NCBI GenBank assembly: GCA_038123275.1 | Contig: JAYORG010000002.1 | Location: forward strand, 10,083-74,082 | Origin: Rickettsiales bacterium | Lineage (GTDB): Bacteria > Pseudomonadota > Alphaproteobacteria > Rickettsiales > UBA1997 | Reading direction: 5' to 3' | Length of the DNA: 64,000 nucleotides | In this document: piece by piece, positions 1-64,000 of the stretch | How the letters are laid out: every line of letters begins with the position of its first letter | Numbering within the stretch: the first letter of the stretch is position 1 | Made by a program: the position numbers and the translations under genes | Notes under the pieces: model-generated | The model's input: only the letters and a program-made list of their open reading frames with translations | Told to the model about the DNA's origin: nothing | The model's database searches: none

Positions 1-26
1 AAAATTTTAATTTACTTCAATTATCT

Positions 27-1235
27 ATGAATTTTAATCGTCTAAAAGACTGTGTTGTTACTAATAAAAATATTTTATTAAGAGTTGATATTAACGTTCC
101 ACTAAAGGATGGTAATATTGAGGACGACACTAGAATTAAAGCGGTCATTCCAACTATTAAATATCTAGTAGAAAATAAAGCAAAAGTAATTCTTATATCA
201 CATTTTGGCCGTCCAAAAGGGCAGGTAGTTCCTCAAATGTCTTTACAACCATTAGTTGCTAGACTTTCCAATCTAAGCGGTGTTGCCGTTAAGTTTGTTG
301 ATAATTGCATAGGAGAAGACGTTAGAACAGCAATAGAAGAAACCAGCTATGGTGAAATAATATTATTAGAAAATTTACGTTTTTATAATGAAGAAACCAA
401 TGGTGATAACAATTTTGCTAAAGAGTTATCTGGTTTTGGAAATCTTTATGTAAATGATGCTTTTTCTTGCTGTCACAGAGCTCATGCTTCTATAACTGGC
501 ATTCCTAAACATCTAAAATCTTGCGCTGGTCTTTTACTAGAAAGCGAATTAGATAATTTACAAAATCTAGTAGCAAATCCAACAAAGCCTTTAATGGCTA
601 TTATTGGTGGTTCTAAGGTTTCAACTAAAATTGATTTAATTAATTCATTAATTACAAAGGCCAACTCTATTGTTATTGGTGGAGGCATGGCTAATACTTT
701 TCTTTTTGCTTTAGGTCATAATATTGCTAAATCACTTTGCGAAAAGGAGTTAAAAGATACAGCTTTAGAAATTTTAGCTAAAGCTAAAGAAAATAATTGC
801 GAGATTATTTTGCCAACAGATATCAGGGTTTGTAAAGAGTTAAAGGATAATTCTGTTGCCAGAAATATTTTATTAAATGAAATAGAGGAAGATGATATTA
901 TTGCTGATATTGGTCAAAATTCAGCTCTTGCTTTAGCTAATAAATTAAGTCAGTATCAAACTTTAGTTTGGAATGGCCCACTTGGTGCTTTTGAGTTTAA
1001 GCCATTTGATAAAGCAACTAATCTAATTGCTAAAAAAGTATCACAATTAACAGATGAAAAAAAATTAATTTCAGTTGCTGGTGGTGGTGATGTTGTTTGT
1101 GCTTTAAATAATATTCATTTAGCTGATAAATTTACTTATATTTCAACTGCAGGAGGTGCTTTTTTAGAGTGGCTAGAGGGTAAATCTCTTCCTGGAATAG
1201 AGGCTATTTCTAATAATGATAATATTTCTTCATAA
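27..1235 (+). CDS. pgk: phosphoglycerate kinase
   Basis: 402 aa; motifs VDINVPL, DDTRI, ISHFGRPKG and C-terminal STAGGAFLEWLEG are diagnostic of PGK. Confidence 0.95.
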   Translation: MNFNRLKDCVVTNKNILLRVDINVPLKDGNIEDDTRIKAVIPTIKYLVENKAKVILISHFGRPKGQVVPQMSLQPLVARLSNLSGVAVKFVDNCIGEDVRTAIEETSYGEIILLENLRFYNEETNGDNNFAKELSGFGNLYVNDAFSCCHRAHASITGIPKHLKSCAGLLLESELDNLQNLVANPTKPLMAIIGGSKVSTKIDLINSLITKANSIVIGGGMANTFLFALGHNIAKSLCEKELKDTALEILAKAKENNCEIILPTDIRVCKELKDNSVARNILLNEIEEDDIIADIGQNSALALANKLSQYQTLVWNGPLGAFEFKPFDKATNLIAKKVSQLTDEKKLISVAGGGDVVCALNNIHLADKFTYISTAGGAFLEWLEGKSLPGIEAISNNDNISS

Positions 1236-2344
1236 TGGGTAAAATAAAGTTAACAATCCTATTTGTTTTTATATCAAATGTTTTGGTTGGTAATGTTTTT
1301 GCCAAAGATAAAAAATTAATTGAAGTTAAATCAATATTTGAAGTTCAATCTCAAGATGCTTTTGAATCCGACAACCAAAGCAACGAGTATGTAGACTCAT
1401 TTGCTAGAAATGAAAATTATATTAGAATTAATATTACCAACAACCTTAGATTAGACTCAGCTATTATTTTTGATAGAATAAATGCAGAGGATGCCAACGG
1501 TCAGGATAGATCTTTTGATGGCGAAGGAATCTATACGGAAGAATTAAAATTAACCTTTGAAAAAGATAATTTTGAGGTTTTTGCTGGTAAATTTAACCCT
1601 AATTACGGAACTGCTTTTAATATTGGTAGAGGTATATGGTCTCACGAGTTGGCAAGAAATTATGAGCAAACAGAAAAACTAGGTTTTGGTAGTTCTTATG
1701 GTTTTAAAAAATCAGAAATTCTAGGAAAAGTTAGAGTTGAAGCAAGTTTATTTCACAATGACGCAAAAGTTTTAGATGGCTCAACTATTTCACATAGATC
1801 TCCAAAGGTTGTCAGAAATGACAGCACCCCAGGAAATAATAATGATCTTGGATCTTTTGTGTTTTCAATTAATGGTGAGGATCCTTTAATTTTTAAAAAT
1901 TTAAAATATCATTTAGCTTATCTACATTTAAGAAATACTAGTAACGGTAGCGATAATAAAAACCAGACAGGTTTTGTAACTAATTTATCTTATATTTACG
2001 ATTTAAATAAAGATATTAGTTTCGATTTATTATTAGAAACCTCCAAATTTAGCAATTTTAGCGGCATTAATACTTATGAAAGAGATATTCATAGCGCTAA
2101 TATCATTACTAAAATAAAGGAAGATTTTAGAATTACTCTAGCATTTTCTGAGTTAGAAGATGAGTCGGTAGTTTTAAATGACACCGATACTACATCATTA
2201 GAATTTTCTTCAGGATATTATTTTCCTCAAACTAGCATCTTAAAAAACTTTTCTATTGAAGCTGGATTAAGATCTTACAAAGACAGTAACAACATCAAGA
2301 CAGAATCTGTAGGGGTTCTTACTAGATATATTTTAAATTTTTAA
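1235..2344 (+). CDS. putative outer-membrane beta-barrel protein (unknown family)
   Basis: 369 aa; Sec signal peptide MGKIKLTILFVFISNVLVGNVFA/KD; Asn/Ser/Gly-rich with alternating strand-like pattern; C-terminal TRYILNF aromatic beta-signal; start overlaps the pgk stop (TAATG). Confidence 0.4.
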   Translation: MGKIKLTILFVFISNVLVGNVFAKDKKLIEVKSIFEVQSQDAFESDNQSNEYVDSFARNENYIRINITNNLRLDSAIIFDRINAEDANGQDRSFDGEGIYTEELKLTFEKDNFEVFAGKFNPNYGTAFNIGRGIWSHELARNYEQTEKLGFGSSYGFKKSEILGKVRVEASLFHNDAKVLDGSTISHRSPKVVRNDSTPGNNNDLGSFVFSINGEDPLIFKNLKYHLAYLHLRNTSNGSDNKNQTGFVTNLSYIYDLNKDISFDLLLETSKFSNFSGINTYERDIHSANIITKIKEDFRITLAFSELEDESVVLNDTDTTSLEFSSGYYFPQTSILKNFSIEAGLRSYKDSNNIKTESVGVLTRYILNF

Positions 2345-3223
2345 ATGAAAATATTGAATATCTTCTTAGTTAAAATTTTATTTTTAGTTTTACTTTCAAA
2401 ATCTCTCCTAGCTCAAACTAGCCAAGTTAATATTTACGAAAAAGATGGTTGGCGTTATATTGAGTCCAATGGTATTACCAATCATGATACTGGTAATTTT
2501 CCAAATTCAGGAAATCCTCATTCAATTTCTACGCAAGATTATAAATATAAAGTGACATTAAATCCGCAATTTTCAGAAAAAATTACAAAATTACAAAGAC
2601 AGCCTTTTGGAGTTGCTTTAAATGGAGTTCCTTTTGATCCAGCTACGGCAGAATTTTATAATAATGATCCAGATTCAGGTTTTAATGGTGAAGCTAAAGG
2701 TGGTTCTCGTAATTTAGGGCTAGATAACTCTAATGCTCATGTTCAGCCCAATGGCGCTTATCATTACCATGCTATTCCCTGGGGTTTAATAAAAGAATCT
2801 AATTCAAAAGATGATATAACTCTTATTGGCTATGCGGCAGATGGTTTTCCAATCTACTATTCTAATCATCATCAATCAAGCTACAGACTAAAAAATGGCT
2901 ACAGGCCTATTGCTGATAATGCACCAACTGGAAGGTATGATGGAACATACACTCAAGATTATGAATATATTAAAGGCTATGGCAATTTAGATGAATGTAA
3001 TGGTGTAAAATTATATACCAAGAAATATCCAAACAAAATTTATGCTTATTTTGTAACTGAAGAATTTCCTTTTGTACCAAGATGTTTTAAAGGCACACCA
3101 GATTCAACTTTTGCTAGCCATCATAAAGGAGATAGAAGACCAAGAGGAGATAGAAGACCAAGAGGAGATAGAAGAGGTTTTCATCATCATGGAAGGCCAC
3201 CGCCAATTCACCACGAATTTTAA
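2345..3223 (+). CDS. secreted YHYH-motif domain protein with Arg/His-rich repeat tail
   Basis: 292 aa; signal peptide ...SKSLLA/QT; HVQPNGAYHYHAIPWGL matches the YHYH protein family; C-terminus KGDRRPRGDRRPRGDRRGFHHHGRPPPIHHEF. Confidence 0.6.
   Translation: MKILNIFLVKILFLVLLSKSLLAQTSQVNIYEKDGWRYIESNGITNHDTGNFPNSGNPHSISTQDYKYKVTLNPQFSEKITKLQRQPFGVALNGVPFDPATAEFYNNDPDSGFNGEAKGGSRNLGLDNSNAHVQPNGAYHYHAIPWGLIKESNSKDDITLIGYAADGFPIYYSNHHQSSYRLKNGYRPIADNAPTGRYDGTYTQDYEYIKGYGNLDECNGVKLYTKKYPNKIYAYFVTEEFPFVPRCFKGTPDSTFASHHKGDRRPRGDRRPRGDRRGFHHHGRPPPIHHEF
3128..3176 (+). repeat. 18-bp in-frame tandem repeat (ggagatagaagaccaaga x2 plus a partial third) encoding GDRRPR units
   Basis: Read directly: units at 3128-3145 and 3146-3163, partial unit at 3164-3176. 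Confidence 0.9.
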
Positions 3224-3277
3224 GAGGCGTGGTGGTGACTCCCTCACTTAAATATTATATCACATTTATTAAGATAT

Positions 3278-3297
3278 AGCAAGTTAATTAACTTGCT
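3278..3297. terminator. perfect 20-bp palindrome between convergent genes (candidate bidirectional terminator)
   Basis: agcaagttaattaacttgct is its own reverse complement (8-bp stem, AAUU loop). It is followed by cttttaa on + and sits 3 nt before the argD stop on -. Confidence 0.45.
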
Positions 3298-3300
3298 CTT

Positions 3301-4479
3301 TTAACCTATTTTTAGCAAAGTTGCTCTTAATATATGAACTGCTTTTAATATTTCCTTCTTTTTTACTATCAAAGGCGGAATAAAGCGGATGGTATTATTA
3401 GCTGCTGGAATTGATAAAAGACCATAATTTTGCAATTCTTTTACTAGGTTTAAATTTTTATATTTCTTTTTTAATTCAACACCAACCATTAAGCCAATAC
3501 CTCTAATATCTTTTATAGTATCAGGAAATTCTTCTTTAAGCATGTTGAGCTCATCTTTTAATAATTGGCCATTATTTTGAACATTCTTTAAAAATCCTGC
3601 TTTTAATACAATATCAATAACTGTTTTAGTAACTTTCATAGCTAGAGGGTTGCCACCATATGTTGTGCCATGAGTTCCAGAATTCATGCCAGATGCTGCT
3701 TTTTTAGTAGCTAAGCATGCACCAACTGGAAATCCTCCGCCAATTCCTTTAGCAGAAGCAATGATGTCAGGCTTTATACCATAATATTCATAAGCATAGA
3801 AGTGTCCTGTACGACCAACTCCGCATTGCACTTCATCTAAGGCTAGTAGTAAGTCATTGTCATTTGCAAGTTTGCGTAAATCTTTCATAAATTGTTTATC
3901 AGCAGGAATAATTCCACCTTCACCTTGTATTGGTTCAATTAAGATACCGGCTGTTTTTTTGGTTATTAGCTTTTTAACAGAGTTAATTTCATTAAAATTG
4001 GCACTTTTAAAGCCCTCTAATTTTGGTCCAAAACCTTCTAGATATTGCTCATTATTAGAAGCTGAAATTGTAGCCATTGTGCGCCCGTGAAATGATCCTT
4101 TAAAGGTAATAATCTCATATCTATCTTTTTGTTTTTTATCATAAAAATATTTACGAATCATTTTAATTAAGCATTCGATTGCTTCAGCACCAGAATTGCA
4201 AAAGAAGGCATAATCAGCAAAGCTATTATCAGTCAAAACATTGGCTGATTCTTCTAATTCATTAATTTTATAAGCATTAGAGACATGCCATAATTTTCCA
4301 GCTTGTTTTCTTATTGCTTTTACTAATTTTGGATGACAATGTCCAAGTGTATTAACAGCAATTCCAGCACCAAAATCTAAATATTTTCTGCCATTATAAT
4401 CAAAAATATATACTCCTCTACCTTTCTTAAAAGCTATATCAAGACGCTTATGTATTGGTAAAATGTGAGATTTTTCCAT
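3301..4479 (-). CDS. argD: acetylornithine aminotransferase (class-III PLP aminotransferase)
   Basis: 392 aa; GAGIAVNTLGHCHP, FCNSGAEA, DEVQCGVGRTG, PLP-lysine context ASAKGIGGGFP, THGTTYGGNPLA. Confidence 0.85.
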   Translation of the reverse strand: MEKSHILPIHKRLDIAFKKGRGVYIFDYNGRKYLDFGAGIAVNTLGHCHPKLVKAIRKQAGKLWHVSNAYKINELEESANVLTDNSFADYAFFCNSGAEAIECLIKMIRKYFYDKKQKDRYEIITFKGSFHGRTMATISASNNEQYLEGFGPKLEGFKSANFNEINSVKKLITKKTAGILIEPIQGEGGIIPADKQFMKDLRKLANDNDLLLALDEVQCGVGRTGHFYAYEYYGIKPDIIASAKGIGGGFPVGACLATKKAASGMNSGTHGTTYGGNPLAMKVTKTVIDIVLKAGFLKNVQNNGQLLKDELNMLKEEFPDTIKDIRGIGLMVGVELKKKYKNLNLVKELQNYGLLSIPAANNTIRFIPPLIVKKKEILKAVHILRATLLKIG

Positions 4480-4624
4480 TCTTTTTAATTCTAAAGTTAA
4501 TTATTATTTGTAAATTAAGAGATCTTATTTAATATTGCGCTGTGAAAATTATCAAGATTTTAAACTTCAAATAATACCATTTACTAAAATTAATTAACTA
4601 ATTTTAAATTAAACCACTAACTTA

Positions 4625-5302
4625 ATGATTAACTCACTTGTTAATAAGAAAAAGATTTTAAAAAATTTCTTAGATATTTGTACCTTAGATGGCTGGAATA
4701 ATAAAAGCTTAGGAGATGCTGTAATTAAATCTGGTTTTAAATTAGAAGATCAAGAATTAATTTTTGATAACGGTATCCATAGCTTGATAGATTTTTTCAT
4801 TGATCAAAACAATGAAAAAATGAGAAAAAAGGCCGCAAAAATAGATTTTACCAAATTAAGAGTTAGAGATAAAATTAAAGAATTAGTCAAGATAAGGCTT
4901 TTAATTGAAGAGGATAATAAAAATGCTCTTCAATCTTTAATTACTATTTCAAAAGGTGAAAGAATTCCAAATTTGGCTAAAAATACTTATAAAGTTACAG
5001 ATTTAATGTGGGAAATAATTGGTGATAAGTCAACTGATTTTAATTTTTATACAAAGAGACTTATTCTATCAAAGGTACTTACTAGAACTACTCTTTGCTT
5101 TATTAATGATACTTCTAAAAATCATAAAAAAAGTTGGGATCTTTTAGATGATCAAATAGAAAAGGTCATGAAGCTTGGTGAAATTAAAATGAAGATGAAA
5201 AATTACATGGAAAAAATTCAAAGCTGTGCTAACAAAACCTCTAACTTAAAGAGTAATTTAAAAAAATTGCCTTTTATTAGGTTAATTAATCCCAATACAT
5301 AA
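4625..5302 (+). CDS. COQ9-domain protein (alphaproteobacterial 'rpsU-divergently transcribed protein' family)
   Basis: 225 aa; N-terminal LDICTLDGWNNKSL and C-terminal KRLILSKVLTRTTLCFINDTSKNHKKSWDLLDDQIEKV resemble the COQ9 family pattern. Confidence 0.55.
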   Translation: MINSLVNKKKILKNFLDICTLDGWNNKSLGDAVIKSGFKLEDQELIFDNGIHSLIDFFIDQNNEKMRKKAAKIDFTKLRVRDKIKELVKIRLLIEEDNKNALQSLITISKGERIPNLAKNTYKVTDLMWEIIGDKSTDFNFYTKRLILSKVLTRTTLCFINDTSKNHKKSWDLLDDQIEKVMKLGEIKMKMKNYMEKIQSCANKTSNLKSNLKKLPFIRLINPNT

Positions 5303-5307
5303 ATTTA

Positions 5308-6042
5308 ATGTTTGATTTAATTTTTGTTTTAACAATATCAATATTATCCCTTTTATCCTTTATTAAAGGCTTTATGAAGTCTTTTTTCTCTCTTATAAAT
5401 TGGATTTTAGCATCAATAATTTCTTATTTTTTAACCCCAATTGTCGCTACAATCTTTTCACAAGATTATTCTTATATGGCACTTCATTTAGTTGTAAGTA
5501 CGGTTTTGTTTGTAATATCTTTGCTAATTTTATCAATTGTTACAGGGCAAATAACAAAAACTTTTTTAACTGTTATTCCAAAATCAGTAGATCAATCTTT
5601 AGGGTTTGCTTTTGGTTTTGCTAAAGGTTATTTTATTATTGCTTTGATATTTTCAATTGTAACAACAATTTATTCACAAGATATAGCTATTTTACCAAAT
5701 AAAACCAAGTCTGTGTCAGTAGATGGTAAAGTAGGTCCATCTTGGTTGGCAGAGGCTAAAAGTTATAAAATATTAGAGTTAGGTGCTAATATGTGGCAGC
5801 CTATTATTGATAAAGTTACCAATATGGTAACAGATCCAGAGGCAATAAAAAATATTTCTGGTAATATTCCAGATGAAGCAAGAGAAGAGCTAGAAAGAAA
5901 GTTAGAAGAAGTTGGAGGTGGTGACCTTAATAAGGTTAAAAAAATTCAAGATCTTTACAATAAAGTATATGATAAAGCAGGGAAGGGTTATCATAAAAAA
6001 GAAATTGAAAAAATGAATCGCTTAATAGAGGCTATTGAGTAA
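5308..6042 (+). CDS. cvpA: CvpA-family membrane protein with charged C-terminal extension
   Basis: 244 aa; four N-terminal TM helices beginning MFDLIFVLTISILSLLSFIKGF, typical of CvpA; soluble Lys/Glu-rich tail. Confidence 0.6.
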   Translation: MFDLIFVLTISILSLLSFIKGFMKSFFSLINWILASIISYFLTPIVATIFSQDYSYMALHLVVSTVLFVISLLILSIVTGQITKTFLTVIPKSVDQSLGFAFGFAKGYFIIALIFSIVTTIYSQDIAILPNKTKSVSVDGKVGPSWLAEAKSYKILELGANMWQPIIDKVTNMVTDPEAIKNISGNIPDEAREELERKLEEVGGGDLNKVKKIQDLYNKVYDKAGKGYHKKEIEKMNRLIEAIE

Positions 6043-6069
6043 TAATATTAATAAATAAATTATAATTTC

Positions 6070-6807
6070 ATGTTTAATGTAAAAGGAAAAAAAGTTTTAA
6101 TAACTGGCGCAACCGGTGGAATAGGAATGGCAATTGCTCAAAATTTTAGTCAAAATGGTGCTATTGTTGGCTTGTCGGGAACAAGAGAGGAAAAACTAAA
6201 AGATTTGGCATCTAAAATTGATGGCCAAACTTATATTTTTCCATGCAATTTAAGCGAAGTAGAGCAAGTTGAAGATCTTTTTCAAAAGGCTGAAGAGGAA
6301 ATGGGTCAAGTTGATATTTTAATATGCAATGCTGGCGTCACCAAAGATAATCTAATTTTAAGAATGAAAAATGAAGATTGGGATGATGTGTTAAATATTA
6401 ATCTTAAATCAACATTTTTACTTAATAGAGCAGCTATTAAAAAAATGATTAGAAGAAAAGATGGCCGTATTATTAATATTGCTTCTGTTGTAGCTATTAG
6501 TGGTAATCCTGGTCAAGCTAACTATGTTGCTTCAAAGTCTGGAATGATTGGTATGTCAAAATCTTTTGCTCATGAAGTAGCAAGTCGTGGAGTTACTGTT
6601 AATACAATTGCACCTGGATTTATTCAAACAGCAATGACTGATATTTTAACTGATGCTCAAAAAGAAGGTATATTAAAATCAATTCCATCAGGAAAAATGG
6701 GTACACCAGATGATATAGCTGCTGGAACTTTATTTTTAGCTAGTGATCAAGCAAGCTATATAAATGGACAAACTCTACATATTAACGGCGGAATGCTAAT
6801 GGTTTAA
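6070..6807 (+). CDS. fabG: 3-oxoacyl-[acyl-carrier-protein] reductase
   Basis: 245 aa SDR; TGATGGIG, NAGVTKD, catalytic YVASK, PGFIQTAMT, INGQTLHINGGM. Confidence 0.9.
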   Translation: MFNVKGKKVLITGATGGIGMAIAQNFSQNGAIVGLSGTREEKLKDLASKIDGQTYIFPCNLSEVEQVEDLFQKAEEEMGQVDILICNAGVTKDNLILRMKNEDWDDVLNINLKSTFLLNRAAIKKMIRRKDGRIINIASVVAISGNPGQANYVASKSGMIGMSKSFAHEVASRGVTVNTIAPGFIQTAMTDILTDAQKEGILKSIPSGKMGTPDDIAAGTLFLASDQASYINGQTLHINGGMLMV

Positions 6808-6812
6808 TTAAA

Positions 6813-7754
6813 ATGACTAATACACATAAAACAAAAGTACTAATATTGGGCTCTGGTCCAGCAGGTTTATCAGCAGCAATTTATGCGGCTCGTGCTAATT
6901 TACAGCCAATTTTAGTTCAAGGAACTCAGCCTGGAGGACAACTTACAATAACAACTGATGTTGAAAATTATCCAGGATTTGCTGATGTTATTCAAGGTCC
7001 TTGGTTAATGGAGCAAATGACCAAACAGGCTGAAAATGTAGGTACAAAAACTATCTATGATCACATTAAAAAAGTAGATTTTTCTAAAAGGCCATTCACT
7101 CTTATTGGCGAATCTGATGACAAATATGAGGCTGATAGCGTTATTATTTCAACAGGCGCACAAGCCAGATGGTTGGGCTTAGAGTCAGAAAAAAAATATC
7201 AAGGTTTTGGGGTTTCTGGATGCGCTACTTGTGATGCATTTTTCTTTAAAAATAAAGATGTTATTGTAGTTGGTGGTGGAAATACAGCTGTTGAAGAAGC
7301 AATCTATTTAACTAATCATGTTAATAAGGTTTATCTAGTTCACAGAAGAGATGAACTTAGAAGTGAGAAAGTTTTACAAGATAGATTGTTAAAAAATAAA
7401 AAAATAGAACCAATCTGGAACCATGAATTAAAAGAAGTTCTAGGTGAAGAAAATCCAAATAATGTTACTGGCGCAATATTAAAAAACTCGCAAGATGGCA
7501 GTGAAAAAGAAATGAAAATAGATGGAATTTTTATTGCTATTGGCCATAAGCCAAATACTGCTTTATTTAAAGATTCTGGTATAAAAATGGATGATGAGGG
7601 TTATATTATTACTAATCCTGATTCAACTAAAACTAGTATAGAAGGTGTTTATGCCTGTGGAGATGTGCAAGATAAAATTTATCGTCAAGCAGTTACAGCA
7701 GCTGGTACTGGTTGTATGGCAGCTTTAGAAGTAGAAAAATTTTTATCAGACTAA
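6813..7754 (+). CDS. trxB: thioredoxin-disulfide reductase
   Basis: 313 aa; FAD motif ILGSGPAGLSAA, redox-active CATCD, NADPH motif VVGGGNTAVEEA, C-terminal CGDVQD...AAGTGCMAA. Confidence 0.93.
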   Translation: MTNTHKTKVLILGSGPAGLSAAIYAARANLQPILVQGTQPGGQLTITTDVENYPGFADVIQGPWLMEQMTKQAENVGTKTIYDHIKKVDFSKRPFTLIGESDDKYEADSVIISTGAQARWLGLESEKKYQGFGVSGCATCDAFFFKNKDVIVVGGGNTAVEEAIYLTNHVNKVYLVHRRDELRSEKVLQDRLLKNKKIEPIWNHELKEVLGEENPNNVTGAILKNSQDGSEKEMKIDGIFIAIGHKPNTALFKDSGIKMDDEGYIITNPDSTKTSIEGVYACGDVQDKIYRQAVTAAGTGCMAALEVEKFLSD

Positions 7755-7787
7755 TAACATATTTTTTAATAGCTTAGATATATATCA

Positions 7788-9944
7788 ATGTCAGAATTTT
7801 TATTAGAAATATATAGTGAAGAGATTCCTGCTAGAATGCAAAGTAAAGCAGCGGATGATTTTAAGAGAATATTTCTAGAATATTCACAAAAAGAAAATAT
7901 TAAAATTGATGAAACTAATATTAAAGCCTTCATTTCATCTCGTAGAATTTCAATATTAATTGATAAAATTGATAAATTTCAGATTTTTGCAGCCATACAA
8001 AAAGTTGGTCCAAAAATTGGTGCCAATCAAAAGGCTGTGGATGGTTTTGCTGTATCTGTTGGGACTGTAGATGCTACAAATTTGCAAATAATTAAAAATG
8101 ATAAAGGCGAGTATTACGCCTTTAACAAGAAGGAAAGTAAAATTGCTACAGCAGAAATTTTTAAGAAAAATTTGCCTTTAATTTTACAAAAAATGAGTAA
8201 TCTTTGGCCTAAAACTATGAGGTGGCAAAGCGGTAAGATTCAGTCAAGATGGGTTCGTCCAATAAGATCAATATTAGCTATTTTTGATGGTAAGGTTATT
8301 AATTTCGAATTTTCTCAAATTAAAAGTGGCAATAAAACATATGGCCATAATCTACTTTCAAAGAAGGCTTTAGAAATTTCTAGTTTTAAAGATTATCAAA
8401 GTAAATTAGAGAAAAATTTTGTTATTATAAATCAGGATAATAGAAGAGAGAAAATAATCAATGAGATTAATAAAATTTGTAAGTCTAAAAATATAAAATT
8501 AACTGATGAACTAAATAACAAAAATCACCTTTTGGATGAGGCAGTTGGTTTGGCAGAATTTCCAACTATTGCTATTGGAGAGATTGACAAAGATTTTATG
8601 TCATTACCAAAAGAAGTCCTAATTTTAACTGCCAAGCTTCATCAAAAATACTTCTGTGTACAAGATAAAAAGGGCAAATTAGCTCCTTATTTTATTTTTG
8701 TAAGCAATGTCAAAATTAACAAAAGGATAATTTTAGACAATCAAAAAGTTTTAAGAGCCAGACTAAGTGATGCCAAGTTTTTTATTGATGAGGATTTAAA
8801 GGTTCCTTTTGATTCCAGGATTGAAGATTTAAAAAACATTATTTTTCATGAAAAATTAGGAACTATCCATGACAAAGTTAAAAGATTAGAGGTTTTTAAT
8901 AAATTTATTGCTCTTTGGATACCAAATAGCAATTTAATTTTGGCTGAAAGGTTAGCAGATATGGCTAAAAATGACTTAACAACAAAATGTGTTGCTGAGC
9001 TTCCTGAGCTGCAGGGTGTAATTGGTGGTTATTATGCTAAAATTCAAGGTGAAGATGATGAGGTTAGTAAGGCTGTATCTGAACAATATTTGCCTATTGG
9101 GCCAGAAAGTAACGTGCCACAAACTCCTCTTGGCTCTTTATTGGCTATTTCTGATAAAATTGATACGATTTGTGGTTTATTTTTGGTTGGACAAAGGCCA
9201 ACTGGTTCTAAAGATCCATTTGCACTTAGAAGATCAGCTCTTGGGATAGTTAGAATTATTATTCATAATAATATTTCAATTCCCTTAAGAATTATTGTAG
9301 AAAAATCAATTAGTGGCTTTCCTATAAAAATTTTAAAAAAGCGTTATCCAAAAGTAAGAGGTAAAGAGTTTAAACAAATAAAAATAGATATTTTACATGA
9401 TATCATCGAGTTTATAGCTCAGAGAATTAAATCTATTTTAAAGGATTATTACAATGTTAAGCCAGACATAACCAATGTTTTATTTGATGATTGTCTTCAC
9501 AAAATTAAAGAAGATAAAAAATTTGATATTAATAAGCTTGTGAAGAAGGCTATATTTATTAACGATTTTATTGCAGATAAATCAAATTCTGACATCATTT
9601 CTCTTTATAAGAGAGCAGCAAATATTGTTACAATTGAAGAAAAGAAAGATAAAAGAAAATATGATTCCAAGCCACATCCTTTATCTATGAAAGATAAATA
9701 TGAAAAAGATCTTTATAAAAAAACCAAATTAATTGCCTCTAAAACTAAAAAACTATATAAAGTGGGCGATTATAAAGAAATATTTAAATTACTTCAGGAA
9801 TTAAAAGAGCCATTAAACAACTTCTTTGATAATGTTAAAATTAATGTAGATGACATTCATATAAGAGAAAATAGATTACTTATCTTAGGAAGAATAAAGA
9901 CTCTATTCAATTATATATTTGATTTTTCCAAGATAGAAAAATAG
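7788..9944 (+). CDS. glyS: glycine--tRNA ligase beta subunit
   Basis: 718 aa; N-terminus LLEIYSEEIPARMQ, plus HEKLGT, ELPELQGVIGGYYA, DPFALRR, typical of GlyS; no glyQ directly upstream. Confidence 0.9.
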   Translation: MSEFLLEIYSEEIPARMQSKAADDFKRIFLEYSQKENIKIDETNIKAFISSRRISILIDKIDKFQIFAAIQKVGPKIGANQKAVDGFAVSVGTVDATNLQIIKNDKGEYYAFNKKESKIATAEIFKKNLPLILQKMSNLWPKTMRWQSGKIQSRWVRPIRSILAIFDGKVINFEFSQIKSGNKTYGHNLLSKKALEISSFKDYQSKLEKNFVIINQDNRREKIINEINKICKSKNIKLTDELNNKNHLLDEAVGLAEFPTIAIGEIDKDFMSLPKEVLILTAKLHQKYFCVQDKKGKLAPYFIFVSNVKINKRIILDNQKVLRARLSDAKFFIDEDLKVPFDSRIEDLKNIIFHEKLGTIHDKVKRLEVFNKFIALWIPNSNLILAERLADMAKNDLTTKCVAELPELQGVIGGYYAKIQGEDDEVSKAVSEQYLPIGPESNVPQTPLGSLLAISDKIDTICGLFLVGQRPTGSKDPFALRRSALGIVRIIIHNNISIPLRIIVEKSISGFPIKILKKRYPKVRGKEFKQIKIDILHDIIEFIAQRIKSILKDYYNVKPDITNVLFDDCLHKIKEDKKFDINKLVKKAIFINDFIADKSNSDIISLYKRAANIVTIEEKKDKRKYDSKPHPLSMKDKYEKDLYKKTKLIASKTKKLYKVGDYKEIFKLLQELKEPLNNFFDNVKINVDDIHIRENRLLILGRIKTLFNYIFDFSKIEK

Positions 9945-10038
9945 TTAGAGCTTGAATATAGAAGTAATTTATATTTGCATATTTATTTAAGTAAGTTAAG
10001 TTTAGTTTTATTATTAATTTTTAATCAGAATATTTATC

Positions 10039-10629
10039 ATGAAAAAAATATTATTATTTGCCACAATTATCTCATCTTTATTAATTTCTTCTTGTGCCAA
10101 AAAGCCAGTTAACCCAGCTTTAGCAAAAATTAAAAAGGAAAATCTTAGTCATTTACCAGATTGGGTTTTAAGTCCAGAGGTTGAAGATGGTGTTGCAGGA
10201 GTTGGTATCGCTTCTAAAAGCAGAGGTAGTTTTAAATTCCAAATTAGAAAAGCAGAAATGGATGCTAAAGCTAATATAGCCACCACAATTCAATCAGAAA
10301 TTTCTAGAGTTACCAAAGAGGCTTTAAGAGAATCAAATGTTAATGACGTTAACGATGTTGAAGAAGTATTCTCTCAAGCAACAAAAGAGGTAGTTAAAAA
10401 TATGCCACTTTCTGGAGCAACTAGAATTAATATTCATCAAGGAAATGATGGTACTCTTTATGTTCACATGATCTTAAAAAACAAAGATTATGGCAAATAT
10501 CTTAAAAACAGTCAAAAAGTCTATCAAGATAGATTAAAAGCTGCTAATTTAGGTAGAGATAATTTAGACAAGTCTCAAGAAGCAGTTAAAGAATTGTTTG
10601 AAGAACTAGAAGAAGAAAGAAATAAATAG
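10039..10629 (+). CDS. LPP20-family lipoprotein
   Basis: 196 aa; lipobox LLISSC; LPDWVLSPEVEDGVAGVGIA... followed by AEMDAKANIATTIQSEIS, typical of LPP20/FlgP-like lipoproteins. Confidence 0.6.
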   Translation: MKKILLFATIISSLLISSCAKKPVNPALAKIKKENLSHLPDWVLSPEVEDGVAGVGIASKSRGSFKFQIRKAEMDAKANIATTIQSEISRVTKEALRESNVNDVNDVEEVFSQATKEVVKNMPLSGATRINIHQGNDGTLYVHMILKNKDYGKYLKNSQKVYQDRLKAANLGRDNLDKSQEAVKELFEELEEERNK

Positions 10630-10632
10630 AAA

Positions 10633-10779
10633 ATGAAATTATTAAAAGTTTTTTCAATTTTATTTATTGTTATTTTGCTTAGCTCTTGCGCAAAGAAAAT
10701 CCTGCATGATTCTCATGCTGGAGAAAGAATAAACAGGGCTGAGCAAAATACAGATCACTTATTCAAGGAAATGGAATAG
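10633..10779 (+). CDS. small predicted lipoprotein (48 aa; not in supplied ORF track)
   Basis: Hand translation: MKLLKVFSILFIVILLSSCAKKILHDSHAGERINRAEQNTDHLFKEME; lipobox LLSSC; starts 3 nt after the upstream stop, inside a lipoprotein operon. Confidence 0.4.
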   Translation: MKLLKVFSILFIVILLSSCAKKILHDSHAGERINRAEQNTDHLFKEME

Positions 10780-10796
10780 TTTATTAATTTTCATAT

Positions 10797-11774
10797 ATGA
10801 AAAGATATTTATTAATTTTATTTCTAATATCTGGTTGTATCACCATTGGTCAATCTCAAAAATCATCAAGTAATCTTCCATCTTGGTATATAAATCCATT
10901 TAGTAATGATTCTGTAAATCTTTATGGGGTTGGTGAGGGTTTTACAATTCAAGAAGCATCTAAATCAGCCTTAAACAATTTAGCAGCAAAGTTAGCTGTT
11001 ACTATTTCCTCGGATTCTTCTACTCTTATGGAGGAAAATAATTATAGTGCCAATGAAGAATTTCGTGGTAAAATTAGCGAAAGAGTGCAAGAGGTTACTT
11101 TTAATAATTATGACATAAATAATAGCCATAAGGAGGGCATGACTTTTTATGCACAAGTTAAGGTTGATAGGAATAATTTTATAAAAGAGCAAAAGTCTAT
11201 TTTGGCTCAAAAACATAAAATTATGCAAAATCTTTATAATTCTTCTAAAAATAAAAATATTCTTATTAGAAGAAATAAATTATCCAAGATTGTAGATATA
11301 AGTGCTAGCGCTAGTATAATTAATCAAATATTAAATGGCTTAAAAGTTAATCCTAATTATCAAAAGAATTTAGATAAATATCAATTTTACAAGGACTCTT
11401 ATGATAATATATTAGATAAAATTGAATTTTTTATTAAGTCAGACAATATAAAAATTAAAGATGCAGTAATTGAAGGCTTAAATGAGAATAATTTAAAAGT
11501 TGTTAGCTTAAAGAAAAATAATAGTAAAAATTTGGTTATTATTGATATTAAAACCACTTCTAGCGTTAAGAAAATTTATGGTTCAAATATTACTAATCTA
11601 AAGCTAAAATTTAAGTTAATTTCTAATAAAAACAAGATTCTAGCCAGTAACATTACTGAAGTTAGCGGAGCTTCTGTGGGTAATCACAATTCTTTTGGTA
11701 TAGCAGTTAAAAATTTCTCTAAAAAAATCAAAAAAGAAGGAATTTTGCAAATAATAGGGGCTGATAAAAAATGA
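10797..11774 (+). CDS. LPP20-like lipoprotein with extra C-terminal domain
   Basis: 325 aa; lipobox LISGC; LPSWYINPFSNDSVNLYGVGEG...ALNNLAAKLAVTISS repeats the LPP20 N-terminal pattern. Confidence 0.5.
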   Translation: MKRYLLILFLISGCITIGQSQKSSSNLPSWYINPFSNDSVNLYGVGEGFTIQEASKSALNNLAAKLAVTISSDSSTLMEENNYSANEEFRGKISERVQEVTFNNYDINNSHKEGMTFYAQVKVDRNNFIKEQKSILAQKHKIMQNLYNSSKNKNILIRRNKLSKIVDISASASIINQILNGLKVNPNYQKNLDKYQFYKDSYDNILDKIEFFIKSDNIKIKDAVIEGLNENNLKVVSLKKNNSKNLVIIDIKTTSSVKKIYGSNITNLKLKFKLISNKNKILASNITEVSGASVGNHNSFGIAVKNFSKKIKKEGILQIIGADKK

Positions 11775-12853
11775 ACAAAATGATATTATCAAAAATAAGA
11801 TTTAGTATAATCTTATTAAATATTATTTTAATTTTAAGTAATTGCGCTCCAAAAATATCCAATCTTCACCAATATAATAAACAGAACTTTCCAAAAACTA
11901 GCTTTATGCCCAGTAAAGAAAGTGTTAAAGGAGCCCCTCCAAAGGTGGTAATTTTTAATTTTAATGAAAATAATAATAAAGTTGCTATTGATGCCAATTT
12001 AGGGAAGTCATTAGCAGTTAATATTGAAAATCTATTAACCAAAGATCGCTTAGTTCAATTAATTGATCGTAAAATTGCCACAAAGTTAGAGAAGGAAATT
12101 TTATTATCACAAATAAATAATGAAGATGTAGCATATAATGGTCCTCCAGTTGCTAATTATGCAATTTCTGGTGAGATTGGTAGTGCTGGATTCAATAAAA
12201 AATACTCATCTGGAATGATGCTTTATAGTAAAGATAGGGGGTTGTATAAAACTCCAGCCAAGTTTAAATATAGCTCTGAAGTAAAGGGAAATGTTAAAGT
12301 TTATGAAATACCATCAATGGATGTGATAGATAATTTTAAAATTTCTGGATTTGCCAAAAGATCAGAAAATGTTCAAAAGAGTGGAGGTGTTTCAATTGCT
12401 GGTCTTATTGAGGTTGGAGTTGAAAAAAATAAAGGATTAGAGGCAGATAATGATCTTGTTAGAAAAGCTGGAGAAAATGCTATTTATAGTTCTTCAACTG
12501 TTATAAAAAATGCTTTTGCTAAGAAAGGTTATGTTTTAGAAAAAAGGTCTTTTAAAAATAAAGTAATATTTAAAGTTAGCTTAGGAGAGAGGGATGGAAT
12601 AAAACATGGAGATAGATTTGAGATAATTGGTAAATTTGAAATAGAAAATCCAATTACAAATGAAGTAGAAATTGAGAAAAGAATTCTTGGAGAAGGCAGG
12701 GTATCTAATAGAATAAATCCTAAATATTCTTTTGTTGTTTTGAATAAAAAAGAATATAATAATATGGTAAGACTTGGTGATATCGTGCAAATTAAGTATA
12801 AGAAAAGTTTATCACAAAAGATAAGCAAATTTAATAGATACGTTCCTAACTAA
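11771..12853 (+). CDS. lipoprotein with CsgG/LpoB-like N-terminal pattern
   Basis: 360 aa; lipobox ILSNC. PPKVVIFNFNEN...LGKSLAVNIENLLTKDRLVQLIDRK...EILLSQ...ANYAISGEI follows the CsgG-family consensus by eye. ATGA overlap with the upstream gene. Confidence 0.35.
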   Translation: MNKMILSKIRFSIILLNIILILSNCAPKISNLHQYNKQNFPKTSFMPSKESVKGAPPKVVIFNFNENNNKVAIDANLGKSLAVNIENLLTKDRLVQLIDRKIATKLEKEILLSQINNEDVAYNGPPVANYAISGEIGSAGFNKKYSSGMMLYSKDRGLYKTPAKFKYSSEVKGNVKVYEIPSMDVIDNFKISGFAKRSENVQKSGGVSIAGLIEVGVEKNKGLEADNDLVRKAGENAIYSSSTVIKNAFAKKGYVLEKRSFKNKVIFKVSLGERDGIKHGDRFEIIGKFEIENPITNEVEIEKRILGEGRVSNRINPKYSFVVLNKKEYNNMVRLGDIVQIKYKKSLSQKISKFNRYVPN

Positions 12854-12861
12854 ATAATTTT

Positions 12862-13746
12862 TTGTTAAAAGTGCCCAGTAAAATAATTTTTCAAAATAAC
12901 TCTTTAAATATTTGCAATGATTACGAACATTTTATTTTGGATGTTTGGGGTGTAATACATGATGGAACCTCTGTTTATGATGGCGTTGTTGATAACTTAA
13001 TTAAGTTAAGAGAATTAAATAAGAAAATTTATTTTCTATCTAATGCCCCAAGAAGGTCTCATAAAGTAGCTTTAACTCTAGAAAAGTTTGGAATTACTGA
13101 TAATTTTTATGATTTTATCATGACTTCTGGTGAGGCAACTTATTTATCTTTGAAAGAAAATCAGGAGAATAATTTTAATAAATATGGTAAAAATTATTAT
13201 TATATAGGACCAGAGAAAGATCGCGATTTATTGGATGGTCTAGATTATAAGGAAGTTTATAATACCAAAGATGCTAATTTTGCCATTGCAACTGGTTTTG
13301 ACGATGAGTTATCTAAGGAAGATGAAAAATTAGAACATTTAGAAGAATGCTTAAAAAATAATTTGCCATTAATTTGTGTTAATCCAGATCTAATTGTCAT
13401 TAAGAAATCTGGTCAAGAGATGATTTGTGCTGGTCTAATTGCTAAGCAATATAAAGAGATGGGTGGTAAAGTAATATATTTTGGAAAACCTCATAAGGCC
13501 ACATATGACACAATATTTTCTTTGGCAAAAATAAGTGATAAGAGTAAAATTATTGCTATTGGTGATGGTATTGAAACTGATATTGATGGCGCCAATAAAA
13601 ACGGTATTGATAGTGCCTTAATTGGTGGAGGTATATTGTCTAATATTTTAAAAATAAAACATGGAGAATTACCCAAAAAAGAAGATTTAACAAAACTTTG
13701 TAAAACTTATCAAATTTATCCTAAAATTGCTCTAGGACAACTGTAA
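12862..13746 (+). CDS. HAD-superfamily hydrolase, subfamily IIA
   Basis: 294 aa; motif I DVWGVIHDG, motif II LSNAPR, motif IV IGDGIETDIDGA; TTG start at 12862 (GTG at 12871 also possible). Confidence 0.7.
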   Translation: MLKVPSKIIFQNNSLNICNDYEHFILDVWGVIHDGTSVYDGVVDNLIKLRELNKKIYFLSNAPRRSHKVALTLEKFGITDNFYDFIMTSGEATYLSLKENQENNFNKYGKNYYYIGPEKDRDLLDGLDYKEVYNTKDANFAIATGFDDELSKEDEKLEHLEECLKNNLPLICVNPDLIVIKKSGQEMICAGLIAKQYKEMGGKVIYFGKPHKATYDTIFSLAKISDKSKIIAIGDGIETDIDGANKNGIDSALIGGGILSNILKIKHGELPKKEDLTKLCKTYQIYPKIALGQL

Positions 13747-13757
13747 TTTATATTAAA

Positions 13758-14615
13758 ATGTTAAAAGATTATAAAAGAAAAAGAATAGCCCTATTATTAG
13801 CGTTAATCTCATTATCTATTCTTGTTATTATATTTATGATTCCTGGTACTAGTTTTTATTATGGTGGTAAAGTGGTAGCTTTAGTTGACAATGAAAGGAT
13901 CTATGAAAATGATATTAAAGATGAATTATTGGAAATGTTTCCCGGAAGTAATCCTAAAACTTTTGAGGTTAGAAGATTGCCACAAAATGTATTAGAATTA
14001 ATTGCTAAAGGAGTTTTTATTAAAAGGCATATTTATCGAGATGCTAGAAACAATATGGTTCATCAAGATGCAGAAGTTAGAGATAAAATTAATCGATATT
14101 CTAAAAAAACCATTCGTGAACATTTTATTGATGAAAAAATTGGCAAGAAAGTTAATAAAAAAGCAATACAAGCCAAATATTTAGAACTATCAGATAAAGT
14201 TAAGGAAGATAAAGAATTTAGTATTGGTCACATTTTGCTAAAAACAAAATATCAAGCTGATAAAGTTATTGAAAAAATTAATGATAAGCAGTCTTTCTTT
14301 GTTTTGGCTGGTAAATATTCTTTAGATAAAAAAACCAATAAAAAAGGTGGAAGACTTGGTTATTTCAAAGAAGATAAGGTTAAAAAAGAGTTTTCAGTGA
14401 TACTAAATATGAAAGAGGGTAATATTTCAGACCCTATTAAAACTGATTCTGGATGGCATGTTTTAAAATTAATAGATATCAAAACACCAAAGTTAGAAGA
14501 TTTTGATAAAATAAAGGATAAAATTGTAGAAGAATTAAGAAGAGAAGAAATTGATAAAATATTTTCTCAAATTTCTCAAGATTCTACAGTAAAGATATTA
14601 ATTGAACACCCTTAG
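13758..14615 (+). CDS. membrane-anchored parvulin-type peptidyl-prolyl isomerase (PrsA/PpiD-like)
   Basis: 285 aa; N-terminal TM helix; parvulin motifs FSIGHILL, GGRLGYF, SGWHVLKLID. Confidence 0.75.
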   Translation: MLKDYKRKRIALLLALISLSILVIIFMIPGTSFYYGGKVVALVDNERIYENDIKDELLEMFPGSNPKTFEVRRLPQNVLELIAKGVFIKRHIYRDARNNMVHQDAEVRDKINRYSKKTIREHFIDEKIGKKVNKKAIQAKYLELSDKVKEDKEFSIGHILLKTKYQADKVIEKINDKQSFFVLAGKYSLDKKTNKKGGRLGYFKEDKVKKEFSVILNMKEGNISDPIKTDSGWHVLKLIDIKTPKLEDFDKIKDKIVEELRREEIDKIFSQISQDSTVKILIEHP

Positions 14616-14617
14616 TT

Positions 14618-15445
14618 ATGCCTTCTAATAGAAAGAAGTTTTCTAATAAGAGTGGGTCTTTAAAATCAGTAAAATCTTCCAATCAAAATAATATTGCTTC
14701 TCATGTACCCAAAAATCAAATTTGGATTTATGGTAAACATCCAGTAAAAGAGGTTCTTTTAAATAAGAAACGTAAAGTTTTTAAAATTCTAATCACAAAA
14801 AATAATCAAGTAGAACTAGAAAATTTTATTAAAGAAAATAATCTAAAAATTGATAAATCTAATATTTTTATTGTTAGTGGCGAAGATATTTCTATAAACT
14901 TTACATCCAAGATAATACATCAAGGCTTTGCTATTTTATGCTCGGTGTTACATTGCATTACAGATAATGAATTTTTAGCAAATATTAAAAAGGATAATTT
15001 AGAAAATATTTTAATTTTAGATCAATTAACAGATCCACATAATATTGGTGCTATTATTAGAAGTGCTATATCTTTTGGGGTAAAAAATATTGTTTTATTA
15101 AAGCAGAGTTTTAGCGGCGAAAATGCTACAATTTGCAAAAGTTCATCTGGTACAATTGAAAATGCTAATATAATATTAGCTGGAAATTTAAATAATTTTA
15201 TTCTTAAGTTAAAATATCATGGATATTGGGTTGCTGGCCTAGATGGCTCTGGTAAAAATAGTTTTGATGATGTTAAGTTGCATGATAATATATGTTTAAT
15301 AATAGGAAATGAAGGTAGCGGAATTAGGCAATTAGTAAAAAAGAATTGCGATTTATTGTTAAAAATTCCAATATCCGATAAGGTTGAGAGTTTAAATGCT
15401 TCTAATGCTGCTTGTATAGCTCTCTGGGAAATTAACAAGAAGTAG
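14618..15445 (+). CDS. rlmB: SpoU/TrmH-family RNA 2'-O-methyltransferase (RlmB-like)
   Basis: 275 aa; DQLTDPHNIGAIIRSA, LIIGNEGSGIR, IPISDKVESLNASNAACIALWE. Confidence 0.75.
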   Translation: MPSNRKKFSNKSGSLKSVKSSNQNNIASHVPKNQIWIYGKHPVKEVLLNKKRKVFKILITKNNQVELENFIKENNLKIDKSNIFIVSGEDISINFTSKIIHQGFAILCSVLHCITDNEFLANIKKDNLENILILDQLTDPHNIGAIIRSAISFGVKNIVLLKQSFSGENATICKSSSGTIENANIILAGNLNNFILKLKYHGYWVAGLDGSGKNSFDDVKLHDNICLIIGNEGSGIRQLVKKNCDLLLKIPISDKVESLNASNAACIALWEINKK

Positions 15446-15447
15446 AT

Positions 15448-16227
15448 ATGAATAAATATAAGAAAATTGGTATTATTGCCAGCAAAGAACAAGAAGCAAT
15501 TGCAAAGAAAGTAGATCTAGTTAAGAAATATAATTTTATTGATTGCCAAGAAAATGTTAGTAAAGATATAGATCTAATTATTGCCCTTGGTGGTGACGGC
15601 TTAATGCTGCATTTACTTCATGGCTATCAAAATTTACAAATACCAATTTATGGAATTAATTTTGGTACTGTTGGTTTTTTGATGAACTCTATTAGTGATA
15701 ATTTACTTGAATCAATTCAAAGTTCTAAGTTAGAAATACTTCATCCTCTTAAGATGGTGGCAATAGATGTAAATGGTAAAAAACATGAACATCTAGCAAT
15801 TAATGAAGTTTCTCTTCTTAGGCAAAGTAATCAGGCAGCAAATATTAAGGTTAAGATTAATGGCAAAGATAGAATTCAAAGCCTAGCAGCCGATGGAGTT
15901 TTAGTTTCTACCCCAGCTGGAAGCACGGCTTATAATTCGTCTGTTAATGGCCCAATTATTCCACTTAAGGCTAATATTTTAACTTTAACACCAATTAGCC
16001 CATTTCGTCCAAAACATTGGCGTGGAGCATTGCTTGACGATAAAGCTAACGTTAAGTTTGAAATTCTTAAACATAGCAAACGACCAGTCAGTGCCACTGC
16101 TGATTATTTTGAAGTTAGAGATGTAAAAGAAGTAGAGATAAAGGTAGATAAAACCCAAAAATTCCAAATCCTTTTTGATCCAAATCACTCCTTAGAAGAA
16201 AGAATAGTTAGAGAGCAATTTATTTAA
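15448..16227 (+). CDS. nadK: NAD kinase
   Basis: 259 aa; GGDGLML, INFGTVGFL, NEVSL, DGVLVSTPAGSTAYNSS. Confidence 0.88.
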   Translation: MNKYKKIGIIASKEQEAIAKKVDLVKKYNFIDCQENVSKDIDLIIALGGDGLMLHLLHGYQNLQIPIYGINFGTVGFLMNSISDNLLESIQSSKLEILHPLKMVAIDVNGKKHEHLAINEVSLLRQSNQAANIKVKINGKDRIQSLAADGVLVSTPAGSTAYNSSVNGPIIPLKANILTLTPISPFRPKHWRGALLDDKANVKFEILKHSKRPVSATADYFEVRDVKEVEIKVDKTQKFQILFDPNHSLEERIVREQFI

Positions 16228-16340
16228 TTGATTCACCTTATCCTAACAAAATCTAAAATAATTCCCTAATTGTCCTTTAAAAGGTCTTTTGTATGTAAAG
16301 ATGGGATTTGGTATTATTTCTAGCCAGTACAATAAAAGCC

Positions 16341-16369
16341 TTGACTTTACTCTTTTTTAGGTAAATAAT
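16341..16369 (+). promoter_or_regulatory. candidate sigma70-type promoter of the mraZ operon
   Basis: TTGACT (16341-16346), 17-nt spacer, AATAAT (16364-16369); about 90 nt upstream of the mraZ ATG. Confidence 0.3.
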
Positions 16370-16370
16370 T

Positions 16371-16415
16371 CCATTTATTTCCGTTTTTAACCATAATTTC
16401 CCATAAAATACCATA
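16371..16415 (+). promoter_or_regulatory. five 10-bp-phased CC(A/G)T repeats (candidate MraZ operator)
   Basis: Consecutive 10-mers ccatttattt / ccgtttttaa / ccataatttc / ccataaaata / ccatattggg begin at 16371, 16381, 16391, 16401 and 16411, just downstream of the -10-like hexamer. Confidence 0.35.
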
Positions 16416-16455
16416 TTGGGAGGTTAAAAGGCGGTAAGCTTGAAATGAAAGGTTT

Positions 16456-16935
16456 ATGGCGTTATTTTTATCGAATTTTACTAATAAAATAGACAAGAAG
16501 GGTAGGGTTTCAGTTCCTGCTCAATTTCGCCTAGCTGTTTCTAATCAAGATTTTTCAGGAATAATTGTTTATGAGTCTTTTATTAATCAATCTATTGAGG
16601 GTTGTGATATTGACCGTATTAAGCAATTAAGTGAGTCAATTGATGAGTTAGATCCATTTTCTGAAACTAGAGATGCTTTTGCAGCTTCAATTTTAGGTGG
16701 ATCTGTACAGCTTTCTTTTGATAGTGATGGTAGGGTAATATTGCCAGAAGCCTTAATTGAGTTTGCTAATTTAAAAGATAAGGCAACTTTTGTTGGAAAA
16801 GGAAAGACATTTGAAATTTGGCAGCCAGAAACCTTTAGCTCTTACATGCAAGATGCTAAAAACAAGGCTAAGGACAATAGAGGTTTATTAAGATTGGCCA
16901 AGAAAGAAGAGTTAGGTACTGTTAACAGCGCCTAA
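16456..16935 (+). CDS. mraZ: transcriptional regulator MraZ
   Basis: 159 aa; duplicated MraZ/SpoVT-AbrB repeats: NKIDKKGRVSVPAQFR and DSDGRVILPEAL. Confidence 0.92.
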   Translation: MALFLSNFTNKIDKKGRVSVPAQFRLAVSNQDFSGIIVYESFINQSIEGCDIDRIKQLSESIDELDPFSETRDAFAASILGGSVQLSFDSDGRVILPEALIEFANLKDKATFVGKGKTFEIWQPETFSSYMQDAKNKAKDNRGLLRLAKKEELGTVNSA

Positions 16936-16965
16936 AGTAAATAAGAGAATAAAGGAGTGATGGGA

Positions 16966-17013
16966 GATGAAGAAAGTTGATTAAAAGCTTGGGAGGCTTC
17001 AATTTTCTTCATC
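16966..17013 (+). other. long hairpin in the mraZ-rsmH spacer
   Basis: gatgaagaaagttga (16966-16980) pairs with tcaattttcttcatc (16999-17013): 15 bp including one G-U; 18-nt loop; no U-tract follows. Confidence 0.4.
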
Positions 17014-17043
17014 AAATGTTACTTTAAATAATTAATTAAAAAA

Positions 17044-17988
17044 TTGGAAAATTATAATTTTCATAAACCAGTTTTATTAAAAGAAATTATGGAAAATCTT
17101 CAAGTCAAAGATAAAGAAATTTATGTTGATGGCACATTCGGAGCAGGGGGATATTCTACAGCTATTTTAAGTAAGGCAAATTGCAACTTATATGCATTTG
17201 ATCGCGATCATAATGTTTTAGGATTTGTTGATAGTCTTAAGGCAAAATTCCCCAAAAATTTTCATTTTATTAATGATCAATTTTCTAATATGAAATCTCG
17301 CCTAAATAAGTTAGATATTAATGAGGTTGATGGAATTGTTTTAGATCTAGGTGTTTCTTCAATGCAGCTTGATGAAGAAGAAAGAGGGTTTTCTTTTAAT
17401 TCTAATGCTAAGCTTGATATGAGGATGGATCAAAATAAAGAGATTAGTGCTTTTGAAGTTGTTAATTATAAATCTGAAAAAGAACTTTCAAATATCATTA
17501 GAGATTTTGGTGAAGAGAAAAAACACAGACACATTGCCAAAAAAATCATTAGCAAAAGAGAAGAAAAAGAAATTACAACAGCTTTAGAGTTAGCTGAGAT
17601 TGTTCGTGGTGTTTATGGCAATTACAATAAGAAAAAAATTGATCCAGCAACTAAAACTTTTCAAGCTATTAGAATTTTTGTTAATGATGAGCTTGGTGAA
17701 TTAAAATTAGTACTAACTAGTGCTTTGAGTCTATTGAAAAAAGGAGGGCGTTTATTGGTGGTGTCTTTCCACTCGCTAGAAGATGCATATGTAAAAAGAT
17801 TTTTTCGTCAAAATAGTGGTTATAATGATAGGAGTATTTCACGTTATGATCCTAGAAATTTATTAAATGAAGATCAGGAATACCAACTTTCTTTGCCAAT
17901 TAATAAGGCTATTAAGCCTTCAAAATTGGAGATTGAAGAAAATGTTAGATCCAGATCTTCAAGGTTAAGAATTGCAATTAAAAATTAG
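17044..17988 (+). CDS. rsmH: 16S rRNA (cytosine1402-N4)-methyltransferase
   Basis: 314 aa, TTG start; HKPVLLKE, DGTFGAGGYS, DLGVSSMQLD, VVSFHSLED. Confidence 0.92.
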   Translation: MENYNFHKPVLLKEIMENLQVKDKEIYVDGTFGAGGYSTAILSKANCNLYAFDRDHNVLGFVDSLKAKFPKNFHFINDQFSNMKSRLNKLDINEVDGIVLDLGVSSMQLDEEERGFSFNSNAKLDMRMDQNKEISAFEVVNYKSEKELSNIIRDFGEEKKHRHIAKKIISKREEKEITTALELAEIVRGVYGNYNKKKIDPATKTFQAIRIFVNDELGELKLVLTSALSLLKKGGRLLVVSFHSLEDAYVKRFFRQNSGYNDRSISRYDPRNLLNEDQEYQLSLPINKAIKPSKLEIEENVRSRSSRLRIAIKN

Positions 17989-17993
17989 ATTAT

Positions 17994-18452
17994 ATGTTAG
18001 ATTTGAAGCAAAATAATCAGTTTAAAGAAGCTCCATTATTTGAATATTTGGAGGAAAAAAAGAATGAGGAATTTGCAATTAAGATTGCTAAAACCAAAAC
18101 TGCTAGCTTAAGAAAATTTTATACAACTAATATTTTACTAGCTTTTGGAATAATTTTTAGTATTTGTTTGATGTTTTATGCTCAATATAAAGTTGATAAA
18201 TTACAAAATAGAATTGACCTTGTTCAAAGGCAAATTGATGATTATAAAAACGAAATAAAGCTTTTAAATGTAGAGTGGGTTTATTTAACTAGGCCAGATA
18301 GGTTAAGATTTTTATCTGGAAAATATCTCAAAAATAATAAAAATATTATTTTTGCCCAGGTTAAAGATCATGATACATTAGAAAAATTCTATTTAGCTAA
18401 TTTAAGAAAGCATAATCAACAAGAGTTAAATATTAGTTACTATTCTAGATAG
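17994..18452 (+). CDS. ftsL: cell division protein FtsL-like
   Basis: 152 aa; position after rsmH; single TM LLAFGIIFSICLMFYAQY, then a coiled-coil and EWVYLTRPDRLRFLSGKYL. Confidence 0.55.
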   Translation: MLDLKQNNQFKEAPLFEYLEEKKNEEFAIKIAKTKTASLRKFYTTNILLAFGIIFSICLMFYAQYKVDKLQNRIDLVQRQIDDYKNEIKLLNVEWVYLTRPDRLRFLSGKYLKNNKNIIFAQVKDHDTLEKFYLANLRKHNQQELNISYYSR

Positions 18453-18473
18453 TTTTCCTAATTAATGAACTGG

Positions 18474-19055
18474 TTAATACCATTCTTCTCTATTGCGTGG
18501 ATTATCTTCTTCAAAAATTGGATCTAGATTTTGATGAGTATTTAGTGATGGGTTACCAAATAAGTCATTTATTAGTGAATCTCTAATATTTTGAGCAATT
18601 AATCTGGTTAGATTAAGTTTTATTTCTTCTTCTGCTATATAGTTTGCAAATCTTTTATCCTCTACATCAAAGTCATCTTTGGCTGCAGTATTGCCTTTTG
18701 CTATAATTTCATCATCAGATATTCTTTTTAATGTATATCTGGCTTGTAATATTACTTTATTTCTTCCAGATGATCCAGTAGGGCTAATAAATGTTGTAGA
18801 TGTGTGTTCCTTAAGTATTATATTAAGTAGATATTCTTTTTTAATTTCAATTTTATTAGGGTTTAGAACTTCTTCTAAGTTATTATTTAATTTTTGATAT
18901 ATTCTTTTTCTATGTTTAACTATTTGAACCGCAGCTAATTTGTATTCATAGCTTGTGCCATCTTTTTTAGTATTTTTGTTATAGATAGGCTGTAAGCCAC
19001 AGTTAAAAGTGGTACTTGCAATTAAAATTATTAAGATAAATTTTACTAATCTCAT
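18474..19055 (-). CDS. lptE: LPS-assembly lipoprotein LptE-like
   Basis: 193 aa; lipobox TTFNC followed by GLQPIY, as in alphaproteobacterial LptE (CGF.PLY); otherwise weakly conserved. Confidence 0.45.
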
Positions 19056-20677
19056 TTTATTGCTGCTGTTATAAATGATACAAACATTGGATGAGGTGCA
19101 AATGGGCGAGATTTTAATTCTGGATGAAACTGTACCCCAATAAAAAATGGATGATTTGCAATTTCTATGATTTCAGTTAATTTACCATCAGGAGAAGCTC
19201 CTGAAATATTTAATCCAGATTTTTCCAGTTTGTCTTTAAGATTAATATTAACTTCATAGCGATGTCTATGTCTTTCATTTATTTTGGATTTATTATAGAT
19301 TTTATAAGCTAAGCTATTTTCTTTTATATCGCATGGATAAGATCCAAGCCTCATGGTTCCACCTAGGTCATCACTAATTTTGCTAATTTTTTTATCTTCT
19401 TTAATCCATTCATGCATTAAGCCAACTACTTTTGTTCCTTTCATGTCAAATTCACTAGAGGTAGCATCTTTAATATTAAGAACATTGCGGCTATATTCAA
19501 TAACAGCCATCTGCATACCAAAACAAATTCCAAAATATGGAATTTTATTAATTCTAGCATATTGGATCATTTTAATTTTACCTTCAGATCCATCTTCTCC
19601 AAATGCACCAGGAACTATTATGCCATCAATATTTTGAAGATCTTTTAAGATATCTTTGTTGGATCTACGAGCATTAATCCATTTTATATTGGCTTTACGT
19701 TTAAGAGAGATGCAAGCATGATCAATTGCTTCTAAAAGTGATTTATAGGAATCTTTGTAATCGGTATATTTTCCTACAATGGCAATAGTAACATTACCTT
19801 TAATATTTTTAATGGAGTTGGCAATATTATGCCATTTTTCAAAATCAGGTTTGCTTTTATGTTCTAAATTAAAAAACTTTAAAATTTGAGTATCAAGACC
19901 TTGTTTGTGATAAATATAAGGAACTTCATAGATATTACTGGCATTTGGAGCCGGAATTACATTATCTGCTTTCACTGAGCACATTTTAGCAATTTTATCT
20001 ATAATTGATTGATTAATATCTTTTTCAGTTCTACATAATAAAACACTTGGTTGTATACCAATTGATCTAAGCTCTTTAACAGAATGTTGTGTTGGTTTAG
20101 TTTTAATTTCGTCAGCAAATGAAATATAAGGTAGTAATGTTAGATGTAAGAAGGCGCATTGATCACTTCCAAGTTCAAAACCAAGCTGCCTAATTGCCTC
20201 AAAAAAGGGTAGGGCTTCAATATCACCAACTGTCCCACCAATTTCACATAAAGCAAAATCTACGTCATCTATATCGTTTAGAATAAAATTTTTAATTAAA
20301 TCAGTAACATGAGGAATTACTTGTACAGTTCCACCAAGATAGTCTCCTTTCCTTTCTTTATTAATTAAATTTTGATAAATTTGTCCAGCAGTAATATTGT
20401 CGGTTTTTTTAGCATCTACCCCTGTGAATCTTTCATAATGACCAAGATCTAAGTCAGTCTCGGCTCCATCTTCAGTTACAAAAACTTCTCCATGTTGAGT
20501 TGGGCTCATCGTGCCAGGGTCAACATTTAAATAGGGATCTAATTTTCTTAAGCGAACTTTATATCCACGAGCTTGTAATAATGCCCCTAAAGATGCAGAT
20601 GCTAGACCTTTTCCAAGTGAGGACACAACTCCTCCGGTAATAAAAATAAATCTAGTTTTGCTTTTATTTTTTGTCAT
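19052..20677 (-). CDS. pyrG: CTP synthase
   Basis: 541 aa; [21 protein letters not shown], amidotransferase [24 protein letters not shown]. Confidence 0.95.
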
Positions 20678-21366
20678 TATTTAAAATTATTTAAAAGTGA
20701 TTCAAACATTTTGATGCCGTCATTAGAACCTGTATTTAAATCAATTGCTCTTTCTGGATGAGGCATCATGCCTAGAATATTTTTATTTTTATTAAATATT
20801 CCAGCTATATTTTCAATTGAACCATTTGGATTAGATTCTTTTGTTGCTTGACCGTCTTCATCAACATATTTAAAGGCTATTTGACCATTATCTTGTAGTG
20901 ACTTTATAATGTCAGGAGCAGCAAAATAATCCCCATCCATATGAGCTACTGGAATTTTAATAATTTCATTTTTTTGGTAACATGAATTGAAATTATTATT
21001 TTGATTTTCAACCTTGAGATTAACAGTTTTACAAACAAATTTAATTCCTTTATTTCTTACTAAAACTCCATCAAGTAGGCCAGTTTCAGTTAGGACTTGA
21101 AAACCATTGCAAATGCCAAGAATATGAGTGCCACTAGAAGCGCTTTTTTTAACTTCTTTCATGACAGGAGAAATAGCAGCCATGGCTCCACTTCTTAAAT
21201 AGTCCCCATAGGAAAATCCTCCGGGGATAACAATTAAGTCTAGGTTACTTGGTAATTTATTTTCTTGATACCAAACTTTCTCTACTTTACTGCCAATTTT
21301 TTGCAAGGCATCAACAGCATCTCGATCACAATTAGAACCTGGAAAAACAACAACTGCAGATTTCAT
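20677..21366 (-). CDS. purQ: phosphoribosylformylglycinamidine synthase, glutaminase subunit
   Basis: 229 aa; [12 protein letters not shown], nucleophile context GICNGFQ, MMPHPER. Confidence 0.9.
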
Positions 21367-21611
21367 TAATTTATTACCTCGTAATTATAGTTTTCAATAA
21401 CCTGATTAACTAGAAGCTTATCACAAATATCATCAACTATTTTACCAGCTTTTTCTTGGTCATTTTCATTGATGTCTAACTCAATTAATTTACCTTGTCT
21501 AACATTTGAAATTTGCTCAAATCCTAAATTTTTATTTAGAGAATTTTCAATTGCTTTGCCTTGTGTGTCTAAAACTCCTTTTTTCAGAGTAACATTAATT
21601 CTTACTTTCAT
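21366..21611 (-). CDS. purS: phosphoribosylformylglycinamidine synthase subunit PurS
   Basis: 81 aa; V.LK.GVLD.QG..I pattern; located between purC and purQ with 1-nt and 4-nt junctions. Confidence 0.85.
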   Translation of the reverse strand: MKVRINVTLKKGVLDTQGKAIENSLNKNLGFEQISNVRQGKLIELDINENDQEKAGKIVDDICDKLLVNQVIENYNYEVIN

Positions 21612-21615
21612 TTTA

Positions 21616-22338
21616 TTAATTTATTTTAATTTTAAGTCTTTTAGCAATCTCTTGGTAAGCATCGATTAAACCTCCAAGGTTTTTTCTAAACCTATCTTTA
21701 TCAAGTTTCTTATTGCTATCTTTATCCCATAATCTACAAGAATCGGGGCTAATTTCGTCGGCTAAAATGATATTTTTATCTTTATCCAAGCCAAATTCAA
21801 TCTTAAAATCAACCAATTTAACATTTATGCCATCAAAAATTTCTTTTAATATTTGATTAATTTTAAAGCTTATTTTTTTTATTAGATCTAATTGCTCTAA
21901 GGTTACTAATTTTAAAACCTTAATAGCATGATCATCATTTATTATTGGGTCTCCAAGAGCATCTTCTTTATAGCATATTTCAAAAATTGCCTCGTTAAAT
22001 TCTATTCCTTCTTTTAAACCTAATCTTTTTGCTGTAGTTCCAGCAGAAATATTACGAATAATTACTTCTAGGGGTATTATATCTAATTTTTTAATTAATT
22101 GTTCTCTATTGGATATTCTTTTTATGAAGTGATTAACAATGCCTTTTTGTGTTAGTTCTTCCATAATAAATTGTGATATGAAGTTATTTAAAACTCCTTT
22201 ACCATCTGTTATCTTAGTTTTATTTGGATCATTAAAGGCAGTGGTATCATCTTTAAAATATTGAATAATCTCATTTGCATTAGCTGTGGAATACAAAATT
22301 TTAGCTTTTCCTTCGTGAATTTGTTCTAATTTTTGCAT
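21616..22338 (-). CDS. purC: phosphoribosylaminoimidazole-succinocarboxamide synthase
   Basis: 240 aa; EGKAKILY, IPLEVIIRN, ADEISPDSCRLWD, DKDRFR. Confidence 0.92.
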   Translation of the reverse strand: MQKLEQIHEGKAKILYSTANANEIIQYFKDDTTAFNDPNKTKITDGKGVLNNFISQFIMEELTQKGIVNHFIKRISNREQLIKKLDIIPLEVIIRNISAGTTAKRLGLKEGIEFNEAIFEICYKEDALGDPIINDDHAIKVLKLVTLEQLDLIKKISFKINQILKEIFDGINVKLVDFKIEFGLDKDKNIILADEISPDSCRLWDKDSNKKLDKDRFRKNLGGLIDAYQEIAKRLKIKIN

Positions 22339-22434
22339 TTATGAGTTTTTAGATAATTAGTAAAACCATAATTTAAAGCAACTCAAAATATTTCGCAATA
22401 TTAAATTTAACCTTTAAACATAGATTCTAAACGT

Positions 22435-23289
22435 TTAGTCCCATTTAGCAATAGGAGGTAAGGACATTAAAATTGCCTCAGGATTGCCATTAGTCATTAG
22501 GCCAAATTTAGTACCACGATCATAAATTAGGTTAAACTCAGTATAACGACCCCTTTTAAGTAATTGAATTTCTCTTTGTTCTTTGCTAAATTTTTTAAAC
22601 ATACTTTTTCTAACTAATTTAGGGAATATATCTAAAAATGTGAGACCAACATCTTTGGTAAAATTAAAGTCGTTTTCAAAATTATTAGTGTTTAAGTAAT
22701 CATAAAAAATTCCTCCAATTCCTCTTGCTTCATTTCTGTGTTTAATAAAGAAATATTCATCACATTCTTTCTTAAATTTTGGGTAATAATTTTTATCATA
22801 TTTATTGCAGGTTTCCTCAAAGGCTTTGTGAAATTCTTTTGTGTCTGATGCGTCTTCAATAATAGGATTTAAATCAGATCCACCACCAAACCAATTTTTT
22901 GTAGTACAAATAAAACGAGTATTCATATGAATTGCAGGAACTAACGGCGAGGACATATGAGCTACTAAAGAGATTCCACTGGCCCAAAAATTAGGATTTT
23001 CATCTGTTCCAGGAATTTTTTTTCTAAATTCTTCGCTAAATTCACCAAATACTGTAGAGATGTTAACTCCAACTTTTTCAAAAACGTTACCTTTCATTAT
23101 TGACATTTCTCCACTACCACCACCGTCTCTATCCCAGTTTTTTCTTATAAATTTGCTAGCTGTTAAATTTTTCTTTAAAGCAAATTCTTCTTCTATATTT
23201 TCAAATTCACTACATATTTTATTTCTTAATTGGGTAAACCATTTTTGTGTTATTTTTTGTTTTTCTATTAATTTTATCATTTTTATCAT
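22435..23289 (-). CDS. hemF: oxygen-dependent coproporphyrinogen-III oxidase
   Basis: 284 aa; WDRDGGGSGE, GVNISTV, NWFGGGSDL, RGIGGIFYD, RGRYTEFNLIYDRGTKFGL. Confidence 0.9.
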   Translation of the reverse strand: MIKMIKLIEKQKITQKWFTQLRNKICSEFENIEEEFALKKNLTASKFIRKNWDRDGGGSGEMSIMKGNVFEKVGVNISTVFGEFSEEFRKKIPGTDENPNFWASGISLVAHMSSPLVPAIHMNTRFICTTKNWFGGGSDLNPIIEDASDTKEFHKAFEETCNKYDKNYYPKFKKECDEYFFIKHRNEARGIGGIFYDYLNTNNFENDFNFTKDVGLTFLDIFPKLVRKSMFKKFSKEQREIQLLKRGRYTEFNLIYDRGTKFGLMTNGNPEAILMSLPPIAKWD

Positions 23290-23312
23290 TAATTTTTATT
23301 TAGGAAGAATAT

Positions 23313-24284
23313 TTAATGTTCATAGCCTAATTTATCAATTTTTATTTCACATTTATTATCAATTAGGGTAACTAACTGATCAGTTTGATGGTTTTTTTCT
23401 AAATAGCCAATATTTGTTAAATTAATCCCTAATGTTTTAGATAAAATTGCAATTTTCTTACTATTTGCTTCATTAACGCTAAAAATTAATTCATAATCAT
23501 CACCAGCGCTGCATAATTCCATAATAGTAATATTTTTATTGTTCTTTAAAATGTTATTTGCTTCCTTTGAAAAAGGAATTTTATTTTTAAATATTGTAGC
23601 TTTCATATTAGAGCTTTTACAAATATGTTTTAAATCCAAGAATAACCCATCAGAGATATCGATAGCGCATTTTGATAGTTTTTGTTTTATTAATTCTTGT
23701 CCTAGCTTAATTCTTGGACTTGGTTTATAATATTTGGAGATTAAATATTCTTTATTTTGTGGAATTGAGTTTATTTGATTTTCTAGTATTTTTCTGCCTA
23801 AATATGCATCTCCTATATTTCCTGAAACAAATATTAAATCCTTATCAGCGGCATTTTTTCTAGATAATATATTTTTGTTTATTTCACCAAAGATTGTTAT
23901 GCTAAAAAATAGTTTATCTTTTGACTTTATGGTATCTCCACCAATTAAAGAAATATTAAATTCTTGGTTAATTTCTTTTAAAGCTTTACTAAAATTAGCC
24001 AGGAAGGCTTCATCAACATGATGATTTTTGCAAAATCCAAGCATGTAATATAAAGGTTTAGAGCCACTTGCGGCAATATCAGAAAGATTTGATCTAATTA
24101 ATCTATTGGCAATATTATAAGCACCATCTTCCTTATAAAAATGCACATCTTCAACTATAATATCTTTGCTTATGACAAGATTATTGTCCTTTATTATAGC
24201 TACGTCATCTTGTAGTTTTTGAGACTCTTTTATGTTGTTAGTTAATGGTTGGAAATACTTATCAATTAAGTTAAATTCATCCAT
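23313..24284 (-). CDS. thiL: thiamine-monophosphate kinase
   Basis: 323 aa; EDVHF, SNLSDIAASG, GGDT, AIDISDGL, AGDDYELIF. Confidence 0.85.
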   Translation of the reverse strand: MDEFNLIDKYFQPLTNNIKESQKLQDDVAIIKDNNLVISKDIIVEDVHFYKEDGAYNIANRLIRSNLSDIAASGSKPLYYMLGFCKNHHVDEAFLANFSKALKEINQEFNISLIGGDTIKSKDKLFFSITIFGEINKNILSRKNAADKDLIFVSGNIGDAYLGRKILENQINSIPQNKEYLISKYYKPSPRIKLGQELIKQKLSKCAIDISDGLFLDLKHICKSSNMKATIFKNKIPFSKEANNILKNNKNITIMELCSAGDDYELIFSVNEANSKKIAILSKTLGINLTNIGYLEKNHQTDQLVTLIDNKCEIKIDKLGYEH

Positions 24285-24287
24285 TAT

Positions 24288-24737
24288 CTATTTAATTTTA
24301 AAGTATTTATCTGCTGATATTTTTCCGCTACCATAGATAAAAATAGTAGATAGCAAGAAGAGCCAATAGAAATGTTCAATATTTTGTATCACTAGAAATT
24401 GGATTGTAAGTGTCATAACTATTAAAGGTATAACTGCAAATCTACTTAAAAGACCTAATGCTAAAAGTACAGGGCAAACTAACTCAAAGAATGTACCAAT
24501 ATAAGCTGCAAAAACAGGAGATATCAAAGGTAAGTCATATTCATACTCAAACAGATAAATAGCATTATCAATGTTGGCGAATTTATTTCTACCACTTTTA
24601 AAAAAGATATTAGCCATCCATAGCCTACAGGATAATAACAATATAGATGCAAAATAGTCTTCTATTACATTAAAAAACTTGTTATTAGATTTTGTGATTA
24701 ATCTTGTAATTTTCTTGGTACTAATCATTTTTAACAT
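24288..24737 (-). CDS. DoxX-family membrane protein (last gene of the MNIO/bufferin-like operon)
   Basis: 149 aa; 4 TM; LLLSCRLWMANIFFKSGRNKF matches the DoxX N-terminal pattern; overlaps the upstream DUF2063 gene. Confidence 0.7.
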   Translation of the reverse strand: MLKMISTKKITRLITKSNNKFFNVIEDYFASILLLSCRLWMANIFFKSGRNKFANIDNAIYLFEYEYDLPLISPVFAAYIGTFFELVCPVLLALGLLSRFAVIPLIVMTLTIQFLVIQNIEHFYWLFLLSTIFIYGSGKISADKYFKIK

Positions 24738-25476
24738 TGAAATTGGTTATTATTTTGCAAGAGACAAACTTATTTATTAAAGATCCTATATCAAAATCTT
24801 CTTTATTTAAGCTTAAAGTTTCATGAATTTGGTAAATATTCTTCTTCTCTTCAATCATTTTTAGAAAACCATACTCAGCCTTTGCTAAATTATGAATATT
24901 AACCTTAAAAGATGATCCTTCAATGATAATAAATTGGCCTTTTTTTTCTTCAAGATTAATTTTATCTTTAGACCATATTGAATAGATTGGATATTTTGAA
25001 GCAATTAAATAACATGAAGGGTGTAAATTAAAGTATAGAGACATAAAGTCATCTTCACTTAAAGATTGTAATTTTTTAATGTCAATTGGCTTTGCATCTT
25101 TACTAAAGTAAGATAAATTGTAAAACCATTCCAAGTTAGCAAGATCAGTTAAGTAAGGTAATTTATGTTCTTTTTCTAAGCTTTTAATAAATTTTGGAAA
25201 ATATTGTCCATAATCTTCTAAATTTCCGCTTTTAGAATGATATTTATGATGATACTGCTTTATTATCTTATAAAAATAATCATCTCCTACGATATTTTTG
25301 GTGGATTCATAAGTTAGTGATAAGGAATCATCAAAGCTGCTAAATATATTATTTCGATAAATATCCATCCTTTGTCTAATGTCTATTTTGCTAGAATTAA
25401 TCTTAGAAAATATTTTTAAGTTATTTTGATTATAAATATGATTAGCAAACTGCTCTTGTAGGTCTGATAGATTCAT
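24721..25476 (-). CDS. DUF2063-family protein (MNIO partner, BufC-like)
   Basis: 251 aa; LQEQFANHIY...MDIYRNNIFSSFDDSLSLTYESTKNIVGDDYF matches the DUF2063 N-terminal consensus (vYRNn...L...fP....lvG...F). Confidence 0.65.
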   Translation of the reverse strand: MNLSDLQEQFANHIYNQNNLKIFSKINSSKIDIRQRMDIYRNNIFSSFDDSLSLTYESTKNIVGDDYFYKIIKQYHHKYHSKSGNLEDYGQYFPKFIKSLEKEHKLPYLTDLANLEWFYNLSYFSKDAKPIDIKKLQSLSEDDFMSLYFNLHPSCYLIASKYPIYSIWSKDKINLEEKKGQFIIIEGSSFKVNIHNLAKAEYGFLKMIEEKKNIYQIHETLSLNKEDFDIGSLINKFVSCKIITNFNVKND

Positions 25477-26311
25477 TATTTATTATTAGTTGTTCTGCCT
25501 TTTTGGCTTCATTTAATAAATTTTCGATAGATGGTAGATCTTGATCCCACTCTATTAATGATGGTGAATTAAATTTTTTAATAGCAATTTTATAAAGATC
25601 CCAAACTTCATCGCAAACATAATTATCATGTGTATCAATTAAAATTATATTACCATCAATATTGGACTTGCTATGTCCAGCTAAATGTATTTCTTTAACT
25701 ATTTGCGGGTTAATATTATTAATATAAGAAATAGGGTCAAATTTATTATTATAAGAGCTGACATAAATATTGTTGATATCAAGTAATATTTTGCATCCAG
25801 TTTTATTTGCTACTTGGTTAATGAAATCATCTTCTGCAATTTCTGATTCTTTAAAACTTAGGTAGGTTGATGGATTTTCAACCAGAATTTCTTTTTTAAG
25901 AAAATCTTGCACTTGTGATATATTGCTACATAAAGCTTCTAGAGATTCTTTGGTATAAGGTAGTGGAAGTAGGTCGTTTAAAACCTGATTTTTAATATTA
26001 CTCCATGATATATGATCAGAAATTAAAAATGGATCACAAAATTCAACTAGTTTTTTAAGTTTTTGTAAGTGAGTTTGGTCAATTTTTTGAGCTGAACCAA
26101 GTGATAGGCCAACACCATGTAAGCTTAAGGGATAACTTTCTCTAATTTTTTTTAAAAAGCCAAGAGACGGACCGCCATCGGCAAAGAAATTTTCACTATG
26201 AACTTCAAGCCAAGGAATATTTGGCTTATTTTTTAATATATAATCGTGGTGAGGGTGTCTTAAACCAATCCCAACTGCAGTAGTTGAGATTGGTTTTTTA
26301 ATTTTAAACAC
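25442..26311 (-). CDS. DUF692 / MNIO-family (multinuclear non-heme iron oxidative) RiPP-modifying enzyme (BufB-like)
   Basis: 289 aa; VGIGLRHPHHDYIL, WLEVHSENFF, YPLSLHGVGLSLGS, ISDHISW, VENPSTYL, IHLAGHS, LIEWD. Confidence 0.8.
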   Translation of the reverse strand: MFKIKKPISTTAVGIGLRHPHHDYILKNKPNIPWLEVHSENFFADGGPSLGFLKKIRESYPLSLHGVGLSLGSAQKIDQTHLQKLKKLVEFCDPFLISDHISWSNIKNQVLNDLLPLPYTKESLEALCSNISQVQDFLKKEILVENPSTYLSFKESEIAEDDFINQVANKTGCKILLDINNIYVSSYNNKFDPISYINNINPQIVKEIHLAGHSKSNIDGNIILIDTHDNYVCDEVWDLYKIAIKKFNSPSLIEWDQDLPSIENLLNEAKKAEQLIINNESIRPTRAVC

Positions 26312-26333
26312 TTAGAAATATGAATAAAATTGA

Positions 26334-26516
26334 TTACTTTTTTTTGCTATGGCAGCCATTACTTCCACAGCTATGTTTGCCAGATTTCTTGCTTTTGCAA
26401 GAATTTTTTCCACCACATTTATGAGATCCATCTTTAGCGCCAAACATTGAACAAGCAGAAGTTAGAGTAATAAGAGCAACACCAGTTGCTACTGATTTTA
26501 AAAAATTAGTTTTCAT
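26334..26516 (-). CDS. small exported Cys/His/Lys-rich peptide (candidate second RiPP precursor)
   Basis: 60 aa: MKTNFLKSVATGVALITLTSACSMFGAKDGSHKCGGKNSCKSKKSGKHSCGSNGCHSKKK. Its signal peptide aligns with that of the adjacent DUF2282 peptide, and GKHSC is shared. It sits between the precursor and the MNIO gene. Confidence 0.5.
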   Translation of the reverse strand: MKTNFLKSVATGVALITLTSACSMFGAKDGSHKCGGKNSCKSKKSGKHSCGSNGCHSKKK

Positions 26517-26565
26517 AATAAATTTAATTTTAGATTAATAAAAAAGTATAAGTAGTGGTATTTTC

Positions 26566-26820
26566 TTAACCTAAAATGCCATTGACAATTTTTGTACAAG
26601 TGCCTTTAGGTAGTAAAACCCATTCATTTTTATCTCCATCTTTAGTTGCTCCACCAGCACAAGAATGTTTACCTTGTTTGTCGCTGCAATCATTTTGACC
26701 AGCTTTAACAACTCCATAACATTTTTCCATTTTTTTAGATTTAGCTTGTGCTTCCAATGTTATTAGAGAAATAGCACCAACACCAAGAATTACAGATGAT
26801 AAAAAAGTTTTTTTGTTCAT
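26566..26820 (-). CDS. DUF2282-family exported peptide (BufA1/bufferin-type precursor)
   Basis: 84 aa; signal peptide ...LEAQA/KS; core EKCYGVVKAGQNDCSDKQGKHSCAGGATKDGDKNEWVLLPKGTC with the four conserved Cys. Confidence 0.75.
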   Translation of the reverse strand: MNKKTFLSSVILGVGAISLITLEAQAKSKKMEKCYGVVKAGQNDCSDKQGKHSCAGGATKDGDKNEWVLLPKGTCTKIVNGILG

Positions 26821-26867
26821 TGTATATTATGTTAGAAATTTAGTATATATAGTTGGTTGAATGGTCA

Positions 26868-26895
26868 AATCTAAAATCATAATTATTTTTGTCAA
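26868..26895 (-). promoter_or_regulatory. candidate sigma70-type promoter of the bufferin-like operon
   Basis: On the minus strand: TTGACA (26895-26890), 16-nt spacer, TAGATT (26873-26868); about 45 nt upstream of the precursor ATG. Confidence 0.3.
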
Positions 26896-26935
26896 ACTTA
26901 ATTTATTTAAATTTTGAAAAGGTTACAAATTTGTA

Positions 26936-29125
26936 TTAGAGTGGATCAACATCAATTCTAACTCTAACTTGATTTGAAAGTTTAGTAGATTCAATTATTT
27001 GTTTAATTAATTTTTGAATATTAAGTTTTTTATCACTTTTAATTAGTAATCGATAGTAATAATGTTTGCGTATTTTGCTCATTGGCATAGGGGCAGGACC
27101 AAAAATTTCGATTGTTTTTTGGGTAGGAAATCTTCTTAAGATTAATTTAGCACTGTTAATTGCTAATTCTTCATTTTTGGATATAAAGATTATGGCTATT
27201 ATTTTGCCAAAAGGTGGCATTGTTGTTATTTGTCTATTTTGAATTTCTAGATTAAGGAAATCATCGCGATTTTGAGTAGCTATATATTTAAAAACTAAAT
27301 TATCAACATTATAGCTTTGTAAGAATATTTTAGCTTTGTGTTTTTCTCTTCCAGCTCTTCCTATTACTTGAGTTAAAAGTTGGAAGGATTTCTCGGCTGT
27401 TCTTAAATTGGCATTGTTAAAACTGCTATCACCATCAATAATACCAACCAATGCTAGATGTGGAAAATGGTGACCTTTAGCAATAATTTGGGTGCCAATA
27501 ATTATATCAATTTGATTATTTGCTATTTTTTTTATTACTTCATTTGCTGTATTAGAATTATTTATGGTATCGCTAGTCATTAAGGAGGTTTTGCTATCTG
27601 GAAATAATTCTTTAATTTCTTCAGCAATTTTTTCCACTCCAGCTCCAAGTGTAATAAAGCTATTTTCACTATTACAATTTTTACAAGATTGAGTTATTTT
27701 TGCCTCATAGCCACAATGATGGCATGTTAATTTGTTAATTTTTTGGTGATAAGTAACATAAGAACTACAATGAATGCAATTAATCTTAAAGCCACAGCAT
27801 TTGCATAGAGTTAGGGGCGCATAACCACGACGATTTAAGAATAGCAAAATCTGCTGTTTATTTTTCAAACAGTTAATGATTTCATTTTTTAAATCAGAAG
27901 AAATAAATTTATTGCTTGGCAATTTCTCTTTCTTCATATTAATAAGATGAATTTGTGCTTGGTTATTATTAAAAAATTTATTTTCTAAAATTTGATGGTA
28001 ATATTTACCATTTTTAGTATTGGCAAAAGTTTCAATTGATGGAGTTGCTGAAGATAGGATAACTGAAATCTTTTCAAATTTAGCTCTAGCTATCGCCATG
28101 TCTCTGCCATGATAATTTACAACATCTTCTTGTTTGAAAGAAGATTCATGCTCTTCATCTATTATAATTAATTTTAAATTAGCAAATGGTAAAAATAGAG
28201 CTGATCTAGTGCCTATCAAAATTTGAATATCCCCTTTATTTAGAGCATAGAAAATATCTCTTTTTTGGTTATTATTAATTTTCGAATGCCAAATTTCTGG
28301 TGTAAAATTAAAGGCACAGCTAAATCTATTAACTAATTGATCAGTTAGAATAATTTCTGGTAATAAGATCAGTATTTGTCCAGATTTCTCTTTTAATATT
28401 TGGGCAATAACATCAAAATATACTTCAGTTTTGCCAGATCCGGTAACTCCATCAAGTAATGTTACATTATATTCGTTTTTATTAACTTTATCTTTTAAAA
28501 AATTAGCAGTTTGTTGCTGGCTTGATGATAATTTCTTTAAATTAAAGTTGTTTATATCAAATTTTTGAACTTTTTTACTATTTATTTCATTTTTGATAGT
28601 ATTTTTAATGAGAAATTCATTTTTTACCAAAGAATTAATAGTAGAATTAGAAATTTTTACCGAATTTATTAAATCTTGTGCTAATAATGCCTCTTTTTCT
28701 TGGAAAATATCGATAATTTTTTGTCTTTTTGGAGTAATTTTTAGATTTTGTGGTAAATTATGGTTAATTTTGTAGAAAGTTTGGCTGTTTTCCTTATTTT
28801 TTGAGCTATTTAATATAGATATTGCTAATTTAAGAAATAATCCTTTTGGAGCTAAATTGTAACTTGCAGCAAATTCAATAATTTTTATTAAATTGCTACC
28901 AATTTTAATATTTTCATCTTTTTCAATGATATTTTTAATCTTGAATTTTGATTTTTCTGTTTCTGGTTTTATTTGAAGAACTGCACCATAAGTATTGCGA
29001 TTAACAAAATTTACTAAAACTATATCACCAATTTTTATATCTAAATTTTCTGGAACATAATAGCTAAAAGCCTCGTCAAAGGCGATAGGTAATAATATTT
29101 GAGCTATTAGTTTATTTTCTTTCAT
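26936..29125 (-). CDS. priA: primosomal protein N' (replication restart helicase)
   Basis: 729 aa; Walker A GVTGSGKTEVY, DEEH box, four Cys pairs (CKCCG, CIHCS, CHHCG, CKNC), QVIGRAGR. Confidence 0.92.
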   Translation of the reverse strand: MKENKLIAQILLPIAFDEAFSYYVPENLDIKIGDIVLVNFVNRNTYGAVLQIKPETEKSKFKIKNIIEKDENIKIGSNLIKIIEFAASYNLAPKGLFLKLAISILNSSKNKENSQTFYKINHNLPQNLKITPKRQKIIDIFQEKEALLAQDLINSVKISNSTINSLVKNEFLIKNTIKNEINSKKVQKFDINNFNLKKLSSSQQQTANFLKDKVNKNEYNVTLLDGVTGSGKTEVYFDVIAQILKEKSGQILILLPEIILTDQLVNRFSCAFNFTPEIWHSKINNNQKRDIFYALNKGDIQILIGTRSALFLPFANLKLIIIDEEHESSFKQEDVVNYHGRDMAIARAKFEKISVILSSATPSIETFANTKNGKYYHQILENKFFNNNQAQIHLINMKKEKLPSNKFISSDLKNEIINCLKNKQQILLFLNRRGYAPLTLCKCCGFKINCIHCSSYVTYHQKINKLTCHHCGYEAKITQSCKNCNSENSFITLGAGVEKIAEEIKELFPDSKTSLMTSDTINNSNTANEVIKKIANNQIDIIIGTQIIAKGHHFPHLALVGIIDGDSSFNNANLRTAEKSFQLLTQVIGRAGREKHKAKIFLQSYNVDNLVFKYIATQNRDDFLNLEIQNRQITTMPPFGKIIAIIFISKNEELAINSAKLILRRFPTQKTIEIFGPAPMPMSKIRKHYYYRLLIKSDKKLNIQKLIKQIIESTKLSNQVRVRIDVDPL

Positions 29126-29203
29126 TAAGTACTTGATTTTAAGTCAGAATTAATCGATAAAATATATGCTTACCAAATATTAACTTACAAATACTTAATT
29201 AAA

Positions 29204-29863
29204 ATGAAATTTTTTATTGATTCTGCTGATATTAAAGAAATTAAAGAATTAAATCAATATGGTTTAGTTGATGGTGTAACTACAAACCCATCAATAATTG
29301 CTAAATCGGGTCGTGATTTTTTAGAAGTAATTAAAGAGATTTGTGGTATAGTTTCTGGACCAGTTAGTGCTGAAGTAGCTGCAACTGACTATAAAAACAT
29401 GGTTAAGGAAGGTGAGTTTTTAAGTAAAATTGCAGATAATGTTTGTATAAAATTACCTTTAACAATGGATGGATTAAAGGCTTGTAATTATTTTTCTTCT
29501 AAGGGTATTAAAACTAATGTAACTTTATGTTTTTCAGCATCTCAAGCTATATTAGCAGCTAAAGCAGGGGCTACATTTGTTTCTCCTTTTGTTGGTAGGC
29601 TGGATGATATTGGACAAGATGGTTTGGAATTAATTGCAGAAATTTGTGAAATTTATGCTAATTATCCAGAGTTTAAAACAAAAGTTTTGGTGGCTTCTAT
29701 TAGAAACCCAATTCATATTACTACTTCTTCTAAAATAGGGGCTGATGTTGCCACTATCCCTGGTAAAGTATTTAAACAGCTAGCCTCACATCCTTTAACT
29801 GATAAAGGTTTAGAAACTTTTGTTAAAGATTGGAAATCTACAGGTCAAAAAATTATTAAATAG
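29204..29863 (+). CDS. tal: transaldolase, short (fructose-6-phosphate aldolase-type) form
   Basis: 219 aa; [43 protein letters not shown]. Confidence 0.9.
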
Positions 29864-29872
29864 TTTATACAG

Positions 29873-30640
29873 ATGAAGAAAATTGGTTGGTACGATGTCA
29901 AAACCAAGTTTAAGCATGTAATCAGAAGTATCTTGTATTCAGTTTTTTTTCAAAAATTAATATGTCTATTAATTTGTAACTATATGAGGTTAGTGATAAT
30001 AACTAGCAAAAAGACTTTTTACAATTTGGAATATGTTAATGAGTTAATTAAAAATGGTAATTCTTTCATTGCTGCTACCTGGCATAATAGAATATCAATG
30101 ACACCATTTGTTTTTTCCAAATCATACAAAATTAATAAAGATTACATATTTAGTGCTTTAACTTCAAGTCATGGAGATGGTAAGATTGTTGGTAAGATTA
30201 TAGAATATTTTGGTTTAACAGTTATTTCTGGTTCAACTAGAAAAGAGAGGGATCCAAGCAAAGGAATAGCAGTTTCAAATTTTCGTAAAATATTTAAGAT
30301 ATTAAAAAATAGTGCAGTTTTATGTATTACTCCGGATGGCCCAAGAGGTCCTAAATTTAAAGTTAGTGGTCAAGTAGCAGCAATTGCTAAAATTGCTAAA
30401 GTACCAATAGTTCCAGTATCATTTGGAATTTCCAGAAGAAAGGTTTTTAATAGTTGGGATAGATTTGTATTTCCTTTACCATTTTCTAAAATTGCTTTTT
30501 ATTATGGCAAGCCAATTTATGTTGATAAAAATACTAGTGATAAAGATTTAGAAAAAATTAACAAAAAGATAGAAAAGAGCATAAGTCTTGCCTGTCAAAA
30601 ATCAGATGAATTAGTCGGTGCCACTCCAATTATAGATTAA
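29873..30640 (+). CDS. DUF374 (lysophospholipid acyltransferase-like) protein
   Basis: 255 aa; ATWHNR, SSHGDGKIVG, ISGSTRKER, ITPDGPRGP, VPIVPVS. Confidence 0.7.
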   Translation: MKKIGWYDVKTKFKHVIRSILYSVFFQKLICLLICNYMRLVIITSKKTFYNLEYVNELIKNGNSFIAATWHNRISMTPFVFSKSYKINKDYIFSALTSSHGDGKIVGKIIEYFGLTVISGSTRKERDPSKGIAVSNFRKIFKILKNSAVLCITPDGPRGPKFKVSGQVAAIAKIAKVPIVPVSFGISRRKVFNSWDRFVFPLPFSKIAFYYGKPIYVDKNTSDKDLEKINKKIEKSISLACQKSDELVGATPIID

Positions 30641-30675
30641 TCCTTTACTAACACTTAAAAATATGATATAATATT

Positions 30676-31068
30676 ATGATTGTAAATAACATGCTATTAG
30701 TTGCCCTTGGGGGAGCTTTTGGAACGTCACTGCGTTATTTGATTGGCGTATTAACATTAAGCTTAAGTAAGGGTCATGCTTTTCCAGTAACAACAATTGG
30801 TGTTAATATTCTAGGATCTTTTTTGGTTGGAATACTACATTTTGTTTTTGTTAATTATATGGATGGTATAAGTTTGAATATTAGATTGGTTTTGGTTACA
30901 GGGTTTTTGGCTGGCTTCACTACTTTTTCAACCTTTTCCTTAGATGCATTCAGGCTTTTACAAGCTGGACAAATTGGTATTGCAGCTTCTTATGTTATTT
31001 TATCAGTTATTTTATCAATTTTAGCAATATTTTTAGGATTTTATTTAAGTTCTATAATTGCTAGTTAA
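30676..31068 (+). CDS. crcB: fluoride ion channel CrcB
   Basis: 130 aa; 4 TM; GGAFGTSLRY, VNILGSFLVG, GFLAGFTTFSTFS. Confidence 0.85.
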   Translation: MIVNNMLLVALGGAFGTSLRYLIGVLTLSLSKGHAFPVTTIGVNILGSFLVGILHFVFVNYMDGISLNIRLVLVTGFLAGFTTFSTFSLDAFRLLQAGQIGIAASYVILSVILSILAIFLGFYLSSIIAS

Positions 31069-31083
31069 AATTATTAGTGGTGT

Positions 31084-32511
31084 ATGGCAGCAAAAGATGA
31101 AAGAAATAATATAGATCCAGAAGCTCAATTAGAAGAAATATTAATTAGGGCTATGAAAAATGGCGACCTAGGAGAGTTAGAAGGATTATTGGATTCAGAT
31201 AAGGTTAAAGGTAATCCGGTAATTTTTAATAAATTATTACAAAAATCTGAGGAATTAACACAAGATGGAAAGCTTAAACCTGGTGATAATCTTTTAAAGA
31301 TAAGAAAGTTAATGTCTAGCAGAGCTAAGGAATTGGTGGATGCTATGGATAGTAAAAATAACGATCTTAGTGACAAGGCTAAGAAGTCTCTAGAGTCTTT
31401 AAGAGGTACTTTAGATAAATTTAATGAAAAATCTGAGTTAATTAAGGAGCAAGTCCAATCAAAAAAATCTTCTAGCTCCAAGCCAAAGCGTGAAGAAAAA
31501 AGAAGCCAAGGAGCTAAAGAAATAACAAAAAATGAAAAATTTCTTCAGGCTGTTAAAGATGGTAAAGTTGGTGAGGCAGCAAAATTATTAGGTGAGGGTG
31601 CTGATGTTAATTGTAGAGATAAAAATGGAAAATCAGCATTGCAAATTGCCAATGATATGGGTCATGAGGAGATGGCTGATTATTTAACTAGTATTACATC
31701 TCAAAATGCAGCTCCCAAATGGTCTGGCATAAGAATGATGGGTGAATCAAAATCTAGTCAAGGTGGTGTAAATTTAATTGGTTCAGCAAGTCAGCGTCAA
31801 AGTATAATTGATGCGCAGCTAGAAAAACAATCTTTAATGGCTCAAAAGGCTCAAGATACAAAGGAAATAATGGATCGATTAGAGATGGAATATCAAGAAG
31901 GCCTAAAAAAGATGAGTCATTTTAAACCAGGAGAAGTTAAAAATGATTGGGTATATGGTCAAAATTTGGAAGAAAATAATGAGTTTTCATACTATAATCC
32001 ATACACAGAGGAAGTAGATACAATTACAATAGATCAAGATGTTGCAGAGGTGGTAAATTTATTAAATGATTTACCAGAATCTAAAAAAGAAGAAGCTTTA
32101 TCAAGTATATCTGGTGATGTTCATAATCAAGGTGAAAAAATTTGTAGTCAATTTCTTGCTCAAGCTATTAGAGAGGGCAATGTAACATTAATTGCTGCCA
32201 TAATGGCACAGCCTGATTTTGATGTTAATCAAAGTAGCGGTAGTTATAGCCTATATCAAATTGCTAAATCTTCGGGTAATGAATTTATTCTATCTTTGTT
32301 AGAATCCAAGGGTGCTAGAACACAAGAGCATAATTCTGTTAGTAATAAAGATGCAAAAATAGATAGTGAATTATCTCCATCTCTTGAAAATGATAAAGTT
32401 AAAGAAGTTCCCAAGGTTAATATTGATCCTGATCCAGGAACTAAAATTATTCCTATTAGCAATGAGACTTTAGCAGAAAGACAGCATAATTCTAGTAGGG
32501 GTGGTAATTAG
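31084..32511 (+). CDS. ankyrin-repeat protein (candidate host-directed effector)
   Basis: 475 aa, no signal peptide; ANK units FLQAVKDGKVGEAAKLLGEGADVNCRDKNGKSALQIANDMGHEEMADYL and AIREGNVTLIAAIMAQPDFDVNQ...YQIAKSSGNEFILSLLESKGA; charged coiled regions. Confidence 0.6.
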   Translation: MAAKDERNNIDPEAQLEEILIRAMKNGDLGELEGLLDSDKVKGNPVIFNKLLQKSEELTQDGKLKPGDNLLKIRKLMSSRAKELVDAMDSKNNDLSDKAKKSLESLRGTLDKFNEKSELIKEQVQSKKSSSSKPKREEKRSQGAKEITKNEKFLQAVKDGKVGEAAKLLGEGADVNCRDKNGKSALQIANDMGHEEMADYLTSITSQNAAPKWSGIRMMGESKSSQGGVNLIGSASQRQSIIDAQLEKQSLMAQKAQDTKEIMDRLEMEYQEGLKKMSHFKPGEVKNDWVYGQNLEENNEFSYYNPYTEEVDTITIDQDVAEVVNLLNDLPESKKEEALSSISGDVHNQGEKICSQFLAQAIREGNVTLIAAIMAQPDFDVNQSSGSYSLYQIAKSSGNEFILSLLESKGARTQEHNSVSNKDAKIDSELSPSLENDKVKEVPKVNIDPDPGTKIIPISNETLAERQHNSSRGGN

Positions 32512-32532
32512 ACTATTTAAAAATGATCTATT

Positions 32533-33698
<1,166 letters not shown>

Positions 33699-33719
33699 AA
33701 TGAAAGAGCGAATGCAAAC

Positions 33720-33739
33720 TATCAACAAGTGCGTTGATA
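33720..33739 (-). terminator. hairpin just after the ndk stop (weak terminator candidate)
   Basis: TATCAAC / GTTGATA 7-bp stem with 6-nt loop, 4 nt from the ndk stop; no clear U-tract. Confidence 0.25.
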
Positions 33740-33742
33740 ATT

Positions 33743-34168
33743 CTAATTATCTAAAATTTCATACCCAGCAAAGAAATAAGCAATTTCTATTTTGGCATTT
33801 TCTTTACTATCTGATCCATGAGCTGAATTAGCTTCGATAGACTGTGCAAAATCTTTTCTGATAGTGCCCACATTGGCTTCTTCAGGGTTGGTAGCACCCA
33901 TTACTTCACGGTTTTTTAAAACGGCATTTTCACCTTTTAAAACCTGAACTACCACAGGTCCAGAGGTCATAAATTTAACTAAACTATTAAAAAATGGTCT
34001 TTCTTTATGAACTTCATAAAAAGTTTCTGCCATATTTTGAGTTAATTGAATTCTTTTTTGAGCAACAATTTCTAGGCCAGCCTTTTCAAGGTAGCTGTTA
34101 ATTTTGCCGGTTAAATTTCTTTTAGTTGCATCTGGTTTGATAATTGAAAAAGTATATTCTATAGCCAT
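33743..34168 (-). CDS. ndk: nucleoside-diphosphate kinase
   Basis: 141 aa; [19 protein letters not shown]-like [10 protein letters not shown], active-site NSAHGSDS. Confidence 0.95.
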
Positions 34169-34242
34169 TTTTAAGTGTGTTAACTGGTTAATATTTTAAA
34201 AAGAGAGGTTATATAAAGTTAAGAAGCTATCTTTGTCAAGCT

Positions 34243-35262
34243 TTAATAGCATTCATATTCAACAGGTTCCCATTGGCCATTTAGGCCACATTTTCTTCTA
34301 GGGTAAAGAAAATTATCTGGATTATCACTATAACATCCATACTCACTACAATCAATATTGCCTTGCGTGGTTTCGCCATAATATGCTGCTGGAAATTCAA
34401 TTTCTTCTCCAGAACAGCTATCATTATAAGATGATGTTTCTTCAGGGCAAACAGTAATATTAAAGCCACCAATTTCTTGAACTAATGTCTCTCTGGTATT
34501 GTAAGCTATTAAATCATCAAAGTCACTACCTCCAGAATTGACAACAAAGACATTATCAAATATATCGCCACCAGATACTCCAGTTGGTGCGTTATTTTCT
34601 TCATCTGTATCACTACTTGAGCCATTTTGAGTTGAGCCGCTATTAATATTAAAGGCTCTATAGCCATTTGATCCATGACTAATAAGTGCATAGGTAGCAA
34701 CAGTAGTAATGCTTGAACCAGGTTGACCAGATATTGTTTCTTGAATTGTAATAGGATCTACGCTAGATGTAGCATCCATATTTGTTCCTTCAAATCCTGA
34801 TGCACCACCGCTGGCAAAAACTTCTGTTAATTGTTTAGGAACTACATAAGAAAATTTATTATCAAATCCATCTCCTAAATATTCTAGGTTAAGACCTAAA
34901 GCTTTAACAGGAACTGCGCCATAAACTAGGCCCTCATTAGCATTACTATTTGTTGAGGTTAGTACACCAGTTGCAGTACAATCTCCAGCACTTCCAGCTT
35001 CTGCTCCATAGGTAGAATCAGTTGTGATATCATGTAAAGATGCTGGGCAGGGTAATCTTTTATAGGTGTAAACAAAAACATTTAAGGCTTTTTGAATGAC
35101 TGCCATTTTATCTTTAGTAGATTTAGCTTTGGCATTTTTAAGGGCGCTTGTAGAAGCTGTTACAGCTCCAGAAATTATAACTGAAATAATAGCTAAAACA
35201 ATGGATAATTCAATTAAGCTAAATGCTGATTTTCTGGTTTTTGTGATGGTATTGATAGTCAT
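34243..35262 (-). CDS. large type IV pilin-like protein, paralog 1 (prepilin-type N-terminus, Cys-rich C-terminal module)
   Basis: 339 aa; basic leader MTINTITKTRKSA then FSLIELSIVLAIISVIISG (Phe+1, Glu+5, hydrophobic helix); conserved RLPCPASLHDITTD; 8 Cys; C-terminal RKCGLNGQWEPVEYEC. Confidence 0.7.
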   Translation of the reverse strand: MTINTITKTRKSAFSLIELSIVLAIISVIISGAVTASTSALKNAKAKSTKDKMAVIQKALNVFVYTYKRLPCPASLHDITTDSTYGAEAGSAGDCTATGVLTSTNSNANEGLVYGAVPVKALGLNLEYLGDGFDNKFSYVVPKQLTEVFASGGASGFEGTNMDATSSVDPITIQETISGQPGSSITTVATYALISHGSNGYRAFNINSGSTQNGSSSDTDEENNAPTGVSGGDIFDNVFVVNSGGSDFDDLIAYNTRETLVQEIGGFNITVCPEETSSYNDSCSGEEIEFPAAYYGETTQGNIDCSEYGCYSDNPDNFLYPRRKCGLNGQWEPVEYECY

Positions 35263-35336
35263 TAGATTTAGTAGGTTTTTTTAATTCATCTTTGCTTTGA
35301 AGTTTTAAGCATAGTTCACATACAAAGCTTCGCATC

Positions 35337-35365
35337 ATTTATGCTGTTATTTATGCTTTTGTCAA
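35337..35365 (-). promoter_or_regulatory. candidate promoter for pilin-like paralog 1
   Basis: Minus strand: TTGACA (35365-35360), 17-nt spacer, ATAAAT (35342-35337), within the 131-bp spacer between paralogs 2 and 1. Confidence 0.25.
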
Positions 35366-35393
35366 GAATTATTAGATATTGTTTGTTGATTAT

Positions 35394-36401
35394 CTAGATG
35401 CACCCATCTATAGCAGATTCCCATTGACCATTTAGGCCACATTTTCTAGTAGCAGTGCCACTTGAACATCCAGCTATTGATGCACAAGTTTCATTGCTAT
35501 TTACATTTGTAGTTCCATCGTAGTATCTTGCCGGAAATGTTAATCCATTACCTGAAGTTAAGCATCCTGGGCTAAAGTCAGAAGTTTCTGTTGTGCAAAC
35601 GGTTGTGCTAAAACCTCCAATATCTTTGACTATGAGTTCTCTGGTGCTGTAAACTACAATATCATCAAAACCAGAATCATTAGAACTTGTAATAAAAGTT
35701 TTGTCAAATATGTCACCGCCAGATACTCCAGTTGGTGAATTATCCTCTTCATCTGTACTGGTAGAAGATCCATTTTGAATGGATCCACTATTAATATTAA
35801 AAGCTCTAAAACCATTTGGTCCATGACTTAAAACAACATAGGCACCAATAAGAGTTGTAATAGTTCCAGTAGATCTTATTTCTATGGGATCTAAATTAAC
35901 AGTATCAGACATGTCTGCCCCCTCAAAGCCTACAGCACCACCATTAACAAAAGTTTCGGTTAGTTGTTGAGGTACTATATAGGAAAATTTATTATCAAAT
36001 GCATCTCCCATGAGCTCAATATCTAGACCCAGATCTTTAACAGGAACTGCTCCATAAATTAGGCCATCATTAGCGGCTGTATTTGTTGAAGTTAAAGCTC
36101 CAGTAGCAGTACAAGTCCCAGATGTTCCTGCTTCTGTTCCATATGCAGTATCGGTTGTTATATCATGCAAAGATGCTGGGCAGGGTAGCCTTTTATTGTT
36201 ATACACAAAAATATGTAAAGCATGTTGGATGGTTTTTATTCTATCTTTTGTTATTTTAATTTTAGCATTTTTGATGTTATTTGTAGACACACTAATATAT
36301 CCAGAAATAATAATGGCAATAATGGCCATTATAACTGATAATTCAATAAAGCTAAATGCTGATTTTTTCCTTTTTTGAATTTTATTGCTGTTATTTAGCA
36401 T
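35394..36401 (-). CDS. large type IV pilin-like protein, paralog 2
   Basis: 335 aa; leader ...KRKKSA then FSFIELSVIMAIIAIIISG; same RLPCPASLHDITTD core; C-terminal RKCGLNGQWESAIDGC. Confidence 0.7.
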   Translation of the reverse strand: MLNNSNKIQKRKKSAFSFIELSVIMAIIAIIISGYISVSTNNIKNAKIKITKDRIKTIQHALHIFVYNNKRLPCPASLHDITTDTAYGTEAGTSGTCTATGALTSTNTAANDGLIYGAVPVKDLGLDIELMGDAFDNKFSYIVPQQLTETFVNGGAVGFEGADMSDTVNLDPIEIRSTGTITTLIGAYVVLSHGPNGFRAFNINSGSIQNGSSTSTDEEDNSPTGVSGGDIFDKTFITSSNDSGFDDIVVYSTRELIVKDIGGFSTTVCTTETSDFSPGCLTSGNGLTFPARYYDGTTNVNSNETCASIAGCSSGTATRKCGLNGQWESAIDGCI

Positions 36402-36416
36402 TTTATTAGATTTTAT

Positions 36417-37442
36417 TTAAGAACATCCATCTATTGCTGGTTCCCATTGGCCATTTAAGCCACATTTTCTAGTTGTAGTACCGCTTGAACACCCTGTAAT
36501 TGAGGCGCAAGTTTCGTTGCTACCTACATTTGTGGTTCCATCGTAATAGCTTACAGGAAATGTTAAACCACTACCTGAAGTAAGACATCCTGGACTAAAG
36601 TCAGAAGTTTCAGTGGTGCAAGCAGTAATGTTAAAGCCGCCAATTTCTCTAACAAGAGTTTCTCTAATATTGTAAACAACAATATCATCAAAATCAGCAC
36701 TTCCAGAGCTTTTGATAAATATATTGTCAAATATATCGCCACCAGATACTCCAGTTGGTGCATTATCTTCTTCATCTGTATCGCTACTTGAGCTATTTTG
36801 AGTTGAGCCGCTATTAATATTAAATGCTCTTAGGCCATCTGGTCCGTGACTTAGAACAACATAGACTGCATTTGTAGTGATGTTTGAGCCAGAAGATACA
36901 GTTTCTCTAATTGTAATAGGGTCAACATTAGCTGTATCAGTCATGTCTGTTCCTTCAAAGCCATCAGCTGAGCCAGAAACAAAAGCCTCTGTAACTTGTT
37001 GTGGTACTATGTAAGAGAACTTATTATCAAAGGCATCTCCTAGCATTTCAATATCTAAACCCAAAGCTTTTACAGGAACTGCGCCATAAACTAAGCCATC
37101 ATTAGCAGCTGTATTTGTTGAAGTTAAAATACCAGTAGCAGTGCAAGTCCCAGCCGTTCCAGCTTCTGTTCCATATGCTGTGTCGGTTGTTATATCATGC
37201 AATGATGCTGGGCAGGGCAATCTTTTATTAGTATATACAAAGACCCCTAAGGCTTTTTTGATAATTTCTATTCTTTCTTTTGTTGTTTTAATTTTGGCAT
37301 TTTTTATGGCACTTGTAGAAACTGTAATAGAGCTAGAAATTATAATAGCAATAATTGCTAAAACAATTGATAACTCAATTAAGCTAAATGCTGATTTGTT
37401 TCCCTTTTTTTTTGAGGTTTTATTAGACATTATTATTAGCAA
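36417..37442 (-). CDS. large type IV pilin-like protein, paralog 3
   Basis: 341 aa; leader ...KKGNKSA then FSLIELSIVLAIIAIIISS; mostly identical to paralog 2 by eye; only 15 nt upstream of paralog 2. Confidence 0.7.
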   Translation of the reverse strand: MLIIMSNKTSKKKGNKSAFSLIELSIVLAIIAIIISSSITVSTSAIKNAKIKTTKERIEIIKKALGVFVYTNKRLPCPASLHDITTDTAYGTEAGTAGTCTATGILTSTNTAANDGLVYGAVPVKALGLDIEMLGDAFDNKFSYIVPQQVTEAFVSGSADGFEGTDMTDTANVDPITIRETVSSGSNITTNAVYVVLSHGPDGLRAFNINSGSTQNSSSSDTDEEDNAPTGVSGGDIFDNIFIKSSGSADFDDIVVYNIRETLVREIGGFNITACTTETSDFSPGCLTSGSGLTFPVSYYDGTTNVGSNETCASITGCSSGTTTRKCGLNGQWEPAIDGCS

Positions 37443-37542
37443 ATTAACATTAGTTATTGATAAATGATAAAGCGCAAACTATTATTTAGTGTATCACATC
37501 AACAGCCTAATTACAAGATAAATTCACTAACTTTATAATAAA

Positions 37543-38175
37543 GTGTCACATAATAACATTATTGATATAAACTCTTATAAAAATAAAGGAAATAAAAAGA
37601 TGATAATTGTAATATCTTTAGCAGCTGCAATTTTTGCAATTTTTGCCTTCAATACAATATCTAATTATAATAAATATTTGGCTTTTGAAATAGAGGAATC
37701 TAATAATATTTCTTATGATATTGATGATGTAAAAGATGTTACCCCTTTGGAAATAATTAATAATATTGAAAAAGCTGAAAGAGAGGATAATCCAATTTTA
37801 ATTTATTTTTATACAAGTTGGTGCAGAGTTTGTAAGAAACAATTACCTATTATAAATGAAATTGCACGTAAATTTCAAAATACTGATTTAGAGGTTATTT
37901 TTGTGGCAATTGATAAGAATATTACGCAACAAAAAACAATTGATGGTTTACAAAGTATTAAGGATATTTATTTTCAACCTAAATATTTAAGTGATAGAAA
38001 TGGTTTTAAGGATCTTTTAAAGACTAAATCAATAAAATTTAGGAATAGAATACCATTTTCAGTAATAATTGGTAGAAATTCGCAAATTATTACCCAATTT
38101 AGTGGTTATAAAAATTTTAAATATTTTGATAATAGAATTATGAAAGCATTATTTAGGGAAGATGAGGATATATAA
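37543..38175 (+). CDS. membrane-anchored thioredoxin-fold protein (TlpA/ResA-like)
   Basis: 210 aa from GTG 37543 (ATG at 37600 preceded by aaagga may be the true start); TM MIIVISLAAAIFAIFAF; CxxC in FYTSWCRVCKKQLP; divergent from the pilin-like triplet. Confidence 0.6.
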   Translation: MSHNNIIDINSYKNKGNKKMIIVISLAAAIFAIFAFNTISNYNKYLAFEIEESNNISYDIDDVKDVTPLEIINNIEKAEREDNPILIYFYTSWCRVCKKQLPIINEIARKFQNTDLEVIFVAIDKNITQQKTIDGLQSIKDIYFQPKYLSDRNGFKDLLKTKSIKFRNRIPFSVIIGRNSQIITQFSGYKNFKYFDNRIMKALFREDEDI

Positions 38176-39556
38176 TAGTTTAAGTAAAGAAAAAGAAGAT
38201 TTTATTCCTTTAAATAAAGATAATGTTACTATCTATGTTTGTGGACCTACTGTTTATAGCTATCCACATCTTGGAAATGCTAGAAGTGTAGTAGTGTATG
38301 ATTTATTATTTCGTTTATTTAAGAGCATTTTTCCTAAGGTTACCTATGTTAGAAATATCACAGATGTTGATGATAAAATTAACATTGCCGCTAAAGAGAA
38401 GAAAATTTCCATTCAAAATTTAACTAAAGAATTTATCTCTATTTTTCATGAAGATATGGATAAGCTTCATGTTTTAAAACCAACTTTTGAACCAAGAGCT
38501 ACTGATAATATTAAGGAGATGATAGAGATGATCAAAACTTTAATTAAAAATGGTAATGCTTATGAGAATGAGGGTCATATTTTATTTGATGTTAAGAGTT
38601 TTAAGGATTATGGTAGGCTTTCTAATAGATCTTTAGATGATATGATTGCTGGGTCTCGTATTGAGCAGCAATCATATAAAAAGAATCCATTTGATTTTGT
38701 TTTATGGAAACCATCTTCTAATGATGATGATATTTCAGCAGTTTTTGATAGCCCTTGGGGCAAGGGTAGGCCAGGGTGGCATATTGAATGTTCGGCTATG
38801 AGTGATAAGTTTTTAGGTAAGGATTTTGATATTCATGGTGGTGGGGCAGATCTAAAATTTCCACATCACGACAATGAAATTGCTCAAAGTGTCTGTTCTA
38901 ATAAAGGGTCAAAACATGCACGTTATTGGGTGCATAATGGTTTTTTAACTGTTAATGGTGAAAAGATGAGCAAGTCTCTAGGTAATTTTATTACAGTGAG
39001 AGATCTTTTAAAAAAAGATATTGATGGGGTAGTTATTAGATATCTTTTGCTTTCTACCCATTATCGCAAGCCCCTTGATTTTAGTGACAATGCTTTGGAA
39101 GTTGCCCAAAAGGCTATTGATAAATTTTATGATATTATCGATGAGTTTAGAGATGAATTATTAAATGTAAAAGATAGTCAAAATAATTATTTAACACAGA
39201 TAAAAGAAGCTTTAAGTGATGATTTAAATTCTCCTATTGGCGTTTCTATTTTGCATAAAATAGTTAAAGATTTTAAAAAAGAGCAAGATCAAAATAATAA
39301 GCTAAAATTAGCTTGTAATTTACTTAATTGTTTAGATTTTATTGGTATTTATGATAAAAATTATCAAAAAGATTTGCAAAAAGATAATAATATTGAAGAA
39401 TCTTATATTTTAGAGCAGATTGAACTTAGAAAGCAGGCTAAAAAAGACAAAAATTGGCAATTATGTGATAAAATTAGGGATGATTTAATAGCTAAATTTA
39501 ATGTTATTTTAGAAGATAGCCCTGATGGTGAAGTGAAATGGAAAATTAAAAATTAA
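38162..39556 (+). CDS. cysS: cysteine--tRNA ligase
   Basis: 464 aa; YVCGPTVYSYPHLGNARS (HIGH), GWHIECS, KMSKSLGN; 14-nt overlap with the upstream thioredoxin-like gene. Confidence 0.95.
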   Translation: MRIYNSLSKEKEDFIPLNKDNVTIYVCGPTVYSYPHLGNARSVVVYDLLFRLFKSIFPKVTYVRNITDVDDKINIAAKEKKISIQNLTKEFISIFHEDMDKLHVLKPTFEPRATDNIKEMIEMIKTLIKNGNAYENEGHILFDVKSFKDYGRLSNRSLDDMIAGSRIEQQSYKKNPFDFVLWKPSSNDDDISAVFDSPWGKGRPGWHIECSAMSDKFLGKDFDIHGGGADLKFPHHDNEIAQSVCSNKGSKHARYWVHNGFLTVNGEKMSKSLGNFITVRDLLKKDIDGVVIRYLLLSTHYRKPLDFSDNALEVAQKAIDKFYDIIDEFRDELLNVKDSQNNYLTQIKEALSDDLNSPIGVSILHKIVKDFKKEQDQNNKLKLACNLLNCLDFIGIYDKNYQKDLQKDNNIEESYILEQIELRKQAKKDKNWQLCDKIRDDLIAKFNVILEDSPDGEVKWKIKN

Positions 39557-39559
39557 TAA

Positions 39560-40384
39560 ATGACCATGACTCAAAAAAAGAAAACTGCTTTTACATTAAT
39601 TGAGCTTGCCATTGTGATTGTAATAATTGCCATTGTAATTTCTATGGTTGTTGGTAGATCTTATCTGATTGGGGTAGCTAATTTGGTTAACTTGAGATCT
39701 ATTTCAGCTTCTTCACCTATTTATGAAATATCTGATAATACTTTGTGGCTTGATGTTTCTAATAAAAATGCTTTTACGCCTTATCCAAGTGATAGGACTA
39801 TTGTAGGATCTTGGACTGATTCTAGTCCTTATTTAGAAACTAATATTGCATTTACAACAGCTTTAGGTGATGGCCCTGAATTTATATTTGATAGTGTTGA
39901 TGGTTTACCAGCTTTATATTTTGATGGTGGCGATAGAATTGATAGTGCCTCTGTTGAAGCTTTTAATTTATCTGGGCCAGATAGGTCAACAATATTTGTT
40001 GTAGTAAAGAAATATACGCAATCAGTTAATGCTGATACATTTAGAAGGACTAATTTTAAGTTTGAGCTTGATGCATCTAGTCTTAAGATTGAAAATAATG
40101 GTATTGCCGTAGGTAATTATCCTGCTAATTTTCTGGATAAGTGGAACATTATTGTTGGTAGAAATAGTGATGGCGTTGGGGATATAAGGGTTAATGGTAT
40201 TAATATTACTATGACAGATACTGATATGACTGGTGTAATGACAGGTAGTTCTGTTATGGATGTAGGAAAAGATTTAACTGGTAATATTAGAGAAATTATT
40301 ATTTTTAAAAGAGCATTAGATAATGATGAAATTGTTGATATAGAGAGTTACTTATCCAATAAATGGCAAATTGATATTGATTAG
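39560..40384 (+). CDS. pilin-like protein with LamG/concanavalin-like domain, paralog A
   Basis: 274 aa; MTMTQKKKTA then FTLIELAIVIVIIAIVISM; LWLDVSNKNAF, LPALYFDGGD, C-terminal GNIREIIIFKRALDNDEIVDIESYLSNKWQI (LamG-type ending); starts 3 nt after the cysS stop. Confidence 0.6.
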   Translation: MTMTQKKKTAFTLIELAIVIVIIAIVISMVVGRSYLIGVANLVNLRSISASSPIYEISDNTLWLDVSNKNAFTPYPSDRTIVGSWTDSSPYLETNIAFTTALGDGPEFIFDSVDGLPALYFDGGDRIDSASVEAFNLSGPDRSTIFVVVKKYTQSVNADTFRRTNFKFELDASSLKIENNGIAVGNYPANFLDKWNIIVGRNSDGVGDIRVNGINITMTDTDMTGVMTGSSVMDVGKDLTGNIREIIIFKRALDNDEIVDIESYLSNKWQIDID

Positions 40385-40388
40385 AAAT

Positions 40389-41261
40389 ATGGTAAAAAAT
40401 AACAAAAAAACAGCATTTTCAGCAATTGAAATAGCAATAGTATTAGTGTTTATAGGGCTTTTGCTTGCCGGGATATTTTTTGTTAAGGGTAATTTATTTT
40501 CTAAAGCAAAAACTAATAAGATAATTTCTGCTACTAAATATTCTGTTTTAAAGGATATGGAAGGTTTAGCTGTTTGGTTTGATGTTGCAACTAAGGAATC
40601 TTTTAAAAATAGTGAGATGGTTGAGGGTGGTGGTATTAGTGAGTGGAAAAATATTAGTCCTAATAATTATGGTGATTTTAATGTTGTGCAATCTACTTCT
40701 GATAATCAACCTAAATATCTAATGGATTCAAAAGATAATTTACCGCTAATTAGTTTTAATGGAAGTGCAGATGGATTATATACAACGGGTAATGTATATG
40801 GATATCAGTTAGCTCAAAAAAATCAGGTAACCATATTTTCTGTACAGAAATATTATGATAATAATAATGCAACTATCGGTTGGGGGGTTAACACTAATAG
40901 ATTGTTATTTCATGCAAAATATGGTTTGAATGATATAATATATTTTGATTTTGGTGATATTTCTTCTGGAGGAAGAATAAATAATTTTGCGCCAAGTAAT
41001 TTTAATGAAGACTGGAAAATATTAACATTTGTTAGAAGGGTTGATAATAATGGTCAAATTAGAATTAATGGTAGTGATTTTCTTGTGAGTAGTATGACAG
41101 ATGATTTTGATGTTACTGATGCTAGTGTTTTTATTATAGGGAATGGTGATTCTAAAACAGATTTAAGAGAAGTTATTATTTTTAAGCGTGAATTGTCAGC
41201 AAGTGAAATTGATGAAATTGAAAAATATCTATCTGACAAGTGGAATATTGATTTAGACTAG
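40389..41261 (+). CDS. pilin-like protein with LamG/concanavalin-like domain, paralog B
   Basis: Preferred ATG 40389 (MVKNNKKTA/FSAIEIAIVLVFIGLLLAG); the track ORF begins at an upstream TTG (40371). VWFDVATKESF, LPLISFNGS, TDLREVIIFKRELSASEIDEIEKYLSDKWNI. Confidence 0.6.
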   Translation: MVKNNKKTAFSAIEIAIVLVFIGLLLAGIFFVKGNLFSKAKTNKIISATKYSVLKDMEGLAVWFDVATKESFKNSEMVEGGGISEWKNISPNNYGDFNVVQSTSDNQPKYLMDSKDNLPLISFNGSADGLYTTGNVYGYQLAQKNQVTIFSVQKYYDNNNATIGWGVNTNRLLFHAKYGLNDIIYFDFGDISSGGRINNFAPSNFNEDWKILTFVRRVDNNGQIRINGSDFLVSSMTDDFDVTDASVFIIGNGDSKTDLREVIIFKRELSASEIDEIEKYLSDKWNIDLD

Positions 41262-41262
41262 A

Positions 41263-43608
41263 TTACATGATAATACAATTATCAGGCTTTTCTAGACTTT
41301 TAAAGCCATGCCCCATTAAATAATCAACCATTGCATCACTACCGCTTTGAATAGCAATATCAAGATATGATGTTTTATTTATACTTGCTTTTGATATTGA
41401 GCTTTTGGGCTTTTTGTTAAAAGAATTTTTTTGATCTTTATGTTCTAATAGAGTTGTAATAGTTGGTTTTTTTTGTATATCAGGAAGTGACAATATTAAA
41501 ACTGGTATCATTCTTTTAATATTGTCTAGATTACCATTTTGTATGGTTTGTTTTAATAGAATTTCTTGATAAGCTGGTTTTAAAGATGCTAGAGCTTTAT
41601 TGGATATATTTAAAATAAAGGATGATGTTAGTATTTCATTATTTTGATTTATAATATGTCTTGCTGCTAAGTTAATACTTTCTTGATTTAAAGAATTGCT
41701 TCTTAGTAAAAATCCTAAACTTTCAGAATTTTCTGGAACTGCTATCAAACTAACAAAACCTTTTATATTAGGGTTAGCTCCAGATTTTATTAATAATTTT
41801 ATATTTCCCAAGTAGCATTTTCCTTGTACAGCACAAAATAAAGCACTTCTACCTTCTTTATCAACAAATTCATCAAGGAATTTAGCTAAAAATTTTGGAT
41901 TTGATTTTTCTTCTTGTGCTAGATTTTTTAAATAAGGTTCTAAATGTTCTGTGCCATGATTACTACATATATTATGTATATTTCCTAATTGTTCATTTAC
42001 TTCAACCAAATTAGATAATAGTGAGATATTTTTATGTTTGAACATTACCTTTGCAATAAAGGTATTCTTTTGTGCAAAATTAAATAACTTTTTTGCTAAC
42101 ACTGATCTTTCATTGTGGCATATCTGAGTAATTATCTCATCTAAAAATATTTTATCATCTGCTTTAAATGCTCCCCATTCTTTTTTCTCTAATAAGAAGT
42201 AAAATATTTTAGGGTCATTATGTATTATTGTTGTAAGTATATTTTTGTTATAGTCTATTTTGATATTGTATTGAGTACATAGATTTGCTAAAAAATTAAC
42301 TGACTTTAAGTATCGGCCATGTGAAACAGCAAGGTCAAAGGGGTTATTTTTATTATAATCTAGCTGTGATAGTAGTTGAATTATAATGTTGCTAACCCCA
42401 ATTTTAGATTCTTGGCCTGATTTTACTAAGTCTACTTCTAGGGTTTTAATATATTTTGAAAGTGCCTTTTCATTATGGCTATTTAAACAGGCATAAGAAA
42501 AGAAGTTATGACTATTTCTATCTATGGATAATGGATTAAAGCCATTTTCAATTAAAATTCCAATAGTTTTATTATATCTTTTAGATGTTGCATATTTTAA
42601 AAAATATATATTTTGTCTTAATCTATTTAAGTTTAGACTTATATTTTCACATTGTGTAAATATATCCCTTAGATAGGCATCACCATTATTAGAATTATCT
42701 TCAATAGCATTTCTTATTAAACTACCAACATATTTAAGCAGCATTCTTTTAGCTCTTAATAATTCTCTTTTGGTATTATCTTCTTCTGGAAATAAATCTT
42801 CTGGTGTTGGAGGCATATTGCCAATTTTTTTGATCAGTAATGGTCTTAAATTTATGCCTTTTTCTTTGCATTTTGCAAAGATTAACATTAAATTTTCGTT
42901 GCTAGTATAAGTTATGGCTATATTTATTAAGAGATCGAGATATTCTATGGGTGTACTATTATTAATATTTTTTATGCTTAACTCAAATAATCTGTATATG
43001 TCTTTTTTTAATTTGCTTGTATCTCGATAGTCAAAATATTGAAAGGGGAATTCTTCCTTAATTCTAAAATAAAATCTTTCCTCATCACCTAAATATTCTT
43101 TGCTAATACAATAATAGGCTAATTTATGGTCATTTGCTATTTTAATAAAGATCATAGCCATGCTGGACAGAAAATTATTTTGCATGATATTTTCCTGCAT
43201 ATAATCATCTATGGCATCAAATATTGCCTTAATGTTATTTTGTGTTAGTATATTATGGGCTAGGCTAGCAGTAGTAGTCTTTTGATGATCTGCATTTTTA
43301 TTAACATCATTCCTATATAATTGCTCAAGGCGTAATAATTGTTGAGTTAATTTTCTTTGTTTTTCTAATTTTGGATTAACTACGACTTTAGGGCCAAAAG
43401 ATAGTCTTTCTAAGTCTATGGTACTTAAATCTAGATATTGCTCTTGATCTAGATAATCTGAAGAATCAGAGTCTGAATAGCTAGAATCTGCAAGAATATA
43501 GTTTTTAGGTTGATAATTTGAAGTATGAGGTTTTGTATATTTAGATTCTACTGCTTCAGGTTTTGGATTTTTAGATTTTGAAGTATTTTTTAATATTTCT
43601 TTTCTCAT
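41263..43608 (-). CDS. large ankyrin-repeat protein (candidate effector)
   Basis: 781 aa, no signal peptide; Ser/Asp/Tyr-rich N-terminus. ANK-like units include GRSALFCAVQGKCYLGNIKLLIKSGANPNIKG, NPFDLAVSHGRYLKSVNFLANL and SYLDIAIQSGSDAMVDYLMGHGF. Confidence 0.6.
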   Translation of the reverse strand: MRKEILKNTSKSKNPKPEAVESKYTKPHTSNYQPKNYILADSSYSDSDSSDYLDQEQYLDLSTIDLERLSFGPKVVVNPKLEKQRKLTQQLLRLEQLYRNDVNKNADHQKTTTASLAHNILTQNNIKAIFDAIDDYMQENIMQNNFLSSMAMIFIKIANDHKLAYYCISKEYLGDEERFYFRIKEEFPFQYFDYRDTSKLKKDIYRLFELSIKNINNSTPIEYLDLLINIAITYTSNENLMLIFAKCKEKGINLRPLLIKKIGNMPPTPEDLFPEEDNTKRELLRAKRMLLKYVGSLIRNAIEDNSNNGDAYLRDIFTQCENISLNLNRLRQNIYFLKYATSKRYNKTIGILIENGFNPLSIDRNSHNFFSYACLNSHNEKALSKYIKTLEVDLVKSGQESKIGVSNIIIQLLSQLDYNKNNPFDLAVSHGRYLKSVNFLANLCTQYNIKIDYNKNILTTIIHNDPKIFYFLLEKKEWGAFKADDKIFLDEIITQICHNERSVLAKKLFNFAQKNTFIAKVMFKHKNISLLSNLVEVNEQLGNIHNICSNHGTEHLEPYLKNLAQEEKSNPKFLAKFLDEFVDKEGRSALFCAVQGKCYLGNIKLLIKSGANPNIKGFVSLIAVPENSESLGFLLRSNSLNQESINLAARHIINQNNEILTSSFILNISNKALASLKPAYQEILLKQTIQNGNLDNIKRMIPVLILSLPDIQKKPTITTLLEHKDQKNSFNKKPKSSISKASINKTSYLDIAIQSGSDAMVDYLMGHGFKSLEKPDNCIIM

Positions 43609-43727
43609 AAATCTCTATTCTAAAGATTAATAAAGTAATACTAACAATCCACTATCTTTAAGGAGATTTACTTTGTCAATGATAATTATGTCAAATAATA
43701 CTAAAAATAGTATTTATGCCAATAATA

Positions 43728-45239
43728 TTATTCTTGAATTTCCATCCAAGTTAATACAGGATTTTTGGCTGCTTTAACTTCATCAAGCCTTCTTCTTGGT
43801 GTTGAAATAGGATAATTATGAAACTTATCAGTATTACCATTTTGCGTTTCTTTAGCAATGTAGATCATGGTATCAATAAATTGATCAATATCTTTTTTGC
43901 TTTCAGTTTCGGTTGGCTCAATCAGCATGGCACCATGCGTTACAAGAGGGAAGAAAACAGTCATCGGGTGGAAGCCATATTCAACCAAAGCTTTAGCAAT
44001 ATCCAAAGTTGAAACACCTTTTTCTTTTTGAATTTTATCATTAAGCAAACATTCATGCATGCAATTTCCTTTAAATGGAACATGGTAATGATCTTTTAAT
44101 TTGCTTAAAATGTAATTGGCACTTAATACGGCGTCTTGAGCTACTTGTTGCAAACCATCAGCTCCATGAGATAAAATGTAAGATAAAGCACGAACAAACA
44201 TGCCAAACTGACCATTAAAACCTTTAACTTTGCCAATACTATCTTTTGGAGCAACTAATTTGTAAGTGTCACCAACTTTTATTACATCTGGAGTTGGTAA
44301 AAATTCTTCCAATTCTTTTCTAACAGCAATTGGTCCAGAACCCGGACCACCACCACCATGTGGAGTAGAAAATGTTTTATGTAAGTTAAAATGCATGACA
44401 TCAACACCAACATCAGCTGGTTTAACTTTGCCAACAATAGCATTAAAATTAGCACCATCACAATAAAAATAACCTCCAATAGAGTGAATTACATCAGCAA
44501 TTTCTTTAACTTGTGGTTCAAATTTACCGCAAGTGTTAGGGTTGGTTAGCATAATTGCAGCAATATCTTCTTTATGTTCATTAACTATTTCTTTAAAAGC
44601 TTCAAAATCAACATTACCATTTTTTGATGGAATTTCCTTTATTTTGTAACCACACATTGCAGCTGTAGCAGGGTTAGTGCCATGAGCTGAATCTGGAATT
44701 AGGATAATTTTTCTAGCATCACCTTTTTTAGTTAAAGCCTTTCTAATAGTTAATATGCCAGCTAACTCACCTTGAGCACCAGCAGCAGGAGCTAAAGAAA
44801 CACCAGGCAGGCCAGTTAAGGTGCCTAACCAATTTTTAAGTTCATACATTACTTGTAAAGCACCTTGAATGGATGACTCATCTTGCAATGGATGAATAGA
44901 GGCAAAACCAGGTAGTCTGGCCATTTTTTCGTTAATACGTGGGTTATGTTTCATGGTGCAAGAGCCAAGCGGGTAAAAGCCAGTATCAATAGCATAATTT
45001 TGGTTAGAAAGCCTAACAAAATGACGAATTACTTGAGGTTCATTCACTTGTGCTAAACCAACTTTGCTTCTAGCTTTTTGACCAGTTCTTATTTTAAATT
45101 CAGGAATTTCTGGCAAGTCAACACCACATGCTCCTTCATCATTTTCTTTTATTAAAAGATCTGTTTCTTTATTTAGACCGACTTCTTGTGGGATAAATTG
45201 ATTTGTTGTCATGTCCATTTCTGATTTAGTTGCTCTCAT
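43728..45239 (-). CDS. gcvPB: glycine dehydrogenase (aminomethyl-transferring), subunit 2
   Basis: 503 aa; LGSCTMKHNP, PAAGAQGE, PLP-lysine context NLHKTFSTPHGGGGPG. Confidence 0.93.
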   Translation of the reverse strand: MRATKSEMDMTTNQFIPQEVGLNKETDLLIKENDEGACGVDLPEIPEFKIRTGQKARSKVGLAQVNEPQVIRHFVRLSNQNYAIDTGFYPLGSCTMKHNPRINEKMARLPGFASIHPLQDESSIQGALQVMYELKNWLGTLTGLPGVSLAPAAGAQGELAGILTIRKALTKKGDARKIILIPDSAHGTNPATAAMCGYKIKEIPSKNGNVDFEAFKEIVNEHKEDIAAIMLTNPNTCGKFEPQVKEIADVIHSIGGYFYCDGANFNAIVGKVKPADVGVDVMHFNLHKTFSTPHGGGGPGSGPIAVRKELEEFLPTPDVIKVGDTYKLVAPKDSIGKVKGFNGQFGMFVRALSYILSHGADGLQQVAQDAVLSANYILSKLKDHYHVPFKGNCMHECLLNDKIQKEKGVSTLDIAKALVEYGFHPMTVFFPLVTHGAMLIEPTETESKKDIDQFIDTMIYIAKETQNGNTDKFHNYPISTPRRRLDEVKAAKNPVLTWMEIQE

Positions 45240-45249
45240 TTCTAATTAT

Positions 45250-46536
45250 TTAAAGTATTTCTTTTAATTCTTTGACAAATTTATTAATATGTTCGTCACT
45301 TGTCATTTCAGTGGCGGCAATTAACATTTGATTATTTTCTAAAGCTAATCCACCAATAATTTTTTTCTCTAATAGTCTTTTGTTAACTTCTTTAGGATCC
45401 TTATTTAATTGGATAGTAAATTCATTAAAGAAATTGTCGTTAACAACTTTAATACCATCAATTTTTTCCAACTCATCAGCCAACTTACAAGCTTTGTGAT
45501 GGTTTAATAAGGCTAGTTTTTTAATACCAATTTCACCAAGTAAAGAAGCATGTATTGTAAAGGCAGTCGCACATAAACCTTGGTTAGAACAAATATTAGA
45601 AGTAGCTTTTTCACGCCTGATATGTTGTTCTCTAGCATTTAAAGTTAGTACATATCCTTCTTTGCCATCTTCATCTGTTGTGGCGCCACATAATCTGCCT
45701 GGCATTTGTCTAACATTCTTTTTAGCACAAGCAAAGAAACCTAAGTGAGGGCCACCAAAATTCATGCCAACTCCAATACTAGCTGCTTCACCAACAACAA
45801 TGTCAGCCTGACTTGGCGCTTCTAATAGTCCAAGAGCTAATATTTCTGTAACACAAACAATTAATAAAGCGCCAGATTCATCGCATTTGGCTCTTAAATT
45901 ATTTAAATCTTCAATATTGCCGTAAAAATCTGGATATTGTACAATTACACAAGCGCTTTGCTCATCTAAATCATCAATATTATTGCTAATTTTAGCTTCA
46001 GCTAAATCAGAAAATGTGTTTAAAACTTCACGGTAATCAGGGTTTAAATTGCCATGAATATGCACTTTATCTTGTTTTCTTTTTACCCTTAAAGACATCA
46101 ATACAGCTTCTGCCAAAGATGTAGAGCCATCATACATTGAAGCATTAGCAACCTCCATCCCACTTAATAGAGCAATAATACTTTGAAATTGGAAAATTGT
46201 AGCTAATGTGCCCTGAGAAATTTCTGGTTGGTAAGGTGTGTAAGCTGTTAAAAATTCTGATCTTTGAATTAAGTAATCAACAGATGATGGAATATGATGG
46301 TTGTAGCACCCAGCACCTAAAAAGAAAGGGCCTTGAGTTGCATTGCGATTTTTTTTGCTTAAACCTCTTAAATAAGTGTCAATTTCCATTTCACCTTGAT
46401 GAAATGGTAAGCCTTCTATTGGCTTTTTAAGTAGGTTATTGTCATTAACTGCATCATAAAGTTCATCAACGCTAGATATGCCAATATCTTGCATCATATT
46501 TTTACGATCATTATCTGTTAGTGCTAAATAGCGCAT
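45250..46536 (-). CDS. gcvPA: glycine dehydrogenase (aminomethyl-transferring), subunit 1
   Basis: Start set at MRYLALTDNDRKNMM (46536), the family-typical N-terminus; the track ORF extends 16 codons further to 46584. FLGAGCYNHHIP, YTPYQPEISQG, ATSNICSNQGL. Confidence 0.9.
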   Translation of the reverse strand: MRYLALTDNDRKNMMQDIGISSVDELYDAVNDNNLLKKPIEGLPFHQGEMEIDTYLRGLSKKNRNATQGPFFLGAGCYNHHIPSSVDYLIQRSEFLTAYTPYQPEISQGTLATIFQFQSIIALLSGMEVANASMYDGSTSLAEAVLMSLRVKRKQDKVHIHGNLNPDYREVLNTFSDLAEAKISNNIDDLDEQSACVIVQYPDFYGNIEDLNNLRAKCDESGALLIVCVTEILALGLLEAPSQADIVVGEAASIGVGMNFGGPHLGFFACAKKNVRQMPGRLCGATTDEDGKEGYVLTLNAREQHIRREKATSNICSNQGLCATAFTIHASLLGEIGIKKLALLNHHKACKLADELEKIDGIKVVNDNFFNEFTIQLNKDPKEVNKRLLEKKIIGGLALENNQMLIAATEMTSDEHINKFVKELKEIL

Positions 46537-46624
46537 TTTTTTAATAAAGTAATTGAAATTGTTTAAAGAAGAGACAAAATACAACGATATTACTAATTAT
46601 TCAACATTTTTTTTAAAGTGAAGC

Positions 46625-48370
46625 ATGGGCAAGATTAACAAATCAAAATTACCTTCAAGATACGTAACTAATTCTCATGGCTGTGAGGGTAGAAAAACCA
46701 TGATGTACAACATTAAAACCGATCTTTACCCAGACGGTTTAACGGAAAGTGATCTACAAAAACCAATCATTGGCGTTTCTAGTGCCTGGAATGAGGCAGC
46801 ACCTTGTAACATTGCTTTACAAAGACAAGCTCAGCCAGCTAAAAAAGGTGTTAAAGAAGCTGGTGGAACTCCAAGAGAATTTACCACAATTACAGTAACT
46901 GACGGCATTGCCAATGGTCATCAAGGTATGAAATCTTCATTAGTTTCAAGAGAAGTTATTGCTGACAGTGTAGAAGTTACCGTAAGAGGGCATTGTTACG
47001 ATGGTTTAGTTGCTTTAGCAGGGTGCGATAAATCTCTTCCTGGCATGATGATGTCAATGGTGCGTTTAAATGTTCCCAGTGTATTTATGTATGGTGGTTC
47101 AATTTTACCTGGTCGCTTTAAGGGGCGTGATGTAACAATTGTTGACGTATTTGAAGGGGTAGGGCAAAAAGATGCAGGTAAATTAAGCCAAACAGATTTA
47201 GATTTACTAGCAAAGGCGGCTTGTCCTAGTGCTGGTGCTTGTGGTGGTCAATTCACAGCTAACACCATGGCTTGTGTAAGTGAAGCAATTGGTTTAGCTC
47301 TTCCAGGTTCGGCTGGCACTCCAGCACCTTACGAGTCAAGAGACGAATATGCTTATCAGTCGGGCAAAGCAGTGATGCAATTAATAGAAAAAAACATTAG
47401 ACCAAGAGACATCGTAACTAGAAAAGCCTTAGAAAATGCCGCCACAATAGTTGCAGCCACAGGTGGCTCAACAAATGCCGCCTTACATTTGCCAGCAATT
47501 GCTAATGAATGTGGTGTAGATTTTGACATTTTTGACGTTGGAGAAATTTTCAAAAAAACTCCTTACATTGCCGACTTAAAACCAGGTGGAAAATATGTTG
47601 CTAAAGATTTATTCGAAGCTGGTGGTGTACAGATGATTTTAAAACTTCTATTTGATGCTGGTTACATACATGGCGATTGCTTAACTGTAACTGGCAAAAC
47701 AATGAAGGAAAATTTAAAAGGAATTTTATTTAATGAAGATCAAGATGTAGTTTACTTACCATCAAAACCACTTTCACCAACTGGAGGTGTAGTTACTTTA
47801 CAAGGTAATTTAGCTGTTGATGGTGCAATTGTAAAAGTTGCTGGCATGGATAAAGATAAATTAGTCTTTAAAGGTGCAGCTCGTTGCTTTGAAAGCGAAG
47901 AAGAATGTTTTAGCGCAGTTGAAAAGAAAAAATACAAAGAGGGTGACGTACTAATTATTAGAAATGAAGGTCCAAAAGGCGGCCCTGGAATGCGTGAAAT
48001 GCTAGCCACAACAGCAGCAATTTATGGTCAAGGCATGGGTGATAAAGTTGCCCTAATTACCGATGGTAGGTTTTCTGGTGGTACAAGAGGCTTTTGTATT
48101 GGCCATGTTAGCCCAGAAGCAGCAGATGGTGGAGTTATTGCTCTTCTTCAAGATGGTGATCGTATCATTATTGATGCCGTTAAAGGCACCATCAATGTCG
48201 ATTTAAGCGATAAAGAACTAGAAACAAGAAAAGCCAAATGGCAAGCCAAACAACATGACTACCAATCCGGCGCTTTATGGCGCTATTCCAAAAATGTTGG
48301 CAGTGCCAGATTTGGTGCTGTAACTCACCCAGGTGCCAAAAAAGAAGTAAAATGCTACGCTGACATTTAG
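46625..48370 (+). CDS. ilvD: dihydroxy-acid dehydratase
   Basis: 581 aa; [48 protein letters not shown]. Confidence 0.93.
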
Positions 48371-48391
48371 CAATTACCTTACCTCCTAACG

Positions 48392-48454
48392 GATTGGGGC
48401 CAATGACTAAAAAGTCATGAACCAAAGGTTCATAATTTTTTGCTTTGACCCCTT
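48392..48454. repeat. dispersed nested-palindromic element, copy B
   Basis: gattggggccaatgactaaaaagtcatgaaccaaaggttcataattttttgctttgacccctt; differs from copy A (33635-33698) at a handful of positions; 22 nt after the ilvD stop; followed by hairpin CTTCGC-ttatgtg-GCGAAG (48452-48470). Confidence 0.75.
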
Positions 48455-48536
48455 CGCTTATGTGGCGAAGCCAGGCTTCAAAAAAAGATATTAGTTTAAA
48501 ACCATTCAACCATCCAAATATTAACCTAATTTTTTT

Positions 48537-48569
48537 AGTTACTGCCCACAAGGCAGTAACTATTTAAAT
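48537..48569 (+). repeat. hairpin-plus-tail element, copy 1 (possible ilvD terminator)
   Basis: AGTTACTGCC-cacaa-GGCAGTAACT 10-bp stem, then atttaaat; the 18-mer ggcagtaactatttaaat (48552-48569) recurs exactly at 48684-48701. Confidence 0.5.
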
Positions 48570-48671
48570 TTAATAACTTCTTTGTTTTGACTCCTTGTTA
48601 AAAGGGATAAAGTCAGTTCACAGCAAAAACTTTTTTAATATTAAGCTTAAACTATTAACCCAATTTTTATC

Positions 48672-48701
48672 TATTGCCCTGTCGGCAGTAACTATTTAAA
48701 T
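48672..48701 (+). repeat. hairpin-plus-tail element, copy 2 (degenerate 5' arm)
   Basis: tattgcc-ctgtc-ggcagta (7 bp with one G-U) followed by the same actatttaaat tail; exact 18-nt repeat of 48552-48569. Confidence 0.5.
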
Positions 48702-48720
48702 CTACAAAAATCCATTAATA

Positions 48721-48802
48721 ATTTAAGTTGCAACTTAAATAAGTTATGTTATTATATAAGTTATAACTTTAATTAATTAACTTAATATTTAAGCTACAAC
48801 TT
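48721..48802 (+). promoter_or_regulatory. three AAGTT/AACTT palindromes upstream of the XRE gene (candidate operators)
   Basis: Perfect 20-bp palindrome atttaagttgcaacttaaat (48721-48740), perfect 12-bp aagttataactt (48758-48769) and imperfect aagctacaactt (48791-48802). TTGCAA lies inside the first, with a TATA-rich stretch before the second. Confidence 0.45.
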
Positions 48803-48808
48803 AATAAT

Positions 48809-49261
48809 ATGGATAAATTTAAAAAATTACAACTAGATTTACTAGACAAAAAGTTTATTAAATTTAAAGAAATTAACCTTCCTAAAAAGGGCTGGATAAA
48901 TACTGTGCGCACTTCTTTGTCAATGACATTAGAGCAATTAGCAAAAAGGCTAGGGGTAAGCACTTCAGCGGTTTCTCAGTTTGAGCAAAGTGAAATACAA
49001 GAAAATATTAGCTTACAAACACTACAAAAAGTTGCCAACGCTATGAATTGCAAATTAAGCTATGTTTTTATCCCAAATAATAAATCATTTCATAGTATCA
49101 TTAAAGACCAAGCGCGTAAAAAAGCCAAAGAAATGGTCAAAGATGTTAATGATTCCATGGCTCTAGAAAATCACAAGGTTAAAAATAATACTGATTCCGT
49201 AAAATCTTTAACAAAAGAACTTTTAAAAGACTACAATTCAAAAATATGGTCAGATGATTAA
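48809..49261 (+). CDS. XRE-family HTH protein ('mobile mystery protein A' type)
   Basis: 150 aa; GWINTVRTSLSMTLEQLAKRLGVSTSAVSQFEQSE helix-turn-helix; 8-nt overlap with the downstream Fic gene, as in the mob_myst_A/B pair. Confidence 0.65.
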   Translation: MDKFKKLQLDLLDKKFIKFKEINLPKKGWINTVRTSLSMTLEQLAKRLGVSTSAVSQFEQSEIQENISLQTLQKVANAMNCKLSYVFIPNNKSFHSIIKDQARKKAKEMVKDVNDSMALENHKVKNNTDSVKSLTKELLKDYNSKIWSDD

Positions 49262-49838
49262 TTACATTTACAAAGAGGGTCAAACCCCCATAAACGAAGA
49301 TGAAAAGAATGACTTAATCCCAGAACTTAGCACCCAAGAAGAACTAAATAAATGGGAGCAAGAAAATATTCTTGAAGCACAAAAATGGCTTTTAGGAAAA
49401 TCTCTAACAAAAAGTAATATTTTTGATTCAACTTTCCTCAAAGAGCTTCACAATAAAATGTTTAACAAAACATGGAGATGGGCTGGAACTTACAGAAAAA
49501 CCAATAAAAATATTGGTTGCAAATTTTATCAAATAGACGCTCAAGTTAAAGAATTAAAAGGTGATACTACATTTTGGCTACAAAACAAAACCTACAGTAT
49601 TAAACAACTAGCTTTAGTCTATCACCATCGCCTAGTAAAAATTCACCTATTTCCCAACGGCAACGGCCGCCATTCTCGCCTTATGGCAGATTTAATCATA
49701 AAAAAATACCAAGGACAAAATCTAGAATGGCAAAACAAAAACTTTAAATCCTTTGACGATTTCAGAAAAGAATACATCTCATCCTTAAGAAAAGCCGATC
49801 ACTGCAACTACCAAAATCTATTCAATCTATTTGATTAA
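49254..49838 (+). CDS. Fic-domain protein ('mobile mystery protein B' type)
   Basis: 194 aa; Fic active-site motif HLFPNGNGRHSRL (HxFx[D/E/N]GNGRxxR). Confidence 0.8.
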   Translation: MINYIYKEGQTPINEDEKNDLIPELSTQEELNKWEQENILEAQKWLLGKSLTKSNIFDSTFLKELHNKMFNKTWRWAGTYRKTNKNIGCKFYQIDAQVKELKGDTTFWLQNKTYSIKQLALVYHHRLVKIHLFPNGNGRHSRLMADLIIKKYQGQNLEWQNKNFKSFDDFRKEYISSLRKADHCNYQNLFNLFD

Positions 49839-49993
49839 TTTATTAAATTATCAACTTTGCTAAAGTTATTCATCAAGGTTTTCCTAAAAGCATTGCAACG
49901 TCTTGGTACGTCCTTTGTCGGCTGCTCCCAGTCTCCAGTAATATATCCACAATTACTAGCAACTTTTTATTAATGTAAAAAGGAGCATAAATC

Positions 49994-50245
49994 ATGACAA
50001 CAACCCACAATCAAAACCTAAGCAAATCAGACAAAGAACTAATAATTATCATTTCAAAAATCCTAAATAAAGAGAAGAGGGAAGTGCTAAATTATTTAGA
50101 GCTATTTAACAACATAAACCCTGTTATTAGAAATTCGCTTCGTTCCTTATCAACAATGAATAAAGACCAAATTATCAGTACACATTTATCTTTAGAAGAT
50201 TTACTGAGATTTAATAAAGATATTGCAAGTTTAATGAAGAAGTAG
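49994..50245 (+). CDS. hypothetical protein
   Basis: 83 aa ORF with an unusually strong SD for this window (aaaaggagcataaatcATG); no recognisable motif. Confidence 0.35.
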   Translation: MTTTHNQNLSKSDKELIIIISKILNKEKREVLNYLELFNNINPVIRNSLRSLSTMNKDQIISTHLSLEDLLRFNKDIASLMKK

Positions 50246-50364
50246 AAATAAAATAATTTCTAAATATTTGTAAGACTAATATGAATAGAATTAAAGCAAA
50301 TAATAAAAAGCTTTACTAAAGCTGGTATCTAGTGTATTATGTTAATTGGCTAAATCATTAATCA

Positions 50365-51594
50365 ATGAGGTGTCTAATGAAAACATTTAGTAAAGGATTA
50401 GGAAGTTTGGTAAGATCAAGATTATCTAATATTAGGCCAGGAGTGGTTCTTGGTAAACCTAGATTTTTATCATACACTGTTGTTGCGCAATTGCCAAATT
50501 TATTAGCAAAAGCTATTAAAGATAATACTGTTAATAGTCCGGAGTCATTTTCAGATCACCTAGCAAGAGAGGCACCAAAATGTAAAGATTCACAAAAATT
50601 AATTACAGCATTAGACACATTTAAAAAAGATTCTGATCATACAGGGTTATTCATATCCGGATTTCCTTCTCATAACAAAGAAACAAAAAGTAGAATCAAA
50701 AAGGCAGAAGAAGAAAGTTTAAAACAAAGGTCAGATTTTGTTAATATGATAGCATATCTTACAAATAATGTTGTTTTTGGTGATTCTGCATTAAAAAAAG
50801 AAAAAGAAACAATACAAAAGGAATTATATCAAAGGTTAGTAAGTTCTATGAGCTTAATTACAGATAATGTTGATCTTGATCCTTTATATGATGCTGCAAT
50901 GATTAATTCTAAAAATAATAGTGATGTTGGAATATTTGATGATAGGGCAGTATTTAACCGTGGTGATCATTTACCACATCATATAGATCAAGTACCAGGT
51001 GGCATAATAGAGGCTGTCACATTATATGGTGTAGATTCTACAAGTTCTACAGTTACTTATACTATGGAAGTAGACGATATTTGTAAAAAATTATCTGATA
51101 AAACAAAAGAAATTTTATCACGTAAAATATTTTGTAATGATGTTGGTAAACCAGGAGCTTTTAGAGATCAAACACCATTTGCTGTATTAGTAAAGGATAA
51201 ATATGGAGCAATTCATATTAATATAAATTATGAACATCAATTTGCTTCTCCTGTTGTTTTAAATTCCGTTAGTGCTAAAGAAAGAGAAGAGGCATATGAA
51301 GCTTTATGGGAAGTTAGCAAGGTTGTTGATAAAATGGTTAAAGATAAGGAATGTCAGGAATTTATAATAAAAACAGGAGATTTATTAGTATCTAAAAATA
51401 CCAGACAATTACACGGTAGAAATAAAGTGCAAAAAGGTGAAAGAACATTGTTAAGAGGTCATTATTGTGGTGAAAAAGGTAAAGGGTTGATACCACTTAC
51501 ATATCTTGATGAAAAAGAGGTACAGTTACCAAGTTCTTCTGTAAAGAATGTTAATGTAGATACTAAAGAAATAAAAGAAGAAAAAGGAAGATAG
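50365..51594 (+). CDS. putative Fe(II)/2-oxoglutarate-dependent dioxygenase (TauD / clavaminate-synthase-like)
   Basis: 409 aa; HxD in LPHHIDQ; distal TGDLLVSKNTRQLHGRNKV...ERTLLRGHY matches the family pattern GDlli.dN.r.lHgR...R.L.R. Confidence 0.45.
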   Translation: MRCLMKTFSKGLGSLVRSRLSNIRPGVVLGKPRFLSYTVVAQLPNLLAKAIKDNTVNSPESFSDHLAREAPKCKDSQKLITALDTFKKDSDHTGLFISGFPSHNKETKSRIKKAEEESLKQRSDFVNMIAYLTNNVVFGDSALKKEKETIQKELYQRLVSSMSLITDNVDLDPLYDAAMINSKNNSDVGIFDDRAVFNRGDHLPHHIDQVPGGIIEAVTLYGVDSTSSTVTYTMEVDDICKKLSDKTKEILSRKIFCNDVGKPGAFRDQTPFAVLVKDKYGAIHININYEHQFASPVVLNSVSAKEREEAYEALWEVSKVVDKMVKDKECQEFIIKTGDLLVSKNTRQLHGRNKVQKGERTLLRGHYCGEKGKGLIPLTYLDEKEVQLPSSSVKNVNVDTKEIKEEKGR

Positions 51595-53157
51595 CTATTT
51601 AGCCTTCTTCATATTCTTCTTCCTTAAAGCTTCAAACTTACCAGCTTTTAATCGATCTACATAGCTAACAACTTCAGCTTTAATTAAGTTGCTCATAATA
51701 TACATACCAATCAAGTTAGGTACCGCCATAGAAAGGAATAATATGTCAGCAAAGTCAATAACAATACCAAGTTTAATCATGCCACCAATAAAGATGAATA
51801 TCATAAATGTAACATGACATATTCTAAGGCCTTTTCCTTTACTTAAATAAAGCCAAGCTTGTTGTCCATAATAGCTGTATGTTAGCATTGTTGAAAAAGC
51901 AAAAAGGAAAACCATAATTGATAATATGTATGGAAACCAAGGAGTTACAGTAGCAAATGCATCTCTGGTTATTAGTACGCCATCATTAATTCCAGTGCCT
52001 TGATAAACTCCTGTAACCACTATGACAATTCCTGTCATAAAACATATTACAATAGTGTCAATAAAAGGTTCTAATAAAGATATTGATCCTTCTCTAACAG
52101 GCTCTTTTGTTCTACCAGCAGCATGAGCAATTGGGGCGCTTCCAAGACCAGCCTCATTAGAAAATGCCGATCTTTTAATACCTTGAATAATTGCACCAAT
52201 TATACCACCATACATTGCACTACCTTTAAAGGCTGAGACAAACATTAAACAAACAGCATCTATTATTTTGTCATAATTATTAGTTAGTATGATTATGCAT
52301 GATAATACATAAATTATAGCCATGAAAGGAACTATCTTTTCAGCAATACTAGCAATTCTAGTAATTCCACCAATAAGTATAGCTCCTACAAGGGCAGTAA
52401 TAATTAGCACCAATGCAAATGTCGAGCTACTGCCCATACTAAAACTGTCAGAAATAATAACAACGCTTTGATTAGCCTGAAACATTAGCCCACCACCAAT
52501 TGCACCACCAACACAAAAAATAGCCGCTATAATTCCTAATATTTTACCAAGACGTGGCAACCCTTTTTCTTTTAATCCTTGCTCTAAATAATAAAATGAT
52601 CCTGCTAATAGGTGGCCATTTTTATCAAAGTTTCTATATTTTTGACCAAGCGTAACTTCAGCACATTTTGTAGACATGCCAAAAAATGCTGCAATCATCA
52701 TCCAGATAACTGCTCCTGGCCCACCAAGAGAAACTGCAATTGCAACACCAGCAATATTTCCTAAACCAACAGTTGCTGCAACAGCAGTAAATAAAGCTTG
52801 TAATTGAGTAATTTTACCAGGGGCATCAGGCTCAGCATATCTACCAAGAGCAACATCTATACCATGTTTAAAGAGTCTAATATTAACAAAATTTAATTTG
52901 ATTGTAAAAAATATTCCACCAGCTATTAACCAGGCAACCAAAACTGGCAGACCAAAAACATTAATATTTCTTACTGCACCAAAAATTTCATAATTTGCTC
53001 CTAAAAACAAAAAGGCTAAAAAGGATACCACCGGGCCAAAGAAACGTTCTAAATATAAAGTTGTAATTTCTGGCAATGACTGAGAAGAAGTGCTTGGGGC
53101 AATTATTATTAAAGAAATAATGCTAATGGCTAAAATTGCAAATATTATTCTTTTCAT
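51595..53157 (-). CDS. alanine/glycine:cation symporter (AGCS family)
   Basis: 520 aa polytopic; VGLGNIAGVAIAVSLGGPGAVIWMMIAAFFGMSTK, FSNEAGLGSAPIAHAA. Confidence 0.85.
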   Translation of the reverse strand: MKRIIFAILAISIISLIIIAPSTSSQSLPEITTLYLERFFGPVVSFLAFLFLGANYEIFGAVRNINVFGLPVLVAWLIAGGIFFTIKLNFVNIRLFKHGIDVALGRYAEPDAPGKITQLQALFTAVAATVGLGNIAGVAIAVSLGGPGAVIWMMIAAFFGMSTKCAEVTLGQKYRNFDKNGHLLAGSFYYLEQGLKEKGLPRLGKILGIIAAIFCVGGAIGGGLMFQANQSVVIISDSFSMGSSSTFALVLIITALVGAILIGGITRIASIAEKIVPFMAIIYVLSCIIILTNNYDKIIDAVCLMFVSAFKGSAMYGGIIGAIIQGIKRSAFSNEAGLGSAPIAHAAGRTKEPVREGSISLLEPFIDTIVICFMTGIVIVVTGVYQGTGINDGVLITRDAFATVTPWFPYILSIMVFLFAFSTMLTYSYYGQQAWLYLSKGKGLRICHVTFMIFIFIGGMIKLGIVIDFADILFLSMAVPNLIGMYIMSNLIKAEVVSYVDRLKAGKFEALRKKNMKKAK

Positions 53158-53241
53158 TAAATTTTGATTTTATTAAAAAGCGAAAACGCTATGAATTGTA
53201 AAATAACAATTTAGAGAGGCAATTAATTAATCTTAATATTC

Positions 53242-55026
53242 CTATTTTGACCACCAGCTATCAATACCAACAGAATAGAGCGGAGAAATTTTTGGCATTT
53301 GAAATTTATTTTTATATAAAATACGATAAGAATTATTATGCCATTGAGGTACTGTATAAAAGTTCCATAGCAAAATTCTATCTAATATTTTAGTATAAGT
53401 TTGAAGTTCTTTTTTATTTTTACTTTTAATAATTTTCCCTAACAAATAGTCAACTGCTTTATTGTCAACTCCACTTAAGTTTCTGCTACCTTTAATATTT
53501 TTTCCAGATGAGTGCCAATAAGCATATTGCTCATTTCCAGGTATTAGAGCTTGACCAAAAACAGTAACAATAACATCATAATCAAATTCATTAATTCTAA
53601 TTTTATATTGATTTTCATCAACCAACCTTATTTTTGCTGTTATGCCAAGTTTAGCTAAATTCTTTTTCATAGGAGCAATAACCATACTAAAAGATTTACT
53701 GCCAATTAAAAATTCTATCTCTAAAGCTTTATTAGTTTTTGGATCAATTAATTTTCCATCTTTAATAAAATATCCAGCATCTTCTAATATTTTCTTGGCT
53801 TTTAATAAATTTTTTCTGTCATACCCTGAAGCATCGCTTTGGGGATTTTGATAAATTTTATGAAAAGCATCGTCAGGTATATCATCTGGATATTGTTTTT
53901 TTAATTTTGTTAAAATTTTTAATTCTCTTTTTTCTGGCAAATTTTTATTAGCAAACTCTGTGTTAACAAAATAGCTATTGGTTCTTTTATAAGCCCCATA
54001 AAATATTTTGTTTCTTACCCATTCAAAATCAAAAGCATAATTTAAAGCTTCTCTTAATCTTTTATTTTTAAACTTGTCTTTACGTAAGTTTAGCACAAAA
54101 GCTTGCATACCAGTTGGTAATGAATGAGTAATTTCCTTTTTTATAATTTTACCATCTTTTACCTTATCAATATTGTAAGCTGTAGCCCAATTTCTAGAAA
54201 CATTTTCTTGTCTAAAATCAAAATTTCCTGCCTTAAATGCTTCAACTAAAATATTGCCATCTCGATAATAATCATAGCTAATTTCATCAAAATTATGACG
54301 TCCTTTATTAACTGGTAAGTCTTTAGCCCAATAATCTTTAACTCTTTCATATGTAATGGATCTACCAGCTTGCATCTTTTTTATTTTGTATGGCCCACTT
54401 GTTAAAGGTGTTTCTAAACTACTTTTATTAAATTTAATATTTTCATAATATTTTTTTGATATTACAGGAAGACCAGCAATTGTTGTAGGCAGCTCTCTAT
54501 TATTATTATTTTTAAAAATAAATTGAACTTTATGGCTATTAATTTTAACAGCTTTTTTAATATCTGCATAAACCATTTGATAGGATGGGTGGCCTTCTTT
54601 AGATATTTTATTAAAAGAGAAAATAACATCATCAGCAGTAATTTTTGAGCCATCGTGAAATTTAGCTTCTTTTCTAAGCTTAAAAATAATAGATTTTTTA
54701 TCTTCACTTAAATGAGCTGACTTAGCTATCAAGCCATATTTAGTAGAAATCTCATCTGCAGAATTTTCCATTAAACTATCAAATATCATCTCAATACCAG
54801 CAGCCGAAATACCTTTTAAAATAAAAGGATTAAGGCTGTTAAAAGTTCCTTCAACCCCATATTTTATATTGCCACCTTTAGGAGCATCAGGGTTTACATA
54901 GCTAAAATTAGTAAAATTGCTAGTATATTTTAAATCACCAAAAGTTGAAATGCCATGACTTGCAAAGGTGGCATTATTTATGCTGGAAAAAATAATTAAT
55001 AATGTTAAAAATATTCTGCTAAACAT
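53242..55026 (-). CDS. ABC transporter substrate-binding protein, family 5 (YejA-like)
   Basis: 594 aa; signal peptide; GDLKY...YVNPDAPKGGNIKYGVEGTFNSLNPFILKG, typical of YejA-type peptide-binding proteins; no permease/ATPase genes adjacent. Confidence 0.75.
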   Translation of the reverse strand: MFSRIFLTLLIIFSSINNATFASHGISTFGDLKYTSNFTNFSYVNPDAPKGGNIKYGVEGTFNSLNPFILKGISAAGIEMIFDSLMENSADEISTKYGLIAKSAHLSEDKKSIIFKLRKEAKFHDGSKITADDVIFSFNKISKEGHPSYQMVYADIKKAVKINSHKVQFIFKNNNNRELPTTIAGLPVISKKYYENIKFNKSSLETPLTSGPYKIKKMQAGRSITYERVKDYWAKDLPVNKGRHNFDEISYDYYRDGNILVEAFKAGNFDFRQENVSRNWATAYNIDKVKDGKIIKKEITHSLPTGMQAFVLNLRKDKFKNKRLREALNYAFDFEWVRNKIFYGAYKRTNSYFVNTEFANKNLPEKRELKILTKLKKQYPDDIPDDAFHKIYQNPQSDASGYDRKNLLKAKKILEDAGYFIKDGKLIDPKTNKALEIEFLIGSKSFSMVIAPMKKNLAKLGITAKIRLVDENQYKIRINEFDYDVIVTVFGQALIPGNEQYAYWHSSGKNIKGSRNLSGVDNKAVDYLLGKIIKSKNKKELQTYTKILDRILLWNFYTVPQWHNNSYRILYKNKFQMPKISPLYSVGIDSWWSK

Positions 55027-55054
55027 ATTTTTATTCTTTAAATACTATGCATTA

Positions 55055-56314
55055 ATGTCAATCATTAGATTACTAAAAATATTAGGACCAGGCATTATTG
55101 CAGCTTCAGCAGCAATAGGTAATTCGCATTTAATTCAATCAACAAGAGCCGGTGGTTATTTTGGTTTTGAACTATTATGGATAGTACTAGCTATCAATAT
55201 TTTAAAATACCCCTTTATTGAGTATGGCTCTAGATATACAGCGGCAACTGGTGAAAATTTATTAAAAGGGTATAAAAGGTTAGATCCAAAGTTACTAATA
55301 ATTTTTATTATTGTTAATATCATAGCAGCAATAGGGGCAATTGCAGTAACTTCTTATGTTTGTGCTGGCATTATGAAATCATCACTAAATTTGCCTTACG
55401 ATATTAAGTTTCTAGCATTTTTAGTAATGTCTATTTGTATATTTATCATAGCCATTGGTCATTACAAATATCTAGATCATATCATGAAGTTTTTTATGGT
55501 ATTTTTATTATTATCAACTTTTAGTGCATTATTTTTTGCTCTATCTAATTATCAATCATATTCTGGTGGTGAAGTTTTTTATCAAGAGTCAGTATGGAAT
55601 CCAAAGTATATTCCTTTTGTTATTGCTTTAATGGGTTGGATGCCTGGCCCAATAGAGCTTTCAGTATGGCATTCTTTATGGCTTGAAGCTAGAAATAAAA
55701 ATAATAAAAAAGCACTAACCTTTAAAGAATCAAAAATAGATTTTAATGTTGGTTATTTTTTAATGATTATTACAGCTCTAGTCTTTTTGTCTTTAGGAGG
55801 TTTAGTTCTTCATCATAGCGGTACAGAAATTTCAAGTAAGGCCAATATTTTTGCTTCACAATTCATAAATATATATTCTATAACAATAGGATCTTGGTCA
55901 AAAACTATTATTGCTATTGCTGTTTTAGCAGCAATTTTATCTACAACTTTAGCTGTAATTGATGTTTACCCAAGGTCAGTAGCTGTAGGTATCATGGTTG
56001 CAAGAGGTAAGGGTGAAGATAATAATTTAAAACAGTCACGAAATATTAGATTAGCTACAATTATCTTATTTTGCTTTATTTCTTATCTCATAATTTATTT
56101 TCTAGTAAGCAATTTTAAAACTTTAATTGATGTTGTAACCATTCTATCATTCTTATTTGCCCCACTTTTTGCTTACATGAATTATCGTCTAGTTACTTGT
56201 GATTTATTACCAGCTAAATACCAACCTAAAAAATGGTTAAAAGTTTTAAGCTATGCTGGCTTTATTTATATGCTAGTATTTTGCCTAATATTTTTTATTA
56301 GCTTTATCTATTAA
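55055..56314 (+). CDS. NRAMP-related divalent cation transporter (variant TM1 motif)
   Basis: Start set at MSIIRLLKILGPG (55055) to avoid a 59-nt overlap with the divergent SBP gene. LGPGIIAASAAIGNSHLIQSTRAGGYFGFELLW resembles NRAMP TM1 but lacks DPGN; GWMPGP in a later TM. Confidence 0.55.
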   Translation: MSIIRLLKILGPGIIAASAAIGNSHLIQSTRAGGYFGFELLWIVLAINILKYPFIEYGSRYTAATGENLLKGYKRLDPKLLIIFIIVNIIAAIGAIAVTSYVCAGIMKSSLNLPYDIKFLAFLVMSICIFIIAIGHYKYLDHIMKFFMVFLLLSTFSALFFALSNYQSYSGGEVFYQESVWNPKYIPFVIALMGWMPGPIELSVWHSLWLEARNKNNKKALTFKESKIDFNVGYFLMIITALVFLSLGGLVLHHSGTEISSKANIFASQFINIYSITIGSWSKTIIAIAVLAAILSTTLAVIDVYPRSVAVGIMVARGKGEDNNLKQSRNIRLATIILFCFISYLIIYFLVSNFKTLIDVVTILSFLFAPLFAYMNYRLVTCDLLPAKYQPKKWLKVLSYAGFIYMLVFCLIFFISFIY

Positions 56315-56401
56315 ACCCTAGACTTAAATTATTTTTTATGTTATTATGTTAACTAATTTAGTGATATTTTAGCTCAAACTTATTAATTAATTTTATTTGT
56401 C

Positions 56402-64000: not shown

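Follow-up and report, generated by a model that had tools for sequence, protein, structure and literature searches.

Gene content of the locus

The window analyzed in this study is a 64-kb stretch of Rickettsiales DNA, and an ORF check identified five co-directional minus-strand genes at positions 24288-26820, each located where an earlier note on this DNA had placed it and with the gaps and overlaps described there. The first gene, bufA1 (26566..26820, minus strand), encodes an 84-aa DUF2282 bufferin-1 precursor, and is followed after a 49-nt gap by the gene of a 60-aa Cys-rich putative mini-precursor with a lipobox (26334..26516, minus strand), which we refer to as PEP. After a further 22-nt gap lies bufB (25442..26311, minus strand), which has a GTG start and encodes a 289-aa MNIO (DUF692) maturase; the gene of its 251-aa PME1-type partner, bufC (24721..25476, minus strand), overlaps bufB by 35 nt, and bufD/doxX (24288..24737, minus strand), encoding a 149-aa DoxX-family membrane protein, overlaps bufC by 17 nt. 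The motifs EKCYGVVKAGQNDC, GKHSCAGG, KGTC, HSENFF, LHGVGLSLGS, and IHLAGHS, quoted in the earlier note, were all recovered from the sequence. The operon is flanked by priA upstream and by thiL-hemF-purC-purS-purQ-pyrG downstream, and the identical gene string was present on two independent assemblies (L001 and L002).

The five proteins were compared with curated profile HMMs, the check that the earlier note had proposed. BufA1 matched PF10048 (DUF2282/BufA1) with 88.1 bits (cut-off 22.4), covering profile positions 1-51 of 53. BufB scored 335.9 bits against the MNIO model PF05114 (cut-off 25) and 372.1 bits against the NCBIfam equivalog NF050167, MNIO_BufB (cut-off 310), and remained under the 360 cut-off of HvfB with 223 bits. 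BufC exceeded the cut-off of PF09836 (DUF2063; 69.6 bits, cut-off 27.2) but not that of the NCBIfam HvfC equivalog (61 bits, cut-off 142); similarly, DoxX exceeded that of PF07681 (59.4 bits, cut-off 23.6) but not that of the HvfX equivalog (56.5 bits, cut-off 80). The 60-aa peptide had no curated match. Because all the proteins except this peptide cleared curated family cut-offs, the proposal of a bufferin-like RiPP operon stands, and it is backed by the published descriptions of the family (PMC11626156, PMC12452194, PMC13097082). Judged by its sequence, the locus is a genuine bufferin/gig-type RiPP operon comprising a precursor, an MNIO, a DUF2063 partner, and DoxX. The bufferin RiPP family is already known and widespread; the unusual element here is the second, lipid-anchor-type mini-precursor.

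BufA1 possesses a Sec/SPase-I-type signal with a predicted cleavage site between …EAQA and KSKK. Its core Cys residues C34, C45, C54, and C75 were invariant in 26 homologues, which reached 82% identity and included close relatives throughout the MNIO clade described below. In published Buf1 proteins the outer Cys are joined by a disulfide, and modification falls on the central two (PMC11626156, PMC12452194). An AF2 model of BufA1 (core pLDDT 61-85), with C34 on strand 31-35 and C75 on a short helix at 74-77, agrees with this topology. The AF2 model of BufC (pLDDT 85) contained an N-terminal helical (DUF2063) domain and a C-terminal RRE-like beta3-alpha3 domain; a Foldseek search of the PDB returned 3DEE (NGO1945) as the top hit (E 6.2e-4), with TglI (8hi7_A) next and then weak RRE matches to TbiB1 and PqqD. 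The predicted fold of BufC thus matches the PME1 structure 3DEE. PDB sequence searches yielded 3BWW as the best match of BufB and no match for BufA1 or BufC. DoxX, a common but not indispensable part of such clusters that modification in Caulobacter does not require (PMC11626156), was present in 6 and absent in 4 loci of the MNIO clade among the matches listed.

The closest known systems are buf1ABCD of Caulobacter vibrioides and the gig operons of Cupriavidus metallidurans and Legionella pneumophila (PMC11626156). The locus shares with them, identically ordered, a Sec-signal four-Cys DUF2282 precursor, a BufB-type MNIO, a DUF2063+RRE partner, and DoxX, and by homology two 5-thiooxazoles, one disulfide, and periplasmic copper binding would be expected. 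In contrast to these operons, the present operon contains a lipobox peptide gene between bufA1 and bufB, has no sigF/nrsF nearby, and runs straight into thiL.

The lipobox peptide PEP

The earlier note treated the 60-aa peptide as an accessory and passed over its lipobox. Our analysis instead points to a candidate precursor that is MNIO-proximal and defines a clade. PEP consists of the signal MKTNFLKSVATGVALITLTSA, followed directly by the lipobox Cys22, and the mature part CSMFGAKDGSHKCGGKNSCKSKKSGKHSCGSNGCHSKKK; four further Cys follow Cys22, and the family ranges from 2 to 7 Cys. The lipobox L-T-S-A-C22 conforms to a PROSITE PS51257-like rule, on which our signal and lipobox calls rest, as do 47 of 49 family members. 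In the family C22 is invariant, and position +2 is occupied by Ser in 35 of 47 members and by Asp in none. The family comprises 45 cluster representatives among 1.84 billion proteins. With dN/dS values of 0.25-0.60, PEP is a real gene under purifying selection. In the core, H32, K33, C34, N38, C40, and C50 are invariant; across the family, core Cys residues are preceded by Lys in 48% of cases and followed by Gly, Ser, or Ala in 68%. These Cys contexts resemble the substrate preferences measured for FonBC (PMC13097082).

Searches of PEP against Pfam and NCBIfam, extended down to E<=10, returned neither BufA2 (NF050166) nor HvfA nor any other accepted match; the sole NCBIfam match, CefA (E 0.25, 11 bits), was dismissed as a chance hit. 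Relatives of PEP gave sub-threshold BufA2 (NF050166) scores of 16-30 bits against the 60-bit cut-off, and one relative (L036) passed the HvfA-domain model NF050137 with 25.4 bits (cut-off 19.5). Aligned with Buf2-type cores by hhalign, the PEP core obtained a probability of 92.8% (E 4e-7), although this and the other HMM statistics for PEP may flatter because the core is of low complexity (K, S, A, C, G, and N).

Three groups of known precursors were compared with PEP. Bufferin 2 (BufA2; Buf_6/12Cys, the "Cys-Lys" captophorins) carries lipoprotein signals in approximately 16% of cases (PMC12452194, PMC13097082). Its core, H-x-CKGQN-x-CK, resembles HKCGGKNSCK of PEP; both have a Sec-type signal, a lipobox is possible in both, and a BufB-type MNIO would be the maturase of both. 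PEP differs from BufA2 in that four Cys follow the lipobox Cys instead of the conserved six or twelve, in its lack of an NF050166 match, and in being short, rich in Lys, Ser, and Ala, and probably unstructured. The Lys-Cys captophorins (oxazolin/HvfA, fontiphorin, gonophorin, and the DAG-RiPP lipo-NedABC; PMC11252979, PMC13097082, PMC13056109) share with PEP a Cys preceded by Lys and followed by a small residue (HKC-G/S/A here versus EGKCG), but PEP contains no EGKCG 5-mer repeat, matches neither NF050188 nor NF050137, and is linked to an MNIO of the BufB rather than the HvfB type. The canonical lipobox ending in an invariant Cys is a feature that PEP has in common with the DAG-RiPPs, among which the lipobox precursor NedA has been shown experimentally to be both MNIO-modified and triacylated (PMC13056109). 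On the basis of these comparisons, PEP may work like, and derive from, BufA2, although it lies outside the curated definition. An earlier listing of PEP in the supplements of the two landscape papers is possible; the sequence was not found in the portion of them that was searched.

The signals of BufA1 and PEP both consist of an n-region with Lys and a hydrophobic core, followed by an AXA site in BufA1 and by the lipobox in PEP. A profile of the PEP signal peptide scored 8.4-19.6 bits on the BufA1 proteins of the clade, compared with a median of -1.7 bits and no more than 8.2 bits on 64 canonical BufA1 proteins. The best unrelated score was 3.6 bits in a set of 983 N-termini taken from the same genomic regions, with few other secreted proteins among them. 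These scores suggest that the two signal peptides are unusually similar to each other. The similarity could instead reflect common descent through duplication rather than shared recognition, and the idea of a shared leader is weakened by the finding that the Sec signal peptide was not needed for modification in over-expressing Caulobacter (PMC11626156).

The MNIO clade and its candidate substrates

The PEP-linked MNIOs were monophyletic in 100/100 NJ bootstraps. Of the 15 clade loci among the matches listed, 14 carried the PEP gene immediately upstream of that of the MNIO; because the loci are phylogenetically related, this and the following counts do not represent independent samples. In the remaining locus (L062), the MNIO gene abuts a preceding exonuclease-like gene, and the absence of PEP is therefore a loss rather than an annotation miss. 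Six of the 15 loci (among the matches listed) had BufA1 inside or nearby, and the BufA1+PEP arrangement marks a five-locus subclade that is well supported in the MNIO tree. In nine loci, PEP was the sole precursor-like gene beside MNIO-BufC, and DUF2282 was not found by HMM or tblastn. Caulobacter buf1 and buf2 possess separate BufB/BufC pairs; in the present locus, by contrast, both kinds of precursor are linked to a single pair.

The clade alignment of BufB revealed invariant HSEN, LHG, SDH, VEN, LDINN, HLAGH, DTH, and EWD motifs. By alignment, D256 would correspond to the proposed catalytic base and Q257 would occupy the published selectivity position. This site read EWDQ in 13 of 14 PEP-linked MNIOs, EWD[T/S/A] in canonical BufA1 enzymes, and EWDD in chlamydial Cys-Lys-type enzymes; the last result reproduces the literature (PMC13097082) and therefore serves as a control for the comparison. 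The MNIO studied here thus differs, by its Gln and its separate clade, from the canonical Buf1 enzymes (Thr, Ser, or Ala), and by its Gln from the Cys-Lys enzymes (Asp). In addition, it carries R-H and D-Q in place of the R-R and D-F of the Lys-Cys-group structure 3BWW, and both the Arg and the Phe are reported to be conserved in that group (PMC13097082). A scan of the genome contigs for BufB yielded no close relative, the best match being 48% identical.

Drawing on the gene content, families, clade structure, conservation, lipobox, signal-peptide similarity, and promoter footprint observed here, we consider it likely that the locus is a bufferin (captophorin-type) operon in which one BufB/BufC pair serves two different precursors, a soluble BufA1 and a lipid-anchored, BufA2-like PEP. 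From characterized homologues we infer the thiooxazole chemistry, the modification, lipidation, and localization of PEP, the metal bound, and the regulation. Selected Cys would be oxidized in the cytoplasm to 5-thiooxazoles, which are marked by a loss of 4 Da each and by absorbance near 305 nm. This reaction would be carried out by the iron enzyme BufB with BufC, its DUF2063/RRE partner, on BufA1 (expected sites C45 and C54) and on PEP (candidate contexts HKC-G, NSC-K, HSC-G, and NGC-H). Both precursors would then be exported by Sec, and their similar signal peptides may double as the element recognized by BufBC. BufA1 would be cut by signal peptidase I and folded by a C34-C75 disulfide into a soluble periplasmic metal buffer. 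PEP would enter the lipoprotein pathway (Lgt, LspA, and Lnt) at Cys22 and, with Ser at +2, probably end up in the outer membrane, where its Lys-rich tail, anchored by lipid, would bind metal; a lipidated MNIO-modified peptide has an experimental precedent in lipo-NedABC (PMC13056109). The joint role of the two products would be to buffer copper in the periplasm, as expected from the chemistry and copper role of homologues (PMC11626156, PMC13097082).

It is unlikely, in our estimation, that the same chemistry serves a role other than copper buffering, such as handling another soft metal (Zn, Hg, Au, or Ag), protecting against redox or sulfur stress together with DoxX, or delivering copper to cuproenzymes in a host-associated bacterium. 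Every characterized member, namely Buf1, Buf2, fontiphorin, oxazolin, and MmrA, binds and protects against copper (PMC11626156, PMC13097082, PMC13056109), and the locus contains no pointer to another metal. Nevertheless, homologues include MerC-bufferin fusions and respond to gold and other metals (PMC12452194, PMC11626156), DoxX homologues protect against oxidative and sulfur stress (PMC12452194), and one related operon (L030) lies approximately 2 kb from cbb3 oxidase genes. The window proteins that were scanned yielded no copper-efflux, copper-oxidase, or other copper-resistance gene, and local support for a copper role is therefore lacking.

That BufA1 is the only substrate of BufBC, and the 60-aa ORF an unrelated accessory or an unmodified, thiol-based metal-binding lipoprotein, appears improbable to us. 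Non-RiPP small lipoproteins (LptM-like and BON-domain) are known inside bufferin clusters (PMC13056109), and the adjacency of PEP alone is therefore no proof of a substrate role; moreover, BufA1, BufB, BufC, and DoxX in this order constitute the textbook buf1 core (PMC11626156, PMC12452194), and PEP fails every curated precursor model. This interpretation is opposed by the nine clade loci in which PEP is the only precursor-like gene, the conservation of Cys motifs in the PEP core and not just of the lipobox, the resemblance of that core to Buf2 and HvfA motifs, and the distinct residue at the selectivity site of the clade.

We regard as equally improbable the converse, in which PEP is the only true substrate of the clade and the DUF2282 gene of the window is a hitch-hiker or orphan whose product is unmodified or matured by an MNIO elsewhere in the genome. 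PEP rather than BufA1 lies next to the MNIO gene and is universal in the clade, BufA1 is an orphan, away from any MNIO, in L032 and L034, orphan Buf1 genes are common generally (PMC12452194), and the selectivity-site residue of the clade MNIO is not that of canonical BufA1 enzymes, but MNIOs acting on DUF2282 show little conservation at that site anyway (PMC13097082). Furthermore, BufA1 retains its four Cys and family signature, has close homologues throughout the clade and a signal peptide specifically resembling that of PEP, and is the first gene of the operon in the five-locus subclade, behind a conserved promoter-like element; DUF2282 genomes without an MNIO are also very rare (21/4072; PMC12452194).

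Expression, linkage to thiL, and distribution

A putative sigma-70-type promoter-like element (TTGACA, 16-nt spacer, TAGATT) was present on the minus strand at 26868..26895, the position claimed in the earlier note. It agrees with the consensus at 10 of 12 positions, and 47 nt separate the end of its -10 hexamer from the bufA1 ATG. A loose promoter scan returned 42 sites in the region against 48.6 expected, so that the site is unremarkable by itself. The strict pattern TTGAC[AT]-N16/17-TAnnnT occurred only once in the window, upstream of bufA1, and 12 times in 336,760 strand-bases of the window and clade loci; 10 of these 12 lay 46-73 nt upstream of the first precursor gene. Among the matches listed, the TTGACA-16/17-TAnnnT element was kept upstream of the operon in 10 of 14 related loci, which strengthens the promoter call. 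A MerR/CueR-type promoter was ruled out by the spacer, which is 16-17 nt here versus the 19-20 nt typical of MerR-type promoters. Within the stretch that codes for the PEP signal peptide there is a terminator-like hairpin (26490..26475), which was not taken for an attenuator in view of this location and its poor T-tract. Rfam gave zero matches across the whole window, and therefore no riboswitch or sRNA was tied to the operon.

The earlier note also held that sigma and anti-sigma genes are missing, and sigF/nrsF were indeed not found near the operon. This lack is not unusual, because such genes accompany only part of the Buf1 clusters and none of the Buf2 clusters (PMC12452194). The 3-nt gap that had been described between the operon and thiL (23313..24284, minus strand) was likewise found, thiL starting 3 nt past doxX. 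The thiL product, thiamine-phosphate kinase, matched the TIGR01379 equivalog with 263 bits (cut-off 184), which rules out a PurM-superfamily tailoring enzyme; on this sequence evidence, thiL is a housekeeping neighbor and not a tailoring enzyme. Among the matches listed, thiL lay directly downstream of the buf genes in seven clade loci. It is probably co-transcribed with them, and the conserved sigma-70-like promoter would drive the operon and read through into thiL. This direct linkage to a housekeeping gene argues for at least basal expression, and the constitutive expression suggested in the earlier note may apply. A putative internal promoter-like site at 24527..24498 could serve thiL independently.

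The system was described as rare in the earlier note. Bufferin systems are reported to be depleted in Rickettsiales reference genomes (PMC13097082), but the system recurs in many uncultured Rickettsiales-like contigs and is therefore uncommon and not unique. The designation "Rickettsiales-like" is based on how related MAG contigs are labeled and on the T4SS, LRR, and ankyrin genes observed around the loci of relatives. Within these Rickettsiales-like bacteria, the sequences define a small, previously uncurated bufferin branch by its second, lipid-anchor-type mini-precursor. A fuller scenario can be offered only tentatively: one BufB/BufC pair would recognize a shared leader-like Sec signal on two unrelated cores and generate a two-tier buffer of soluble BufA1 and an outer-membrane thiooxazole lipopeptide. 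The locus would then be a lineage-specific buf1/buf2 hybrid whose MNIO subclade has its own specificity residue, Gln257, fixed beside thiL as a basal defense against host-imposed copper in Rickettsiales-like bacteria that are uncultured and probably host-associated.

Few RiPP systems are as widespread as the bufferins (captophorins), which have been linked to copper tolerance and virulence. The choice of substrate by one MNIO/partner pair and the role of the Sec signal in recognition are current questions in the field (PMC12452194, PMC13097082), for which the locus provides a compact natural test case, with two very different precursors bearing similar signal peptides, one maturase pair, and a clade-specific selectivity-site residue. 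With it, the lipid-anchored MNIO-modified peptides (DAG-RiPPs) would also come to include a minimal member of approximately 38 residues, in an order in which the system is reported to be depleted. The practical significance is modest, as the locus represents a variant of a known family with chemistry deduced from homologues.

Operon layout and family membership

The five co-directional minus-strand genes described in the earlier note were located precisely where it had placed them. They encode BufA1 (DUF2282, 84 aa) at 26566-26820, the Cys-rich peptide PEP (60 aa) at 26334-26516, the MNIO enzyme BufB (289 aa, GTG start) at 25442-26311, the DUF2063 protein BufC (251 aa) at 24721-25476, and DoxX (149 aa) at 24288-24737. 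The distances between successive genes (+49, +22, -35, and -17 nt) and the 3-nt gap from doxX to thiL were likewise recovered, and priA ends 115 nt upstream of the operon. The same gene string was present in the independent assemblies L001 and L002. The G+C content was uniform throughout (25-30%), and thus gave no hint that the region is a recently acquired island. Across the whole 64-kb window, no Rfam family, tRNA and rRNA included, was detected at the gathering threshold.

Profile-HMM searches placed all four proteins with an assigned family above the Pfam cut-offs: BufA1 against PF10048 (88.1 bits, cut-off 22.4), BufB against PF05114 (335.9 bits, cut-off 25), BufC against PF09836 (DUF2063; 69.6 bits, cut-off 27.2), and DoxX against PF07681 (59.4 bits, cut-off 23.6). 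BufB also exceeded the cut-off of the NCBIfam MNIO_BufB equivalog (372.1 bits, cut-off 310) and remained below that of the HvfB model (223 bits, cut-off 360); BufC and DoxX scored under the cut-offs of the NCBIfam HvfC (61 bits, cut-off 142) and HvfX (56.5 bits, cut-off 80) equivalogs, respectively. The AlphaFold2 model of BufC (pLDDT 85) comprises a helical N-terminal domain and a beta3-alpha3 C-terminal domain, and its best PDB fold match was 3DEE (E 6.2e-4), the PME1 protein of Neisseria gonorrhoeae, followed by TglI and then by weak RRE fold matches to TbiB1 and PqqD. The published architecture of bufferin partner proteins is the same (PMC11626156, PMC12452194). The four Cys of BufA1 were invariant in 26 homologues, and a medium-confidence model that places C34 on the first beta-strand and C75 on a short helix agrees with the Buf1 fold described in the literature, where a disulfide joins the outer Cys and the central pair is converted into thiooxazoles.

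Precursor-MNIO-DUF2063-DoxX is the canonical core of bufferin clusters (PMC12452194), for which the Mitchell group uses the name captophorins (PMC13097082). The curated-model scores, the fold of BufC, and the Cys pattern and topology of BufA1 together indicate that the bufferin-like reading of this core was correct, and the observation of the buf operon is real and correctly identified.

PEP as a proposed second precursor tied to one MNIO clade

The second Cys-rich peptide described in the earlier note matched no Pfam or NCBIfam model. Nevertheless, PEP is no chance ORF but a conserved gene: its homologues share 48-78% identity, 45 relatives at E<=1e-3 were retrieved when 1.84 billion cluster representatives were searched exhaustively with a profile, and dN/dS between PEP gene pairs was 0.25-0.60. 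The signal peptide terminates in the lipobox LTSA|C22, and 47 of the 49 family members satisfied a PROSITE-like lipobox rule, one of the two failures being only a mis-called start. The residue at +2, after the lipid-acceptor Cys, was Ser in 35/47 and Asp in none, so that by the E. coli rule the family would be predicted to lack an inner-membrane retention signal. The mature parts are rich in Lys, Ser, and Ala (25% Lys) and contain 2-7 Cys (median 4), which are preceded by Lys in 48% and followed by Gly, Ser, or Ala in 68%; H32, K33, C34, N38, C40, and C50 were invariant in the close family.

The PEP core (HKCGGKNSCK...HSC-GSNGC) aligned to the Buf2-type sequence H-x-CKGQN-x-CKG...CKGQGGC (hhalign 92.8%, E 4e-7, core-only profiles), although this core is of low complexity and the hhalign and HMM statistics should be taken cautiously. 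PEP relatives scored 16-30 bits against the BufA2 model NF050166, under its cut-off of 60, whereas the PEP of clade member L036 exceeded the cut-off of the HvfA-domain model NF050137 (25.4 vs 19.5 bits). These scores and the alignment suggest that PEP lies between the Cys-Lys (Buf2) and Lys-Cys (EGKCG) precursor groups, belonging by curated definition to neither. Lipo-NedABC provides an experimental precedent for lipidated, MNIO-modified copper peptides, approximately 16% of Buf2 precursors are predicted lipoproteins, and earlier work has noted both precursor genes in tandem and, upstream of MNIO genes, hundreds of small unclassified Cys peptides with a signal peptide (PMC13056109, PMC12452194).

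We classified 114 loci, sampled from GTDB representative genomes, a metagenome scan, and exact-protein look-ups, by using HMMs built for this analysis. Fifteen distinct loci qualified for the clade of the window BufB (MNIO >= 430 bits against the clade profile), and a PEP-family ORF lay directly upstream of the MNIO gene in 14 of them; the fifteenth, L062, has lost the PEP gene. BufA1 was the only precursor in the canonical loci (n=58), and the precursors of chlamydial loci were Buf2-like or otherwise Cys-rich. The PEP-linked MNIOs were monophyletic in a neighbour-joining tree (100/100 bootstraps), and the dual-precursor loci (the window, L031, L033, L035, and L036) formed a subclade inside them (100/100 bootstraps). 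The window proteins were closest to those of PEP-only loci (BufB 56-57%, BufC 39-41%, and DoxX 45% identity), compared with 47-48% for BufB and 25% for BufC in DUF2282-only Oleispira loci. Among the other clade loci, a convergent BufA1 gene lies just downstream in L041, and L032 and L034 carry an orphan BufA1 gene after thiD.

Gadgil et al. (PMC13097082) identify Asp249 as the catalytic base of FonB and the residue that follows as a determinant of the accepted sequence context around Cys; this second residue is Phe in enzymes of the Lys-Cys group and Asp in those of the Cys-Lys group, and it is not conserved among DUF2282 enzymes. The two residues map to D256-Q257 in the window BufB (alignment to 3BWW, ERDF). 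The motif was EWDQ in 13/14 PEP-linked MNIOs, EWD[T/S/A] in canonical BufA1 MNIOs, and EWDD in chlamydial MNIOs of the Cys-Lys type; the last matches the published Asp rule and thus serves as an internal control. Moreover, 3BWW has R-R where the window BufB has R18-H19. Judged by these sequence features, the PEP-linked clade would constitute a distinct specificity subtype.

Two groups of loci carried other precursor-like genes. In L042 (3234-3458) and L046 (3163-3450, plus strand), whose MNIOs form the clade sister to the PEP clade, small signal-peptide peptides with two Cys each (…SSCGGSECGGS… and …GGCAPGHCSS…) precede the MNIO gene and may represent further uncatalogued precursor types. The Chlamydiota MAG loci L005-L025 revealed BufB-type MNIO-BufC pairs in many environmental chlamydiae, with precursors that were Buf2-like (CKGQNxCKGQGGCK), very Cys-rich (<=19 Cys), or of lipobox type.

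Shared signal peptide, promoter, and thiL

The signal peptides of PEP (MKTNFLKSVATGVALITL…) and BufA1 (MNKKTFLSSVILGVGAISL…) are alike. A profile of the N-terminal 24 residues, built from 14 PEP proteins, scored 8.4-17.1 bits against the BufA1 of dual loci, compared with a median of -1.7 and a maximum of 8.2 against 64 canonical BufA1. When 983 N-termini of the window and 13 clade loci were ranked, the seven clade BufA1 came directly after PEP (8.5-19.6 bits), and the next-best, unrelated N-terminus reached 3.6 bits. The likeness fits a common descent of the 5' ends. It also fits joint recognition by BufBC: preliminary evidence from the Lille group makes the signal peptide a component of the recognition sequence (PMC12452194), although it was dispensable under over-expression (PMC11626156). 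Composition alone does not explain these scores.

In the literature as far as we found it, three features are new: a defined PEP family linked to a single MNIO clade, the repeated occurrence of a heterotypic BufA1+PEP operon with one maturase pair, and the signal peptide shared by BufA1 and PEP; individual sequences may appear in earlier supplements. The main value of the locus is as a compact system in which to test how bufferin maturases recognise their substrates.

The TTGACA-type promoter proposed upstream of the operon is present as TTGACA-16-TAGATT on the minus strand (26895..26868), with 10/12 consensus matches, the top promoter-like score in the region, tied with two intragenic sites. 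By loose criteria, promoter-like sites were no commoner than chance in the region. The strict pattern TTGAC[AT]-N16/17-TAnnnT matched 12 times in 336,760 strand-bases (window and clade loci), and 10 of these matches, in different loci, preceded the first precursor gene by 46-73 nt; in L031, the equivalent position, 38 nt before the ATG, is occupied by TTGATT-16-TAGATT. The flanking genes differ between these loci, and as a phylogenetic footprint the conserved site makes a good case for a promoter. The site at 26868-26895 was the only strict match in the whole window; presumably, typical promoters of this organism look different, or the buf operon is unusually strongly promoted. Expression may be constitutive, as was suggested earlier; an absence of sigma and anti-sigma genes is normal in much of the bufferin family (PMC12452194).

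The downstream thiL (23313-24284, minus) is a true equivalog (263 bits, cut-off 184) and directly follows the buf genes in seven loci (the window, L030, L031, L033, L037, L038, and L040), which argues for at least basal transcription of the operon. However, an internal promoter-like site at 24527..24498 could serve thiL on its own, which weakens this argument. Co-transcription of thiL with the buf operon is probable. In L033, the order is thiD-bufA1-PEP-bufB-bufC-thiL, with thiD directly upstream, and the operon appears to be embedded between thiamine-salvage genes.

Organism and window context

The related contigs are labelled Rickettsiales bacterium, except for one labelled Pseudomonadota bacterium. 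MNIO-PME1 clusters are reportedly depleted in Rickettsiales reference genomes (PMC13097082), which agrees with the earlier description of the system as rare; it is not unique, because the presence of the clade in related uncultured contigs indicates that such clusters do exist in uncultured Rickettsiales relatives. The genome had also been called streamlined: it is AT-rich, yet not extremely reduced on this 64-kb sample. The ankyrin proteins mentioned were confirmed by Ank_2/Ank_4 matches at 31084-32511 (plus) and 41263-43608 (minus), and these two repeat proteins fit a host-associated lifestyle. Near relatives of the buf locus (L026-L029), T4SS genes (virB8, cagX/virB9, and trbI/virB10) and LRR proteins were observed.

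The remaining window genes are mostly housekeeping, including purine, glycine-cleavage, and ilvD/edd functions, and no copper-efflux or copper-oxidase family was matched among the window proteins scanned. Three tandem paralogous ORFs at 34243-37442 (minus; 339, 335, and 341 aa; 58-76% identical) and a 1009-aa ORF at 56402-59431 (plus) matched no Pfam or NCBIfam model; the N-termini of the paralogues (…KSAFSLIELSIVLAII…) resemble the signals of type IV prepilins or pseudopilins, and the C-terminal parts of the paralogues are conserved and contain Cys. Overlapping HTH_3 (Xre-type) and Fic/DOC-domain genes at 48809-49838 (plus) could encode a toxin-antitoxin or effector pair. Export and a redox- or metal-related role are possible for two further proteins, one with a YHYH domain (PF14240, 199 bits; 2345-3223, plus) and one with a TlpA/ResA-like thioredoxin fold (37543-38175, plus).

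Follow-up and report, generated by a model that had tools for sequence, protein, structure and literature searches.

The small gene and its operon

The window, that is the whole stretch of 64,000 nucleotides of Rickettsiales DNA that was analysed, carries a bufferin-type operon with the gene order bufA1, mini-bufferin, bufB, bufC and doxX, where mini-bufferin is the name used here for a small Lys/Cys/His-rich precursor encoded between the DUF2282 and MNIO genes. The features of this region, all on the minus strand, are as follows.

26868..26895, minus strand: best sigma-70-like promoter candidate upstream of the operon (TTGACA, 16 nt, TAGATT), a weak match
26566..26820, minus strand: BufA1/DUF2282 precursor with an SPase I-type signal peptide, the first precursor of the operon (PF10048, E 3.8e-25)
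26334..26516, minus strand: mini-bufferin gene, encoding a 60-aa lipoprotein-type Lys/Cys/His-rich precursor (stop codon 26334-26336 included)
26454..26516, minus strand: signal peptide formed by residues 1-21; its N-terminal K-x-F-[LIV]-K-S is conserved (homologue alignment and AlphaFold2 helix)
26451..26465, minus strand: lipobox L-T-S-A-C, residues 18-22, with Cys22 predicted to be where lipidation and SPase II cleavage occur (translation)
26397..26423, minus strand: signature motif H-K-C-G-G-K-N-S-C, with Cys34 and Cys40 (translation)
26349..26381, minus strand: G-K-H-S-C-G-S-N-G-C-H, the His-flanked second Cys pair, Cys50 and Cys55 (C-x4-C; translation)
25442..26311, minus strand: BufB, the MNIO (DUF692) bufferin maturase (PF05114, E 1.9e-100; NCBIfam BufB equivalog)
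24721..25476, minus strand: BufC, the DUF2063 (PME type 1) partner, with a 35-nt overlap with bufB (PF09836, E 2.7e-19; HvfC-like, 61 bits)
24288..24737, minus strand: BufD, a DoxX-family membrane protein, with a 17-nt overlap with bufC (PF07681, E 5.6e-16)

The mini-bufferin ORF starts with ATG and comprises 60 codons for the product MKTNFLKSVATGVALITLTSACSMFGAKDGSHKCGGKNSCKSKKSGKHSCGSNGCHSKKK; translation and Pfam/NCBIfam assignments agree with the position between the DUF2282 and MNIO genes given to it in the initial annotation. The product contains five cysteines, namely C22 in the lipobox and C34, C40, C50 and C55 in the core, and, as had also been described, three of the four core cysteines (C34, C50 and C55) lie adjacent to or one residue away from a histidine (H32, H48 and H56 respectively). 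The downstream enzyme scores 372 bits against the BufB equivalog NF050167 (cutoff 310) and falls below threshold with the HvfB model (223 bits, cutoff 360). The locus shows the features by which a bufferin-type cluster is recognised: a BufB-type MNIO, a DUF2063 partner and a gap of 22 nt between the peptide gene and bufB. With a gap of 49 nt between bufA1 and the mini-bufferin gene and overlapping genes downstream, the whole set from bufA1 to doxX is probably transcribed as a single unit. Promoter-like sites were no more frequent in the operon region than in shuffled sequence, so that the site at 26868..26895 is to be taken as a candidate and not as a finding; the promoter and terminator scan of this region gave no signal above shuffled sequence and supported neither an internal promoter nor a terminator. 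No Shine-Dalgarno sequence was found before the mini-bufferin ORF or before any other gene of the operon, and its absence before the small ORF is therefore uninformative. An Rfam scan of the whole window returned no matches.

The signal peptide was judged by its n/h/c-region pattern, the lipobox rule and an AlphaFold2 helix over residues 3-24. F5 and S8 do not vary among 34 homologues, and conservation reaches at least 90% for K7 and, in the family alignment, for the lipobox Cys. The sequence L-T-S-A-C22 satisfies the PROSITE-type lipoprotein rule, which calls for a basic N-terminus and an uncharged stretch followed by [LIVMFWSTAG](2)-[LIVMFYSTAGCQ]-[AGS]-C, as do 84 of 97 profile hits, the others being truncated or extended gene calls or members of other families. 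The earlier remark that TSAC resembles a lipobox is thus borne out, and the mini-bufferin is predicted from this conserved lipobox to be an SPase II-type lipoprotein. The residue at position +2 after the lipobox Cys is Ser in 59/84 members and never Asp. Signal peptides ending in similar lipoboxes also occur at the start of at least five further ORFs of the window. AlphaFold2 places a helix in residues 3-24 only and gives the core no secondary structure, with a pLDDT of 51-55.

Conservation of the gene and its linkage to bufB

The mini-bufferin gene is genuine and is under purifying selection. An identical protein is encoded on four other contigs (three Logan sequencing runs and one NCBI assembly), a profile search of 5.8 billion proteins yielded 36 homologues at E<1e-3, and a profile search of 1.84 billion representative proteins delimited a family of 74 clusters whose named records are mostly Rickettsiales MAGs. 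The initial annotation had proposed conservation in related genomes as the check on its ORF, and that conservation was found: the orthologous ORFs read from DNA are intact in 16/16 cases, and all start with ATG. Among these orthologues pN was lower than pS in 118 of 120 pairs, and dN/dS between the window and the related locus L020 was 0.27. A reading of the gene as a spurious ORF was rejected.

Members of the family have a conserved N-terminus, a near-invariant lipobox and a (S/A)HKC(G/A)(G/A)KN(S/G)C motif, which in the form HKCGGKNSC is invariant across the five closest homologues; the rest of the core is Lys-rich, bears further paired cysteines and is predicted to be unstructured. The consensus around the cysteines is [K/S/A]-[N/H]-[K/S/G]-C-[S/A/K/G]-[S/A/G]-K. 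Conservation is seen in the lipobox and the Cys motifs, while the number of core cysteines ranges from 2 to 7 and the Lys-rich tail varies in length. Of the Cys spacings, C-x5-C dominates and is best conserved, being found in 54/84 members and forming the first pair in 38/84; C-x4-C occurs in 33/84. Motifs, lipobox, distribution and a relation to Buf2 described below together define a coherent family.

Genomic linkage was surveyed in 24 distinct loci, the loci of relatives being found with a 5-sequence alignment. In 22 of them the mini-bufferin gene shares a strand with bufB and lies immediately 5' of it. In 12 of those 22 there is no DUF2282 or Buf2 ORF in the flanks (2 kb or more per side, 6 kb at most), which leaves the mini-bufferin as the sole candidate precursor there. 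DUF2282 is the variable partner, standing in tandem with the mini-bufferin in eight distinct loci. When BufB homologues were chosen on BufB similarity alone, a peptide of the family was found immediately upstream in 5/5, and both sister clades of the BufB tree contain members of the family. MNIOs from loci in which the mini-bufferin is the only precursor also pass the BufB equivalog (340 and 338 bits, cutoff 310), and a DUF2063 partner follows the MNIO wherever the locus extends far enough, with the exception of L017 and L018. In these two loci, on contigs CAYUSO010000002.1 and CAZOKU010000006.1, the mini-bufferin gene is intact and immediately precedes thiL, and neither an MNIO nor BufC lies within 6 kb, which indicates that the gene can persist without an adjacent maturase. 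The partner that accompanies this BufB clade most constantly is the mini-bufferin, and its description as a second precursor next to DUF2282 is not supported. The suggestion that one enzyme pair may serve two substrates stands in part, in that each of the eight tandem loci has two different precursor genes ahead of a single BufB/BufC pair.

In an alignment to PDB 3BWW, an HvfB-type enzyme, the BufB clade of the window has Gln where HvfB-type enzymes have Phe, and shows R-H/S and D-Q where 3BWW has R-R and D-F. In characterised enzymes, selectivity for the Cys context depends on a position that is occupied by Phe in Lys-Cys types and by Asp in Cys-Lys types; with Gln at this position, the known rules cannot tell the substrate preference of this clade.

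Relation to known precursor families

The mini-bufferin falls outside the curated BufA1, BufA2, HvfA and CefA models, and the initial statement that its core belongs to no described precursor class holds in the sense that no curated family claims it. Neither the window peptide nor any of 34 relatives matched Pfam, including PF10048, at E<=1. The window peptide gave no hit with the BufA2 model NF050166 (cutoff 60 bits; six or twelve Cys), and 11/34 relatives matched it weakly, at 22 bits or less, compared with 70.7 and 69.1 bits for the controls P0038 and P0040. Membership in CefA (NF038108, cutoff 30 bits) was rejected, the mini-bufferin reaching only 11.3 bits (E 0.25) and the 34 relatives giving three hits with a best E of 0.17.

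The closest relationship is to the BufA2-type bufferins (BUF_6/12Cys; Buf2 of Caulobacter vibrioides). When signal peptides were removed and cores alone were compared with hhalign, the score was 40.7 against BufA2-type bufferins and 18.9 against DUF2282; a column-shuffled null for the former gave 9.4 +/- 3.0, and 0/100 shuffles reached 40.7. The core thus resembles Buf2 more than DUF2282, which does not support the supposed derivation by truncation of DUF2282. The family cysteines fall on Cys I, II, IV and V of Buf2: Cys34 and Cys40 of HKCGGKNSC align with Cys I and Cys II, and the Cys50/Cys55 motif pairs with the H-x-C-S-G-K-N-S-C that holds Cys IV and Cys V. In Buf2 the modified cysteines are Cys II-V (PMC11626156). 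Both peptides have a Sec-type signal peptide, both genes stand directly 5' of a BufB MNIO with its BufC partner, and the Cys motifs K-C-x-G-x-N-S-C and H-x-C-x-G-K-N-S-C-K are common to them with an hhalign probability of 95-97%. Predicted lipoproteins make up 16% of Buf2 precursors, and tandem precursor genes are known (PMC12452194). Unlike BufA2, the mini-bufferin lacks Cys III, Cys VI and the C-terminal G-W...C...G-G fold element, in line with the earlier observation that the folded C-terminal part of a bufferin is missing. Without Cys VI there is no partner for a Cys I-Cys VI disulfide, and the mini-bufferin is predicted to be unstructured whereas Buf2 is folded.

The relation to the BufA1/DUF2282 (PF10048) bufferins, which are served by the same BufB, BufC and DoxX genes, is of a different kind and resides mainly in the signal peptide. 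The two share K-x-F-[LIV]-x-S-[VLM]-x-x-G-[VI] and H-S-C. In the window the match to the signal peptide of the neighbouring DUF2282 peptide proposed initially was recovered over F-L-x-S-V-x-x-G-V-x-x-I-x-L (8/14), although the final T is one residue out of register, and GKHSC is indeed present in both peptides. This kinship is confirmed with the DUF2282 peptides of the clade by hhalign (96% over residues 1-53) and by reciprocal HMM cross-hits, the clade DUF2282 HMM giving 23.7 bits with the small ORF and the reverse search 26.0 bits. On the other hand, DUF2282 bufferins are characterised by four conserved cysteines, the C-terminal W...G-T-C element included, and have an A-x-A SPase I site where the mini-bufferin has a lipobox; the mini-bufferin lacks the post-Cys I residues Y-G-V-x-K and the W...G-T-C C-terminal half, and the core-only match is weak, with an hhalign probability of 10%. 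The related signal peptides, the common GKHSC and the cross-hits could also be explained if the small gene had arisen recently by local tandem duplication and truncation of the neighbouring DUF2282 gene and were now either decaying or diverging into a second substrate specific to this genome, as was originally thought. This origin is contradicted by the distribution of the family, which comprises 74 clusters, spans both sister clades of the BufB tree and occurs in 12 loci without DUF2282. Purifying selection and a core nearer to Buf2 than to DUF2282 likewise argue against it, and the N-terminal identity to DUF2282 is 6.7/17 within a locus versus 6.6/17 between loci, so that neither recent duplication nor gene conversion is indicated. 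A local duplication is hardly credible on these data.

The best conserved motif of the family, H-K-C-[G/A], is a Lys-Cys-small context as in EGKCG, which raises the question of whether the mini-bufferin is a divergent member of the HvfA/oxazolin/fontiphorin ('Lys-Cys') group that is lipidated like NedA, a lipidated EGKCG peptide (PMC13056109). The peptides of this group (HvfA/oxazolin, fontiphorin, gonophorin and NedA) are likewise unstructured, Lys-rich and exported and carry Lys-Cys-small contexts (PMC13097082, PMC13056109), and the EGKCG captophorins also adjoin an MNIO and a DUF2063 partner. However, 0/34 family members matched the HvfA models NF050137 and NF050188 at E<=1, where a synthetic EGKCG control scored 103 bits (cutoff 19.5). 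EGKCG captophorins repeat EGKCG and have an HvfB-type enzyme, whereas the mini-bufferin has neither 5-mer nor 17-mer repeats and its MNIO passes the BufB and not the HvfB model, with the R-H/S and D-Q residues described above. Such a membership is very improbable, and the same data, with Gln in place of Phe, speak against the initial view of a core that had diverged toward KCG-type peptides.

It might also be asked whether the mini-bufferin has already been catalogued, either as the 'CxxxxC' family of Antoine et al. 2025 (PMC12452194) or as Cluster X of a PNAS 2026 study (PMC13056109). Both sets consist of small MNIO-adjacent peptides with signal peptides, of lipoprotein type in Cluster X, and paired cysteines, and both are defined by C-x4-C, a spacing that is present in the window peptide (C50-x4-C55) and in the 33/84 members mentioned above. 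By description they are nevertheless set apart from the mini-bufferin, in which C-x5-C dominates. Additionally, a Lactamase_B_2 gene accompanies 54% of the published CxxxxC clusters (PMC12452194) but was not seen among the called genes of the loci retrieved here, and the motif strings of the mini-bufferin were not found in the supplementary files of these papers, which were incomplete. Identity with either set appears improbable. The supplements of PMC12452194, PMC13097082 and PMC12636315, which were truncated or incomplete, showed no listing of the family under its motif strings or under 'Rickettsiales', a negative of little weight. The mini-bufferin does fit the definition of the 776 small Cys ORFs with signal peptides that precede mega-cluster MNIOs and were counted as unclassified but not grouped (PMC12452194, Table S2), since it is shorter than 200 aa, contains Cys, has a signal peptide and lies immediately 5' of a bufferin mega-cluster-type MNIO. 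DybA, a RiPP-lipoprotein of a ChrH-type MNIO, follows the same logic of cytoplasmic modification by the MNIO and subsequent processing by Lgt and LspA (PMC13056109); it differs in MNIO subfamily, motif (CPACGMG), chemistry (macrocycle plus hydantoin) and phylum.

Proposed role and significance

A Lys/Cys-rich lipoprotein-type peptide encoded directly before a bufferin-type enzyme is most likely a membrane-tethered copper binder, and this is the role predicted for the mini-bufferin. The reading that we favour, with a probability of roughly 0.6, is that it is a precursor of the bufferin/captophorin class with a lipoprotein signal peptide, descended from a Buf2-like ancestor whose Cys motifs it would have retained and whose folded C-terminal part it would have lost. 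By analogy with Buf1, Buf2 and fontiphorin, the BufB (MNIO)-BufC pair would oxidise some or all of C34, C40, C50 and C55 to 5-thiooxazoles in the cytoplasm, while the lipobox Cys22 would probably be spared. The conserved lipobox suggests that, upon Sec export, Lgt would attach diacylglycerol to Cys22 and LspA would cut between A21 and C22. The product would be a 39-residue unstructured, strongly basic lipopeptide tethered to a periplasm-facing leaflet of a membrane, where it could chelate copper through thiooxazole and His ligands and would act beside the soluble, folded BufA1 product of the same enzyme pair. MNIO-modified lipoproteins have been demonstrated experimentally in the cases of DybA and NedA (PMC13056109).

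Bufferin clusters are also known to contain non-RiPP lipoproteins (PMC13056109), and the mini-bufferin could be one of them, a small Cys/His/Lys-rich lipoprotein that merely shares the operon, is left unmodified by BufBC and serves as a thiol/imidazole metal binder or as an accessory partner of the soluble bufferin. The recurrence of such lipoproteins (PMC13056109) is consistent with this, as are the intact genes that are kept under selection at L017 and L018 with no MNIO or BufC nearby, the capacity of free Cys and His to bind Cu or Zn without any modification, and a BufB in which the residues that confer selectivity on characterised Lys-Cys and Cys-Lys enzymes are missing. Against it, the mini-bufferin is the only small Cys ORF before a complete bufB-bufC in 12 loci, where the enzymes would otherwise have no substrate encoded nearby; it fills the bufA position, which is strictly conserved in bufABC operons (PMC12452194); and its core cysteines align with modified cysteines of Buf2 well above the composition-preserving null. 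We regard an unmodified lipoprotein as unlikely, though as an alternative to be taken seriously.

The favoured reading of a modified precursor can be extended, tentatively, to a broader scenario for this clade with small genomes. The folded bufferin would have been reduced to a disordered, lipid-anchored thiooxazole peptide that became the primary substrate of BufBC, and a single BufBC pair would handle two structurally unrelated substrates by recognising the K-x-F-[LIV]-x-S that they share; the signal peptide would then combine the functions of RiPP leader, Sec signal and lipidation signal, and the product would persist as an unmodified metal-binding lipopeptide where BufBC has been lost. This scenario as a whole is possible, but we would not call it probable.

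The mini-bufferin is an unnamed variant of the known bufferin system and leaves the paradigm unchanged, as MNIO plus DUF2063, Sec export, lipidation and tandem precursors all have published precedent. If confirmed, it would represent a minimal natural substrate of a bufferin-type MNIO, with an unstructured core of 38 residues that would be convenient for studying how BufB chooses its cysteines, and one BufB/BufC pair would be seen to act on both folded soluble and disordered lipidated precursors. Leader recognition in bufferins was reportedly left open by Leprevost et al. in 2024, and the motif common to both signal peptides would make it directly testable. Confirmation would also add copper-handling RiPP-lipoproteins to Rickettsiales-like bacteria, where such peptides may relate to copper stress inside protist hosts; the order Rickettsiales has been reported to be depleted in MNIO-PME1 clusters (PMC13097082). 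RiPP-lipoproteins, tandem precursors and the 776 unclassified ORFs had all been published (PMC13056109, PMC12452194), and the family delimited here indicates that coherent families can be distinguished among the many small Cys ORFs that precede MNIOs and have been left unclassified.

The peptide gene, its operon and its family

The bufferin locus of the window is syntenic with Rickettsiales MAG loci and contains, between the DUF2282 precursor gene (bufA1) and the MNIO gene (bufB), a small ORF:

26334-26516 (-): peptide ORF, ATG start, 60 codons, product MKTNFLKSVATGVALITLTSACSMFGAKDGSHKCGGKNSCKSKKSGKHSCGSNGCHSKKK
25442-26311 (-): bufB, encoding the MNIO

Translation reproduced the coordinates and product proposed in the initial annotation, together with the sub-motifs that it had listed for this ORF. 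The DUF2282 gene (84 aa; PF10048, E 3.8e-25) is the upstream neighbour at a distance of 49 nt, and the MNIO gene follows 22 nt downstream, its product scoring 372 bits against the NCBI BufB equivalog cutoff of 310; bufC (DUF2063) and then a DoxX gene come next, each overlapping its upstream neighbour. The window has a G+C content of 29.9%, encodes an ankyrin-repeat protein and gave zero Rfam matches, tRNA included, when all 64 kb were scanned at the gathering thresholds.

The peptide ORF is a real gene, a member of a family and under selection. Four contigs, drawn from three Logan sequencing runs and one NCBI assembly, encode the identical 60-aa protein, and those that are readable show it in the same gene neighbourhood. 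With the single sequence as query, 5.8 billion proteins yielded four relatives, a profile built from five family sequences returned 36 proteins at E<1e-3, and HMMER with a 34-sequence profile against 1.84 billion representatives returned 74 clusters at E<=1e-3, of which 36 reached E<=1e-10. Named records are mostly Rickettsiales MAGs, largely lake-derived, a few of the MAG labels being plainly unreliable. All 16 orthologous ORFs read from DNA are intact and ATG-started, pN is lower than pS in 118 of 120 pairs, and dN/dS between the window peptide and its closest DNA relative is 0.27.

Lipobox, core and relation to known precursors

In the family alignment the N-terminus reads M-(K/N/D)-K-x-F-(L/I/V)-K-S, with F5 and S8 invariant, and the hydrophobic stretch ends in a lipobox whose Cys is at least 90% conserved. 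It is followed by the motif (D/E)-(S/A)-H-K-C-(G/A)-(G/A)-K-N-(S/G)-C and by a tail of variable length carrying further H-K-C and N-x-C pairs. A PROSITE-type lipoprotein rule is satisfied by 84 of the 97 profile hits, the other 13 being truncated or extended gene calls or members of other families; among these 84, the lipobox Cys is followed by Ser in 59 and by Asp in none. Family cores comprise 31-77 residues (38 in the window peptide); Lys makes up 26%, and the number of Cys ranges from 2-7, with a median of 4. The Cys are embedded in the consensus [K/S/A]-[N/H]-[K/S/G]-C-[S/A/K/G]-[S/A/G]-K. The Cys pairs, C-x5-C in 54/84 members and C-x4-C in 33/84, lie about 9-10 residues apart. AlphaFold2, run with the family alignment, predicted a single element, the signal-peptide helix (residues 3-24), and for the core no secondary structure (pLDDT 51-55).

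Similar lipoboxes end the signal peptides of several other window ORFs, which fits a functional lipoprotein pathway. A 54-aa ORF at 62299-62463 (-) has the lipobox FIISSC and two more Cys, with no MNIO nearby and a weak, sub-threshold DUF2706 match (19 bits vs 25). Three proteins matched weakly by the family profile (P0119, P0123 and P0128) combine SPase I-type signal peptides with repeated N-P-C-A-A-K-N-P-C-A units and appear from their sequences to be a separate Cys-repeat family.

With full profiles, hhalign related the family to BufA2-type bufferins (Buf2) at 97% probability and to the DUF2282 peptides of its own clade at 96%, the signal peptide accounting for most of the latter match.

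Core-only profile comparison of the peptide family (signal peptides removed)
Partner; hhalign score; column-shuffled score; shuffles reaching the score; probability
Buf2-type; 40.7; 9.4 +/- 3.0; 0/100; 95%
DUF2282; 18.9; 7.9 +/- 1.9; 0/100; 10%

In the profile alignment, Cys I of Buf2 is matched by H-K-C of the family, Cys II by K-N-S-C, Cys IV by H-x-C and Cys V by (K)-N-G-C; the family has no counterpart of Cys III, of Cys VI or of the G-W...C...G-G element. In Buf2 the MNIO converts Cys II-V, and a disulfide links Cys I to Cys VI (PMC11626156). The window peptide matched no Pfam family at E<=1, and its sole NCBIfam match, CefA, was rejected at 11.3 bits against a cutoff of 30. The BufA2 model, whose cutoff is 60 bits, did not match it and gave its relatives no more than 22 (controls, 69-71 bits). 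HvfA membership was rejected as well (0/34 members matched; a synthetic EGKCG control scored 103 bits), as was membership of Pfam DUF2282, which matched none of the family. In a sponge metagenome, P0040 (L029 1431-1748) is a full-length lipoprotein-type BufA2 (69 bits vs cutoff 60) whose gene precedes those for MNIO and BufC; the lipobox and the residues behind it (LTLATSCHMM...GKGSHKKGHC) are similar to those of the small peptides, and P0040 is possibly a full-length relative of these mini-bufferins.

The likeness between the signal peptides of the peptide and the DUF2282 precursor, noted in the initial annotation, holds for F-L-x-S-V-x-x-G-V-x-x-I-x-L and fails at the last position claimed, through a one-residue register slip; the GKHSC motif does occur in both. 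More broadly, K-x-F-[LIV]-x-S-[VLM]-x-x-G-[VI] is common to the small peptides and their co-resident DUF2282 precursors, and was found neither in the Buf2-type set from other taxa nor in the signal peptides noted on other ORFs of the window. Since N-terminal identity is the same within a locus (6.7 of 17) as between loci (6.6), there is no sign of gene conversion between the two signal peptides. Leprevost et al. reported that under overexpression modification proceeds without the signal peptide, and left open a leader role overlapping it (PMC11626156); that the shared motif serves as a leader is a testable speculation.

Genomic context and the BufB enzyme

The 24 distinct loci came from peptide look-ups, from two collection scans and from five BufB homologues taken by BufB similarity alone. 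HMMs of three precursor types were run on six-frame ORFs or, for L036-L040, which were gathered last, on candidate upstream ORFs.

Gene order at the 24 loci
Arrangement; number of loci; loci
DUF2282 > peptide > bufB, window-like; 8; window, L020, L028, L030, L034, L036, L037, L038
Peptide > bufB, without a DUF2282 or Buf2 ORF within a flank of at least 2 kb, up to 6 kb; 12; L004, L010, L013, L015, L019, L023, L024, L025, L027, L032, L039, L040
Peptide > bufB > bufC > doxX, convergent DUF2282 after doxX; 1; L016
Peptide > bufB, upstream sequence too short to judge; 1; L026
Peptide directly followed by thiL, without MNIO or BufC; 2; L017, L018

At 22 of 24 loci, including all five sampled through BufB, the peptide gene occupies the bufA-like position, directly upstream of bufB and in the same orientation. 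MNIOs encoded at peptide-only loci score above the cutoff of the BufB equivalog. In a rough neighbour-joining tree of BufB (no support values; a Buf2-associated MNIO as outgroup), the group falls into two clades, one tandem and one peptide-only, the latter containing L016. From the arrangements and this tree, the small peptide is the constant feature and DUF2282 the variable partner, and the common ancestor probably already had the small peptide. The more distant L034 lineage (3995-7288, GCA_965661355.1; BufB 55% identical to that of the window) has the tandem operon through bufC and doxX, preceded by a divergently transcribed TetR-family regulator, and its peptides carry the lipobox variant V-S-S-C-K.

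At L017 (6001-6204) and L018 (6001-6258) the peptide gene is intact, pN < pS still holds, and neither MNIO nor BufC was found within 6 kb; the peptide gene is followed directly by thiL, which in the window and many of the loci comes after the operon. The alternatives are a clean deletion of bufBC and a bufBC encoded elsewhere. These two loci favour the main rival reading, that of an unmodified Cys/His lipoprotein merely sharing its operon with bufBC, as do the non-RiPP lipoproteins published in bufferin clusters (PMC13056109); we nevertheless consider it unlikely, since it would leave 12 lineages holding a BufBC pair with no nearby substrate.

Compared with the HvfB-type MNIO of PDB 3BWW, the window BufB clade has R-H/S instead of R-R and E-W-D-Q instead of E-R-D-F. 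The residue after the putative catalytic Asp, which influences the Cys contexts accepted by MNIOs, is Phe in Lys-Cys and Asp in Cys-Lys enzymes (PMC13097082). In the clade (window and 12 loci) it is Gln in 12 of 13 BufBs and Val in one, neither Phe nor Asp, so substrate preference cannot be inferred from the published rules.

Candidate maturation route and other window features

The evidence best supports reading the peptide as a bufferin/captophorin precursor of the lipoprotein type. For its chemistry, metal and localisation we infer a route in which BufB-BufC would oxidise core Cys to 5-thiooxazoles in the cytoplasm, Sec would export the modified peptide, and Lgt/LspA would process it at Cys22, the lipobox Cys. 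The product would be a membrane-tethered, disordered, basic copper-binding lipopeptide beside soluble BufA1.

Buf1 and Buf2 bufferins and their 5-thiooxazoles have been published (PMC11626156). A landscape study describes tandem precursor genes, lipoprotein-type members (16% of Buf2) and a "CxxxxC" precursor family, and counts 776 unclassified small Cys ORFs with a signal peptide that lie upstream of MNIOs of the mega-cluster (PMC12452194). MNIO RiPP-lipoproteins have been proven by experiment, and lipoproteins that carry a CxxxxC motif are described as "Cluster X" (PMC13056109). We found no published description of the present family, the CxxxxC family and Cluster X being compared by description only. 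The finding is solid, coherent and open to experiment, but falls inside an established paradigm.

Elsewhere in the window, five paralogous ORFs of 274-339 aa lie on either side of the ORF at 38162-39556, three in tandem at 34243-37430 (-) and two at 39560-41261 (+). Four match PF07963 (prepilin-type N-terminal methylation motif) at 20-27 bits, and three of these exceed the gathering score of 21.2; the fifth has, by eye, the same N-terminal pattern and a weak Laminin_G_3 match; together they look like an expanded pilin or pseudopilin-like family.

Follow-up and report, generated by a model that had tools for sequence, protein, structure and literature searches.

The window, the whole 64 kb stretch of DNA that was analysed, comes from an uncultured, ankyrin-rich and AT-rich aquatic member of the Rickettsiales. 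According to the ORF listing and a six-frame motif scan it encodes five class III (prepilin-type) signal peptides and no more, and the scan found no Gly-1 or other prepilin-like motif beyond these five in the 64 kb. The genes and their leaders are listed in Table 1. Each leader is 9–15 residues long, carries Lys or Arg within its last five positions and ends in Ala. In the mature part F-[ST]-x-I-E comes first and a stretch of 11 or more uncharged residues next. All five proteins therefore have Ala at -1, Phe at +1 and Glu at +5, as an earlier note on this DNA had claimed; the ORF listing and the motif scan agree on this point. The Ala-1 codon is GCA in four genes and GCT in one. Two start codons were adjusted: the mechanical ORF of family A gene 3 reaches a TTG at 37442 with the likely ATG start at 37430, and that of family B gene 2 begins at a TTG at 40371 with the likely ATG start at 40389.

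Table 1. Prepilin-like genes and the neighbouring thioredoxin gene in the window
Feature	Coordinates	Strand	Length	Ala-1 codon (start)	Leader / mature N-terminus or domain match
Family A gene 1 (A1; P0001, identical)	34243..35262	-	339 aa	GCA (35226)	MTINTITKTRKSA / FSLIELS (...TRKSA/FSLIELS)
Family A gene 2 (A2; corresponds to P0003)	35394..36401	-	335 aa	36359	MLNNSNKIQKRKKSA / FSFIELS (...RKKSA/FSFIELS)
Family A gene 3 (A3; corresponds to P0002)	36417..37430	-	337 aa from ATG	37391	MSNKTSKKKGNKSA / FSLIELS (...GNKSA/FSLIELS)
Membrane-anchored TlpA/DsbE-like thioredoxin	37543..38175	+	210 aa		Pfam Thioredoxin_8 + AhpC-TSA, ~4e-11
Family B gene 1 (B1; P0104)	39560..40384	+	274 aa (called as 272 aa)	GCT (39587)	M(TM)TQKKKTA / FTLIELA
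Family B gene 2 (B2)	40389..41261	+	290 aa from ATG	40413	MVKNNKKTA / FSAIEIA

Similarity between the two families is confined to the N-terminal 15 residues. The family A paralogues are mutually 58–66% identical (gene 2 58% and gene 3 66% to gene 1), and the family B pair shares 30% identity. A and B are unrelated families, each with a pilin-type N-terminal helix and a larger C-terminal part. The proteins are large for pilins (272–339 residues). Type IV pilin-like proteins are catalogued under PF07963, TIGR02532 and IPR012902. The Pfam N_methyl model PF07963 (cut-off 21.2 bits) is passed by A1 (24.6 bits), A3 (23.4 bits) and B1 (27.2 bits), A2 lies just under it with 20.1 bits and B2 has no match. 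TIGR02532 (cut-off 16.3 bits) is passed by three of the five, A1 and A3 scoring 24.5 bits each. One of the five proteins is missed by the Pfam and TIGRFAM motif models alike.

The C-terminal parts give weak domain assignments. Family A has a head of the GspG/pilin-like kind, with the conserved core LPCPA...SHGxNGxGA...FDD, and a four-Cys C-terminal module that resembles sushi or HRM domains (HRM matches in Pfam with E-values of 0.008–0.4, the value of 0.008 at the C-terminus of gene 2). Type IV pilins have a lollipop fold, in which a long alpha-1 helix packs against a head of beta-sheet. An AF2 model of A1 (pLDDT 79) shows a 55-residue N-terminal helix (residues 13–67), then a beta head, and at the C-terminus a Cys-rich module. 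A Foldseek comparison of this model with gonococcal pilin is not significant (E 1–2.5). Its C-terminal ~75 residues match the Eph-receptor CRD and the SCR (sushi) domain of CD46 weakly, with E-values of about 0.08–3 and a probability of up to 0.97. The C-terminal region of family B is LamG/ConA-like (Laminin_G_3, E 3e-4 for B2 and 0.025 for B1, both below the gathering score), and the AF2 model of this family is poor (pLDDT 44). P0104 has exact matches in four short Logan contigs (runs SRR26337541, -42, -43 and -45), whereas exact-sequence look-ups with A1, A3 and P0001 gave no contig. Just two other homologues of B1 were found, both with Ala-1, and a tblastn search of family B against phage records gave no match. 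In their overall layout the five proteins resemble "modular" pilins, as minor pilins or pseudopilins that would expose adhesive domains on the surface of a type IV filament.

The thioredoxin gene is flanked by family A and cysS, and this position is the same in a related locus (L018) and in a Logan contig (L001). The thioredoxin could possibly help to form disulfides in the Cys-rich proteins of family A.

Inspection of homologous loci, nearly all of them from MAGs of Rickettsiales or Alphaproteobacteria, shows how Ala and Gly are distributed at -1. In a protein search with family A, the homologues of ranks 1–60 have Ala in 56 cases and Gly in four; the 40 most distant ones (ranks 61–100) have Ala in four cases and Gly in 33. 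Since the seed pattern of the genome-contig scan demanded Ala, fair estimates come only from this unbiased protein search and from the non-seed counts. The latter give 52 Ala against 7 Gly among prepilin-like ORFs in loci of related Rickettsiales MAGs that amount to ~1 Mb, and both residues occur together in 13 loci. Measured against the ~10% Ala (4/37) of the distant, Gly-using homologues, five Ala out of five is far from chance; at the lineage's own frequency of ~93% (56/60) it is what one expects.

The best locus among the GTDB species representatives, a set from which the window genome itself is absent, is L018 (48% identical). It is syntenic with the window in the order tgt-ndk-famA-trx-cysS-famB-famB, and its CysS is 68% identical. 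One of its family B genes has KKA/F and the other RKG/F; the positional orthologue of B2 is 42% identical and has Gly-1. In the MAG CALXSC01, pilin paralogues from three loci (L052, L061, L074) have near-identical mature N-termini preceded either by KSA/F or by KKG/F or KEG/F. Thus, Ala and Gly interchange at -1 between orthologues as well as between paralogues. Taken together, these sequences indicate that Gly has given way to Ala at -1 across the clade of aquatic Rickettsiales and that Ala-1 is not a property of this locus. Such a shift fits the suggestion of the earlier note that uniform Ala-1 in unrelated families has a cause above the level of the single gene. AT bias was considered as an explanation of the shift and rejected: turning GGN into GCN exchanges G for C and does not raise the A/T content.

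That the genes of the locus were recently duplicated, or homogenised by gene conversion, and that uniform Ala is a trivial by-product of this, is hardly credible and was rejected: the family A genes are tandem paralogues with the common codon string TCA GCA TTT AGC, but A and B are alike in the signal peptide only, the B genes have diverged to the identity given above, and the clade-wide distribution contradicts it, Ala-1 being dominant in further pilin families and in dozens of MAGs besides this one.

PROSITE-style prepilin patterns demand Gly at -1. Strom and Lory reportedly found in 1991, for substitutions of Gly-1 in P. aeruginosa PilA, that Ala kept partial processing. This series concerns the same motif position in an engineered mutant with one peptidase, whereas Ala is the natural and dominant residue in the clade of the window. 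Published descriptions are broader. The prepilin leader is described as short, hydrophilic and positively charged (PMC10191384) and is said to end in "Gly or Ala" (PMC10191384; PMC3244431); a hydrophobic residue (Phe) at +1, Glu at +5 and a stretch of ~20 hydrophobic residues come after it. The motif is given as (A/G)X4(D/E), and PilFind accepts [GAS] (PMC3244431). ComGC of S. pneumoniae is a natural Ala-1 prepilin, for which mass spectrometry showed cleavage after Ala15 and N-methylation (PMC3694846). The statement of the earlier note that Gly is almost invariable at -1 was therefore too strong. Pilin signals with Ala-1 are already known and can be cleaved, so that the finding, though real, is for the most part ordinary.

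ComGC shares with the window proteins a natural class III leader ending in Ala, Phe+1 and Glu+5. It differs in being a major pilin of ~100 residues from a Gram-positive Com pilus, encoded in the comG operon together with its machinery, whereas the window proteins have 272–339 residues, carry additional domains at the C-terminus and are encoded at dispersed sites between housekeeping genes. The GspG/PulG major pseudopilins show weak N-terminal similarity over ~60 residues (TIGR01710, PF08334). Against TIGR01710, the GspG equivalog model, four of the five window proteins score 14.8–25 bits, far from the required 88.85 bits and limited to their N-terminal ~25–60 residues, and B2 has no match. The window proteins are also more than twice as long as GspG/PulG, and a gsp operon is absent. 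The motif pair DGFGNKFSY ... SHGxNGxGA of family A is reminiscent of the GspG core. PilB and PilC of the S. sanguinis T4aP likewise combine a pilin module with an adhesive domain (PMC10191384); for the window proteins the corresponding domain assignments are weak, and there is no sequence relationship to PilB and PilC. Pilins onto which an adhesive domain has been grafted form the established class of modular pilins, and members of similar size are processed and assembled (PMC10191384). Leaders of the form K-K/S-A/F-T-L-I-E are also found in L083, a locus of a Campylobacterota MAG. This locus belongs to another phylum. Its MSHA-type operon is complete (secretin, MshE ATPase, T2SSF platform protein) and is followed by seven prepilin genes with Ala and Gly mixed. 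Its pilins are smaller than those of the window and clustered with the machinery.

No prepilin peptidase, assembly ATPase, platform protein or secretin is encoded in the 64 kb window, and the same machinery is not found beside the pilin genes in the sampled Rickettsiales loci. A regular-expression search of the ~1 Mb of loci for T2SS-E ATPase motifs and GxGDxK revealed machinery in Campylobacterota loci only. Eight loci from related Rickettsiales MAGs encode a PilD homologue, at a distance of ~2.7 kb upstream of genes for Ala-1 pilins (for example L072, 7191–7946). These proteins keep the zinc-finger domain A24_N_bact (PF06750, 4.2e-22), with C45, C48, C70 and C73 invariant. Peptidase_A24 (PF01478) has no match at E <= 0.1 in the PilD homologue or its 120 closest homologues. 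The first catalytic Asp is retained (D122), whereas alignment on a conserved Lys places an invariant Tyr189 at the second Asp of the canonical GxGD. Among the 30 nearest cluster representatives this site is Tyr in 17 of 24 and Asp in 1 of 24. A profile of the PilD-like clade gave spurious zinc-finger matches only when compared with PDB sequences. By these criteria the PilD homologues of the related MAGs are strongly divergent in their protease half.

These observations would fit a Gly-to-Ala shift tied to a co-adapted, divergent peptidase, whose remodelled active site prefers or requires Ala-1. The earlier note had proposed such an enzyme, and the divergence of the PilD homologues in relatives agrees with that part of the proposal. 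However, the special enzyme is not needed, because Gly-1 and Ala-1 prepilins coexist in relatives, where they share MAGs, loci (the 13 mixed ones) and orthologue pairs (the Gly-1 counterpart of B2 in L018). That note had regarded Gly-1 prepilins beside Ala-1 ones in the same genome as speaking against its view. Furthermore, the canonical PilD of S. pneumoniae handles an Ala-1 substrate (PMC3694846), and the divergent PilD is known from related MAGs with no tie to the window genome or to the -1 residue. Asp188, which lies beside Tyr189, is not conserved across the wider divergent clade; the PilD-like protein may therefore be a pseudo-peptidase instead of a retuned enzyme. Another, canonical A24 peptidase may be encoded elsewhere in the genome. 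Co-adaptation of the peptidase is thus unlikely, although it fares best among the alternatives.

The two-aspartate mechanism of prepilin peptidases is universal. A somewhat more doubtful possibility is that the sole PilD homologue of these aquatic Rickettsiales has lost the GxGD Asp, now Tyr, and kept the zinc-finger methyltransferase domain, and that the clade-wide switch of its substrates from Gly-1 to Ala-1 goes with this loss. Processing of the prepilins would then fall to a non-canonical active site or to another peptidase, or they would be used uncleaved. If true, non-canonical processing or uncleaved use would be a departure from that mechanism.

It is improbable that the five proteins are uncleaved, that is, bitopic inner-membrane proteins held by the N-terminal helix with their C-terminal domains in the periplasm. 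Their size, the absence of machinery genes nearby and the missing second catalytic Asp in the PilD homologues of related MAGs are in line with this idea. On the other hand, many diverged homologues strictly retain Phe+1, Glu+5 and a leader that is short and basic. Such conservation is the signature of a peptidase substrate and filament subunit and would be needless for a plain anchor. Orthologues also have the canonical Gly-1, and processed and assembled modular pilins of like size are known. Uncleaved anchoring, the alternative offered by the earlier note, has no positive support.

Most likely, with a probability of roughly 70%, the five are genuine type IV pilin-like proteins that are ordinarily cleaved and act as adhesin-carrying modular pilins, Ala-1 being the preferred small residue of the clade. 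The prepilin-like protein would be inserted into the membrane by Sec, and the prepilin peptidase of the organism would cut between Ala-1 and Phe+1 at the cytoplasmic face. Phe would probably be N-methylated after cleavage, and Glu+5 would then aid incorporation into a filament. Ala would have taken over from an ancestral Gly, with both residues still interchanging, and the peptidase of the lineage would take Ala and Gly alike, as prepilin peptidases of other bacteria do.

For annotation, rules that accept only Gly at -1 would overlook the majority of the clade's pilins. Mechanistically, the residue at -1 holds no surprise; it is the degenerate PilD-like clade that might reward more work. T4P/T2SS components have been reported in basal and in aquatic Rickettsiales (PMC10847448; PMC9352585; bioRxiv 10.1101/479196). 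With their lectin-like and sushi-like ends, the several large pilin-like proteins of this bacterium are plausible tools for attachment to eukaryotic hosts, which fits current ideas that type IV filaments are ancestral in Rickettsiales and serve extracellular attachment.

The AT-rich stretch (GC content ~27-37%) carries mostly housekeeping genes (pgk, glyS, pyrG, pur genes, tgt, ndk, cysS, gcvP and ilvD), among which genes of ankyrin-repeat proteins are scattered. No tRNA genes are present within the window. Two ankyrin-repeat proteins, a type typical of host-associated bacteria, flank the pilin-like genes; the larger one has faint Ank_2/Ank_4 matches on identical Logan contigs. The overlapping XRE/Fic gene pair in the long intergenic-rich stretch downstream of ilvD looks like a toxin-antitoxin module. 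Judged from its sequence, the ASPSS(T)/SSTGS repeat protein may be an effector, either secreted or displayed on the surface.

Five prepilin-type open reading frames are located between tgt/ndk and gcvP. They fall into two families, A and B, whose similarity is confined to the first ~15 residues. A six-frame scan of the window with the pattern X-[hydrophobic]-x3-E followed by a hydrophobic run yielded exactly five genuine prepilin sites, all with Ala at -1, Phe at +1 and Glu at +5 of the cleavage site. The Ala-1 codon is GCA in four genes and GCT in one. HMM support is good, though incomplete: Pfam N_methyl matches four of the five proteins (three exceed the gathering score), and three pass TIGR02532. 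The observation in the earlier note that all five leaders of two unrelated families carry Ala-1 is therefore confirmed as written.

Positions of the features discussed, in the window and in homologous loci of other genomes (L-numbers)
Feature	Sequence	Position	Strand	Remarks
Secreted protein	Window	2345-3223	+	YHYH-like motif; C-terminal GDRRPR repeats, then His/Pro-rich end
Ankyrin-repeat protein	Window	31084-32511	+	475 aa
Family A, tandem paralogue	Window	34243-35262	-	339 aa
Family A, tandem paralogue	Window	35394-36401	-	335 aa
Family A, tandem paralogue	Window	36417-37430	-	337-341 aa
Four-Cys modules, family A C-terminal ends	Window	34243-34470, 35394-35600, 36417-36620	-	RKCGLNGQWE...C end conserved
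TlpA/DsbE-like thioredoxin	Window	37543-38175	+	membrane-anchored; weak TraF/TrbB-like matches
Family B, tandem gene	Window	39560-40384	+	272-274 aa
Family B, tandem gene	Window	40389-41261	+	290-296 aa
Ankyrin-repeat protein	Window	41263-43608	-	781 aa
XRE/Fic gene pair	Window	48809-49838	+	150-aa XRE-type HTH; 194-aa protein with HxFxxGNGRxxR (Fic/Doc) motif
ASPSS(T)/SSTGS repeat protein	Window	56402-59431	+	1009 aa; basic N-terminus, long repeated ASPSS(T)/SSTGS tract, C-terminal transmembrane segment
PilD-like	L072	7191-7946
PilD-like	L060	2900-3649
PilD-like	L063	1206-1964
PilD-like	L064	7277-8032
PilD-like	L065	7322-8065
PilD-like	L067	7265-8023
PilD-like	L068	7263-8021
PilD-like	L069	5079-5837
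MSHA-type operon	L083	2888-14880		Campylobacterota MAG

The conserved core of family A comprises LPCPA, GxVP, D.(F/W)G.K(F)SY, SHGxNGxGA and FDD. It is followed by a C-terminal four-Cys module of ~65 residues that ends in RKCGxNGxWE...C. The AlphaFold model (pLDDT 79) has an N-terminal helix of 55 residues and a beta head, with the C-terminal module set apart from them. Foldseek gave weak matches of the N-terminal part to gonococcal pilin (E 1-2.5) and of the C-terminal ~75 residues to SCR domains of CD46 and the cysteine-rich (sushi) regions of Eph receptors (E ~0.08-3, probability <=0.97). Pfam HRM matches at this module are sub-threshold. The module is putatively a eukaryote-like adhesion domain carried by a pilin-like protein. 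Identity between the two family B proteins is only 30%. Their C-terminal region has sub-threshold matches to Laminin_G_3 (ConA-like lectin) and carries the motif ...REIIIFKRALSxDEIxxIExYL, which we take to be that of LamG_3 proteins. An identity as GspG failed, as the four matching proteins scored 14.8-25 bits with TIGR01710 at a cut-off of 88.85. Modular minor pilins with adhesive domains grafted onto a pilin are an established class, and both families would fit it by resemblance. The two groups are separated by cysS and the gene of the thioredoxin-like protein, which is a candidate for oxidising or isomerising the Cys-rich pilin-like proteins.

A protein identical to the 339-aa family A protein is on record (P0001, on an NCBI contig of 176,997 bp), and the family B gene is also found on four short Logan contigs (runs SRR26337541, -42, -43 and -45). 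Scanning the GTDB species-representative genomes with the family A alignment, using a seed pattern that required Ala, gave 79 loci, nearly all from uncultured Rickettsiales/Alphaproteobacteria MAGs of lakes and seas. Many lake MAGs with family A (L005, L008, L023, L024, L025, L028, L031, L035, L049 and others) bear the record title 'Rickettsia typhi' or 'uncultured Rhizobium sp.', evidently assigned automatically and wrongly to environmental Rickettsiales. The closest locus, L018 (uncultured Rickettsiales MAG CAJQHT01), shares the gene order of the window (tgt, ndk, family A, thioredoxin-like, cysS, family B, family B), and the CysS proteins are 68% identical. Related loci contain large VirB6/TrbL and TrbI genes of the kind usual for the type IV secretion system of rickettsiae.

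A protein search with family A as query, which is free of this bias, returned 100 homologues. Among ranks 1-60 the leader ends in Ala in 56 and in Gly in four, whereas ranks 61-100 comprise 33 Gly, four Ala and three without the motif. Near homologues thus mostly carry Ala and distant ones mostly Gly, and Gly is therefore the outgroup state; Ala replaced it in the clade containing the window. Homologues of family B are few, and both others found have Ala-1. Because the seed pattern of the genome scan was biased towards Ala, counting was restricted to the other prepilin-like frames in the scanned loci. In Rickettsiales and alphaproteobacterial loci these gave 52 Ala versus 7 Gly and span several different pilin families, one of them apparently of the major-pilin type (MKKTFSSKKSA/FSLIELSIVLIVIGLL). 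Five Ala out of five in the window is thus what the Ala frequency of the lineage itself predicts.

The earlier note regarded Gly-1 as almost invariable and Ala as merely a partly tolerated mutant. The canonical motif is (A/G)X4(D/E), and PilFind uses [GAS] (Imam et al. 2011, PMC3244431). Furthermore, ComGC of S. pneumoniae is cut after Ala15 and N-methylated, as seen by top-down MS (Laurenceau et al. 2013, PMC3694846). The Gly-1 premise is therefore too narrow.

Both residues also interchange among close relatives. The window's second family B gene has KKTA/FSAIE, whereas its positional orthologue in L018 (42% identical) has QRKG/FSLPE. In the MAG CALXSC01 (L052, L061, L074) the leaders KSA/F, KKG/F or KEG/F stand before nearly identical mature N-termini of pilin paralogues. 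Ala-1 and Gly-1 occur together in 13 loci. Outside the Alphaproteobacteria, L083 of a Campylobacterota MAG holds a complete MSHA-type operon (T2SSB-like, secretin, MshE-type ATPase and T2SSF platform), and the seven prepilin genes after it have a mix of KKA/F, KSA/F and RKG/F. Most simply, each organism would process both kinds with a single peptidase. Ala-1 is an accepted variant, with processing shown by experiment, that swaps with Gly in the closest relatives.

Co-adaptation of Ala-1 with a remodelled peptidase, as proposed in the earlier note, is an unlikely alternative. The window contains no A24 peptidase or assembly gene. With a P. aeruginosa PilD sequence as query, homologues turned up in eight loci of related Rickettsiales MAGs, in each case ~2.7 kb upstream of Ala-1 pilin genes; family A genes are present in three of these MAGs too. 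The proteins (250 aa) give a strong match to the A24 N-terminal domain of bacteria (PF06750, 4e-22) and have all four Cys of the C4 zinc finger. Neither they nor their 120 closest database relatives match Peptidase_A24. The first catalytic Asp is retained (ATD-F-T-H). In the second motif, the canonical GxG-D-x-K aligns on x-F-D-Y-T-K of the clade profile, which puts an invariant Tyr at the canonical Asp position. Relatives that are slightly farther away have Q, E, S, N or R in place of the neighbouring Asp188. The profile was also searched against 1.84 billion cluster representatives. Among the 30 nearest, the canonical Asp site holds Tyr in 17/24 and Asp in 1/24, and the C4 finger is intact in 21/24; the canonical Asp pair reappears in farther representatives. 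One Tyr-bearing representative of a 50%-identity cluster is abundant in TARA ocean samples. From their sequences, these proteins may be pseudo-peptidases or have a non-canonical active site. The Tyr substitution is genuinely unusual and a lead, being the only finding that favours a divergent peptidase. However, it comes from other genomes, which could encode a second, canonical A24 peptidase elsewhere, and Gly-1 and Ala-1 substrates side by side argue against a strict change of specificity.

What holds of the co-adaptation proposal is that uniform Ala-1 is a trait above the single locus; a dedicated co-adapted peptidase is unnecessary to account for it. That the prepilins stay uncleaved as membrane anchors is very improbable.

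In the literature searched, nothing dealt with the -1 residue of Rickettsiales prepilins or with their prepilin peptidase, and the clade-wide Ala-1 preference is accordingly a small new descriptive point. Type IV pilus or type II secretion components are reported from basal and aquatic Rickettsiales and from Deianiraea (published surveys), and in Deianiraea a role in attachment has been proposed for them. The best explanation, with a probability of roughly 0.7, is that the adhesin-bearing pilin-like proteins of an aquatic Rickettsiales bacterium undergo ordinary prepilin processing.

Follow-up and report, generated by a model that had tools for sequence, protein, structure and literature searches.

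A class III signal peptide consists of a short basic leader with Gly (rarely Ala) at position -1, a hydrophobic residue at +1, Glu at +5 and about 20 hydrophobic residues that form alpha1N. Among modular pilins, the combination of N_methyl (IPR012902) with Laminin_G_3 (PF13385) is one of the most frequent architectures (Raynaud et al. 2021, PMC8179133). In S. sanguinis PilC (PDB 7OA7/7OA8), a class III signal peptide and a short pilin moiety precede a ConA-like/LamG jelly roll, a lectin module that binds glycans and has been modelled at the pilus tip (PMC9934059). Type IV pili (T4P) are encoded by environmental Rickettsiales (PMC9352585). F-type conjugative systems encode a thioredoxin-fold protein, TraF/TrbB, in the pilus operon beside the pilus subunit genes, their pilus being a conjugative (type IV secretion) one and not a type IV pilin filament. 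TlpA, ResA, CcmG/DsbE, StoA and pneumococcal Etrx combine an N-terminal anchor with an extracytoplasmic thioredoxin domain, a CXXC motif and a cis-Pro loop; most members of these families supply reducing power for the maturation of cytochrome c or of copper centres and do not serve pilin folding.

The window analysed here, a 64,000-nt stretch of the 177-kb contig JAYORG010000002.1, comes from an uncultured aquatic alphaproteobacterium of about 30% GC that NCBI labels Rickettsiales. It encodes five pilin-like proteins, all having a class III signal peptide with Ala at -1, Phe at +1 and Glu at +5. Three of them, tandem 8-Cys paralogs on the minus strand, are divergent from four plus-strand genes in the order thioredoxin-fold protein, cysS, LamG pilin A, LamG pilin B. 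The reading preferred here, with a probability of about 0.6, is that the cluster encodes subunits of a type IV filament (either a type IV pilus or a pseudopilus like that of a T2SS), is conserved within its clade and carries cysS along as a co-transcribed passenger. The arrangement is real, yet each part belongs to a known kind. A divergent spacer of about 110 nt would drive transcription both ways, leftward into the paralogs with a canonical 52-residue alpha1, which may be of the major-subunit type, and rightward into a four-gene operon. Processing of the pilins and their polymerisation via alpha1 would fall to a prepilin peptidase and an assembly machinery whose genes would lie elsewhere. 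The Cys-free LamG proteins would be 'modular pilins' in which a jelly roll is joined almost directly to a short alpha1; major and minor roles were assigned from architecture alone.

LamG pilin A (39560..40384, plus strand, 272-274 aa; the gene caller chose ATG 39566) and LamG pilin B (40389..41261, plus strand, 290 aa) contain no Cys and carry the motifs KKTA/FTLIE and KKTA/FSAIE, respectively, where the slash stands between positions -1 and +1 and Ala takes the place of the usual Gly. They are 30% identical across 287 aa (tblastn E 2e-24) and share WLDV/WFDV, LPALYFDG/LPLISFNG and the C-termini IREIIIFKRALDNDEIVDIESYLSNKWQIDID/LREVIIFKRELSASEIDEIEKYLSDKWNIDLD; the sequence-only reading of this DNA had called them paralogs, and all the motifs and endings it described were found. 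N_methyl (PF07963) scores 27.2 bits on A (GA 21.2), and the class III motif of B was seen by eye and is reported by no model. Laminin_G_3 falls below its GA of 27.6 on both (A 15.2 bits, E 0.025; B 21.4 bits, E 3e-4). In an AF2 model of A of low confidence (pLDDT 59.4, pTM 0.67), alpha1 spans residues 11-48, and a beta sandwich and a helix at the C-terminus follow. With this model (pLDDT 59.4) Foldseek returned 144 PDB matches at E <=0.001; the best 50 of the 144 all have prob 1.0 and a TM to target of up to 0.55, and every one of them is a jelly roll of the ConA-like, LamG or CBM type. Matches at prob 1.0 include AbnA domain 4, trans-sialidase lectin domains and S. sanguinis PilC (7oa8, E 4e-7, the second-best match). 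Homologous modules pass PF13385 in the giant protein P0007 (196.8 bits) and in P0045 (57.4 bits), and PF13385 is precomputed on P0156, P0157, P0161 and P0163. The LamG assignment of the window proteins is made by transitive homology, because the family profile connects them to these PF13385-passing members. A LamG/ConA-like jelly roll in A and B is thereby supported at the level of models, in keeping with the earlier proposal of pilin-like proteins with a LamG/concanavalin fold, which the class III motif, the N_methyl score of A, the Foldseek probability of 1.0 and the homologous modules bear out.

The two-part architecture is the same as that of the N_methyl plus PF13385 modular pilins (PMC8179133), although the window proteins stay under the Pfam cutoff for PF13385. 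The likeness to S. sanguinis PilC extends to a weak profile match (E 0.026), with an identity of only about 13%. PilC, however, is a protein of 52.8 kDa with an extra Ig-like module, whereas the window jelly roll follows directly on a helix of about 38 residues, and the organism that makes PilC is a monoderm whose pil genes are gathered in one compact locus of 22 kb, whereas the present host is a diderm in which the pilin genes would lie apart from the machinery. By analogy with PilC, whose glycan-binding module is presented on a type IV filament, carbohydrate binding is the most likely predicted role of the LamG modules, and the LamG pilins would most likely present them on the filament, at the tip or in low abundance.

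The sequence-only reading had implied that LamG pilins are rare. A profile built from four of them matched 16,220 representatives, which marks a large family. In a tally of 162 family proteins, 89 measure 250-335 aa; the class III motif occurs in 84 of these 89, with Ala at -1 in 65, and many members of about 290 aa have the same architecture as A and B. Judged by sequence, the window LamG pilins are a distinct subfamily with Ala at -1, WLDV and a C-terminal helix of the pattern E-I-x-x-I-E-x-Y-L-S-x-K-W, and low-GC aquatic contigs contain it in abundance.

The 8-Cys paralogs, all on the minus strand and all with the signal motif KSA/FSLIE, are 71-80% identical at the DNA level. Paralog 1 (34243..35262, 339 aa), at which tandem DNA repeat families D1, D2 and D4 occur, scores 24.6 bits with N_methyl and 24.5 bits with TIGR02532. 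Paralog 2 (35394..36401, 335 aa) is 77% identical to paralog 3 (36417..37430), for which ATG 37430 gives 337 aa, the protein length on the NCBI record (P0166); the mechanical ORF extends to 37442. Paralogs 1 and 3 exceed the N_methyl GA of 21.2 with 23.4-24.6 bits, paralog 2 lies just under it (20.1 bits, E 4.7e-4), and TIGR02532 scores on the type IV pilin-like proteins are 19.8-24.5 bits against a cutoff of 16.3. In the AF2 model of paralog 3 (pLDDT 86.8, pTM 0.82), residues 20-71 form the alpha1 helix, and the rest comprises a globular head and, at the C-terminus, a mini-domain with six Cys; the C-terminal Cys domain of paralog 2 has a weak HRM match. The eight Cys are invariant across five orthologs, and a word-index search found at least 463 members of the family. 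Among described proteins, T2SS GspG resembles the N-terminal 60 residues, weakly (TIGR01710, E 1.5e-5, 25 versus a cutoff of 88.85), but GspG measures about 140 aa, against 335-341 aa with eight Cys and a C-terminal Cys-rich mini-domain in the window proteins.

The thioredoxin-fold protein (37543..38175, plus strand, 210 aa) was recognised from generic Pfam models, PDB sequence matches and an ortholog alignment, and its GTG 37543 start is backed by an N-terminal tail conserved among orthologs. Its N-terminal tail is rich in Lys, a single TM segment covers about residues 20-41, and its thioredoxin domain, predicted to face the periplasm, contains WCRVC (SWCRVCKK) and a cis-Pro-type RIPF. The generic models Thioredoxin_8 (43.6 bits), AhpC-TSA (43.4 bits), Thioredoxin (33.8 bits) and Redoxin are passed at 33.0-43.6 bits, in agreement with the earlier description of a TM-anchored thioredoxin-fold protein with WCRVC. 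PDB sequences of PDI a', thioredoxin and ResA match at E 5e-8 to 1e-5; these are its closest relatives, a group that includes reductases. The best named matches, the TlpA/ResA/CcmG/DsbE/StoA/Etrx group, reach 26-33 bits against cutoffs of 123-230. Membership in TlpA, ResA or DsbE (CcmG) was rejected (ResA 33.4 versus 170, TlpA 28.4 versus 230, DsbE 26.5 versus 123): the CxPC motif of that group is absent and the CXXC dipeptide varies among orthologs between RV, GI and SV (CRVC, CGIC, CSVC). No DsbA-family model occurs among its Pfam/NCBIfam matches at E <=0.1, and a DsbA-type oxidase was rejected because 210 aa that include the tail, the TM segment and a linker leave no space for the helical insert. 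PF13728 (TraF) reaches 25.5 bits (GA 23) over profile positions 133-173 only, 41 of 224 positions around the CXXC; the related scores are E 0.0023 for TrbB, 21.9 versus 232 for TIGR02740 and 17.6 versus 132 for TIGR02738. By these scores the protein reaches no named subfamily, the short partial TraF match aside.

With its inner-membrane anchor and its CXXC domain placed in the periplasm, this protein would be the best local candidate to form or shuffle the four disulfides of the 8-Cys pilins, and a role in pilin disulfide formation is plausible from sequence. The divergent adjacency of its gene to the 8-Cys pilins is kept in five lineages (the window, L002, L083, L169/L170 and L171). Among the more distant relatives examined, homologous 6-8-Cys pilins have no adjacent thioredoxin gene. 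A different, secreted ResA-like WCGIC protein adjoins Cys-free LamG pilins in L100 and L113, so thioredoxin adjacency does not track cysteine content.

The third plus-strand component, cysS (38162..39556, 464 aa), encodes a canonical cysteine--tRNA ligase (TIGR00435 515.7 bits, cutoff 340; tRNA-synt_1e E 2.4e-121) whose translation contains KMSKS and the HIGH-type motif HLGN. By sequence it is an ordinary housekeeping CysRS; an MshC identity was rejected, as that model stays below its cutoff (270 versus 485).

The gene order and spacings given by the sequence-only reading agree with the coordinates found. The thioredoxin-fold gene and cysS share 14 nt, cysS is separated from LamG pilin A by 3 nt that are themselves a second TAA, and A is separated from B by 4 nt counted from ATG 40389 of B; the mechanical ORF of B, from TTG 40371, overlaps A by 14 nt instead. 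No terminator-like hairpin was found at any of the three junctions, in a scan that gave 7 terminators versus a shuffled mean of 4.2 +/- 2.4, not clearly above shuffled. Such tight junctions are the genome norm and not above background: coding density is 93%, and across the 44 same-strand junctions in the window (mechanical ORF starts) the median gap is 13 nt, with 48% at <=10 nt and 25% overlapping. Related LamG pilin genes sit equally tightly behind other housekeeping genes in relatives (an aminotransferase, rlmN, relA). These comparisons do not support, in the form in which it was put, the proposal that expression is locked in because translation is coupled to that of an essential ligase; cysS would be retained as a passenger by operon inheritance in a 93%-coding genome and not by special regulatory design.

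The divergent spacer (37431..37542) is 112 nt long from ATG 37430 and 100 nt from the mechanical TTG start, the latter matching the 100-bp spacer described earlier. Within it, at 37450-37467, lies the conserved element TTAGTTATTGATAAATGA, whose core ATTGATAAA is nearly invariant in five lineages, one base of L002 excepted. A promoter-like match at 37457-37485 (plus strand) has the TTGATA of this element as its -35 hexamer, in a promoter scan that overall was not above shuffled background. The spacer is probably a bidirectional promoter region.

The cluster belongs to a small group of uncultured, AT-rich aquatic alphaproteobacteria. Parts of the block recur in seven related lineages, with cysS 59-78% identical. 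The order cysS, LamG, LamG is found in the window, L002, L083, L082 and L087, the last four having orthologous A and B pairs, and a thioredoxin-cysS overlap of 11-14 nt in the window, L002, L083 and L169. The right flanks are of four different kinds (Ank, OMP-like, groES, guaA) and the left flanks of two, L169 differing. The sequence-only reading would have taken absence from relatives as a sign of chance; the arrangement does occur in related genomes, and sequence comparison indicates that the block is not a chance juxtaposition, because parts of it recur in seven lineages while the flanks differ. With L002 the synteny of the left flank continues across several genes, and the block may therefore owe some of its conservation to synteny in general.

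An unlikely alternative, although the strongest of the rivals, is that pilins, thioredoxin-fold protein and cysS are functionally unrelated neighbours, hard to separate once packed and overlapping in a streamlined genome, and that the thioredoxin-fold protein serves a general periplasmic task such as cytochrome c maturation, copper-centre assembly or methionine sulfoxide repair (as TlpA, CcmG, ResA and Etrx do). The genome-wide tight packing fits this account, as do the LamG and Cys-rich pilins of relatives that lie directly behind varied housekeeping genes with neither thioredoxin gene nor cysS nearby, the WCGIC protein beside Cys-free LamG pilins, and the inclusion of ResA, TlpA and DsbE, all far under cutoffs, among the named matches. 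It is harder to reconcile with a block kept, in whole or part, in seven lineages while both flanks rearrange, with a spacer element conserved in five, and with the missing CxPC typical of TlpA, ResA and CcmG.

Improbable is a second account, that the class III signal peptide is only an export or anchoring device and that the LamG and perhaps the Cys-rich proteins are surface or periplasmic lectins or T2SS-like substrates. Many N_methyl-tagged proteins in Planctomycetes and Verrucomicrobia offer an analogy. LamG pilin genes in relatives are dispersed and multi-copy, in arrays of 2-4, and the giants P0008, P0019 and P0010, which have a prepilin-like N-terminus, tandem LamG modules and a length of 2,000-3,900 aa, would be difficult to fit into the body of a filament; the weak GspG match of the N-termini points the same way. 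No prepilin peptidase, ATPase, platform or secretin gene occurs among the scanned window ORFs (four ORFs of at least 120 aa were un- or partly scanned), so filament assembly in the host is a prediction. Against a non-filament role, all five proteins retain Glu5 and a complete hydrophobic alpha1N, the canonical 52-residue alpha1 of the Cys-rich pilin is modelled with high confidence, and in a relative, L167, whose pyrG is 73% identical, a platform gene of the GspF/PilC family lies 9 kb away from a homologous Cys-rich pilin. S. sanguinis modular pilins with bulky modules, moreover, do assemble into pili (PMC8179133, PMC9934059).

Very improbable is a cysteine-themed regulon, in which one bidirectional control region would drive the Cys-rich pilins together with CysRS and the periplasmic thiol oxidoreductase and would match Cys-tRNA supply and disulfide formation to pilin output. 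In its favour, the overlap and the divergent layout are kept in all lineages that show both, the element in the spacer is conserved and the eight Cys are invariant, but eight Cys in about 340 aa (2.4%) are a modest demand, CysRS is cytoplasmic and required by the whole proteome, homologous Cys-rich pilins elsewhere are unlinked to cysS, and no precedent was found.

The filament-subunit locus with cysS as passenger is the preferred reading. In a bolder version, which is a long shot, the conserved divergent unit would be a single co-regulated module in which the TTATTGATAAAT element couples the Cys-rich pilins, a dedicated periplasmic disulfide catalyst and CysRS. The LamG pilins, with Ala at -1 and a jelly roll replacing the pilin head, would then represent a distinct lineage-wide route to lectin-bearing filaments, and the giant multi-LamG 'pilins' its extreme form. 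If this were true, an aminoacyl-tRNA synthetase would be a functional part of a pilus-biogenesis regulon.

The locus comprises three Cys-rich pilin genes divergent from a thioredoxin (Trx)-fold gene, cysS and two paralogous LamG-type pilin-like genes, A and B; the order and spacing proposed in the sequence-only reading were borne out by the ORF list and the junction sequences. The Trx-fold gene starts with GTG at 37543 (+) and encodes 210 aa that include a Lys-rich tail, a single hydrophobic segment and the motif SWCRVCKK; the gene shares its final 14 nt with cysS (38162-39556, +). LamG pilin A (39560-40384, +; 274 aa) is preceded by two TAA codons in succession, and LamG pilin B (40389-41261, +; 290 aa) starts with ATG 4 nt beyond A. 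A divergent spacer of 100-112 nt separates the Trx gene from the three tandem pilin-like paralogs (335-341 aa each) on the opposite strand, which are followed by ndk and tgt. The GC content of the window is about 30% and about 93% of it is coding.

LamG pilin B is convergent with a gene for a 781-aa ankyrin-repeat protein (41263-43608, -), with 1 nt separating the stop codons; this gene is missing from the corresponding position in the compared loci L002, L083 and L087. Between ndk and tgt, a perfect hairpin (33659-33677; TATGAACC-AAA-GGTTCATA, 8-bp stem, T-runs on both strands) is the only site near the locus that convincingly resembles a bidirectional terminator, and the leftward pilin-ndk transcript likely ends there. 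The terminator count across the window is not clearly above that of shuffled sequences (7 versus 4.2 ± 2.4).

The arrangement occurs in related genomes, where the block is a conserved unit within its clade. L002, from an uncultured Rickettsiales MAG, carries tgt-ndk-Cys-pilin divergent from Trx-cysS-LamG-LamG; L083 carries ndk-Cys-pilin divergent from Trx-cysS-LamG-LamG-groES; the short contigs L082 and L087 both show cysS-LamG-LamG; L169 has Cys-pilin divergent from Trx-cysS; and L170 and L171 have Cys-pilin divergent from Trx. Trx and cysS overlap by 11-14 nt in the window, L002, L083 and L169, and cysS is 59-78% identical among block-bearing lineages. On its right side, LamG B has a different neighbour in each of the four visible cases (the ankyrin gene, an OMP-like gene, groES and guaA), and the left flank of the block is different in L169. 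Whether cysS is always flanked in this way was a question raised by the sequence-only reading: the block is kept in its clade but is missing at 78 other cysS loci, which include Pelagibacteraceae, Rickettsia-labelled MAGs and Deianiraea. At none of these 78 loci did HMMs detect a homolog of Trx or LamG in the ±10 kb around cysS, which rules out a widespread Trx-cysS pairing, and a Cys-pilin HMM applied to the same intervals gave one weak pilin-type match (L064) as the only exception.

The cysS gene itself is canonical (TIGR00435, 515.7 bits; cutoff 340), and a specialised MshC-like ligase paralog is ruled out by an MshC score below the model's cutoff. Its closest relative, in L002, is 68% identical, and the remaining matches are at most 50% identical. 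An Rfam scan of the window identified no RNA family, and therefore no T-box or riboswitch precedes cysS. Overlaps and few-nt gaps are usual in the window, where same-strand genes are separated by at most 10 nt at 48% of junctions (n = 44); the proposal that coupling to cysS locks in expression is thus superfluous for explaining the packing. Contigs of organisms related to that of the window (81% identity for ilvD in L113 and L119, 73% for pyrG in L167) and other low-GC aquatic contigs carry LamG pilin homologs singly or in arrays of two to four, directly 3' of unrelated housekeeping genes such as an aminotransferase gene (L084) or typA-rph-rlmN (L086), and Cys-rich pilin homologs elsewhere come after relA or an epimerase gene. 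Pilin genes are thus scattered through the housekeeping operons of this group, and the position at cysS is one instance of this, fixed in one clade. Because tight junctions are usual here and LamG pilins adjoin unrelated housekeeping genes in relatives, cysS is probably a passenger in the block, and its embedding most likely arose as a side effect of genome compaction and is of little importance.

The components of the block all belong to known kinds: the LamG proteins are modular pilins, the Trx-fold protein is a periplasmic oxidoreductase and CysRS is a housekeeping enzyme. Both LamG pilins have class III signal peptides (KKTA|FTLIE in A, KKTA|FSAIE in B; N_methyl 27.2 bits for A) and match Laminin_G_3 weakly. 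A low-confidence AF2 model of A (pLDDT 59.4, pTM 0.67) places a beta sandwich between an N-terminal helix of 38 residues and a C-terminal helix, and the best 50 Foldseek matches listed for this low-confidence model (of 144 at E ≤0.001) are all ConA-like, LamG or CBM-type jelly rolls. The LamG/concanavalin fold was upheld by HMM and structure searches, with jelly-roll matches at probability 1.0 and a homolog that passes PF13385. The second Foldseek match is the Streptococcus sanguinis minor pilin PilC, whose lectin module is glycan-binding and modelled at the pilus tip (PMC9934059). N_methyl with PF13385 is already among the most frequent modular pilin architectures (PMC8179133).

A word-index search returned three proteins and made LamG pilin A seem a near-orphan, a view overturned by an exhaustive search with a four-sequence profile. 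The family is large rather than rare, with 16,220 representatives at E ≤0.001 and 576 at ≤1e-30. In a tally of 162 family proteins, 89 are 250-335 aa long and match over their full length; a class III motif is present in 84 of these 89, with Ala at the residue before the cleavage site (-1) in 65 and Gly in 19, and 39 of the short proteins have no cysteine. A further 71 of the 162 are giant proteins (1,000-6,150 aa) in which the LamG module is repeated in tandem 4-15 times; one of these proteins scores 196.8 bits on PF13385 and thereby settles the LamG assignment of the A/B family by transitive homology. Giants occur among database matches P0007-P0154 (for example, P0008, 3863 aa; P0019, 3173 aa; P0010, 2087 aa), and several start with a prepilin-like N-terminus (RSGFSLVEVALV, TAGFSLTEIAIV); to judge from this N-terminus, these would be multi-LamG 'pilins' of >3,000 aa. 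P0077 (699 aa) and P0131 (685 aa) are LamG pilins extended C-terminally by arrays of Cys-rich repeats of ~45 aa (consensus C-x-L-A-x-G-x-G-Y ... F-x-C-x-x-G-Y-T-G-T-I-x-Y-x-C-P), and join two domain types found as separate genes in the window.

The three Cys-rich pilin genes are 71-80% identical at the DNA level, and their eight cysteines are invariant in five orthologs. The family has at least 463 members, most with Ala at -1 and six or eight cysteines. Gly is near-universal at -1 of prepilin cleavage sites. Here, Ala occupies this position in 109 of 117 Cys-rich pilins (window 34243-37430 and P0166-P0285) as well as in 65 of 84 LamG pilins, a pattern implying a prepilin peptidase that would be adapted to Ala. 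A confident model (56 sequences; pLDDT 86.8, pTM 0.82) has a globular head between a canonical alpha1 of 52 residues and a small 6-Cys domain at the C-terminus; a Foldseek search with it returned nothing below E 0.4, leaving the head without a significant PDB match. The 6-Cys mini-domain (~65 aa; 34243-34450, 35394-35600 and 36417-36620) ends in RKCGLNGQWE...C and weakly matches HRM (Pfam E 0.008), class-B GPCR ectodomains and CD46 SCR; it may have a Sushi-like fold. From the full-length alpha1 and the three recently duplicated copies, we infer that the Cys-rich pilins are the main filament subunit.

The Trx protein exceeds the thresholds of the Thioredoxin_8, AhpC-TSA, Thioredoxin and Redoxin models and falls far below every cutoff for ResA, TlpA, DsbE, TrxA, StoA and TrbB; its PDB sequence matches are PDI a' domains, thioredoxins and ResA (E 5e-8 to 1e-5). 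Its CXXC domain is predicted to be periplasmic because a basic tail precedes the TM segment (positive-inside rule). A role in folding the Cys-rich pilins, as previously proposed, is plausible on sequence grounds: the divergent placement of the Trx gene next to the 8-Cys pilin genes is conserved across five lineages, the protein faces the periplasm, and the pilins need four disulfides. However, the CXXC dipeptide drifts among orthologs (RV, GI, SV), the nearest named families include reductases, Cys-rich pilins of more distant relatives have no adjoining Trx gene, and a distinct, secreted ResA-like WCGIC protein adjoins Cys-free LamG pilins in L100 and L113. The ResA-like genes (L100 10821-11333, L109 1066-1578 and L113 11811-12317, all -; 168-170 aa) are convergent to LamG pilin genes and overlap their ends, a second, independent Trx-LamG-pilin adjacency; WCGIC is also the tetrapeptide of the L002 Trx ortholog.

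Five lineages whose proteins share only 44-78% identity have an almost invariant 18-nt element in the divergent spacer (TTAGTTATTGATAAATGA; 37450-37467 in the window). This element contains an imperfect palindrome (TTATTGATAA); the -35 hexamer of a promoter-like site falls on it, and it may function as a shared operator or -35 region. Promoter scanning of the AT-rich window was uninformative (62 sites versus 60 ± 7.5 in shuffles).

Elsewhere in the window, a three-gene cluster (24288-26311, -) encodes an MbnB/TglH/ChrH-family (DUF692) enzyme, DUF2063 and DoxX. Such clusters are associated with RiPP-like peptide modification, and the unassigned 620-nt upstream gap (26312-26935) may hold a small precursor ORF. 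Two overlapping genes (48809-49838, +), one HTH_3 (Cro/C1-type) and the other of the Fic/DOC family, may form a toxin-antitoxin-like or AMPylation module. The products of three large ORFs match no Pfam family above threshold (56402-59431, +, 1009 aa; 1235-2344, +, 369 aa; 50365-51594, +, 409 aa).

Genes for a prepilin peptidase, ATPase, platform or secretin were not found among the window ORFs scanned. In one relative, a platform gene of the GspF/PilC family lies 9 kb from the Cys-rich pilin gene; because this gene is below every equivalog cutoff, it does not discriminate between T4P and T2SS. T4P genes are reported from deep-branching environmental Rickettsiales (PMC9352585).

The locus offers a compact and testable example of a periplasmic Trx-fold protein linked to pilins. 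Its most interesting points are the putative Trx-pilin link, the conserved element in the spacer, and the lineage-wide Ala(-1) LamG-pilin family with its giant relatives. If this reading is true, poorly known aquatic Rickettsiales-labelled bacteria make type IV filaments that include lectin-type modular pilins. Unusual 8-Cys pilins, each ending in a Sushi/HRM-like knob, would form these filaments, which would be plausible tools to attach to eukaryotic hosts, prey or particles, with a bearing on the origin of host association in this part of the Alphaproteobacteria.
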